DNA of 35,719 nucleotides from Candidatus Micrarchaeota archaeon (GCA_040754495.1 JBFMCO010000040.1:1-35719), one strand, 5' to 3'; positions 1 through 35,719 are shown, counted from the stretch's first letter. The notes: generated by a model from the sequence alone, not told the origin. Program-made: numbers and translations.

Positions 1-912
1 CTCATCGCCGTTCATTTCATGGACGGCCTCCATTATGCGCAGGCTCGTCTCGTTGAGATAGACAATCGGCGGGTAGGTCCCGAGGCATATCTGGTGCAGG
101 TTGTTGCTCGCCTTCATGATTAGGCCTGCAAGGACAGGGAAATCCCTGCGCCTCATGGCCTCAATCATCACGGCCTTCATGGACTTCTCCTCGTATTCAA
201 CCCATGCTGCATAAAGCGGGTTCGTTTCTATGCTGGCCCTCATGCCTGCCCTGCTTTTCACCTTCTTCTCCCCGGCCTCGACCTTTGCGTAGAGTATCCT
301 CAGCTCCGGCCAGTGCGCCGGCGCGAACAGCGTTTCGGCAAAGGAGCTGTCCGACGCCTTGCCCAGCTCGGCTTTCGTTAGCCCGGCAGGCTTCCTCCCA
401 TCGCCAAAATCAAGACCCCTGTGCCATACCACGAAGCCGCCCTTCGCCGGGATGCTTCTTGCCGCGGAGCCTGAGCCGAGGCGGGCGAGCGCTGAGAGCC
501 TCTTGTCGTCCCCGCGCAGCGGCGCGAACTCCTCCAGCTCGCCTGCCATGGCCGTTATGAGGGCCGCAAAGCCGCTTGCCGAGCTGGCAAAGCCGGCCGA
601 AGTGGGAAAATTGTTCTCGCTCGCGATGCGGTAGTCGTATTCCTTGACGAATGGATGGAACGCCCCGACCCTCCCGAGGAAATCCCCTATGTACTCGTAT
701 TCCGTCATGGCATGCGTTATCCTCTTCCCGTTCAGCGTGAAATCGGCCCTCCCCTTTCCGGGCCTGGCCTCCACGGTCGTCTTCGTCCTGAGCCTGTCCA
801 CGGTGAAGGAGAGGCTGCTCTTGGAGGGGATGTGGTACTCCTCCCAGGCAGGGTTCTTCCCCCAGTATTTGAGCACGGCGATGTTCGTCGGGGCATCCGC
901 AGTCGTAGTCAT
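1..912 (-). CDS. mvaD: Mevalonate-pathway decarboxylase, diphosphomevalonate/phosphomevalonate decarboxylase family (GHMP); 3' end runs off the window
   Basis: Not in the ORF track. Manual translation from ATG 912 is open to position 1: MTTTADAPTNIAVLKYWGK...NNFPTSAGFASSASGFAAL...SALARLGSGSAARS...GM..SIETNP...SNNLHQICLGTYPPIVYLN, which are MVD family motifs. The DAGPN motif would lie beyond the edge. Confidence 0.9.
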   Translation of the reverse strand, partial: MTTTADAPTNIAVLKYWGKNPAWEEYHIPSKSSLSFTVDRLRTKTTVEARPGKGRADFTLNGKRITHAMTEYEYIGDFLGRVGAFHPFVKEYDYRIASENNFPTSAGFASSASGFAALITAMAGELEEFAPLRGDDKRLSALARLGSGSAARSIPAKGGFVVWHRGLDFGDGRKPAGLTKAELGKASDSSFAETLFAPAHWPELRILYAKVEAGEKKVKSRAGMRASIETNPLYAAWVEYEEKSMKAVMIEAMRRRDFPVLAGLIMKASNNLHQICLGTYPPIVYLNETSLRIMEAVHEMNGDE

Positions 913-921
913 CCCATCATC

Positions 922-2127
922 CTATTTTATGAGGCCGAGCTCCCGCCCTGCCTTCTCGATCTTGCCAAGGGCGAAATCCAGCTCCTCCTTGGAGTGCTCG
1001 GCAGTTATCATGGTCCGAATCCTCGCCTTGTCCTTGGCCACCATCGGGAAGACGATTGGAAGGGCATACACGCCCTCCTCGTAGAGCTTCGCGCTCATCT
1101 CCCTCGCCTTCCCTGAATCGTAGGTTATTATCGGCGTGATTGGCGTCTGGCTGCTGCCAGTGTCGAACCCCAGCTCCTTCAGCCTCTTCTTGTAGTATAA
1201 CGTGTTCCTCCAGAGCTTTTTCACGAGCTTGTCGCTCTCCATGAGCAGTTCGAGGGCGGCAATCGAGGCCGCGACCGTTGCCGGCCCGTGCGAGCCGGTA
1301 AGGAGCCATGTCCTGGACTTGTTGAGAAGATACTGCTTGTTCGTCTTCGAGGTCGCAATCAGGCCGCCCATTGTCCCGAACGCCTTGGAGAACGTGCCCA
1401 TCTCGAAATCCACCCTGCCTTCCAGCTTGAAATGGCTGACTATGCCCCGGCCGCTCTCGCCAAGCACGCCGTCCCCGTGGGCGTCGTCCACGTATGTAAC
1501 GGCATCGAAGCGCTCGGCCAGCTCCACGATTCGGTCGAGGGGGGCGATATCGCCGTCCATCGAGAACACGCCGTCCGTGACAATCAGCATCCTGTTCGGC
1601 TTCTGGGGCCTGGCCGCAATCTCCTTCAGCTTGGCCTCGAGGTCGTTCGTGTCGTTGTGCTTGTATATTCCCCTCTCTGCCTTGCTGAGGCGCAGGCCGT
1701 CTATTATCGAGCCGTGGTTCAGCTCGTCCGATATGACGATATCGCCTTCCCGGAGGAGGGCCGGGAGCGCGCCGCTGTTTGCCGTGAATCCGGAATTGTA
1801 GTATATGGAGTCCTCGGTGTGCTTGAACTTCGCGATGGTCTCCTCGAGCCGGATATGCAGGTCCATCGTGCCGGCTATCGGCCTCACCGAGCCGCTTCCT
1901 GCGCCGTATTTCCTGACCGCTTCTATCGCGGCTTTCTTGAGCTTCCTGTGGTTTGCGAGGCCGAGGTAGTTGTTCGAGCAGAGCATCACCACCTCCTTTC
2001 CGTCCACCATGCTCTTTGCGGACGACGGGCCGTTCAGGGTCCTTGGGTTCCAAAGAAGGCTCTGCTGCCTGAGGCTATCCAGTTCCTGCGCTAGTTCGCT
2101 CTGAAGTCTGCTGTTCATCAAAGACAC
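922..2127 (-). CDS. kbl: 2-amino-3-ketobutyrate CoA ligase (glycine C-acetyltransferase), PLP-dependent AONS family
   Basis: Motifs CSNNYLGLANH, SDELNHGSIIDG, TDGVFSMDGD, DDAHG, GTFSKAFG. Divergent from tdh. Start is GTG 2127 or ATG 2118. Confidence 0.88.
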   Translation of the reverse strand: MSLMNSRLQSELAQELDSLRQQSLLWNPRTLNGPSSAKSMVDGKEVVMLCSNNYLGLANHRKLKKAAIEAVRKYGAGSGSVRPIAGTMDLHIRLEETIAKFKHTEDSIYYNSGFTANSGALPALLREGDIVISDELNHGSIIDGLRLSKAERGIYKHNDTNDLEAKLKEIAARPQKPNRMLIVTDGVFSMDGDIAPLDRIVELAERFDAVTYVDDAHGDGVLGESGRGIVSHFKLEGRVDFEMGTFSKAFGTMGGLIATSKTNKQYLLNKSRTWLLTGSHGPATVAASIAALELLMESDKLVKKLWRNTLYYKKRLKELGFDTGSSQTPITPIITYDSGKAREMSAKLYEEGVYALPIVFPMVAKDKARIRTMITAEHSKEELDFALGKIEKAGRELGLIK

Positions 2128-2288
2128 CGGCCTGCATAACCCCTGCGAAGATTAAAAATCTGAGCCATCCCGGCCTTCCTTTCGTCTATTATCGAAGTTA
2201 TCCGCAGCCCCCGTGCCTGCTTTAAAATCCTTACTCTGCCAATTCGGTCATCCGAATAAACGCCCAGTGTCAGGAAGGGGGTAACCGA
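2128..2288. promoter_or_regulatory. Divergent kbl/tdh promoter region with archaeal TATA-like boxes
   Basis: Minus-strand TTTTTAAT at 2158-2151, about 24 nt upstream of kbl; plus-strand TTTAAAAT at 2221-2228; purine-rich RBS AGGAAGGGGG at 2272-2281. Confidence 0.55.
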
Positions 2289-3329
2289 ATGGACAAGATG
2301 CTTGCAGTATGGAAGACCGCGCCGAAAGAGGGATTGGAACTCAGGGAAGCGCCCGTGCCGAAGATAAAGGACGACGAAGTGCTAATCAAGGTGAAGGCCA
2401 CCTCCATTTGCGGGACGGACATCCACATATATACGTGGGACCAGTGGGCGCAGAACCGCATCGGGAAGAACCTCCCCTACATCTTCGGGCATGAAGTGGC
2501 CGGGGAGGTGGTGGAGCTTGGCCGCGGCGTGAAGGGCCTGGCGGCCGGCGACCATGTCTCGGCCGAAACGCACATCTCCTGCGGATACTGCTTCCAGTGC
2601 AAGACCGGGAACGAGCACATCTGCGAGAACGTGAGGATTCTCGGCGTGGACACGAACGGGACGTTCGCAGAGTTTCTCGCGCTCCCCTACCGCAACGCGT
2701 GGGTGAACGACAAGAAAATCCCGCACTGGGTCGCGACCGCGCAGGAGCCTCTCGGGAACGCAATACATACCGTTTTCGACGGGGAGGTCGCTGGAAAGAC
2801 TGTCACAATCTTCGGCATGGGCCCGATTGGCGTGTGCGCCGTGGGCCTGTGCAAGCTTGCTGGCGCGGACAAGGTCATAGCCATAGACCACCACGAGAGC
2901 AGGCTGAAATTCGGCAGGGAGTTCGGCGCCGATTTGCTCATAAACAGCTCGGACGGGGTGCAGGTCCGGAAGCAGATAATGGATGCCACGGACGGCAAGG
3001 GAGCCGACGTATTCCTCGAAATGGCCGGCTCGCCGCAGGCAATGAAGGACGGCCTCGCGACGCTCCGCGCAGGCGGCAGGGCCTCAATCCTCGGTGTGTT
3101 CTCGAAGCCGGTCGAGCTCGATGTCAGCACCGACATCGTCTTCAAGGGCATCCGCATGAGCGGCATCAACGGCAGGAGGATGTTCGACACCTGGTACAAG
3201 GCGAGGGCGTTCCTTCCGAAGATAAGGCTCGAGAGGCTTGTTACGCACAGGCTGAAGCTTTCAGAGATAGAGAACGGGTTCGACGTGCTGAAGAAAAGGG
3301 AAGGGATGAAGGTAGTGCTCGAGCCTTAA
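2289..3329 (+). CDS. tdh: L-threonine 3-dehydrogenase (Zn-dependent MDR)
   Basis: SICGTDIHIYTWDQWA, GHE, structural Zn motif CGYCFQCKTGNEHIC, Rossmann GMGPIG, GINGRRMFDTWY; paired with kbl. Confidence 0.93.
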   Translation: MDKMLAVWKTAPKEGLELREAPVPKIKDDEVLIKVKATSICGTDIHIYTWDQWAQNRIGKNLPYIFGHEVAGEVVELGRGVKGLAAGDHVSAETHISCGYCFQCKTGNEHICENVRILGVDTNGTFAEFLALPYRNAWVNDKKIPHWVATAQEPLGNAIHTVFDGEVAGKTVTIFGMGPIGVCAVGLCKLAGADKVIAIDHHESRLKFGREFGADLLINSSDGVQVRKQIMDATDGKGADVFLEMAGSPQAMKDGLATLRAGGRASILGVFSKPVELDVSTDIVFKGIRMSGINGRRMFDTWYKARAFLPKIRLERLVTHRLKLSEIENGFDVLKKREGMKVVLEP

Positions 3330-3463
3330 CCCGCCCGCATCCGTATGCTCCTGCCCGTCCGCTTATGATTCAGCGTGGCCGGAAACCGAGACGGCAGAAA
3401 CGCGCGTGCCCGGCTGCATATCGGCTGCAAACTGCCCCGCAGTATTCAGAAGGGAGTTAAAAC

Positions 3464-4564
3464 TCAGGAATTCAGCGACTTCCAGTCGGGTTCCTGGTGG
3501 CCGCAGGCCTCCGGCCGCCCCCCTGTCTGCGTTATCTGGATAGCACCTCCCAAGTCGCGGTTAAGAAAGGTACCGAGCACGCCTGCGGGATTCGTGCGAA
3601 GGCCCTGCTCCAGCAACTCTTCATCGACCGTAATGCCTGCCGCCCTGACCGCATCCAGGTCTATCCGGATGGACAAATGCCCACCGCCGCGGATTCCGTA
3701 GCGGTCAAGATGGCTATCTAGGTTAGCAAGCCGCTGGATATCAGACCCTCCCGCTAGAATCTTATCAAGATTGTTGTTTACCGCACCCGTGAATGAGTCA
3801 GCATTTACACGATACTCGAAAACAAGCGCCCGCGCGTGATGCCCGCTCTCCTCCTCGGTCTCCTGCGGCGCCTGCTGCTGTTCCTGTGCCGGAGGTGTCG
3901 CCTGTCCTCCTGGTGGCGTCGGTGGCGTTGCTGCCCCTCCGCCTCCTGCGCCTGTTTCCTGCGCCGTGAGTATCTCCGTTGCGGTAGTCCGCGTCCACGC
4001 GCCGGCGTCGGTAATCTCGCGCCTTCCAGCCTGGCGCGCAACCGTCCTTGCCGCGGTGTCTAGGGCATCGCCGGAAAGGCCCATCGCAGCCAGGTCCTGC
4101 CTCACGAGCGTATATGCCGCGTCCTCAGCGGCCTTGCCTATCACCCTCCCTATGGAGTCCCTTAGTTCCTGGGCGCCGAAGTAGCCTCCTTCCTCGCCAG
4201 CCGCCCGCGCAGCTCTCCGCGTCTGGTCGCTCTGCGCGGCCCTGTCCGCGGCCCTCCATGCCCTGCTCCTGATGGCCTCTGCCTGCTCAGTTGTCAGCGT
4301 GATTCCTGCGGCCGCTGCGGTATCTATTATTAGCTGCCTGTCCTCGGCTTTCCTCTGCTCGCCCCTTGCCGCCCCTGCCTGGGCCCTCGCCTCAGCCCCG
4401 TTTGCAAGGACACCCCTGGCTGCAGTCGCGGCTGCGGCGAGGGATGCCGCAAGAGGGGCGCCCGCCTCGGTCGGCGGCCTGAATGCATTCGGCTGGTTGG
4501 CGAGGACCGCCTGCGCGTCCCTTTTCGCCGTGTCAACCCTTTCCTGAAGCTGTCCTCCGCCCAT
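3464..4564 (-). CDS. Hypothetical Ala/Arg-rich, Lys-poor orphan (366 aa): helical N-region, Pro/Gln/Glu linker, C-terminal alpha/beta-like region
   Basis: Long ORF filling the gap between tdh and the 95-aa gene. No family motif recognised. 5 Lys by my count. Confidence 0.7.
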   Translation of the reverse strand: MGGGQLQERVDTAKRDAQAVLANQPNAFRPPTEAGAPLAASLAAAATAARGVLANGAEARAQAGAARGEQRKAEDRQLIIDTAAAAGITLTTEQAEAIRSRAWRAADRAAQSDQTRRAARAAGEEGGYFGAQELRDSIGRVIGKAAEDAAYTLVRQDLAAMGLSGDALDTAARTVARQAGRREITDAGAWTRTTATEILTAQETGAGGGGAATPPTPPGGQATPPAQEQQQAPQETEEESGHHARALVFEYRVNADSFTGAVNNNLDKILAGGSDIQRLANLDSHLDRYGIRGGGHLSIRIDLDAVRAAGITVDEELLEQGLRTNPAGVLGTFLNRDLGGAIQITQTGGRPEACGHQEPDWKSLNS

Positions 4565-4573
4565 GGAAATCCC

Positions 4574-4861
4574 CTAGATGCGTCCCTCGAACTCCCTGCA
4601 CAAATCCGCGAACTTCTCGAGCCTGCATGCTGACGCTTCCAGGTCTTCTCCCGCGCCGCACCCCATGACAGATGCGCGCTCCCATTCGGAGAATGCCTTG
4701 TGGAACTTCCGCAGGGCCTCGATTGTTTCAGCCAGCTCAGCAGGCCTGTCCTTAGACAAATCCCACTGCGCGATGGCGACTTCTACTGAAGAAAGAGCCT
4801 TGTTGACCTTCCGCTGCAGTTCCCTTTCGTATTCCCGGATGCGTATCTCTGCGTGCCCCAT
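4574..4861 (-). CDS. Hypothetical helical protein (95 aa)
   Basis: Charged amphipathic helical pattern; tightly spaced with its minus-strand neighbours. Confidence 0.6.
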   Translation of the reverse strand: MGHAEIRIREYERELQRKVNKALSSVEVAIAQWDLSKDRPAELAETIEALRKFHKAFSEWERASVMGCGAGEDLEASACRLEKFADLCREFEGRI

Positions 4862-4886
4862 GTGAAAGGTATTTCATGCTATGTTT

Positions 4887-5792
4887 TTAATCAGCATTCG
4901 TGCCGGGCCTTTCCACGCTTACAGTGCCGTGCTCATCAAGGCGTATGCGGATAACGCCGTTTTGATATCGTATTGCCAGCCCGTCTTCGCGGGAGACAGC
5001 GAAAGGCCCTTCCATATCACCGGATTGCTTATACGCAACCGTCGTCCAGGACCTGTTTTCCGGGGCTACGCCGCGGAAAGCCAGAACCGGCACCTCCCCG
5101 CTCTGGATAACGAGAAGCGCTCCCCCGAAGTACGCAAGGACCGCGTCGTCGCGTATGTCATCTCTCGGCATGCTTTTTCTCCACCTGCCCTCTGAATCGC
5201 TCAAATCAGTCACGTAGATTCTGTCCGTGGTACGCAGGAACAGGCGCCTGGTTTCCGGGTCGAACGCATGGGCGCTCGTTCGTGCAGGAAGGGCCAGGTT
5301 TGTGCTGCCGAGTATGGACGGATGAGCCCGGTCTACCGTCAGGACGTACCTGTCAGTAATGACAGCCGACAATTCCCCGCTCATCAGAACCTCAGCGCTC
5401 ATGCCTCTCTCCCCGCTGGAAAGCGTGTCGAACCTGACCATGGTCCTGCCGCCGTCAGGGAGCTTGTGGATTACCTCCATGGAGCACCCGCTCTCGTATA
5501 AGTCCGCGCTTTCGCTCTGCAATGTACGGGTAAAAGAGTTGTCCTGGCAGCCGAACTTCACATCAACGTTGCCCAGGATGCGGATATCCTCTGAAAGAGG
5601 GACAGATTTAGGATTCGGTTCAGGTGCCGGTGCAATGAGGCGGTGCTCCGGCCTGTGCAAGTCCGAACGCGAAGGTTCGGGCTGTCCGGTGCAGGATAGC
5701 AGGAGAAGCGCGGGGGCGATGGCCGAAAGCGGCGCTCCTGCTCTCCCCCGGAGCATCCCGCCAGCCGCTACATCCCCCCGCTTCAGGCGCAT
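4887..5792 (-). CDS. Putative lipoprotein/exported beta-rich hypothetical protein (301 aa)
   Basis: Arg-rich N-region, hydrophobic APALLLLS and lipobox-like Cys34; short beta-strand pattern downstream; TATA-like TATATAAAT about 25 nt upstream on the minus strand. Confidence 0.65.
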   Translation of the reverse strand: MRLKRGDVAAGGMLRGRAGAPLSAIAPALLLLSCTGQPEPSRSDLHRPEHRLIAPAPEPNPKSVPLSEDIRILGNVDVKFGCQDNSFTRTLQSESADLYESGCSMEVIHKLPDGGRTMVRFDTLSSGERGMSAEVLMSGELSAVITDRYVLTVDRAHPSILGSTNLALPARTSAHAFDPETRRLFLRTTDRIYVTDLSDSEGRWRKSMPRDDIRDDAVLAYFGGALLVIQSGEVPVLAFRGVAPENRSWTTVAYKQSGDMEGPFAVSREDGLAIRYQNGVIRIRLDEHGTVSVERPGTNAD

Positions 5793-5933
5793 GATTCGTT
5801 TTTATTCCATACCATTTATATATACTACTTAACCACTTTTTGCAACCTAATCGCATGTTTCGCCCAATTCGCGGCTGCGGTCGGCAACGGTTAAAAATCT
5901 AAGTTGGGAAGGTTTCCCTGACAAGGTGACCCT
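5793..5933. promoter_or_regulatory. Divergent promoter region; GGGAA-N3-TTCCC dyad; RBS of the AbrB-like gene
   Basis: AT-rich; ATTTATATATA near 5814-5824; TTAAAAA 5891-5897; dyad 5906-5918; AAGGTGA 5923-5929 before ATG 5934. Confidence 0.55.
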
Positions 5934-6089
5934 ATGGACGCTTCAGTTAAGAAAATGGGCAAGTCGCTTGCTATCGAGCTGCCTGAGGAAGAAGTCAAAC
6001 GCCTCGGTTTGAAGGCTGGCATGAAGGTCGAGGTGGAGATAAAGAAGAAATCCTCGAGCGCGGCGCCTGACGACGGATGGGGAGATTAG
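5934..6089 (+). CDS. AbrB/MazE/SpoVT-family DNA-binding protein (51 aa)
   Basis: Below the ORF-track cutoff. Manual translation MDASVKKMGKSLAIELPEEEVKRLGLKAGMKVEVEIKKKSSSAAPDDGWGD fits the swapped-hairpin pattern K-x-G-x-S-x-x-I-x-LP...LGL-x-x-G-x-x-V; good RBS. Confidence 0.85.
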   Translation: MDASVKKMGKSLAIELPEEEVKRLGLKAGMKVEVEIKKKSSSAAPDDGWGD

Positions 6090-8897
6090 GTGCAGCCGGT
6101 TTCCGGTTCCCAGCCCCCGGTCTCGGGTTCCGGGTTTTGCGTTCCTGTTCAGCGGCAGCCTCTCTTAAGCCGGGGCTTCCGTGTCCTGCTCCTGCTGCTT
6201 CCTCTCCTATCCCTCTCGCTCGCACAGCAGCTGAACGCGTCCGACCTCCCATCGCCGTTCGTTTCGGACGATTTCATCAAGTCGGCCCAGAACATCCCGG
6301 AAAACGACTACAACCGGCTGAGCGACATCCACCAGATGGTCATGATACTATATGAGCATGACAGCACCCTCTCCGCGCTCGCTCCAGAAACAAAGAGCAG
6401 GCTAATAAAAAACGTCCGCTCCTTCCAGAACCCGAACGGCGGCTTCGGAGACTGGGAGAACGACCGCTCCAAGACCGAATCGACACGCCTCGCCCTCGAG
6501 ACGCTCAAAGCGCTGGGGTCAGGCCCAATGAACAGGAGCGGTGCGGTCCATTTCCTCTCAGACCTGCAGGTAACGAACCTCACCTACGGCAACTATGGCT
6601 TCCGTTCCCACCTGCAGGACCCTGATGCCGACCTGTCTTCGACTTATGATGCCATCGTCAGCTTCGAGCTCCTCGGAGAGCCGGTCCCGAATTCCGTCCA
6701 GGCCGTGGAATACGTCAAGCAGCACCAGAACAAGGACGGCGGGTTCGGCCTCGGTACCAACCGGAAGGCAGGCGTATCATGGCCTTCCGAGATGTCGCTG
6801 ACCTACCGCGGGCTGAGGGCCCTTGATTCGCTGGGCTCGAAGCCGGATTTCGAGGACGAAGCGGTGTCTTACATAAAAGGCCTCCAGACAGCCGATGGCG
6901 GATTCTCGGCGTCAAAAAGCATATCGGCGCGTGCCACTACGGCGGCGACATACAACGCCATAATGGCGCTTGAAGTCCTCGGGGAAGCGCCTGACCGGCC
7001 TGCCGATGCCCGCAGTTTCCTGGAGAACAATGCCGGGGAGGGCGGCGGCTTCCTGGAGAACAGCCTTGACACGGAAGAATCCCTCCATTCGACATACTGG
7101 GCAATCGCGGCCCTCAAGACGCTCGGCGCCGGAATATCCGGATTCGATTCAGACAGCTACGCGCTCGGGTACGATTCATCGCGCAACGACGGCGGATTCG
7201 GCGAGTTCCCGGGCGGGGGCTCCAGCATAAGATACACGTTCGATGCCATATATGCGCTGAACCTCATAGGGGCCGAGCCAATGAACAAGAGCGCGGCAAT
7301 CTCATTCCTCCGCCAGCTGAGGAACAGCGATGGCGGATATGCCGAAGACGGCGGCGTAAGCAACGTGGAATCCACATACCGCGCCGTGTTCGCCCTGCGC
7401 CTTCTTGGCGAGGAGCCGGAAGACAAGAACCGCACCATTGCGTTCCTGAGGGAAAGCCAGGATAAGAGCGGCGGATTCGGATGGTCCAGCGTATCAATCC
7501 CACGCGGCGCCTACACGTACCGCGCGGTGAAAGCGCTGGAGCTTCTCGGCTCTGCCCCCGAGAACGGGGCTAAGGCCGCCGACTACATCCGCTCGCTCCA
7601 GAACCCCGACGGAGGCTTCGGCAACTATCCCGGCGATGTCTCGGACGTGACCTCCACCTACCGCGCCGTTGCGACGCTGGAGAGCCTCGGCGGCGCGCCG
7701 GATGAGCCGGAAAAGGCCGCGGCGTTCATCCTCGCATCGCAGAACCCCGACGGAGGCTTCAGGAGAAGCCCGTACGACACCAAGGCGCCGGACAACTTCT
7801 CCAAAGCCGTATATACGTACGGGGCCGTGAACGCGCTAATCATCCTCGGCCGCGCTCCCCAGCCCCGCGTCTTCAACTTCACGGAGTCGCTCAGGAACCC
7901 GGACCTCGGCTACAGCGAGCAGCCGTTCTACACCTCCACTGTGCCTGATACTTTCACCTCCCTCCAGACGTACATGAGCATCTTCCCAGGCATCGTCAAC
8001 CATGTGCCGGCCCTGAGCGGAATTGTGTCCCCCTCCGCGGGCAATTCATCCACGGTCTTCCAATTCTTCGCTAATTACAGCGATTCCGAAGGGCAGAAGC
8101 CCGAGGCGGTGTATGTCCTGATTGACGGGGAGCAGCGCCTCATGGAGCCGGCTGCGGGCAGCGGGTCGAACGCCTCGGCCAGCATGCGGTACTCTTTCCG
8201 CTCGGCGCTGCCATCAGGCATGCACAATGTCTCCTTCCTGGCCGGGGACACCATCCTCTTCACGAAAACAGGCAACATCCCGGTTGACGTGTCGCCGCTT
8301 GCCTCGGCGCCCGAGCTCGACCTGTCAATCTATCCCGGGAACGGCACGCCGTCCACGGCGTTCGTCTTCACCGCGCTTTACAGGGACGCCGACGGCGAGC
8401 CTCCGGCCTATGTCGAGATAAAGCTCGATGAGTCGGAATGGGCTGCCATGTCCCCGGCGGATTCTTCGGCGGATTACCTCTCAGGCAAGCCCTACAAGTA
8501 CAATGCAAGCCTCCAGCCGGGTATCCACACGTTCAGGGCCCGCACTTCGGACGGGACCAACCTCAGGCTCTCGACCACCCAGCGCGTCACGGTCTTCGAG
8601 GAAAGCCCGGTATCGCCGGATGACGTGGTTTTCCTGAAAATGCAGGCGCTTATTGCCGCAAAGCGCGGCATCAACATATCAAAGGACGACGTCTCGGCAG
8701 ACGTTTTCGAAGGGAAATTCGCATGGAGGGTGTCGCTTCCGGCAGGAGCGCTTTACGTGTCGAAGGACGGCACGGCCCTGCTTGAGCCCGAGCAGGTTTT
8801 CGACATGCGGCCGGTCCTTATCGTCGCAGGCCTGGCAATCCTCGTGGCGTTGGCATATCTCTGGCACAGGGGGAGAACGCGTGGAAAGGGAAGATAA
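6090..8897 (+). CDS. Membrane-anchored surface protein: prenyltransferase/squalene-cyclase (QW-like) alpha/alpha-toroid repeats, two Ig-like repeats, possible PepSY-like segment, C-terminal TM
   Basis: Signal-like RVLLLLLPLLSLSLA; 11 repeats of Q/R-N-x-D-G-G-F/Y...T-Y-x-A-x-x-x-L-x-x-L-G; two Y-x-D-x-x-G...M...Y...L-x-x-G-x-H beta domains; TM VLIVAGLAILVALAYLW plus basic tail; many N-x-S/T sequons. GTG 6090 is the only in-frame start before the signal peptide. Confidence 0.85.
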   Translation: MQPVSGSQPPVSGSGFCVPVQRQPLLSRGFRVLLLLLPLLSLSLAQQLNASDLPSPFVSDDFIKSAQNIPENDYNRLSDIHQMVMILYEHDSTLSALAPETKSRLIKNVRSFQNPNGGFGDWENDRSKTESTRLALETLKALGSGPMNRSGAVHFLSDLQVTNLTYGNYGFRSHLQDPDADLSSTYDAIVSFELLGEPVPNSVQAVEYVKQHQNKDGGFGLGTNRKAGVSWPSEMSLTYRGLRALDSLGSKPDFEDEAVSYIKGLQTADGGFSASKSISARATTAATYNAIMALEVLGEAPDRPADARSFLENNAGEGGGFLENSLDTEESLHSTYWAIAALKTLGAGISGFDSDSYALGYDSSRNDGGFGEFPGGGSSIRYTFDAIYALNLIGAEPMNKSAAISFLRQLRNSDGGYAEDGGVSNVESTYRAVFALRLLGEEPEDKNRTIAFLRESQDKSGGFGWSSVSIPRGAYTYRAVKALELLGSAPENGAKAADYIRSLQNPDGGFGNYPGDVSDVTSTYRAVATLESLGGAPDEPEKAAAFILASQNPDGGFRRSPYDTKAPDNFSKAVYTYGAVNALIILGRAPQPRVFNFTESLRNPDLGYSEQPFYTSTVPDTFTSLQTYMSIFPGIVNHVPALSGIVSPSAGNSSTVFQFFANYSDSEGQKPEAVYVLIDGEQRLMEPAAGSGSNASASMRYSFRSALPSGMHNVSFLAGDTILFTKTGNIPVDVSPLASAPELDLSIYPGNGTPSTAFVFTALYRDADGEPPAYVEIKLDESEWAAMSPADSSADYLSGKPYKYNASLQPGIHTFRARTSDGTNLRLSTTQRVTVFEESPVSPDDVVFLKMQALIAAKRGINISKDDVSADVFEGKFAWRVSLPAGALYVSKDGTALLEPEQVFDMRPVLIVAGLAILVALAYLWHRGRTRGKGR
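6096..6144 (+). repeat. Degenerate 7-nt tandem array
   Basis: CCGGTTT|CCGGTTC|CCAGCCC|CCGGTCT|CGGGTTC|CGGGTTT|TGCGTTC. Confidence 0.8.
6420..7990 (+). repeat. Eleven protein-level prenyltransferase/squalene-cyclase-type repeats
   Basis: QNPNGGFG, YGF, QNKDGGFG, QTADGGFS, GGGFL, NDGGFG, RNSDGGYA, QDKSGGFG, QNPDGGFG, QNPDGGFR, RNPDLGYS; exact 21-nt DNA duplicate cagaaccccgacggaggcttc at 7599-7619 and 7740-7760. Confidence 0.85.
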
Positions 8898-10506
8898 GAT
8901 ACTGGTCGCTCTTTTCCTCGTTTCCTTCCTGGCGCTTGCACTGCTGATAAGGCTGAGCATGCCGAATTTCATGCCAGTAATAGTCGAATCGAGGCTCTTC
9001 TTCCAGCTCCTGCTGGCCGCCAGCGTCATCGCGCTCCTGCGCAACTGCGTCGGCATATCCACGTACGGCGTGTTCGGCCCTGCGATAATCGCTTTCGGCC
9101 TGCTCTCACCGGGGCCGCTCTGGGGCGTGGCGCTCTATGTGAACGTCCTCGTCCTCGCCCTTGCCGTCCGCTTCATAATCGAGCCGCTGCGCATCCCGAA
9201 TGCCTACCGCGTGGCCCTTCTCATCTCGGTATTCGGCATATTCGTTTCGCTGGCTGAAGTGGTGGGGGAGCTCTACCACATGAGCATCCTCCAGGCGTCG
9301 CTGCTTTTCCCGGCCCTCATCACCTCCTGGATGGCAGACCGTTTCGCCAATAACGTCCGGGAGATAGGGTGGCGGGAGCCGGCCATCAAGCTGCTCGCCA
9401 CATTCCTGCTCGTCCTCGTCTCCTGGGCGGTCATCAGCAACATCCCGCTCGTCATCTGGTTCATAGAGAACCCGGAGATGTGGGCCATACTCATCGGATT
9501 CAACATCCTGCTCGCGACCAAATGGCGCTTCAGGCTCCTCGAGTATCTCAGGTTCGACTGGGTCCTCAGGAAGCAGCCGCCCTCCGACGTGCTCTCGATG
9601 AACGTCCGCAACCGCGAATACATAGAGGAGTACAACCCGCGCCATCTCTTCCCGGGGCTTGAGAAGGCCGAGATGAAGAAGGCGATGCACGGCCTCGGCA
9701 TATCCACGCCGGAGACGTACCTGATACTTTCAGAGAAGAGGCAGCTCGGGCGGCTCAGGGAACTGCTCACCGGCAGGGACAAGTTCGTAATCAAGCCCAA
9801 CGTGTCCTACGGCGGCGAGGGCATTATCGTGGTGACCGGAAAGAAAGGCGGGCGCTACGCCTCCGCTTCAGGCAAGACGTACGGCATCCAGGAGCTGACC
9901 GGGCATGCGGCCCAGATAATGGACGGCCAGTATTCCTCCGAGCTGTGGGACAGCGCCATAGTGGAGGCGCTCGTTGTCGCCCATCCGTTCTTCTCCGGGA
10001 TATCCTCTGGCGGCGTCCCGGACATCCGCGTCATCGTGTTCAAGGGATTCCCGCTCATGGCCATGACTCGCCTGCCGACGCGGGAATCCGGCGGGGAGGC
10101 GAACCTCCACAAGGGGGCGGTCGGTGTCGGGCTGGAGCTCCACACGGGAAAGGCCGTGACGGCATTCTCGAACAAGCTCGGGCACATAAAAAAGCATCCT
10201 GATACGGGCGCTCCGCTGGAAGGCGTCGTGATGCCCGGCTGGCGCGGGATACTCGAGCTCGCGGTCAAGGCCCATTACGCGTCCCGGCTGGGATACTCGG
10301 GCGTGGACATCGTTGTCGACAAGGACAAGGGGCCGATGGTGCTGGAAGTGAACAAGCGGCCGGGCCTCGGCATACAGAACGCCAACCTCGAAGGCCTTCT
10401 CAGGCGGCTCCGTTTCGTGGAGGGCAAGCTGGCCGAGGTCGAGCATCTTCCCCTGGAGAAAAAAGTGGACCTGGTGATGGAATGGTCGGAAAAGGGCTGG
10501 AGATAA
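8881..10506 (+). CDS. Fusion of a 7TM_transglut-like membrane domain and an alpha-L-glutamate ligase-related (RimK-like) ATP-grasp domain (541 aa)
   Basis: Start reassigned to GTG 8881 (RBS GGGGGAG, overlapping the upstream stop). 7TM motifs LLRNCVGISTYGVFGPAIIAF and LFPALITSWMADR. ATP-grasp motifs MNVRNREYI..YNPR, FVIKPNVSYGGEGI, GVPDIRVIVF..P.MAM.RLPT..SGGEANLHKGAVGVG, GYSGVDIVVD...GPMVLEVNKRPGLGIQNAN. Confidence 0.9.
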   Translation: MEREDKILVALFLVSFLALALLIRLSMPNFMPVIVESRLFFQLLLAASVIALLRNCVGISTYGVFGPAIIAFGLLSPGPLWGVALYVNVLVLALAVRFIIEPLRIPNAYRVALLISVFGIFVSLAEVVGELYHMSILQASLLFPALITSWMADRFANNVREIGWREPAIKLLATFLLVLVSWAVISNIPLVIWFIENPEMWAILIGFNILLATKWRFRLLEYLRFDWVLRKQPPSDVLSMNVRNREYIEEYNPRHLFPGLEKAEMKKAMHGLGISTPETYLILSEKRQLGRLRELLTGRDKFVIKPNVSYGGEGIIVVTGKKGGRYASASGKTYGIQELTGHAAQIMDGQYSSELWDSAIVEALVVAHPFFSGISSGGVPDIRVIVFKGFPLMAMTRLPTRESGGEANLHKGAVGVGLELHTGKAVTAFSNKLGHIKKHPDTGAPLEGVVMPGWRGILELAVKAHYASRLGYSGVDIVVDKDKGPMVLEVNKRPGLGIQNANLEGLLRRLRFVEGKLAEVEHLPLEKKVDLVMEWSEKGWR

Positions 10507-11564
10507 GGGATTTCAGGCTGTTCCTCGCGATATGCGCGATAGCGGCAGTGTTCGCTGTCGCCTTCTTCCTCCTTTTCGAGACCCCGCCGCATGAGAAATG
10601 GGCAACCACCCATTACAACGTCTCGTATTACGTGGTCGTGGAGAACCACGGCATCGCGCCTGCGACCAACATCCCGCTTACCGTCGCTCTCCTGGACTCC
10701 GAGGAGCCGTACCAGACGCTTATCGGCAGGAGCGTCTACCCTGAGCCGGACCGCGTCTATCGCGATTCCATGGACAACTCCTTCGCCGCTTATGAAATCG
10801 GCTCGATACAGCCGGGCGAGAACTTCACAGTCCGCGTCGATGCCGTGTTCGATTCCGAGAATGCGGACTACAACATCCTGCGCAGCAGCATCGGCAGCCT
10901 CGGCGACGAGGAGAGCAAGTTCACCCTCCCCTCGAAGTACGTGGAATCCAACGACCCTGCCATTAAGGCCAAGGCCGCGTCGCTCGCAGAGAACAGCACG
11001 TACGTCGTCGACACCCTGTGGAGCACGTACTCTTTCATCGTCGATGAAATAGACTATGAGAAGCAGCCTGGGGAATTCGGGGCTGCCTGGGTCCTCGGGA
11101 AGCGCGAGGGGGGAAGCGCGGAGCTAGGCAACCTTTTCGTCGCCCTGGCACGGGCCAATGGAATCCCTGCAAGGCGGCTTTCCGGGTGGGGCGCCCACTT
11201 CGCCACCAACGAGACCCTCGATTCCGTCCAGTTCGCGCACGGCTGGGCCGAGTTCTACCTTCGCGGATATGGCTGGGTCCCTGTGGACCCCACCTTCGGC
11301 AAGACGAACAAATTCGATAATTTCGGCCGGAGCGACGACGACCACATCGTCCTCACCCGCGGCGAGGGCATACATTTCTACACCCGCGGGCCATTCACTT
11401 CCCCGATAGGGGATGCCGAGCTCGACACCACCTATACGGTCCATATCAACTCTAAGGACGTGGAGAACGTCTCTCCGAAGCGGGACCTGCTTGCGGCCCT
11501 TTCATTCGCTGTCCCGGCCCTTTTCCTCGCGTTCCTCGCCTGGAAGTTCTGGAAAGGCGGCTAA
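10482..11564 (+). CDS. Transglutaminase-like protein with N- and C-terminal TM anchors; catalytic Cys position is Ser
   Basis: GGSAELGNLFVALARANGIPARRLSG, HGWAEFYLRGYGWVPVDPT; hydrophobic segments at both ends; GGTGA RBS; 25-nt overlap with the upstream gene. Confidence 0.9.
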   Translation: MVGKGLEIRDFRLFLAICAIAAVFAVAFFLLFETPPHEKWATTHYNVSYYVVVENHGIAPATNIPLTVALLDSEEPYQTLIGRSVYPEPDRVYRDSMDNSFAAYEIGSIQPGENFTVRVDAVFDSENADYNILRSSIGSLGDEESKFTLPSKYVESNDPAIKAKAASLAENSTYVVDTLWSTYSFIVDEIDYEKQPGEFGAAWVLGKREGGSAELGNLFVALARANGIPARRLSGWGAHFATNETLDSVQFAHGWAEFYLRGYGWVPVDPTFGKTNKFDNFGRSDDDHIVLTRGEGIHFYTRGPFTSPIGDAELDTTYTVHINSKDVENVSPKRDLLAALSFAVPALFLAFLAWKFWKGG

Positions 11565-11580
11565 TCCTTTGGCCTGGCGC

Positions 11581-12042
11581 CTAGCCTGACAGCGCCTGCG
11601 TGATGAGCTTCTCGGCCGCGACCCTGTTTATCCTGTACAGCTCGTCGAGGAACCTGACCGCCTCCGACTCGTTGCCCATCGCCATGGCGAAGGCGAACCG
11701 GAGCTTCTCAAGCTCCACATTCCCCTTTTCATCTATGCCGGCAAGGAGGTCGTGCCCTTCGCGGTATCTCCCGAGCCTGAAAAGGGCTGATGCCGCAAGT
11801 ATCCCGCATGATGACTTGTCCTTTTTCCCGGCCATCCGGAACGCCTTCTCCCCCTCTGAAGCGGCCTCCTCGAAGTTTCCGGACCAGAACGCGCTTTTCG
11901 CAAGCAGGTAATGCCCTATCATATGGGCCGGGAATGCGGATGCAAGGGCTCTGGACAGGTCGTACGCCTTCTTGTACTCCCCCTGCCGGAGGTAGACGGC
12001 TATCTGCTTCACGAAGGAGTCCCTCTTCTCGAATATCGCCAC
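11581..12042 (-). CDS. TPR-like repeat protein (about 153 aa)
   Basis: YLRQGEYKKAYDL, HYLLAKSAFWSGNFEEA, LFRLGRYREG and AMGNESEA fit TPR patterns. Start placed at GTG 12042 because the ORF-track start lies in the AT-rich divergent promoter. Confidence 0.75.
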   Translation of the reverse strand: MAIFEKRDSFVKQIAVYLRQGEYKKAYDLSRALASAFPAHMIGHYLLAKSAFWSGNFEEAASEGEKAFRMAGKKDKSSCGILAASALFRLGRYREGHDLLAGIDEKGNVELEKLRFAFAMAMGNESEAVRFLDELYRINRVAAEKLITQALSG

Positions 12043-12091
12043 GTAACGCTTTGGGGGAGCGTTTTTAAAAAGAATGGTAGCTATAATATAC

Positions 12092-12733
12092 ATGAAATCC
12101 TATCAAAGGACACTATTAATCGGCGCCGTCGCCGTCGGCCTCGCGGCCGGGACCGGCGCCCTCTTCAAGTCCTCCTCCCTCCCCCGCGTAGAACCCATCG
12201 CCGCGGAAGTCATGCCGCGTGCGTCCGAAGCCGCTTCGAAGGAGATACTCTCCTGCAAAAGCGTGAAGGAGCTCGGAGAGCGCCTGCCGGCCATATCCCG
12301 GCATCTCAAGGCGATGAGGGAATCCGGGGACGCGCAAGGGCTGAGGAAAACCTACGAGGCGACCAAGGAGCACGTGCTCGCGCTCATGGAAAGGACCAGG
12401 GTGCAGGAGGACTCAGCCTACATAGACGACATCCATCGCCTCGGCGGCCTTTTCATCGCCACCGACTCCCGGGACGAGCGCCTCGCCCTCATATTCCTCG
12501 CGCTCCCGCGCCTGCACGAGCGCGTAATCTTCATCGAGCCGCTTGAGCCGGACGGCAACACCATCGAAAGGGCCATGCTCCATGCCGAAGACTCCTTCTT
12601 CAACTCGCTTGGCGACGGGGGCTTCGGCGAAGCGTCAATTCTCATCAGGAGGCATTGGTACACCCCGGACCAGCTCCCTCCCGACGAACAGGACAAGCGG
12701 CTCTTCTTCGAGGGATTCGCACGCCTCCGCTAG
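12092..12733 (+). CDS. Hypothetical protein with N-terminal TM/signal anchor (213 aa)
   Basis: MKSYQRTLLIGAVAVGLAAGTGALF followed by a helical region; TATA-like TTTTTAAAA and TATAATATA upstream. Confidence 0.65.
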   Translation: MKSYQRTLLIGAVAVGLAAGTGALFKSSSLPRVEPIAAEVMPRASEAASKEILSCKSVKELGERLPAISRHLKAMRESGDAQGLRKTYEATKEHVLALMERTRVQEDSAYIDDIHRLGGLFIATDSRDERLALIFLALPRLHERVIFIEPLEPDGNTIERAMLHAEDSFFNSLGDGGFGEASILIRRHWYTPDQLPPDEQDKRLFFEGFARLR

Positions 12734-14562
12734 GCGCCAAGGACGCCTCTCCTGCGGGCAGCATCGCGCATCGGCCCTTGAGCCAGGAGCACGTCTGAAA
12801 GATGGACCGAGTCCTCGGAACGCGGGTTAATCATGCGATACACCGCCTGGCCCATTATGGCCTGGGCGCCAGTCAGGCTTGCAATGCTCATGCCTATCCC
12901 CTGGAGGGAAAACCTGGATTCCGGGTTGAGGATGAGCGTCGCCGCCATGAGGAACGAGCGCTCCATCTCGTACCTGTTAGGGGCTGAGGCAAGGAAGCCG
13001 TCTATGTCCAGATTGCCGACCCCCATGACGATTGTCTTTCTCGCATTCGAAGCAAGCCCATCCCTCAGCCTCTGCCTGTCTATGCCGAGGGAGTTGTAGA
13101 GCCCTGACAGGGCCGAGTCGGACGAGGCCGTCCCGGAGCCTGCCACCCTGCTCGCCATAAGGATTCCTGAGGCGTAGTTGGCAAGGACGAGCGGCGGCTG
13201 CCGCGCGAACAGCTCGCGGTGCGTTTCGTAGAAGCGCGTGAGGAAATCCCTGGCCCTGCCTGCCATCGCCGGAGTTATGCTGCCTGTGGAATGGGTGAGG
13301 GCATACGGAAGGTAAGCCCACGCACGCGAGGATTCTATCAGCCTCTCTCCCTGCGGAGTCGCGCCCATGAAGTCTATGAGGTCCATTGTCGTATTCAGGA
13401 AAGAGCCCATCGGAAGGGCCGCGGTGGCAGCCCCGCCCGCCTGGATGGAGCGCCCGAGCGCATCAAGGGCCACGGTTCCGTACCTCCTGGCCATTCCCTC
13501 GTCGCCGGCATTGTGGAATGCCACCGCCGCAGTTGCGGAAAGCCTGTACCTGAGGGCCGGGCTCTGGATGCGGCTGAAGTCGAAATTCCGGAAAAGAGCC
13601 CTCTGCTGGTCCTCGGAGATGTGCGTGACGTAGTAAGAGAGGAAAAGCGGCGGGAAGCCGGCAACCTCCGCTGCGCTGGGCGACGGGTTGTCGAATAGCC
13701 TGTCCTGCCTCCGCGCTGTCTCGACGATGGAGGGGTTCAGCGCCATGGGGGCGCCGAGCCTGTATGCGGTAGTGGAGAACATGGTCCTTGAGCGCAGGGT
13801 TACGCCGTCCGGGCCGAGTTCGAATGCGCTCCCCTGGGACGAATCCCTTGCGTTCGTGGAGTCGAAGAACATTGCGCGCCCGGCGACATCCACCCTGAGG
13901 ATTGCATGCCCCGTGTCGTCCCACGTCCCGCCGCCCGTCGTGTAGGAGCCCACGGGCTGGACCCTCGCCGTCACCGTGACGCCGCCCCTGCCTGCCATGT
14001 AATAAACGAGCTGTCCGAGCACTATGCTTCCGGAGAAGCAGTTTATTCCCCTGGCGCTGAGAGCCTCTGACGGGTCAGAGGCGCTGATGTCGTATCCCAG
14101 CCCGAACAGGTTCGCCGGAGGCTCGCCCCTCACCCTGAACCTCTCGCCGACCTGCGCTGTTATCTCCGCGAATCTCTGCGCCCTGGCAGGGCTTCCGAGC
14201 CTCGCGCATTCATCCAGGGCTGCCCCGAGGGCGACGTCCCTTCCGCCCACGGTCACGCGGACGTTCTCCATATTGAGGCCGGTGAAATACCTGCCGCCTT
14301 CCATCTGGTTGTAAAGTGTAGTCGCCCTTGCCGGGTCCCTCTGCTGGTAATAATCGAGGAGCGCGCTCTCGACACGCTGGCGGACTTCGGGCGGCTGGGC
14401 GGTCCTCATGGCCCTTAGGGCGCTGTCCACTATCGCCCTCGTTTCCCTCGCGCCGAGGTCGAGGCCGTAGCGGCTGCTTATGCTTCCAAGCTCGCTCTCG
14501 GCGAGCGTCCTTGTCCTTTCCCTCGCTTCCGGTCCAAGCAATGCCTGCGGTCCGCCTGTCAT
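12730..14562 (-). CDS. Orphan with transglutaminase/papain-like Cys-His-Asp triad, nearly Lys-free (610 aa)
   Basis: GINC175FSGSIVLGQL, GH219AILRVDVAG, FFD234ST; ATG lies 1 nt after the lpdA stop; one Lys by my count. Confidence 0.7.
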   Translation of the reverse strand: MTGGPQALLGPEARERTRTLAESELGSISSRYGLDLGARETRAIVDSALRAMRTAQPPEVRQRVESALLDYYQQRDPARATTLYNQMEGGRYFTGLNMENVRVTVGGRDVALGAALDECARLGSPARAQRFAEITAQVGERFRVRGEPPANLFGLGYDISASDPSEALSARGINCFSGSIVLGQLVYYMAGRGGVTVTARVQPVGSYTTGGGTWDDTGHAILRVDVAGRAMFFDSTNARDSSQGSAFELGPDGVTLRSRTMFSTTAYRLGAPMALNPSIVETARRQDRLFDNPSPSAAEVAGFPPLFLSYYVTHISEDQQRALFRNFDFSRIQSPALRYRLSATAAVAFHNAGDEGMARRYGTVALDALGRSIQAGGAATAALPMGSFLNTTMDLIDFMGATPQGERLIESSRAWAYLPYALTHSTGSITPAMAGRARDFLTRFYETHRELFARQPPLVLANYASGILMASRVAGSGTASSDSALSGLYNSLGIDRQRLRDGLASNARKTIVMGVGNLDIDGFLASAPNRYEMERSFLMAATLILNPESRFSLQGIGMSIASLTGAQAIMGQAVYRMINPRSEDSVHLSDVLLAQGPMRDAARRRGVLGA

Positions 14563-14563
14563 G

Positions 14564-15976
14564 TCATGCCCCCTTCCCGCGGTAAAGATGAATCGCCTTC
14601 TTCAGCGCGTCCTCGGCGGCCTCGGCAAGAGCCTCCGGGAGCGTCGGATGCGCGTGTATGGTCGCAGCGAGGTCCTCGAGCTGCGCGCCCATCTCGAGCG
14701 CGAGCGTCCCCTCGGCTATGAGGCTCCCCGCCCCTGCCCCTACAATATGCACGCCGAGGACGGTGCCGTTTTCGTCCGCGACGACCTTGACGAAACCTTC
14801 CGTCCTGTTTATCGCCCTCGCCTTTCCTGAAGCGGAAAAGGGCATCTTCCCGACTCTCACCTTGTAGCCTTGCTCCTTCGCCTCGTCCTCGGTCAGGCCG
14901 ACTACGGCTATCTCCGGGTCAGAGAACACGACCATTGGCACTCCCACGTTGTCGAACGCGCTCTTCTGGCCTGCAATAGCCTCTGCCGCGACCTTCCCCT
15001 GCCGAAACGCCTTGTGCGCGAGCTGCGGGCCGGGAGTGATGTCGCCTATCGCATAGATGTTCACGTCTGCGGTCCTGCAGGTCTCATCGACCATTATCAG
15101 GCCGTCTTCCCCGGGCCTGGCCTTGGTCTTCTCAAGCCCGAGACCCGCATAATCGCATTCCCTTCCGGCCGCGACAAGCATTTTGTCGAATTCGGCCTGC
15201 TTCTTCCCCTCCGGCGTCTTTATCGTCGCGACCGTCCCCGCGACCGATTCGACCTCGCTCCCGAACAAAACCGTCCCGCCCATCTCCTTCATCTTGCGGA
15301 GGAGGATGCCGGCGACTTCCGGCTCGAGGCGCTTGAGCAGCCGGCCGCCCCTGTGGACGAGGGTGACTTTAGAGCCGAACTTCATGAACATGTTCGCCAT
15401 CTCGACCGCGATGTAGCCGCCGCCGACTATAATCATCCGTTTCGGCACTTCCTTGAGCCGGAAAACATCGTCCGAGTCTATCACCCTCCGGTGGTCGCAT
15501 GGCAGGCCAGGAAGGTCCTTTATCACAGTGCCTGTGGCGATGATTGCCTTCCTGAACTCGATTGTCCTCATCCCAGCTTCGGTTTCAACCGAGAGGGTAT
15601 TGGATGACGTGAAGAACGCCCGCCCCTTTATCACCTCGACGCCGTTCAGCTTGCAGAGGGAAGCGATGCCGTTCCGCAGGTCTTCCACCACGCGGTCCTT
15701 CCACTCCTGCGTCTTTGCGAAATCGAGCGTGATTTCGGCGTGGATGCCCATGTCCTTCGCGTTCTCGTATTCGGCCTCGTGCTTCACGTCCGCAGCGTGT
15801 ATGAGCGCCTTTGAAGGGATGCATCCCACGTTGGTGCATACGCCGCCGAGCTTCCCCTTCTCGATGAGCGCGGCCTCCAGGCCGAGCTGGGCCGCCCTGA
15901 TTGCGGCCGTGTATCCGCCCGGCCCGCCACCTATCACTGCGACGTCAACTTTTGTAGTCAGCTGTCCCATTACCAT
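14564..15976 (-). CDS. lpdA: Dihydrolipoamide dehydrogenase (E3)
   Basis: GGGPGGY, redox-active GGVCTNVGCIPSK, GGGYIAVE, IYAIGD, IHAHPTLPE. Confidence 0.95.
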   Translation of the reverse strand: MVMGQLTTKVDVAVIGGGPGGYTAAIRAAQLGLEAALIEKGKLGGVCTNVGCIPSKALIHAADVKHEAEYENAKDMGIHAEITLDFAKTQEWKDRVVEDLRNGIASLCKLNGVEVIKGRAFFTSSNTLSVETEAGMRTIEFRKAIIATGTVIKDLPGLPCDHRRVIDSDDVFRLKEVPKRMIIVGGGYIAVEMANMFMKFGSKVTLVHRGGRLLKRLEPEVAGILLRKMKEMGGTVLFGSEVESVAGTVATIKTPEGKKQAEFDKMLVAAGRECDYAGLGLEKTKARPGEDGLIMVDETCRTADVNIYAIGDITPGPQLAHKAFRQGKVAAEAIAGQKSAFDNVGVPMVVFSDPEIAVVGLTEDEAKEQGYKVRVGKMPFSASGKARAINRTEGFVKVVADENGTVLGVHIVGAGAGSLIAEGTLALEMGAQLEDLAATIHAHPTLPEALAEAAEDALKKAIHLYRGKGA

Positions 15977-15990
15977 GGCATTTCCACCAT

Positions 15991-17727
15991 TTATCTGCGC
16001 TTGGCAAGTTCTTTCTCAATCCTCTTCACCGGATAAGTATTAAGTATGTCCTTCGCCTCAAGCCAGCCGCGCCTTGCCTGCGCCACTGCGAATTTCAGGT
16101 ATCCCATGTGGTTCACGTTGTGCGCGTCGGTCGAGAGCGTGAACCTGCATCCTGCCTCCTTTGCCGCCCTTATGTGGACGTCCTTGAGGTCCAGCCTGTC
16201 CGGGAAGCCGTCTATCTCGACGAAAGTGCCCGTCTTCCTGCATGCGTCGAACACGGTGTCGAGATTCACCGCATACGGCTCCCTCTGGTTTATCACCCTC
16301 CCGGTCGGGTGCGCGAGAGCATGAATCGGGTAGCTTTCGATGGCGTCGACCATCCTTTTCGTCATCTCCTTCTCTTCCATCTTGAACCCGCTGTGGACCG
16401 CGGCCAGGACGAAGTCGAGCCCCTCCAGCGCTTTCCTGGAAAGGGCAAGGGTCCCGTCCTTGAGTATGTCCACCTCGCTCCCCTTGAATATCCGTATGCC
16501 GGTTTTTTTCTCCACGGCCTCTATCTCCTTCGCCTGCTGCGCCAGCCGCTTCTCATCAAGCGCGTGCGCTATCTTCAGGAACGAGCCGCCATGGTCCGTG
16601 ATGGCGATGAATTCGTGCCCCATGCCCCTCGCTGTTTCAGCCATGGCCGCGATGCTGTCGTTGCCGTCGCTCCACGAAGTCTGCGTCTGGAAGTCGCCTT
16701 TCACGTCCTTGAGCCGCACAAGCTCGGGGAGCTTGCCTTTCCCCGCCGCCTCGATTTCGCCGGAATTCTCCCGCATCTCAGGCTCTACATACGCAAGGCC
16801 GAGCTTCCTGTATATCTCCTCCTCGCTCTTTCCGGCCACCCTCTTCTTCCCCTTTATCGTGAATAAGCCGTACTCGTTCAACGTGAGCCCTTTGGCGTTC
16901 GCGAGCTTCCTCAATGCCACGTTGTGGTCCTTGTTTCCGGTGAAGTACTGGAGCGCGCTCCCGAATTCGTCCTCCCCGAGGACGCGGAAGTCCACATGGA
17001 GGCTGTTCCTTAGGAGGACCGCGGATTTCGTCTTCCCTTTCGCCTCCACGGTTCTGACCTCCTCCATCTTCGTGACGAAGTCCATGACCGATTCGGGCTC
17101 CTCAGAGATAATGAGGAAGTCCAGGTCGCCGACGCTCTCCTTCATGCGGCGGTAGCTCCCGGCTATCTCCACCCTGCTGACGGATTTTTGCGCGGCGATG
17201 CGCGCCCGGATTTCCTCGGCAAGCGAGGCGATATGGCCGATGGGGAACCTCTTCTCCTTGCCCCCGCCTACGAGTTCGATTCCGCGTAAGATATCCTCCT
17301 CCATCTTCGGCCCGAGGCCAGGGATGCCCCGGAGCTTCTGCGCTTTCGCAGCCTCCCGCAGGTCCGCGAGCGTCTTCACTCCGAGTTTGTCATAGACGAG
17401 CTTGATTCTCTTCGGGCCCATGCCCGGGACGGACATCAGCTCCTCCACGTCCAGCGGGAACTGCTTCTTCAGCTCTTCGTAATAGGCCAGCTTCCCGGTG
17501 TCCAGCAGCTCCCCGATTTTTTTCGCGATTGCCTCTCCGATTCCCGGAAGCTCTTCGAGCGCGTCGGTCCCGCCTTTGCGGTAAATATCCGAAGCCTCCT
17601 CATGAAGGCTCTCGATGGTCCTTGCTGCCTTCTCGTAGGCCCGGGGCTTGAACGGGACGCCCTGCATGTCGAGAAGCTCGGCTATGGCATACAGAACACG
17701 CGCGATATCAGCGTTCTTGAGGGCCAC
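15991..17727 (-). CDS. polX: DNA polymerase X family with C-terminal PHP domain
   Basis: HhH motifs (LPGIGEAIA, VPGMGPK, IPGLGPK), AGSYRR.KESVGDLDFL, HVDFRV, LQYFTGNKDHN, LNEYGL; PHP motifs ITDH, GSEVDI, HPTGR, STDAH. Confidence 0.93.
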   Translation of the reverse strand: MALKNADIARVLYAIAELLDMQGVPFKPRAYEKAARTIESLHEEASDIYRKGGTDALEELPGIGEAIAKKIGELLDTGKLAYYEELKKQFPLDVEELMSVPGMGPKRIKLVYDKLGVKTLADLREAAKAQKLRGIPGLGPKMEEDILRGIELVGGGKEKRFPIGHIASLAEEIRARIAAQKSVSRVEIAGSYRRMKESVGDLDFLIISEEPESVMDFVTKMEEVRTVEAKGKTKSAVLLRNSLHVDFRVLGEDEFGSALQYFTGNKDHNVALRKLANAKGLTLNEYGLFTIKGKKRVAGKSEEEIYRKLGLAYVEPEMRENSGEIEAAGKGKLPELVRLKDVKGDFQTQTSWSDGNDSIAAMAETARGMGHEFIAITDHGGSFLKIAHALDEKRLAQQAKEIEAVEKKTGIRIFKGSEVDILKDGTLALSRKALEGLDFVLAAVHSGFKMEEKEMTKRMVDAIESYPIHALAHPTGRVINQREPYAVNLDTVFDACRKTGTFVEIDGFPDRLDLKDVHIRAAKEAGCRFTLSTDAHNVNHMGYLKFAVAQARRGWLEAKDILNTYPVKRIEKELAKRR

Positions 17728-17813
17728 AATCCGATAATCGGAACATAAAATATAAAACCGAGCGTTGGCCCCCAGTAGTTCCGGACATCTTCTGCCACGC
17801 CGGCACTATTACG

Positions 17814-17910
17814 GCGGTTTTCGGTTTCCAGTTTCCTGTTTTGGCTGCGAATATTGCACTAAAACTGCTGTTTCGTCCGGAACCGGAAACCCGAGACTGG
17901 AAACCACAGA
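17814..17910. repeat. Inverted pair of heptamer arrays (potential hairpin or terminator-like element)
   Basis: Left GCGGTTT|TCGGTTT|CCAGTTT|CCTGTTT (17814-17841); right arm in opposite orientation (17877-17910). Perfect 10-bp IR: GGTTTCCAGT 17823-17832 and ACTGGAAACC 17896-17905. Confidence 0.75.
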
Positions 17911-17966
17911 ATAATGGCAGTTTGTGTCTGCGAACGTTAGGATGTGCTGGCCCCTCTCGGGCTGCA

Positions 17967-18446
17967 TCACATGGAGCGGCGCGCCGTTCCTGCCTTTTTC
18001 GCCTTAAGGAACCTGATTACCTTCCTTATGTTCCTGCCCAGGGCCTCCTGCGTCTTTAAGTAGTTGAGGTAGCGGAGTATCTCCTTGCGGTGCGACGGGG
18101 CGAGCTCCCGGAAAGCAGCCCCCGCATCCCTGTCATCCGCAAGCGCGGCGGCCAAAGCCTTCGGCATCGGCTCTGCCCGCGGTTCACTGTCGAGCCGCAC
18201 TTCGATATCTGCCCAATCGCCCGGCGATACCCCCGACTCGCGCCGCATATCCCCATTCAGGTACAGCAGCCATGCATGGCGGTACCTGACAACCGTTGTC
18301 CTGAACGGTTTCCCCTGCAGCTTTCCCCTGACCGGTACCGGCCCTTTCTTTTTTGCTTCTCCGTGGAGCTTCAGGACGATGCCTTCAGGCACATACACGC
18401 AGGGATTTACCCCTACCCTGCGGACTTTAGCCGAAAACCTTGCCAT
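17967..18446 (-). CDS. DUF1905 plus YdeI/OmdA-like (bacteriocin-protection) protein
   Basis: VPVRGKLQGKPFRTTVV...LYLNGDMRRESGVSPGD...V.LD, then MPKALAAAL...AFRELAPSHRKEILRYL..LKT.EAL.RNI.K. Confidence 0.8.
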   Translation of the reverse strand: MARFSAKVRRVGVNPCVYVPEGIVLKLHGEAKKKGPVPVRGKLQGKPFRTTVVRYRHAWLLYLNGDMRRESGVSPGDWADIEVRLDSEPRAEPMPKALAAALADDRDAGAAFRELAPSHRKEILRYLNYLKTQEALGRNIRKVIRFLKAKKAGTARRSM

Positions 18447-18459
18447 GCCAGCATCACTG

Positions 18460-19770
18460 CTAAATCATGTCGACGAGCATCAGGTCCGGGTCCTCGAGGT
18501 GCTTCATCACGACGTTCATGAACAGCGTCGCTTCCGCCCCGTCCACCACGCGGTGGTCGAAGCAGAGGGACAATCCGAGCACCTTCCTGATTTTCATCTT
18601 CCCCTCCAGCGGCAGCACCATCTCCTTGATCCTGTGCACGCCCATTATCGCGACCTCTGGCGGGTTGATTATCGGCGTCGAGAACATGCCGCCTACGCTG
18701 CCTATGTTGGTTATCGTGAACGTGCCCCCGCGCAGCTCGTCGAGCTTCAGCTTCCTCTCGCGGGCCATCACCGCAAGGTGCTCGATGTCCTGGGCGATTT
18801 CCACGATGGATTTGCGGTCTATGTCCTTCACGACCGGGACCATCAGGCCTTCCGGCGTATCGACTGCGATGCCGATGCTGTGCTGTTTCTTCACCACTAT
18901 GTCGCCGGCAGACTCGTCGAAATGGGCGTTGAATTTCGGGTATTCCTTGAGCGCGATGGCGACGGCCTTCACTATGAACGGGAGGTAAGTCAGCTTCACG
19001 CCCTTTGGCTCGAAGTTCTTCTTCTCCTTCTCCCTGAGCTCCGAAAGCTTCGTGACGTCGCAGAAGTCCATCCCGCACGCGTGCGGTATGTGCGTCTTGG
19101 AATACGCCATCTTTTCCGCTATGACCTTGCGCAGGTGCGTGAGAGGGATACGCTGGTCGCCTTCCTCTGCAATCACCCGTGGCGCTGCAGCAATCTGCAC
19201 AGGGGTTTCCGGCATCCTGCCTCCTGTTTCCGGCCTCCCGACTGCGGTTCCGGGTGCTGGAGGCTGGGGGCCGGCTGCAGGCATGCCGCCCGAAGCCGCC
19301 TTCTTCACATCATCATCAGTGATTCTTCCGCCCGGCCCGCTCCCGCGTATGGCAGCCAAATCAACGCCTAACTCGCGCGCGAGCTTTCTCGTAGCTGGAG
19401 CGGCCATGGCATGGCCCGGGGAGGCCATGGGGGGTTCCGGTCTCGGGCCTCCTGTTTCCGGCTGCCGTGGTGCTGGAGACGGGATGCTGGGTGCCGGGGG
19501 CGCAGCCGATGGCGCATAGCTCTCCCCGGCCTCGCCGACAACGACCAGGATCTCCCCCACTTTCACGACCTGCCCGACCTGGAAGTTGATTTTCAGGATG
19601 GTGCCTGTCGCGGGCGAGGGAAGCTCCACGACCGCCTTGTCCGTCTCGACCTCTACGATGGTCTGGTCCGCCTTCACGGCGTCCCCTTCCTTGAAGTGCC
19701 ACTTCACAATGGTGCCTTCGTGTATGCCTTCGCCTACGTCCGGAAACCTGAATTCCCTTGCTATGTCCAT
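18460..19770 (-). CDS. pdhC: 2-oxoacid dehydrogenase E2 (dihydrolipoamide acyltransferase), one lipoyl domain
   Basis: PDVGEG, VETDKA lipoyl-Lys, peripheral-subunit-binding domain AAPATRKLARELGVDL...GSGPGGRI, catalytic DHRVVDG. Confidence 0.93.
   Translation of the reverse strand: MDIAREFRFPDVGEGIHEGTIVKWHFKEGDAVKADQTIVEVETDKAVVELPSPATGTILKINFQVGQVVKVGEILVVVGEAGESYAPSAAPPAPSIPSPAPRQPETGGPRPEPPMASPGHAMAAPATRKLARELGVDLAAIRGSGPGGRITDDDVKKAASGGMPAAGPQPPAPGTAVGRPETGGRMPETPVQIAAAPRVIAEEGDQRIPLTHLRKVIAEKMAYSKTHIPHACGMDFCDVTKLSELREKEKKNFEPKGVKLTYLPFIVKAVAIALKEYPKFNAHFDESAGDIVVKKQHSIGIAVDTPEGLMVPVVKDIDRKSIVEIAQDIEHLAVMARERKLKLDELRGGTFTITNIGSVGGMFSTPIINPPEVAIMGVHRIKEMVLPLEGKMKIRKVLGLSLCFDHRVVDGAEATLFMNVVMKHLEDPDLMLVDMI
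19202..19257 (+). repeat. Heptamer array inside the second E2 linker
   Basis: GGGGTTT|CCGGCAT|CCTGCCT|CCTGTTT|CCGGCCT|CCCGACT|GCGGTTC|CGGGTGC. Confidence 0.6.
19430..19471 (+). repeat. Heptamer array inside the first E2 linker
   Basis: GGGGGTT|CCGGTCT|CGGGCCT|CCTGTTT|CCGGCTG; shares CCTGTTTCCGGC with the array at 19223-19234, both encoding PETGG. Confidence 0.6.
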
Positions 19771-19777
19771 CCCCTCT

Positions 19778-20761
19778 TCAGAATCTTGCCGTCTCCAATA
19801 TCCCCTTCAGTATCCTCTTCTTGTCCGGGAAATAGTAATCCTCGAGCTTCGGGTACGGTATGGTTATGTCCCATCCTGTGACGCGCCTGACCGGTGCCTC
19901 CAGGCTGAGGAACGCCTTCTCCATGACCCTCGCCGCTATCTCGGCCCCGAATCCGAGCGTCTTGACCGCTTCGTGAACCACCACGCACCTGCCCGTCTTG
20001 CTGACCGAGGCGATTATGGTGTCCCAGTCGCAAGGCGAAAGCGTCCTGAGGTCTATGTGCTCCACAGAGACCCCCTGCTGCTCCGCCTCCGCGACCGCGT
20101 CCTTGCTCACGTACGTCATCGCGCCCCAGGAAATGAGCGTCACGTCGCTTCCTTCCTTCAGGACGTGCGCCTTGCCAAGTGTGATTTCGTAGCGCTCCTC
20201 CGGCACCTCCTCCTTGAAGGCGCGATACAGCCTTTTCGGCTCGAAATAAAGGACCGTGTCCTCGTCCATGAGCGAAGCCGCAAGCAGGCCCTTGGCCTCA
20301 TATGGCGATGATGGGCAGACGACCTTCAGGCCCGGGATGTGGATGTATATGCTCTCCAGGCTCTCGCTGTGGTGCTCGAGCGCCCTTATGCCCCCGCTGT
20401 AGGGGAGCCTCACGACCATAGGCACGCTGAACGTGCCCCTCGTCCTGTTCCTGAGCCTTGCCGCATGCTGGACAAGATGGTGGTAAGCGTTGTACTCGAA
20501 TCCCTGGAACTGGATTTCCGCGACCGGGCGGAGGCCGAGCGCCGCCATGCCGACCGCCATCCCGATTATCCCGGATTCCGAGAGCGGCGTGTCTATGACG
20601 CGCTCCCTGCCGAATTTCGCATAAAGTCCTTCCGTAACCCTGAAGACCCCGCCATCGACGCCGACGTCCTCGCCCATCAGGACCACGGACTGGTCCCGCT
20701 CCATCTCCTGCCTTAGGGCGCTGTTTATCGCCTCGACCATGTTGATTTTCATGAGCGTCAC
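19778..20761 (-). CDS. pdhB: 2-oxoacid dehydrogenase E1 beta subunit
   Basis: GEDVG.DGGVFRVTEGL, IDTPLSESGI, AEIQF, HHSES, IDLRTL.P. Start is GTG 20761 (overlapping the pdhA TGA) or ATG 20752. Confidence 0.93.
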   Translation of the reverse strand: MTLMKINMVEAINSALRQEMERDQSVVLMGEDVGVDGGVFRVTEGLYAKFGRERVIDTPLSESGIIGMAVGMAALGLRPVAEIQFQGFEYNAYHHLVQHAARLRNRTRGTFSVPMVVRLPYSGGIRALEHHSESLESIYIHIPGLKVVCPSSPYEAKGLLAASLMDEDTVLYFEPKRLYRAFKEEVPEERYEITLGKAHVLKEGSDVTLISWGAMTYVSKDAVAEAEQQGVSVEHIDLRTLSPCDWDTIIASVSKTGRCVVVHEAVKTLGFGAEIAARVMEKAFLSLEAPVRRVTGWDITIPYPKLEDYYFPDKKRILKGILETARF

Positions 20762-21816
20762 TCCCCGAAGCACTCCTTCATCTGCTCTTCCACATCCTTT
20801 GGCGTCTTCGCGAACACGAATTTGAAGATGTCCTTCGGGTTCCCGCTGAAGGCCTCTGCCTTAGCCACGCCCTCCTCGACAAGAGCCGCGGCGGACGTGC
20901 CGACCTCCTCTTCGTATTTCTCGCTCCAGATGCCCTTTCCCTTGAGATACGCCTGGAACCTCCTTATCGGGTCCCTCTCGCGCCAGTACGCGACCTCCTT
21001 TTCGTCCCTGTACTTCTTCGGGTCGTCCGCGGTCGTGTGCGGCCCCATCCTGTAGGTGACCGCCTCGATGAGCGTGGATTTGCCCGCTTTCGCCATCTCC
21101 GAAGCCTCCCTTACCGCCGCATACATCGCGAGGACGTCGTTCCCGTCCACCTGTATGCCCCGTATGCCGTATGCCAGGGCCTTCTGCGCTATGGTTTCGG
21201 ACTTCGTCTGCCATTTCCTCGGGACGGAAATCGCATACTGGTTGTTCGAGATGAGGAAGACATTGCCGGTCTCGAGGACGCCGGCGAAATTGAGCGCGTC
21301 GTGGAAGTCGCCCTCGCTCGTCGAGCCGTCCCCGCCGAAGACTATCGCAGCGGCCTTCTCCCCCTTCATCTTCATCGCGTAGGCGGCCCCTACCGCGTGC
21401 GCATGCTGCGTGCCGATTGGTATCGCGAGCGGGAAGCATCGCAGCTTCTTGTCCAGTTTCAGCCCCTCTTCCCACCCCATCCAGCCGATGTTCAGCTCCC
21501 AAAGCGGAGCGCCCCTTACATGATACACGAAGCTCTCCCTGTACGTCGGGAACAGCCAGTCCTCCGGGGCGGCGGCCAGAGCGCATGCCACGGATATGGC
21601 TTCCTGGCCTTCCACGGGCGCATAAGTATACATCCTCCCTGTCCGCTGGAGGGCCAGGCACTTGCGGTCCCATACCCTTGCCAGTACCATGAGGCGGTAC
21701 ATCCTGTCGAGCGTTTCCGAAGGCAGCTTCGGCTCGAGCTTAGCGTCGACGTTCCCGTCCTTGTCCAGGATTTCGAGGCGCTCGACCTTTCCCTGGTAAG
21801 CTGTCGTCATCGGCAT
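20758..21816 (-). CDS. pdhA: 2-oxoacid dehydrogenase E1 alpha subunit
   Basis: ThDP motif GDGSTSEGDFHDALNFA...NNQYAIS; YRMGPHTTADDP. Start uncertain (21816 or 21810). Confidence 0.93.
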   Translation of the reverse strand: MPMTTAYQGKVERLEILDKDGNVDAKLEPKLPSETLDRMYRLMVLARVWDRKCLALQRTGRMYTYAPVEGQEAISVACALAAAPEDWLFPTYRESFVYHVRGAPLWELNIGWMGWEEGLKLDKKLRCFPLAIPIGTQHAHAVGAAYAMKMKGEKAAAIVFGGDGSTSEGDFHDALNFAGVLETGNVFLISNNQYAISVPRKWQTKSETIAQKALAYGIRGIQVDGNDVLAMYAAVREASEMAKAGKSTLIEAVTYRMGPHTTADDPKKYRDEKEVAYWRERDPIRRFQAYLKGKGIWSEKYEEEVGTSAAALVEEGVAKAEAFSGNPKDIFKFVFAKTPKDVEEQMKECFGE

Positions 21817-21853
21817 AGAAATCGGTATCAATACTTAGGCTACCTTAAAAAGA

Positions 21854-22792
21854 TTAACCGCTTGCACGGGATGAGATGAGGTTTTTTATGAAGGGCTCGC
21901 CTGCCTTGTACGAGCTGCGGACAAACGGGCCGCTCGCTACGTACTTGAATCCGAGGTCGTAGCCCATGCGCTCGTATTTTTTGAACGCGTCCGGGTGTAC
22001 GAACTCCCTCACGGGAAGATGCCTCGGCATTGCCGAAGGCGAGAGATACTGCCCGATTGTGAATAGCTCCACCCCTGCTTTGACGACGTCCTCCATCGTC
22101 TGCCTGACCTCGTCCTCCCTCTCGCCGAGGCCGACCATCATCCCTGATTTCGTGATGACCCTTCCGCCGGAGATCTCCCTATACCGCCGCAATACGTCAA
22201 GGGACTGCCTGTAGCCTGCCCTGATGTCGCGCACGCCCCTTGTCAGCCTCTCGACGGTTTCCACGTTGTGCGAAACGACATCCGGCTTCGCGTCTATTAT
22301 CTTCTGGAGAGCGTGCGCCTTCCCCTTGAAATCCGGAACCAGCACCTCGACGAGCATCTCCGGCATCCTTCTTTTCAGCGCCCTGACGCATTCCGCGAAA
22401 TGCCCGGCCCCGTCGTCCTCCAAATCATCCCTCGCCACGGATGTTATGACGATGTATCTCAACCCCATGGTGCTGACCGCTTCGGCCAGCTTCTCCGGTT
22501 CTCCGGGGTCAGGAGGCGGCGGCCTGGCCATGGTGCTGATGGCGCAGAACCTGCATCCCCTCGTGCAGTGCTCGCCCATGACCATGAACGTCGCCGTGCC
22601 CTGCGCCCAGCATTCGGACTTGTTCGGGCAGTGCGCGCTCTGGCAGACCGAGTGCAGGCTGTATGCTCCCATCAGCCCGCCGATATGCCTGCTCGAATGG
22701 TTCTCCGTATGCCTTATCCTGAACCATTCCGGGAGGCGGGGCTTTCCCGCCCCTGTCCTGAAAGAGACGGTGAATCCCTCATCGCACTGCAT
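21854..22792 (-). CDS. lipA: Lipoyl synthase (radical SAM)
   Basis: CX4CX5C (CQSAHCPNKSEC), CX3CX2C (CTRGCRFC), HNVETV, C-terminal VRSSY. Confidence 0.95.
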   Translation of the reverse strand: MQCDEGFTVSFRTGAGKPRLPEWFRIRHTENHSSRHIGGLMGAYSLHSVCQSAHCPNKSECWAQGTATFMVMGEHCTRGCRFCAISTMARPPPPDPGEPEKLAEAVSTMGLRYIVITSVARDDLEDDGAGHFAECVRALKRRMPEMLVEVLVPDFKGKAHALQKIIDAKPDVVSHNVETVERLTRGVRDIRAGYRQSLDVLRRYREISGGRVITKSGMMVGLGEREDEVRQTMEDVVKAGVELFTIGQYLSPSAMPRHLPVREFVHPDAFKKYERMGYDLGFKYVASGPFVRSSYKAGEPFIKNLISSRASG

Positions 22793-22823
22793 GTGGTGGA
22801 TTCCCTGAAAAAGCTTAAAAGAA

Positions 22824-22862
22824 GAACTCAGGATTCCGAACAGGAAACTCGAGACCGGAGAC
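22824..22862 (-). repeat. Heptamer array immediately downstream of a stop codon
   Basis: Plus strand GAACTCA|GGATTCC|GAACAGG|AAACTCG|AGACCGG, i.e. CCGGTCT|CGAGTTT|CCTGTTC|GGAATCC|TGAGTTC on the minus strand. Confidence 0.65.
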
Positions 22863-22864
22863 GC

Positions 22865-23521
22865 CTAGTGCCGGAGCGTCTGCTGGCTCCTTGCGACCAT
22901 GGGCATCTCGATTACCCGTGCCAGCCTGATAGGCTTCTCTGCCGGAAGCGCGGAGCACATGGCCTTCCCGGCTGCCCTTTTTGCCGCCGGCGTCCCCTTC
23001 TCGGAGAGGAGGCGCAGGAAATCCATGTGGCCCGGGGTGTCGTCTAGGTCCATAAGGAGCCCTCTCAGGCTTTTTGCGTCGGATGACGCGAGCTCGGCAA
23101 GCAGCTTCTTCGCGCCTTCGTTGGTGAAGTTGCCCTGGCAGAGCGCATTGGCCGCTTCCTCGACGACGGTGTCAATCCTGAAGATGCCTTCGTATCCCAT
23201 GGACTTCAGGACCACGATGGACACCCTCTTCATGTCCGCATCCCAGTGCTGGGATGCGTCTATCTCGTTCGCCTTGAGAATCCTCCCGATGACCTTTATC
23301 CGGTCCTCTATCTTGCCGTTGAGCCTGTCCTTCACTTCGGCCGGCGGCGAGAACCGCCCGACCAGCTCGCCGAGCGCGTAATCCATCTTGTCATAAGCAG
23401 AGATCAGGGCGTCCTTGTCCCTGGCATGGTTGAGCATCTCCCGCGTGCCACGAGCGAGCACCGGGTTGACCTCGTGCCAGAAGGCCGCTTCGTCGAAGCC
23501 TGACCTGTACGGTTCTTCCAT
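22865..23521 (-). CDS. Hypothetical helical protein (about 218 aa)
   Basis: ORF with plausible composition; start placed at ATG 23521 after a GGGGTGGG RBS. No family recognised. Confidence 0.65.
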   Translation of the reverse strand: MEEPYRSGFDEAAFWHEVNPVLARGTREMLNHARDKDALISAYDKMDYALGELVGRFSPPAEVKDRLNGKIEDRIKVIGRILKANEIDASQHWDADMKRVSIVVLKSMGYEGIFRIDTVVEEAANALCQGNFTNEGAKKLLAELASSDAKSLRGLLMDLDDTPGHMDFLRLLSEKGTPAAKRAAGKAMCSALPAEKPIRLARVIEMPMVARSQQTLRH

Positions 23522-23554
23522 AGTCCCACCCCGGGCGGATCCGCATCCGCCCAA

Positions 23555-23764
23555 CCCCCTTTCCTCCTAAGGACAAGGTTGTAGCGCGATTGGTTTTATA
23601 TATCTATCGTCATTCTGTGGGGAAAAATGCATGTTTCACGATGGATATTGTACAAAAATGCGCGATTTTTGCACTATTCCTGTTAATAAGCTGCAAATCC
23701 TGCTCTTCCTCACCCTGAAAACCTTAATATAACCAACGATGATAATCCTCAGAAAGGTGGAAAT
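23555..23764. promoter_or_regulatory. AT-rich divergent intergenic region with a 25-bp dyad
   Basis: TTTTATATAT 23594-23603; GTACAAAAAT-N5-ATTTTTGCAC 23650-23674; CTTAATATAA near 23733-23742; AAAGGTGG RBS before TTG 23765. Confidence 0.55.
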
Positions 23765-24100
23765 TTGTACCATATAGGAATGATACAGCACATAATCTGG
23801 CCCAATAAGAACGGCGTGGCGAGCGCGGACGACAGCGTCCAGGCCGTCGTGCGCATGTGGGACACCAACCTCCTCATAATGGCCGTGGAGAAGAAAATCA
23901 CGAAGAAGGTAAAGAAAGGGGACTACATCCTGGCCGACTACACCCCCTTGGAGCCGAATTCCCGGCACAGGAAGCTGACCGTGATAAAGGTGCTTCCGCC
24001 GGAAGAAGGGAGCCGCATCTGGGCCGAGTTCCAGGACGAGCTTGAGCGGCGAAGGGGCATGTTCCAGCAGATGCAGCCGTCTCAGAGGTATATCCGGTAG
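23765..24100 (+). CDS. Hypothetical protein (111 aa), probably a conserved archaeal small beta-rich family
   Basis: SAD.SVQA.V.MWD.N...V...I...VK.GD..L.DY.P pattern looks like a conserved archaeal hypothetical family (recollection only); TTG start with RBS. Confidence 0.7.
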   Translation: MYHIGMIQHIIWPNKNGVASADDSVQAVVRMWDTNLLIMAVEKKITKKVKKGDYILADYTPLEPNSRHRKLTVIKVLPPEEGSRIWAEFQDELERRRGMFQQMQPSQRYIR

Positions 24101-24316
24101 CTACTTTTTCCCTGCGAATACTTCCGGCTCCTTGCTGCCCCACACCTCGTATATGGCGAGCTGGCCCTGCGCTTTCTTCGTTATCCATGTCTCGTAGCCC
24201 TGCATCCTGAACTGCTCCGCGAGCCTTTCCGCCTCGTCGATGCTCTGGGTCCTGCCGAGGAGGATGGCCTGCTTTTCCGGGCCGACGAAAGGCTTTCCCA
24301 TATCGGGACGTTCCAT
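24101..24316 (-). CDS. Small SPOR-like beta-alpha-beta protein (71 aa)
   Basis: From ATG 24316: LLGRTQSIDEAERLAEQFRMQGYETWITKK...IYEVWG. The upstream part of the 148-aa track ORF overlaps another gene. Confidence 0.6.
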   Translation of the reverse strand: MERPDMGKPFVGPEKQAILLGRTQSIDEAERLAEQFRMQGYETWITKKAQGQLAIYEVWGSKEPEVFAGKK

Positions 24317-24369
24317 GAGGCAGCCTACCACGGCAAGGATTAAGTTACTGCCTTCCGCCTGGGCTACAT

Positions 24370-24741
24370 CTACTCCCTGAAAACGTAATTGCTTCCGACC
24401 TTGTAAAGGATTTCCATGCGGAGCTGCTCTCCTTCCGGATAGAGGGGCGGCTGGCGGGCATTCTCCAGCAGGTTCGCAAGCTCGTCCGCCGTGGCCTTGT
24501 TTCCTGCGCCGGGCAGCTCCGCCTCGATGAAGAAGTTCCTCCCGCACTGCCTGGCCATGATTACCGCGGGCATCAAGGCCTTGTCCTTGAGAAGTTCCGT
24601 CGGGTCCTCCCTCAGCGTCAGCTCAAGAAGCGGCGGGGTGCGGGCTAGCTCCCTGATTCTCGGAAGCTCTGCCTCCAGCGCCGCCTTCGGCGCGCTGCAG
24701 AAGAAGAATGCATGGGCCTTGCCGGGTTTCCTTCCGTACAT
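24370..24741 (-). CDS. Hypothetical protein (about 123 aa)
   Basis: Start placed at ATG 24741, about 25 nt downstream of a minus-strand TTTATA box. Confidence 0.55.
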   Translation of the reverse strand: MYGRKPGKAHAFFFCSAPKAALEAELPRIRELARTPPLLELTLREDPTELLKDKALMPAVIMARQCGRNFFIEAELPGAGNKATADELANLLENARQPPLYPEGEQLRMEILYKVGSNYVFRE

Positions 24742-24808
24742 GGACTGATGTTGGCTGGAAGCAGATATAAATGTTCTTTTTTGGCCACTTCCTGCCACTA
24801 CGCACCCA

Positions 24809-24841
24809 AAACTGAAGACGGGAAACAGAAAACAAAAAGAT
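24809..24841 (-). terminator. U-rich heptamer-periodic tract directly 3' of the tRNA
   Basis: Minus strand TCTTTTTGTTTTCTGTTTCCCGTCTTCAGTTT; plus strand AAACTGA|AGACGGG|AAACAGA|AAACAAA. Confidence 0.55.
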
Positions 24842-24855
24842 TGGGGTCACTGAGA

Positions 24856-24896
24856 ATTTCACTCCGCGGCGTTCCGTGAAAAACCCGCAGCGAAGG
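24856..24896 (-). other. tRNA intron 2, non-canonical T-loop 59/60, 41 nt
   Basis: Strict BHB: outer helix is the T-stem, central TTCA/TGAA, bulges AA|C and AT|T, inner helix CTTCGC/GCGGAG. Confidence 0.88.
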
Positions 24897-24917
24897 TTTG
24901 AACTCAGATCAAAGCCT

Positions 24918-24956
24918 CGTTCTGAGCTTTTTGACTTTTTAGCGTCAAAAGGCCCG
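24918..24956 (-). other. tRNA intron 1, canonical 37/38, 39 nt
   Basis: Relaxed BHB: central TTCG/AGAA (3 of 4 pairs), bulges GG|C and CG|A, inner stem GGGCCTTTTGAC/GTCAAAAAGCTC. Confidence 0.85.
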
Positions 24957-25089
24957 CCCGAAGGCTCCAGTCTACCAGGTTAGCCCATGACCCCGATATT
25001 ATGGTTGGTTTGTTGGGCAAGGATTATAAAGCCTTTAATTCCGGCCCGCCCGCGGGCAGATTTTTTAAGCTTCTCCGGGATTGCATTCC

Positions 25090-25500
25090 ATGCGAGCACT
25101 CATCATTGCATTGGCCCTGGTTGTCTTCCTCGCCGGCTGCGCGCAGACCGGGGGGGATTATGTGCCGGCGAAGCTCGGGGAGCCGTTCAGGCTCAAGCTC
25201 GACCAGACCGCATACATCCAGTCCGAGAACCTGTACGTGAAGCTCACCGACATTCCCCAGGACTCGAGATGCCCCTCGGACGTGACCTGCATAAGGGCCG
25301 GGGACACCACGGTCGTCCTCAGCGTGAAGAAAGGCTCAGTCGATTTGGGAACGGTGCGCCTCACAAGCGAAAACTCCGTCGAGGCGAGCGGGGAGGTTGG
25401 CGGATACAGCGTATCGTTCCTGGCGGTCGAGCCTTATCCGGTATCTACCGACCCCATCCAGAGGGAAGAGTACGTCGTTACGCTGCGGGTGACCAAGTAG
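25090..25500 (+). CDS. Putative lipoprotein with DSRCP..V.C..AG motif (136 aa)
   Basis: MRALIIALALVVFLAGC lipobox; beta-rich body with a probable disulfide pair (CPSDVTC). Confidence 0.8.
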   Translation: MRALIIALALVVFLAGCAQTGGDYVPAKLGEPFRLKLDQTAYIQSENLYVKLTDIPQDSRCPSDVTCIRAGDTTVVLSVKKGSVDLGTVRLTSENSVEASGEVGGYSVSFLAVEPYPVSTDPIQREEYVVTLRVTK

Positions 25501-25520
25501 AACCGGGGGATTAACCGGCT

Positions 25521-26366
25521 TCACGCCGCATCGAGCCCCTCAATAACGCGCTCTACCGCCTTCCTCATCTCCCCGGCGGACTGGAACCTCCCTGCCGGCT
25601 CCCTTTCCACCGCCCTCTCCACGATGCAAAAAGCCTCTATCTCTGCCTGACCATGCCTGCCGAAGTAAATCGGCACCGAGCCTGACCGGATTCCGGCGAT
25701 CCTGAGCATGTCGATGAGCGGCGCAGGGCTCTGGATAAGCTGCTCGTAGAGCAGGATGCCAGCCGAATAAATGTCAGCCCGGTGGTCGCAGTAGCCGCGA
25801 TTCTCCTTCTGCTCGGGCGCCGCATAAAGCGGGTTCCCGAAGCGGCCCGCCTGCACCGGGCTCACGCCGTCAAGGAGCGCGAACCCGAAGTCGAGAAGCC
25901 TTGCCTGCCCGTCGGCCCTGGAAACAACTATATTCTTGGGTTTCACATCCCGGTGCACAATCCCGGCCTCATGGGCTGCCTCTAGCGCGCCACAAACCGC
26001 GGCAACAGTCCCCAGCCTCTCCCTGAGCCCCATCTTCAGCCGGGACTCCCTCAGGTTCATGCCCGGGACGTGCTCCATGGCGATATAAGGCAGGCCGCAA
26101 GACACCCCGCAATCCAAAAGCCCGACTACGTTCGGGTGGCTCAGCCTTGAAAGGGCCTCCGCCTCGTTGGCAAATACCTTCCTCTGGAAGTCGGATGCGT
26201 CGCCGATTTTCACGGCCGCCGTGGTCTTCCGGTCTATGTCGAGCGCGAAATGAACGCTTGCGCACCTGCCGCGCCCGATTTCCTCGAAAAGGAGGTACCT
26301 GCAGGTGAACGGATTAGGCGGCGCGGGCTCGCGTCGCTGGCGCATGCTGTGCAGGAGGGAAACCAT
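25521..26366 (-). CDS. Hanks-type Ser/Thr protein kinase, kinase domain only (281 aa)
   Basis: IGRGRCASV, AVKI, alphaC NE, HPNVV, HRDVKPKN, DFG, APE, ADIYSAG. Start reassigned to ATG 26366. Confidence 0.92.
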   Translation of the reverse strand: MVSLLHSMRQRREPAPPNPFTCRYLLFEEIGRGRCASVHFALDIDRKTTAAVKIGDASDFQRKVFANEAEALSRLSHPNVVGLLDCGVSCGLPYIAMEHVPGMNLRESRLKMGLRERLGTVAAVCGALEAAHEAGIVHRDVKPKNIVVSRADGQARLLDFGFALLDGVSPVQAGRFGNPLYAAPEQKENRGYCDHRADIYSAGILLYEQLIQSPAPLIDMLRIAGIRSGSVPIYFGRHGQAEIEAFCIVERAVEREPAGRFQSAGEMRKAVERVIEGLDAA

Positions 26367-26523
26367 GTTATAATATATGTAAAATCGTATTTTTAATGCT
26401 TTGGTCGCCCGCCCTAAGTCGTGCAATTTTTCCAGCCTTCTTTAAAAAAGAAAGGATATTTTTTGGAACAATTCCCGTATCTCCGGCAACATCTCTAAAT
26501 AGCGTCCCGGGGCACAAGCGCAT
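26367..26523. promoter_or_regulatory. Divergent promoter region between the kinase and the beta-rich exported protein
   Basis: Strongly AT-rich with TATAATATAT, TTTTTAAT and TTTAAAAAAG boxes. Confidence 0.5.
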
Positions 26524-28095
26524 ATGAGAGCGGCCCGGGAAAGAGAGCATACTTTTCTGAAACGAACCAGGGCGAAGCTGGCCAAAGTGCTCTCCGGCGC
26601 GGTCCTCGCGGCCACGATTTTCGGGGCAAAGGCCGCGAAAGCAGACCCGCCCCCCGAGCCGCCGAGGCTCGAGCAGACCTACTCCGTCCTTGGCGGCGCG
26701 CGCCTCTCGTCTTCGCCGGGAATCTCCCTAGACATTCCCGGCCTTTCAGGCCGCTACTCCGGCTTCGGCTACCACCTTGGCGACGAGGATTTCACGCTGC
26801 ATCTTGGCAAAAGCGACGTGCCAGTAATCCGCTTCCTCGAGGATTTCGACTACTCGGACACGCGCAGGCTCGGCGACCTTATCGGGTTCGGGCGCGGCCT
26901 CATGGGCAATCTCGGCGTGGAACGGCCCGGGAGATACATGCACGACATCCGCGGCGGATTCCGCGGCTTCGGGGAGGCATACGCAGGGTATCGCATCCTC
27001 GACCGGGGGCGGCTGGACACGTTTGAAGCAGCACTCACCGCAGATGCCTTCGCGCGGGGAAGGGCATACCTGGACCTCGACATGGATTTCGACAATCCGG
27101 TGCTTCCGCTGTATCTCGATTCCAAGCTCCATGCAGGCTACAGCGCCTACCTCCGCTCCTCAATTGGGCTCGGGGTGGAGCTGTCCCCGGGCCCGCTCGG
27201 ATTCGGGATTGCGGCAAGGGATTATTCGGATTTCCGCTCCATGGCGGGCCTCGATGCCAGTGCGGGCTACTCGCTTCTCTCGGGCTTCCACGCGGACATG
27301 CGCTCTTTCTTCTGGAGAAGGAAGGTCGAGGGCGGCGCGTTCCTCCCGTACCTCACCCTGAACCTCTCGCAAAACGGCCTCAGGCTTTATGCGAACGCAG
27401 GGCCGGAAATATTCATCGAGAGCGGGGAAGAGCGGACAACCAGGCACCACGGCTTCGCGAATTTCCCGGGCGAGAGCGGCTCGGAGCGGGAACGCCTTGA
27501 CGGCTCGTTTTCAGGCGTACGGGTGATGCCCGCGCTCTCGCTGGTCGCGGCCCCTGAGAATGCCGGCGGATTCTTCCCGGTGTTCAGCATCATCCAGAGG
27601 GACCACACGATTGTGCGCGGCGCGCTCGGCCTGCATCTTGACCGCGCATACCTGCGCGCGAATGGGGACACCGACCGGAACGCCTCGGGCGAGATGCTCA
27701 TCCTGATAAGCGGCGACATGGGCCGGAGGGAGTACCAGGACTATGTCTTTGCCAACGAGACGGCAACTGCTGGCTTCTTCCCCGCGTACCGCACGAGGAT
27801 GATGCTGAACCGGCACAGGCTGGTAACCTCCGCCCCGAAGCTCCTGTTCAGGAGCGCCATAGACTATGATGCGGAGATTGATGAGCTTTCGGCAGAGAAC
27901 GGCGTCATGTTCAGCAGGGGCAACTTCTTCCTCGACAGCGGCGTGAGGCTGTTTTCAGCGGAAAACTTCGGCGCCGGCCTCTACAACAGCATCGGCACGA
28001 GGGACTTCTTCACCACGCAGTCGTTCTCGACGAGCTTCGGGGGCGGCCCTTCGGTCCAGACGTTCATCTTCTCCATAGGCGGGTCCATCCGGTGA
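26524..28095 (+). CDS. Exported beta-strand-rich hypothetical protein, beta-barrel-like pattern (523 aa)
   Basis: Basic N-region plus VLSGAVLAATIFGAKAAKA signal; mature part Gly/aromatic-rich with alternating hydrophobic strands; no Cys; 4 Lys in the mature part. Confidence 0.7.
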   Translation: MRAAREREHTFLKRTRAKLAKVLSGAVLAATIFGAKAAKADPPPEPPRLEQTYSVLGGARLSSSPGISLDIPGLSGRYSGFGYHLGDEDFTLHLGKSDVPVIRFLEDFDYSDTRRLGDLIGFGRGLMGNLGVERPGRYMHDIRGGFRGFGEAYAGYRILDRGRLDTFEAALTADAFARGRAYLDLDMDFDNPVLPLYLDSKLHAGYSAYLRSSIGLGVELSPGPLGFGIAARDYSDFRSMAGLDASAGYSLLSGFHADMRSFFWRRKVEGGAFLPYLTLNLSQNGLRLYANAGPEIFIESGEERTTRHHGFANFPGESGSERERLDGSFSGVRVMPALSLVAAPENAGGFFPVFSIIQRDHTIVRGALGLHLDRAYLRANGDTDRNASGEMLILISGDMGRREYQDYVFANETATAGFFPAYRTRMMLNRHRLVTSAPKLLFRSAIDYDAEIDELSAENGVMFSRGNFFLDSGVRLFSAENFGAGLYNSIGTRDFFTTQSFSTSFGGGPSVQTFIFSIGGSIR

Positions 28096-28134
28096 ACCGC
28101 TCCCCTATTTAATCCTGGCGCCCGTGCTATCTCC

Positions 28135-29559
28135 GTGCAAGACGTCCTTGCCCTACTGAACGGCTTGTGGCAGCCTGATTCGCACTCGTTAGCCCTCTCC
28201 CTGTTCCTGCGCCTGATGGGCCTCGTGTACGCCGTCGCGTTCCTCTCGCTAATCGTCCAGGCGAAAGGCCTCTTAGGCAGAAACGGCATCCTCCCGGCAC
28301 GCGATTATCTCGCCCTCACGAGGAGGCTCGGGAGCAGGAGGTGGTACTACATCCCGACCGTCTTCTGGCTCAACTGCTCGGATGCGGCTCTCATGGCGGT
28401 CTGCACCTTCGGCATCATCGCCGGCCTGCTTCTCGCCGCGGGCGTATTCCCCCTGGCCATGCTAATCATCCTCTACGTCTTCTATCTCTCCTTCAAGTCC
28501 ATCGGCCAGGAGTTCCTCGGCTTCCAGTGGGACGCCCTGCTTCTCGAATCCGGCTTCGCGTCAATCATCATTGCCGCGTCCGGCCTGCATCCGGCTGCGC
28601 TCCTCATGGCATGGTTCATGTTCCTGAAATTCATGGTCATGGCCGGAGCCGTCAAGCTCACGAGCGGGGACCGGAACTGGAGGAACCTGACGGCGATGGC
28701 CTACCACTACCAGACGCAGCCGCTTCCGAACCCCCTCTCGTGGCATGCCCACAACCTTCCAATGCCCGTACACAAGCTGTCGGTGCTCGGCATGCTGCTC
28801 ATCGAGATGCCCCTCCCATTCCTTATCTTCGGCCCGGCCGAATTTCGCCTTTTCGTGTTCGCCGCCCAAATAACTCTCCAGCTTGCAATCCAGCTCACAG
28901 GCAATTACGGCCCGTTCAACCTGCTTACTGCCGTGCTCGCAATCCCTCTCTTGGATGATGCTTTTCTTGCCCAGCTCCCGCAGCTGTCGCTCGGCCTCCC
29001 CCCTCTCCTCCCGCCGCCCCTTGCCGTCGCGCTCGCGCTCTTCTTCGTCCTGCTCAACGCAATCCAGCTGCTTCTCCTATTCTTCGGGAATGTTCCAGGC
29101 AGGGGCATCCTATCCCTCCTTGAGCCATTCAACATCTGCAATCCTTATGGCATCTTCGCGATAATGACCACGAAAAGGTACGAGGTCATCCCCGAATGGA
29201 GCAACGACGGGAAGAAGTGGCACGAATACGTCTTCCTCTGGAAGCCGCAGGAGATAAAGGCGCGGCCGAAGCTCGCCCCGCTCCACATGCCGCGGCTGGA
29301 CTGGCTGATGTGGTTCCTTCCCTTCGGCTCCTACGAGCGCAACCCCTGGTTCCTGCGCTTCCTGGAGAAGCTGCTCCTCAATTCGCCGGACGCCACCGCG
29401 CTCCTCAGAAGCGCGCCGCGCGACCCTCCGAGGTTCGTCCGCGCCGTGGTCTATGATTATACGTTCACGGATGCAAAGACGCGAAAGAGCACCGGGCGGT
29501 TCTGGAGCAGAAAATTCGCGGGCGAGTACGTCCCTCCGATGGGGCTTCGCGACCTTTAG
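28135..29559 (+). CDS. Lipase maturation factor (LMF1) family membrane protein
   Basis: FLRLMGLVYAVAF..L..Q..GL.G..GILP, FQWDALLLESGF, HYQTQPLPNP, TGNYG.FN, W.EY.F.WKP, HMPRLDWLMWF. Confidence 0.92.
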   Translation: MQDVLALLNGLWQPDSHSLALSLFLRLMGLVYAVAFLSLIVQAKGLLGRNGILPARDYLALTRRLGSRRWYYIPTVFWLNCSDAALMAVCTFGIIAGLLLAAGVFPLAMLIILYVFYLSFKSIGQEFLGFQWDALLLESGFASIIIAASGLHPAALLMAWFMFLKFMVMAGAVKLTSGDRNWRNLTAMAYHYQTQPLPNPLSWHAHNLPMPVHKLSVLGMLLIEMPLPFLIFGPAEFRLFVFAAQITLQLAIQLTGNYGPFNLLTAVLAIPLLDDAFLAQLPQLSLGLPPLLPPPLAVALALFFVLLNAIQLLLLFFGNVPGRGILSLLEPFNICNPYGIFAIMTTKRYEVIPEWSNDGKKWHEYVFLWKPQEIKARPKLAPLHMPRLDWLMWFLPFGSYERNPWFLRFLEKLLLNSPDATALLRSAPRDPPRFVRAVVYDYTFTDAKTRKSTGRFWSRKFAGEYVPPMGLRDL

Positions 29560-29589
29560 GATTATTAACTAGGGCATCGAATCCTGCCC

Positions 29590-30048
29590 ATGCAGATAGG
29601 GGGGGTTCTTAGCACTCTGGTGTTCGTGGTCGTGGGGCTTGCCATAGCCGGCTTCGGGGCATACCTTATATACTCGGAGAGCCGGATAACGGGCGCATGG
29701 GACAAGGCCGGGGCAACAGTGACATACTCGAATCTCTCGGTGGACCGGGACTCGGACGGCACCACTTACCGGCCCGATATCGAGTACGCTTATCACATTG
29801 GCGGAAATGAATATACCGGCCATTGCTGCGGGCTGGGAACGGGCAACGCGGGCGAGATGCAGAAGGTTGTGGACAAGAACGCGAAAGGCCGGGTCGTGGA
29901 CGTGTATATCAATCCGGAAGACCCCTACGAATCGAGGCTCGCCGATGACGTCAAGCCGTTCAATATACTCCATCTTGCGCTGGCCGGCTTCGGGGCGCTC
30001 TTCGCGCTGATAGGCCTTGCGGGCATGGTCTCAGCCATGAGGCAGTGA
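29590..30048 (+). CDS. DUF3592-like membrane protein (152 aa)
   Basis: TM, then W..A.ATV..S...Y.P.IEYAY..GG.EY...V.V.INPEDP.ES.L, then TM. Confidence 0.75.
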   Translation: MQIGGVLSTLVFVVVGLAIAGFGAYLIYSESRITGAWDKAGATVTYSNLSVDRDSDGTTYRPDIEYAYHIGGNEYTGHCCGLGTGNAGEMQKVVDKNAKGRVVDVYINPEDPYESRLADDVKPFNILHLALAGFGALFALIGLAGMVSAMRQ

Positions 30049-30723
30049 GCGCGCCATGCTCTCCCGCAGGACGAATACTGAAGGCGACACGTCTATATCC
30101 CACCTGAGGAACTCCGCCAGCTCCCTCGGGAACAGGAAGGCAAAATCATCCGAGAAGGCGCGTCCGAAGGCTTTGGCATCCGGAGCACCCCTTTGCAGTT
30201 CATCCCGGAGAGCTGCAAGCTTTTTCTTCCCGGCCCGCTTTTCCAGGAATGAACCGAAATCAGCGCCGATGTCCTCCACGGAAGGGAGCTCTCCGGAAGC
30301 GAGCAGATACGCGTGCGTATAGGCGAACACGTCCCTGAACACGGACCAGAAGAAGCCGCCGAGGACGTCCTTATCGGCTACGGCAAGCTCGACCGCCTTC
30401 TGGAAATCCTCAGCAACCCACCCGCTGAACTTCTTTGACCCGAGGATTGCGGCAAACGCCTCCCTCTCCCTTTGCGAAAGCATGCGCTCGGGATAAAGGT
30501 GGTTGCCGCGCTCGACCGTCTCGACCATATAGGATAAATCCGCGGCATAACCCCCGCTGGTCTTGCGCAGCAGGCCCGCCCCGGCAAGCTTCCTCACTGC
30601 GCCGCCGAATGCCGCGACCGCCAGCTTCTCCCCGGATATCCTCCTCCCGGCCTCGCCCTCCGTGCAGCCTCCCCAGAAAGCGAGATAAACGAGCTTCTCG
30701 AAAGGGGCGAGCACGACATACAT
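30031..30723 (-). CDS. Hypothetical protein, possible N-terminal winged helix (about 230 aa)
   Basis: AVRKLAGAGLLRKTSGGYAAD resembles a recognition helix plus wing. Start is ATG 30723 or GTG 30738. Confidence 0.55.
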   Translation of the reverse strand: MYVVLAPFEKLVYLAFWGGCTEGEAGRRISGEKLAVAAFGGAVRKLAGAGLLRKTSGGYAADLSYMVETVERGNHLYPERMLSQREREAFAAILGSKKFSGWVAEDFQKAVELAVADKDVLGGFFWSVFRDVFAYTHAYLLASGELPSVEDIGADFGSFLEKRAGKKKLAALRDELQRGAPDAKAFGRAFSDDFAFLFPRELAEFLRWDIDVSPSVFVLRESMARSLPHG

Positions 30724-30791
30724 GGCCCTGACTATCACCGGACATTATATAAAATCCGGTATTGCGCATCTCCCTGCTGCACCAGGGCTTC

Positions 30792-31712
30792 TCAGGCCCG
30801 CACGAAATCCAGCCACTTGATGAAGCGCTCATCCTTGCCCGCGACCACGTTGAAGAAGCTTTCCCGGAGTTCCTTTGTCAGGGGGCCGGGCCCGTTGCTC
30901 ACCCTGCGCTTGTCAATCCCGACGACAGGCGTTATCTCTGCTGCCGTGCCGGTCAGGAAGACCTCCTCGGCAGTATAAAGCTCGTCACGCAGGATGGAGC
31001 ACTCCTCCACGCGGATGCCCATCTCCCGTGCCAGCGTCATCACGCTGTCCCGTGTCACTCCTGCCAGAACGCCGTCGTACAACGGGGGCGTTACGAGCGT
31101 GCCGCTCTCCACAATGAACAGGTTCTCGCCCGTCCCCTCGCTGACGTGCCCCTCCTCGGTGAGCATGATGGCCTCGTCGTATCCCGCGTTCAGGGCCTCC
31201 TTCTTGGCAAGGACCGAATTAAGGTAATTGGCGCTGGCCTTCACATGCGGAGATAGAATGGTGGAGCTTATCCTCTTCCAGCTCGACACCTCGCAGCTTA
31301 TCCCGGTCTCGGCCTTCTTCCCGAAATACTTGCCGAAGGGGACCGGAATGATGGCAATCTCGAACGGAGCCCCGTCTATGTTTATGCCTATTGTCCCGTA
31401 GCCCACGTAGCAGATGGGCCTGATGTAGCACTCGCGGACCTTGTTCCTCCTCAAGAGCTCCTTCGTGATGTCGCACAGCTGCTTCAGGCCGTACTTTATC
31501 TCGAACTGGTACGACTTCTCGCCGTCAAGGAACCGCTTGTAGTGGTCCTTCATGCGGAACACGGCCGGCCCGAGCGGCGTGTCGTAGCAACGCATGCCCT
31601 CGAAGATGGCGGTCGCGTAGTGCAGGCCGTGGGTGAGGACATGGACCTTCGCATCCTTCCAGGGGACGAACCTGCCGTTCATCCAGATGCTTTTCAGGGG
31701 TTTTATCGCCAT
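30792..31712 (-). CDS. ilvE: Branched-chain amino acid aminotransferase (class IV PLP)
   Basis: LHYATAIFEGMRCY, YIRP, KASANYLNS, EGTGENLF, LAGVTRDSV, TGTAAEITPV. Confidence 0.95.
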   Translation of the reverse strand: MAIKPLKSIWMNGRFVPWKDAKVHVLTHGLHYATAIFEGMRCYDTPLGPAVFRMKDHYKRFLDGEKSYQFEIKYGLKQLCDITKELLRRNKVRECYIRPICYVGYGTIGINIDGAPFEIAIIPVPFGKYFGKKAETGISCEVSSWKRISSTILSPHVKASANYLNSVLAKKEALNAGYDEAIMLTEEGHVSEGTGENLFIVESGTLVTPPLYDGVLAGVTRDSVMTLAREMGIRVEECSILRDELYTAEEVFLTGTAAEITPVVGIDKRRVSNGPGPLTKELRESFFNVVAGKDERFIKWLDFVRA

Positions 31713-31764
31713 GGAGTGCTAAAACGGCCATGATTTATTAAAGTTTGTCGCCAACATCTGGGCC

Positions 31765-31998
31765 ATGAACGTGATAGTCTATTCCACGACGCACTGCCCC
31801 TGGTGCGTGAAGGTCAAGGATTTCCTGAAGCAGAGCGGCGTGGCGTACGAGGAGCGAAACGCGCAGGAGAACCCGGAATACGCGAAGGAGGTCCAGGCGA
31901 AAAGCGGGGGCCTCGCGGTGCCGGTGACCGACATCGACGGCACGATAATAATCGGATTCAACGTGAAGAAGCTGAAAGAGGCTCTGAAGCTCCCCTGA
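31765..31998 (+). CDS. Glutaredoxin/NrdH-like redoxin, CPWC (77 aa)
   Basis: VIVYS...CPWC, VPV..IDG.II.GF. Confidence 0.92.
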   Translation: MNVIVYSTTHCPWCVKVKDFLKQSGVAYEERNAQENPEYAKEVQAKSGGLAVPVTDIDGTIIIGFNVKKLKEALKLP

Positions 31999-33768
31999 CT
32001 ATTTCCCGCCTCTCTCGTAATAGAAATACTCCCCGGCAGCCCTCTGCTCCGCATCGAGCTGGCTCCCGGGCTTGTTTATCCTCGGCCTGCCGCTGTCCTT
32101 GTCGCGCCTCATCGTTATCCCGGCGACTTTCAGGAAGCCGTTCATGCCATCGCGCTTGTTGAGCGGGGCCGACGCATGGCCCTGCACCGAGCTCTTTCCG
32201 TCGAAGACGACCAGCCTGTTCGCGATTGCGTCTATGAACACGATGTCGTGGTCCACCACGAAGGCGCATTTCTCGGTCTCGCTGATTACCCTGCGCAGCA
32301 GGGAGGCGAACTCAATCCTCTGCTCGATGTCGAGGAACGCGCTCGGCTCGTCGAAGAGGTAGACTGCCGCGCGCTGGCTGAGCGCGAGGGTCAGCGCGAC
32401 GCGCTGGAGCTCCCCGCCGGAAAGCTCGGTGAGCTGCTTCTCCATGAGAATACCTACGTTGAGCTTGCGCTTGCATTCCTCGAACACGCCCAAGTCCATG
32501 TCCTTGCCCGAGAAGACCTCGCTGACAAGCACCGGCTCGGCGTTTATGTACTGCGGCTTGTAGGACACCTTCAGCGAGAGCTGCTCTCCCGAATCGGCCT
32601 TCTCGGCCCCGGCAAGCATCTTCACGAAAAGCGACTTGCCAAGGGCGTTCTTGCCGACAAGGCCGAGTATCTCGCCCTTCCTTATCTGCCCTGCCTCGCT
32701 CGAGAACGCAAAACCCGAAACACCTCTGCCAAACCGCTTTGCCAATGCCCCGTACTTAATGAGGGCCGGGGCCTTTATCTCGCCCTCGCTGTGCCTGCTG
32801 AACGCGATTTCATATTCGCGGAACCTGACGTTCTCGTCCTTGAGGAAGCCGCCTATGTACTCGTTTATGCCGACGCGGACGTTCTTCACGCCCGACACCA
32901 CGCCGTAGACGTTCTCGTCCCCGTAAAGCACATAGACGTAGTTGCTGACATAATCCAGGAAAGTCAGGTCGTGCTCGGCCATCATCACGCTCTTGCGCTC
33001 GGCAAGCTCCTTCAGGATGACCGCCATCCTGAGCCTCTCCTCTATGTCGAGGTAGTTCGTCACCTCGTCGAAGTAATAGATGTCGGCATCCTTCATGTAT
33101 GCCGCGGCAACGGATACCTTCTGAAGCTCGCCGCCCGAGAGCTGGCCGAGCTTCCGCCCCAGGATGTCCTCTATCCTGAAGAGCCTTGCCGCCTCATCGA
33201 GGCCCTTCTTGCCCCCCACGCTGCCAAGGAGCTCGGCAACCGTGCCCTTGAATGCCTCGCGTACCCTGTCTATGTGCTGCGGCTTCAGGCTGAGCTTCAT
33301 CCCCTCCTTCGTCTTCGAGAAATAGCGCCGCGCCTCGAGGGGCAGCTTCGCCAGGACCTCCTCCTCGCTCCACTCCCTGCCGAATGAGGCGAAGTTCGGC
33401 TTGAGCTGGCGCGTGAGCAGCCTCATGGCGCTCGTCTTGCCGATGCCGTTCTTGCCAATCAGCGAGACCGCGCCCTCCATGGGCAGCGGGAGGCCGTAGA
33501 GCCTGAACGTGTTGATGCCGTACTGGTATATGGGGTCGGAAAGCTCCTGCGCCACGTTGATGATGGAGATGCACGAGACCGGGCACTTCTTCACGCACAG
33601 GCCGCAGCCTATGCAGAGAGGCTCGGATATCACTGGGTAGATGCCGTCCTTCTCGACGACTATGCATTCCTCGCCCATGCGGTTGGGCGGGCAGACTTTT
33701 ATGCAGACGTAGCCGCACCTCTTCTCTATGCAGACGTCGCGGTCTATGACTGCCACTCGGGTTACCAT
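31999..33768 (-). CDS. rli: ABCE1/Rli ribosome recycling ATPase (589 aa)
   Basis: Fe-S motifs CIEKRCGYVCIKVCP and CIGCGLCVKKCP; two NBDs (GKNGIGKT/LSGGELQ/FDE and GKNALGKS/LSGGELQ/FDEP); C-terminal RPRINKPGSQLD. Start reassigned to ATG 33768. Confidence 0.96.
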   Translation of the reverse strand: MVTRVAVIDRDVCIEKRCGYVCIKVCPPNRMGEECIVVEKDGIYPVISEPLCIGCGLCVKKCPVSCISIINVAQELSDPIYQYGINTFRLYGLPLPMEGAVSLIGKNGIGKTSAMRLLTRQLKPNFASFGREWSEEEVLAKLPLEARRYFSKTKEGMKLSLKPQHIDRVREAFKGTVAELLGSVGGKKGLDEAARLFRIEDILGRKLGQLSGGELQKVSVAAAYMKDADIYYFDEVTNYLDIEERLRMAVILKELAERKSVMMAEHDLTFLDYVSNYVYVLYGDENVYGVVSGVKNVRVGINEYIGGFLKDENVRFREYEIAFSRHSEGEIKAPALIKYGALAKRFGRGVSGFAFSSEAGQIRKGEILGLVGKNALGKSLFVKMLAGAEKADSGEQLSLKVSYKPQYINAEPVLVSEVFSGKDMDLGVFEECKRKLNVGILMEKQLTELSGGELQRVALTLALSQRAAVYLFDEPSAFLDIEQRIEFASLLRRVISETEKCAFVVDHDIVFIDAIANRLVVFDGKSSVQGHASAPLNKRDGMNGFLKVAGITMRRDKDSGRPRINKPGSQLDAEQRAAGEYFYYERGGK

Positions 33769-33805
33769 CAGGAGTCTATTCCTGGATAGCAATTAAAATA
33801 CTGAG

Positions 33806-33895
33806 GTGGTTTCCAGTTCCCGGTTTCCCGTTTCGGGTTCCGGGTCCCCTCATAGCGGCACTCCCAAAACTCACAACCAGGAAACTGAAAACAAT
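33806..33895. repeat. Heptamer array plus a weaker inverted arm between divergent promoters
   Basis: GTGGTTT|CCAGTTC|CCGGTTT|CCCGTTT|CGGGTTC|CGGGTCC (33806-33847); opposite-sense AAACTCACAACCAGGAAACTGAAAAC (33867-33892). Confidence 0.8.
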
Positions 33896-33921
33896 ATAAG
33901 TCTATCCTGAGCGTTCCTGCC

Positions 33922-34158
33922 ATGGCAAAGAAGGTCATAGTCTATATGGCGGACTGGTGCCCCTGGTGCCACCGGGCCATGGATTTCCTCAAGGAGAACC
34001 AAGTCCCCTTCGAGGCCCGTGACGTGGAGACCGGGGATTATGCCAAGGAGTGCATGGAAAAAAGCGGGCAGGCCGGGATTCCTGTCATAGACATTGACGG
34101 CGAGATTATCGTCGGCTTCGACGCAAAGAAGCTCAAGGAGCTGCTCAAGCTCAAATGA
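33922..34158 (+). CDS. Glutaredoxin/NrdH-like redoxin, CPWC (78 aa)
   Basis: VIVY...CPWC, IPVIDIDGEIIVGF; paralog of 31765-31998. Confidence 0.92.
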   Translation: MAKKVIVYMADWCPWCHRAMDFLKENQVPFEARDVETGDYAKECMEKSGQAGIPVIDIDGEIIVGFDAKKLKELLKLK

Positions 34159-34168
34159 CGGCGGGAAC

Positions 34169-34291
34169 ATGATTTGCGCTAAATGCGGGAAGGAGTTCAA
34201 CGGGGGCCACGCGAAGCACAAGAAGGTGGACGACAGGAAGAAGCAGAGCGTAATGTTCTGCTCTGAAGACTGCAAGAAAATGTACGTTTGA
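34169..34291 (+). CDS. TRASH-like metal-binding mini-protein (40 aa)
   Basis: MICAKCGKEF...VMFCSEDCKKMYV: CxxC...FCSxxC; ATG 10 nt after the grx stop. Confidence 0.75.
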   Translation: MICAKCGKEFNGGHAKHKKVDDRKKQSVMFCSEDCKKMYV

Positions 34292-34330
34292 AAGAACCTA
34301 CGGTTCTTTCCATCTCCCTCCATTTGACCT

Positions 34331-34717
34331 CTACTGTATCGGCTCGCAAAGCGGCTTCTGCCCGCCCAGCCACGAATCCTTTCCGACCATCTCGACGTGA
34401 AACCGGACGCCTGCCTTGCTGCCATCATCCCAGAATATGACCTCAAGGCCCTTCGCCATGCCTGAAAGGAACTGCTCCCTGGTGGTGGTCACGGTAAGGA
34501 GCATCGTGCCCCCATCATTTTCGATTTGGCTTGCGTTCCTCAGCCTCAGCATGGCAGAGCTTCCGTCCTCCTTGCAAAAGAGCCTCAGTCTCATGATTTC
34601 CATGGTTCTGAGGCTGTCTATGGTGGGCATGTCTGCGTTAAGGACTATCTTCGGGCTGGCTTTCTGCCTCGGCTTCCAGTCACCGCCCTCGGAATTGCCA
34701 TTGAGCACGAATCCCAT
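34331..34717 (-). CDS. Hypothetical protein (128 aa)
   Basis: ATG about 25 nt downstream of a minus-strand TTTATAAA box (34739-34748). No family recognised. Confidence 0.55.
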   Translation of the reverse strand: MGFVLNGNSEGGDWKPRQKASPKIVLNADMPTIDSLRTMEIMRLRLFCKEDGSSAMLRLRNASQIENDGGTMLLTVTTTREQFLSGMAKGLEVIFWDDGSKAGVRFHVEMVGKDSWLGGQKPLCEPIQ

Positions 34718-34791
34718 GAGCTAATACTGGCCGCGAACAATTTATAAAGAGTGGTAATAGAACTAAAAAAATGATTATAAGGAAAGAAGGG

Positions 34792-35718
34792 CTAGTACGG
34801 CCTGCGGTGCCTTCGGTGGTCGCCGTGCGGCCGCTCGCCTCCGTGGTGGGACTGGCCGCCATGCCTTTCGCCACCGTGCTCCCGGCCGCCTCCCCTGCTC
34901 TGGGAATGCGCATGGCCTCCCTGCCCGCTGCCATGGCTGCGTTCTCCATACCTGGAGCCTCCACGTCCGTGGCGGAAGCCGCCGCGGTCTCCGTATCGGG
35001 GCCTTTCTCCATGGCCCCCGCCCTCGCGCGAGCCGCCTCCCGGGCCCCAGCCGCGCCCCTGCCTGTAGAAATCAGTCCCGCCCTGCTTCATCCAGGCGAA
35101 ATCAGGGTGGTCCGAGCTCATGCGCTCGTCAAGGGATTCCTTGCGCACGACGAAGTTGATCGCCTTTCCTGCCTGGCCCATCCTTCCGGTGCGGCCTATC
35201 CTGTGCAGGTGGATTTCCTCGCTCTGCGCCTTGTCGTAATTCACTATGAGCCCGAGGTCGTCTATGTGCAGGCCCCTAGCCGCGACGTTCGTGGCGACGA
35301 GCATCTTAATCCGCCCTTCCTTGAAATCGGCGAGCGTCCTGTTCCTTTGCGCCTGGGACATGTCGCCTTCCAGGACGCCGCATTTGCATCCGCGCTCCCA
35401 GAGCCTCTCCTGTAGCCTGGCCGCGCCCTTCTTGGTTTCCCTGAATACGAGGATTTTCATGCCTTCGTGGGAGCGCAGGACCTCGAGCAGCCGGGGGAAT
35501 TTCTCCCGCTCCGTCGCTTCGATGTGCTCCTGGCTTATCGTGGCCGCGGCCTCTATCTCCCCGACCTCGATGGTGTCGGGCGAGGGCACGTATTTCGAGG
35601 CGATGCTCATGATGTTCTCATCCAGCGTGGCCGAGACGAGAAGCGTCATGCGGGCCTGCGGGAGCTGGTCCAGTATGGCCGTCACCTCGTCGAGGAAGCC
35701 CATGTCGAGCATCTGGTC
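34792..35718 (-). CDS. DEAD-box RNA helicase, C-terminal part (5' end outside the window), with RGG/His-rich tail
   Basis: D.MLDMGF, SAT, motif IV VFRETK, GDMSQ..R, ATNVAARGLHI, HRIGRTGR. Confidence 0.93.
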   Translation of the reverse strand, partial: DQMLDMGFLDEVTAILDQLPQARMTLLVSATLDENIMSIASKYVPSPDTIEVGEIEAAATISQEHIEATEREKFPRLLEVLRSHEGMKILVFRETKKGAARLQERLWERGCKCGVLEGDMSQAQRNRTLADFKEGRIKMLVATNVAARGLHIDDLGLIVNYDKAQSEEIHLHRIGRTGRMGQAGKAINFVVRKESLDERMSSDHPDFAWMKQGGTDFYRQGRGWGPGGGSREGGGHGERPRYGDRGGFRHGRGGSRYGERSHGSGQGGHAHSQSRGGGREHGGERHGGQSHHGGERPHGDHRRHRRPY

Positions 35719-35719
35719 C

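Follow-up and report, generated by a model that had tools for sequence, protein, structure and literature searches.

An archaeal toroid, membrane-domain/ATP-grasp and transglutaminase-fold gene cassette related to the bacterial Rlo envelope system

Peptide-tagging systems that combine an ATP-grasp ligase, a 7TM protein and a transglutaminase-like domain were reportedly predicted in 2009 by Iyer, Abhiman, Burroughs and Aravind, whose study is said to be the source of the families PF14397, PF14400 and PF14402. In the rloABC system of Pseudomonas aeruginosa, polyglutamate is cleaved in vitro by RloA, and mutants lacking the protease are rescued when rloB or rloC is lost, while a role of Rlo in hypo-osmotic stress tolerance and envelope homeostasis is known from P. 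aeruginosa genetics only (PMC12239564). Bacterial RloB carries a transglutaminase (TG) domain without the triad (PMC12239564; mBio 2025). The general idea of pairing an ATP-grasp enzyme with a TGL peptidase has also been restated (PMC3495828). The original prediction for the locus described here took the bacterial system to be uncharacterised, a view partly overtaken by the rloABC genetics and the polyglutamate cleavage by RloA (PMC12239564). Its claim of homology to a proteobacterial system of ATP-grasp ligase, inactive-TG-7TM protein and peptidase was confirmed: the bacterial loci compared here have the split form RloA (PF05618)-RloB (PF14400 plus PF14402)-RloC, with PF05618 upstream of RloB in those tested. 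The family identifiers used for this comparison were NF052267 (NCBIfam) for RloB and TIGR02291 for the ligase. A bacterial control locus matched PF14400 at 7.6e-59, and in bacterial RloB the triad of the TG domain is lost and its His and Asp have drifted.

Layout and distribution of the archaeal locus

The window analyzed is a stretch of 35,719 nucleotides from a Micrarchaeota metagenome-assembled genome (JBFMCO010000040.1; DPANN-type, 80% complete). Between positions 5934 and 11564, ORF calls gave four co-oriented genes that abut or overlap. The archaeal host, the coordinates and the coupled stops and starts of these same-strand genes are thus as predicted. The features are as follows.

5793..5933, + strand: likely promoter region, intergenic with divergent genes on either side; AT-rich TATA-like stretch at ~5800-5835, read off the sequence
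5934..6089, + strand: SpoVT/AbrB (MazE-like) ORF, 51 aa; stop TAG at 6087-6089
6090..8897, + strand: alpha/alpha-toroid surface protein, 935 aa, GTG start directly after the TAG; signal peptide, ~10 prenyltransferase-type alpha/alpha hairpin repeats, two Ig-like domains, C-terminal TM anchor
8881..10506, + strand: membrane-domain/ATP-grasp fusion, 541 aa; GTG start, 17-nt overlap with the toroid stop
8881..9576, + strand: RloB-type membrane domain (PF14402) of the fusion, ~six TM helices, from Pfam, the AF2 model and invariant columns
9577..10506, + strand: RimK/RloC-like ATP-grasp amino-acid ligase domain, predicted cytoplasmic, catalytic motifs intact
10482..11564, + strand: transglutaminase-fold protein, 360 aa, 25-nt overlap with the fusion gene; N-terminal TM helix, beta-sandwich, TG core, C-terminal TM helix, ectodomain predicted outside the cell
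11115..11117, + strand: AGC codon of Ser212, which occupies the catalytic-Cys position of the TG fold and opens helix 212-225
11238-11240, + strand: His253, partner of Ser212
11286-11288, + strand: Asp269, partner of Ser212

A Shine-Dalgarno-like motif of the GGTGA/GGGGA type lies 9-11 nt upstream of all four starts. A longer ORF for the fusion gene, starting at TTG 8653, lacks support because homologues and the database cluster representative are 537-548 aa long. The host is characterised as a tiny, symbiotic-type archaeon.

Three of the four ORFs (toroid, fusion and TG) are a real unit. Neighborhood analysis found 14 independent archaeal loci with these genes in this order and on a single strand (the window, L010, L012, L015, L017, L020, L022, L023, L110, L111, L029, L031, L032 and L037) from lineages including Thermoplasmatota, Nanoarchaeia and Asgard; since this order recurs in several archaeal phyla, the arrangement is not due to chance. 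The archaeal and bacterial forms separate in the ligase tree (support 96), where the Asgard loci (L029, L031, L032 and L037) are a sister clade. In Asgard archaea the toroid is fused to the ligase, and toroid, 7TM and ATP-grasp then form one chain of 1339-1493 aa. A search of 400 genomes of the host phylum did not find the membrane-domain/ATP-grasp fusion, and 60 relatives had neither this fusion nor the toroid, only distant TG paralogues; the block was therefore probably acquired whole by this Micrarchaeota lineage. Haloarchaea retain just the fusion and a 2-TM mini-protein. Elsewhere the same module carries other peptidases on the outside: in a Bathyarchaeota locus, a subtilase placed after an additional TM helix, and in Actinomycetota, a retropepsin.

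The first ORF had been proposed as the regulator of the system, and this assignment was not upheld. Its match to PF04014 is below threshold (18.7 bits against a cut-off of 24.7; E = 0.0017), NCBIfam MazE-type matches all fall far below their cut-offs, and no counterpart was found in 26 other archaeal loci. A weak SpoVT/AbrB (MazE-type) resemblance is plausible from these profile scores. Given the weak match and the missing counterparts, the ORF is a local add-on rather than a conserved part of the system, and at most an autoregulator. Its acidic DDGWGD C-terminal tail is reminiscent of the EDWGE tail of LysW (PMC10433800), but unlike LysW it lacks a Zn-ribbon, and its last residue is Asp instead of Glu.

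The ligase fusion and the toroid protein

As predicted, a 7TM-type membrane domain is fused directly to the ATP-grasp domain: Pfam searches confirmed PF14402 (5.8e-16) and PF14397 (1e-66; 225 bits against a cut-off of 31.4) in one polypeptide. TIGR02291 was matched over 293 of 317 model positions with 290.4 bits (E = 1.4e-86), which does not reach the curated cut-off of 314.2, so by profile score the ligase is a close relative just under the equivalog threshold. The motifs DiR, NlHkG, GVDI and EVN.RPG are invariant in 26 homologues, as are D381, R383, N408, H410, D476, E489 and N491, which align to RimK motifs. The closest ligase structures were ArgX (3vpb; Z = 17.8) and RimK (Z = 16.3). With its catalytic motifs invariant and its location predicted to be cytoplasmic, the domain looks neither extracellular nor inactive. 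The fusion has a positively charged linker after its last TM helix. The distribution of charge, the counts of N-glycosylation sequons (14 in the toroid, 5 in the TG protein and 1 in the fusion) and the TM-number parity of the three architectures are consistent with a predicted topology in which the ligase faces the cytoplasm and both the toroid and the TG lie outside; this topology was derived from hydropathy and the AF2 model.

The membrane domain (AF2 model, pLDDT 87) has a conserved Gly/Pro-rich loop, R54..G58..T..G63.F65.P67, and an amphipathic helix with invariant W150, E161 and W164 and near-invariant D153 and R154 (26 homologues); the R..G..T.G.F.P motif is common to bacterial RloB. Its structural matches in the Atlas were PF14402 proteins only. 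The structure search gave no match to a known transporter fold, and export through the membrane domain is therefore conjecture.

The toroid call was confirmed by PF00432 (1.8e-63; 215 bits in five stretches). Pattern matching gave nine GGF-type repeats spaced by ~48 aa or multiples of it, and the hairpin repeats probably form two barrels. Sequence matches in the PDB were terpene cyclases and prenyltransferase beta subunits. A sequence scan for catalytic signatures found no DxDD and no CxEQ thioester, and the sole Cys lies in the signal peptide, so that there is no Zn-ligand signature. Invariant columns in 12 toroid orthologues are mostly Gly, Leu and Thr with a few polar residues, none of them Cys or His. 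The inclusion of the toroid in the system was sustained in part. It is a conserved partner, with full-length orthologues adjoining the fusion gene in 14 loci and its fusion to the ligase in Asgard archaea. However, it is accessory rather than a core part, because fusion and TG pairs occur without it at three loci (L014, L119 and L120). Together with the reduced haloarchaeal form, these loci indicate that the outside parts are dispensable for some ligase function.

The transglutaminase-fold protein and the choice between readings

The TG domain is, as expected, a separate protein anchored by TM helices at both ends. The TG call was confirmed by PF01841 (1e-17; 64.8 bits against a cut-off of 23) and by the AF2 model (pLDDT 89), for which Foldseek returned 3isr (1.6e-17) and also TgpA (6g49). 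The Cys-His-Asp triad is absent, with Ser212-His253-Asp269 in its place. Profile alignments to PDB entries put Ser212 on the catalytic Cys, and in the model it stands at the N terminus of a helix, as in the TG/papain fold. We know of no serine-nucleophile enzyme of the transglutaminase fold. Among 16 TG orthologues, His and Asp are invariant and the nucleophile position is Ser in 11 and Cys in five (all Asgard loci). The invariance of His and Asp suggests that the TG is an active enzyme. Serine codons at the 11 Ser loci are AGY in five and TCN in six, with sister loci differing; retention of Ser through repeated AGY/TCN switches is what selection on Ser itself would be expected to produce. The absence of a recognisable peptidase stood up, with no RloA-type PF05618 protein in the cluster, in the archaeal loci examined by gene table or in the 80%-complete genome, and no match to PF14400 in the cassette. 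Instead of a cross-linker, the TG may be the missing peptidase.

The best explanation, to which we give about an even chance, is that the three core genes are the archaeal counterpart of the bacterial Rlo (RloB/RloC, TIGR02291-type) envelope system. In most lineages the toroid gene comes first, followed by the fusion and then the membrane-anchored TG-fold gene. On the cytoplasmic face, the ligase would add amino acids, most likely glutamate or another acidic one, to a peptide or protein carboxylate in an ATP-dependent reaction, yielding an acidic tag or polymer. Such a substrate is supported by the invariant ATP-grasp motifs, by the nearest structures (ArgX/LysX and RimK, all of them ligases with peptide or protein carboxylates as substrates) and by the cleavage of polyglutamate by RloA. 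The membrane domain would present or pass this product to the outer face, a putative step. Outside, the toroid would serve as a non-catalytic binding scaffold in the position of the dead TG domain of bacterial RloB, and the TG-fold enzyme (Ser-His-Asp here, Cys-His-Asp in Asgard) would trim or transfer the product, doing what in bacteria falls to RloA, a separate secreted protease.

The same assembly could instead contain a TG pseudoenzyme, a peptide-binding subunit like the inactive TG of RloB, with trimming done by unlinked proteases or not at all. We think this possible but doubtful. The triad-less domain of RloB is a precedent for it, and one orthologue (L119) has Ala-His-Asp; the two together make a purely binding role possible. 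Cys is also the usual nucleophile, the triads of the best 150 representatives being CHD in 128, CHE in 11 (139 of 150 for the two), SHD in nine and AHD in two. Yet the His and Asp that drifted in RloB are invariant in 16 of 16 orthologues here, Ser persists through codon switches that include sister loci, both the sister clade and L120 have Cys, and no separate RloA-type protease was found, all of which argue for an active enzyme.

A glycan or isoprenoid-linked substrate is improbable, though several features point toward it. In such a scheme a sugar acid or lipid-linked precursor would be amidated by the ATP-grasp domain, while the toroid would hold the polyprenyl carrier and the TG would transfer or trim on the surface layer. 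Pfam names PF14397 "sugar-transfer associated ATP-grasp," the prenyltransferase/terpene-cyclase fold of the toroid binds isoprenoids, the membrane domain seems to have its conserved motifs turned toward the cytoplasmic leaflet, and there is a weak match, below cut-off, to the Ribophorin II N terminus (E = 2.4e-4). However, the neighborhoods examined by gene table showed no glycosyltransferase, flippase or polyprenyl-phosphate enzyme, the toroid has neither DxDD nor Zn-ligand signatures, the nearest characterised ligases act on peptide carboxylates, and the bacterial partner RloA cleaves polyglutamate. Still less credible, and in our view very unlikely, is that the genes are unrelated neighbors or a mobile toxin-antitoxin or defense island flagged by the first ORF. 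That ORF does resemble MazE-type antitoxins, and the patchy distribution, with absence from relatives, would fit mobility, but the three large genes keep their order and coupling across phyla, with gene fusions, no cassette protein matched a PADLOC family, no toxin partner is adjacent, and the MazE-like ORF is not conserved elsewhere.

Comparison with known systems

The preferred reading, an archaeal Rlo-type system, places the cassette closest to RloABC of P. aeruginosa. Both have a homologous ATP-grasp ligase, a PF14402 domain and a TG-fold ectodomain attached to the system, in a common layout of cytoplasmic ligase, membrane module and extracytoplasmic peptide-handling domain. In RloABC, the TG precedes the membrane domain in one protein, the ligase is separate and a secreted retropepsin, RloA, is encoded alongside. 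Here, in contrast, the ligase follows the membrane domain in one chain, the TG forms a two-TM protein of its own with Ser-His-Asp, a large toroid is added and RloA is missing. The 2009 prediction of Iyer et al. involves the same Pfam families and the same logic, in which an ATP-grasp peptide ligase goes together with a TG-like domain for binding or removing the tag, whereas the genomes that supply the toroid partner, the Asgard triple fusion and the Ser-type TG were not yet available at that time. A literature search, with that study outside its scope, found no paper on the toroid/membrane-domain-ATP-grasp fusion/TG architecture.

RimK/RimB, a poly-alpha-L-glutamate synthetase with a retropepsin, resembles the cassette in its catalytic motifs, in the structural match of RimK and in the pairing of a ligase with a trimming peptidase, but these proteins are soluble and cytoplasmic, act on ribosomal protein S6, and have no membrane domain or surface partners. 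LysX/ArgX with LysW include the best structural match, ArgX; the target of these ligases is an acidic residue at the C terminus of a small protein. Unlike there, no lysine or arginine pathway genes are linked here. The putative cysteine protease 3isr of Cytophaga hutchinsonii and TgpA of P. aeruginosa have the same beta-sandwich and TG core as the TG protein (TM 0.67-0.69 by target), with His and Asp aligned, whereas the protein here has Ser rather than Cys as nucleophile, TM helices at both ends and a membrane ligase encoded with it. The Asgard cassettes are the same three-part system with a Cys-TG and the toroid fused to the ligase, while here a single toroid gene is unfused, Ser replaces Cys as the TG nucleophile, and the host is a DPANN-type micrarchaeon. 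On this comparison, the cassette would be an archaeal form, so far undescribed, of a bacterial envelope-stress system that is itself poorly understood.

Gene layout and conservation of the cassette

The cassette was described as same-strand genes with abutting or overlapping stops and starts, and all four ORFs and their junctions were recovered in that form.

Genes of the cassette
5934-6089, + strand: gene 1, AbrB-like ORF, 51 aa
6090-8897, + strand: gene 2, alpha/alpha-toroid surface protein (toroid), 935 aa, GTG start
8881-10506, + strand: gene 3, membrane domain-ligase fusion (fusion), 541 aa, GTG start
10482-11564, + strand: gene 4, transglutaminase-fold (TG) protein, 360 aa, ATG start

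The toroid GTG directly abuts the gene 1 stop (TAG, 6087-6089), the fusion GTG at 8881 lies 17 nt ahead of the toroid stop, and the TG ATG at 10482 lies 25 nt ahead of the fusion stop. A GGTGA/GGGGA-type motif stands at -9 to -11 relative to each of the four starts. The length of homologues and of the database representative, 537 to 548 aa, makes a longer fusion starting at TTG 8653 unlikely. A 141-nt AT-rich divergent intergenic region lies upstream of the cluster, and a convergent TPR gene (11581-12093, minus strand) ends 16 nt past it.

Window proteins were matched by BLASTP to the ORFs of 96 fetched loci, and seven further loci were taken from gene tables with Pfam annotation. This neighborhood analysis bore out the co-occurrence of toroid, fusion, and TG genes across archaeal genomes: they stand in this order, on one strand and usually overlapping, at 14 independent loci.

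Loci with adjacent toroid, fusion, and TG genes (L numbers denote comparison loci)
Micrarchaeota: the window
Thermoplasmatota: L010, L012, L020, L022
MAG labeled "uncultured archaeon": L017
Nanoarchaeia/Woesearchaeota: L015, L023
Two metagenome contigs, including the closest relative (64-73% identity): L110, L111
Asgard and allied MAGs: L029, L031, L032, L037

Three of the four loci in the last group carry a second toroid fused ahead of the membrane domain in a single ORF of 1370-1402 aa. Pfam places PF00432, PF14402, and PF14397 within one ORF in these Asgard-type fusions, and a search for longer forms returned four more clusters, of 1339-1493 aa. Fusion and TG genes also occur as pairs with no adjacent toroid (L014, L119, and L120), and haloarchaea keep only the fusion and a small downstream ORF. 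The fusion is therefore the core; it is most often partnered by the TG protein, and the toroid is an accessory present at many loci. The proposed partnership of the toroid thus stands in part: it adjoins the fusion at the 14 loci and is fused to it in Asgard forms but is missing beside the three pairs.

The small haloarchaeal ORF (L011:9820-10002, L016:9896-10132, L025 from 10803, and L026 from 2429) encodes 60-78 aa with two transmembrane (TM) helices and overlaps the fusion stop. Its second helix bears an IP.LF-type motif, as does the C-terminal TM helix of the TG protein. The mini-protein looks like a TG protein minus its ectodomain, which hints that these TM helices dock on the membrane domain of the ligase.

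The AbrB-like ORF, predicted to be a regulatory component, fared differently. It gave only subthreshold SpoVT/AbrB-MazE matches and had no counterpart in any other locus compared, which argues that it is not part of the system. It ends in DDGWGD (6072-6089), and MazE antitoxins have similar acidic, Trp-containing tails. This ending also recalls EDWGE of the LysW/ArgW carriers, which are used by the best structural matches of the ATP-grasp domain; EDWGE is the C-terminal motif of LysW, used by LysX/ArgX (PMC10433800). Small ORFs with an acidic-W-G-acidic tail were absent from 26 other archaeal loci scanned. A LysW-like carrier role was ranked low for this reason and because of the MazE resemblance, and a MazE-type tail is the simpler reading. 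The ORF may autoregulate the local operon; it has no toxin partner in the window. A defense or toxin-antitoxin reading of the cassette was set aside, there being no PADLOC match. At L014, a metagenome contig, a MazE-like and PIN toxin-antitoxin pair (11999-12641) lies 1.3 kb downstream of the fusion-TG pair.

The fusion, the TG serine, and the toroid

In the fusion, one chain holds a PF14402 membrane domain and a PF14397 ATP-grasp ligase; TIGR02291 scored 290 bits, slightly below its cutoff, and database labels are generic (e.g., [quoted passage not shown]). The AF2 model (pLDDT 87) is helical to residue ~214, with the ATP-grasp fold after that, and the best structural matches of the latter are ArgX (Z 17.8), RimK (Z 16.3), and LysX. 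All 26 homologues compared keep its nucleotide- and Mg-binding motifs unchanged. Whole-model fold searches returned ATP-grasp matches throughout. An Atlas search for the membrane domain returned PF14402 proteins only and no transporter-like fold, a result that does not amount to a new fold.

Hydropathy, AF2 helices, and charge distribution fit six predicted TM helices, at about residues 6-25, 38-57, 79-103, 107-132, 165-185, and 188-214. Both ends of the fusion would then be cytoplasmic, and a conserved Gly/Pro-rich loop (54-78) and a charged amphipathic helix (142-162) would lie on the cytoplasmic side, beside the ligase. The other architectures agree with this count: bacterial RloB has one TM helix and an outside TG domain ahead of the same membrane helices, and in the Asgard fusion the outside toroid and the shared domain are separated by one additional TM helix. 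A soluble ligase relative (368-383 aa, without the membrane domain) is encoded in Thermoplasmatales MAGs (L005:2687-5464 and L009:6215-8942), where its gene comes directly after one resembling AMP phosphorylase (Glycos_transf_3 with a CDC48_N-like domain). Here the same ATP-grasp family occurs in another setting, a cytoplasmic one.

The TG protein consists of a TM helix, a beta-sandwich, the TG core, and a second TM helix. The top fold matches of its model (pLDDT 89) are 3isr, a putative cysteine protease of C. hutchinsonii (1.6e-17), and TgpA. Profile alignments place Ser212 on the catalytic Cys of both proteins, and the model has Ser212 opening a helix, where the nucleophile canonically sits. 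Eleven of 16 orthologues have Ser here; the other five, from Asgard-clade loci (L029, L031, L032, L035, and L037), have Cys (TGT). The Ser codon is AGC or AGT at five loci and TCT or TCG at six, and it differs between close relatives: AGC in the window versus TCT in L110, and AGT in L023 versus TCT in L015. A move between the AGY and TCN families takes two substitutions. Such repeated switches with Ser kept point to selection for Ser itself at this position.

In a TG profile search of 1.84 billion representatives, the Ser form made up 7 of the 11 best matches (among the first 20), within a very large Cys-His-Asp family. Among the best 150, the triads were Cys-His-Asp (128), Cys-His-Glu (11), Ser-His-Asp (9), and Ala-His-Asp (2). 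We read the protein as a TG-fold enzyme that is probably catalytic and in which Ser has replaced Cys as the nucleophile. A role in binding alone, with no catalysis, is the less likely explanation, although it has a bacterial precedent in the TG domain of RloB and would suit the Ala variant at L119, one of two single variants in fusion-TG pairs (the other, at L120, has Cys). In RloB, however, none of the three triad positions is retained, whereas all 16 orthologues of the cassette protein keep His253 and Asp269, as would be expected of the catalytic reading that we prefer.

The toroid has a signal peptide, two Ig-like domains, a C-terminal TM helix, 14 N-glycosylation sequons, and at least nine prenyltransferase-type hairpins spaced by ~48 aa (PF00432, 1.8e-63). 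Since its sequence contains neither a DxDD nor a CxEQ signature and its sole Cys falls within the signal peptide, it looks like a noncatalytic surface scaffold.

Host, distribution, and ancestry

The host genome is a 1.63-Mb MAG that is 80% complete, and a PolX gene on the same contig shares 75% identity with one of a Candidatus Micrarchaeota MAG. The sequencing runs listed for the stretch were groundwater DNA runs with small shares, none of them RNA. Neither 60 relatives nor 400 genomes from the phylum yielded the fusion, a like draw of 60 relatives yielded no toroid orthologue, and TG matches in relatives were distant paralogues (~30% identity). On these distributions, the three genes were most likely gained together. 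A lineage-typical TG-core protein of 400-470 aa (G000:C32:53593-54072 and relatives), only ~30% identical to the cassette TG, is present in most related Micrarchaeota genomes and on another contig of this one.

The ligase-domain tree splits archaeal from bacterial forms (support 96). L110 and L111 join the window in a clade with all Ser-TG loci (support 98), and Asgard forms make up a separate clade (support 100). The haloarchaeal fusion-only forms are nested inside the Ser-TG clade, which suggests that haloarchaea lost the outside parts secondarily.

Two minus-strand ORFs of 366 and 301 aa lie upstream (3464-5792), and neither matched Pfam. A check of 39 genomes from the host genus did not recover the 301-aa ORF (4887-5792); the variable region therefore reaches beyond the cassette. 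Downstream, a 610-aa ORF (12730-14562, minus strand) has a single sequon and no TM segment. It was treated as unrelated because it had no Pfam or PADLOC match and did not resemble the large gene that follows the cassette at L110, the closest locus.

Proposed mechanism and relation to the bacterial Rlo system

In bacterial loci, adjacent genes encode a secreted PF05618 retropepsin, a ~510-aa protein with an inactive TG domain (PF14400) and PF14402, and a ~320-aa PF14397 ligase; this trio is rloABC. A single-protein scan of genome contigs had suggested bacterial fusions, which ORF analysis resolved into adjacent rloB and rloC genes, save for one Opitutales triple fusion. Pseudomonas aeruginosa cells that lose the three RloA proteases show envelope defects and die under hypo-osmotic conditions, deletion of rloB or rloC rescues the RloA-less cells, and RloA cuts polyglutamate in vitro (PMC12239564). 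Thus, the bacterial ligase/membrane pair makes something that needs trimming outside the cytoplasm.

The most likely route for the archaeal cassette may be sketched from the observed parts, their linkage and conservation, and their intact catalytic motifs. The ligase would work at the inner face, where it would extend the carboxylate of a peptide or protein with amino acids, Glu or other acidic ones most likely, because it is kin to RimK and RloC and RloA is polyglutamate specific. The membrane domain would present the product or pass it outward, the toroid would bind it, standing where RloB has its dead TG domain, and the Ser/Cys-His-Asp TG-fold enzyme would trim or transfer it, replacing RloA. 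A fuller reading is improbable as a whole. Here the 360-aa TG protein would be the first serine-nucleophile enzyme of the transglutaminase/papain-like fold, derived from the Cys form kept in Asgard relatives. Its extracellular substrate would be an acidic peptide or polymer that the membrane-fused RimK-like ligase produces. Enzyme and toroid glycoprotein would together make up an archaeal machine for building, anchoring, or remodeling a surface coat of the polyglutamate type; gained en bloc by this Micrarchaeota lineage, possibly from Thermoplasmatota-like hosts, the machine could serve cell-cell attachment.

Other lineages join different outside domains to the same module. An active-type TG core is attached in Binatia and in the Opitutales triple fusion, and retropepsin or PKD domains are attached in Atlas clusters. 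The Opitutales ORF (TG core/7TM/ATP-grasp, 846 aa; L068:7936-12293) has a 606-aa TPR protein encoded behind it; in the window, too, a small TPR gene lies directly after the cluster, but it is convergent. In a Bathyarchaeota MAG, a 951-aa ORF (L030:5004-7859) comprises the membrane domain, ATP-grasp, an extra TM helix (608-634), and a Peptidase_S8 subtilase, a serine protease in the place of the TG partner.

The literature compared held no description of the archaeal architecture or its family accessions; Iyer et al. (2009), who reportedly defined the Pfam families concerned, fell outside this comparison, so 7TM-ligase fusions may have been mentioned earlier. New here are the unfused form with a Ser-type TG, codon evidence for probable selection on Ser, a DPANN host with likely block acquisition, and the haloarchaeal reduced form. 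The Cys-to-Ser change and the repeated codon-family switches amount to a clean experiment by nature on how the papain/transglutaminase fold can exchange its nucleophile. A genetic entry point is offered by haloarchaea in culture that have the stripped-down version, a fusion and a two-TM mini-protein; Haloferax elongans and Haloarcula japonica are examples of cultured carriers of the fusion. The cassette is a candidate determinant of surface architecture in DPANN and Asgard archaea.

The archaeal cassette and RloB share the R..G..T.G.F.P motif of the membrane domain. The original prediction that the layout differs from the proteobacterial system was right, in that the ligase is fused to the membrane domain, the TG protein has its own gene, and a toroid is added, whereas the bacterial TG domain is inactive and fused to the membrane domain. 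The claim of no recognizable peptidase also held, as RloA was not found in the cassette or elsewhere in this 80%-complete genome. In P. aeruginosa, Rlo has a bearing on how the cells tolerate osmotic stress, on their susceptibility to antibiotics, and on biofilm formation. The archaeal forms are its parts rearranged by nature, with the outside domain swapped for a toroid, the TG protein apparently kept catalytic, and the protease absent. They show which parts cooperate and on which side of the membrane, and they suggest that the outside partner is a peptide-handling enzyme.
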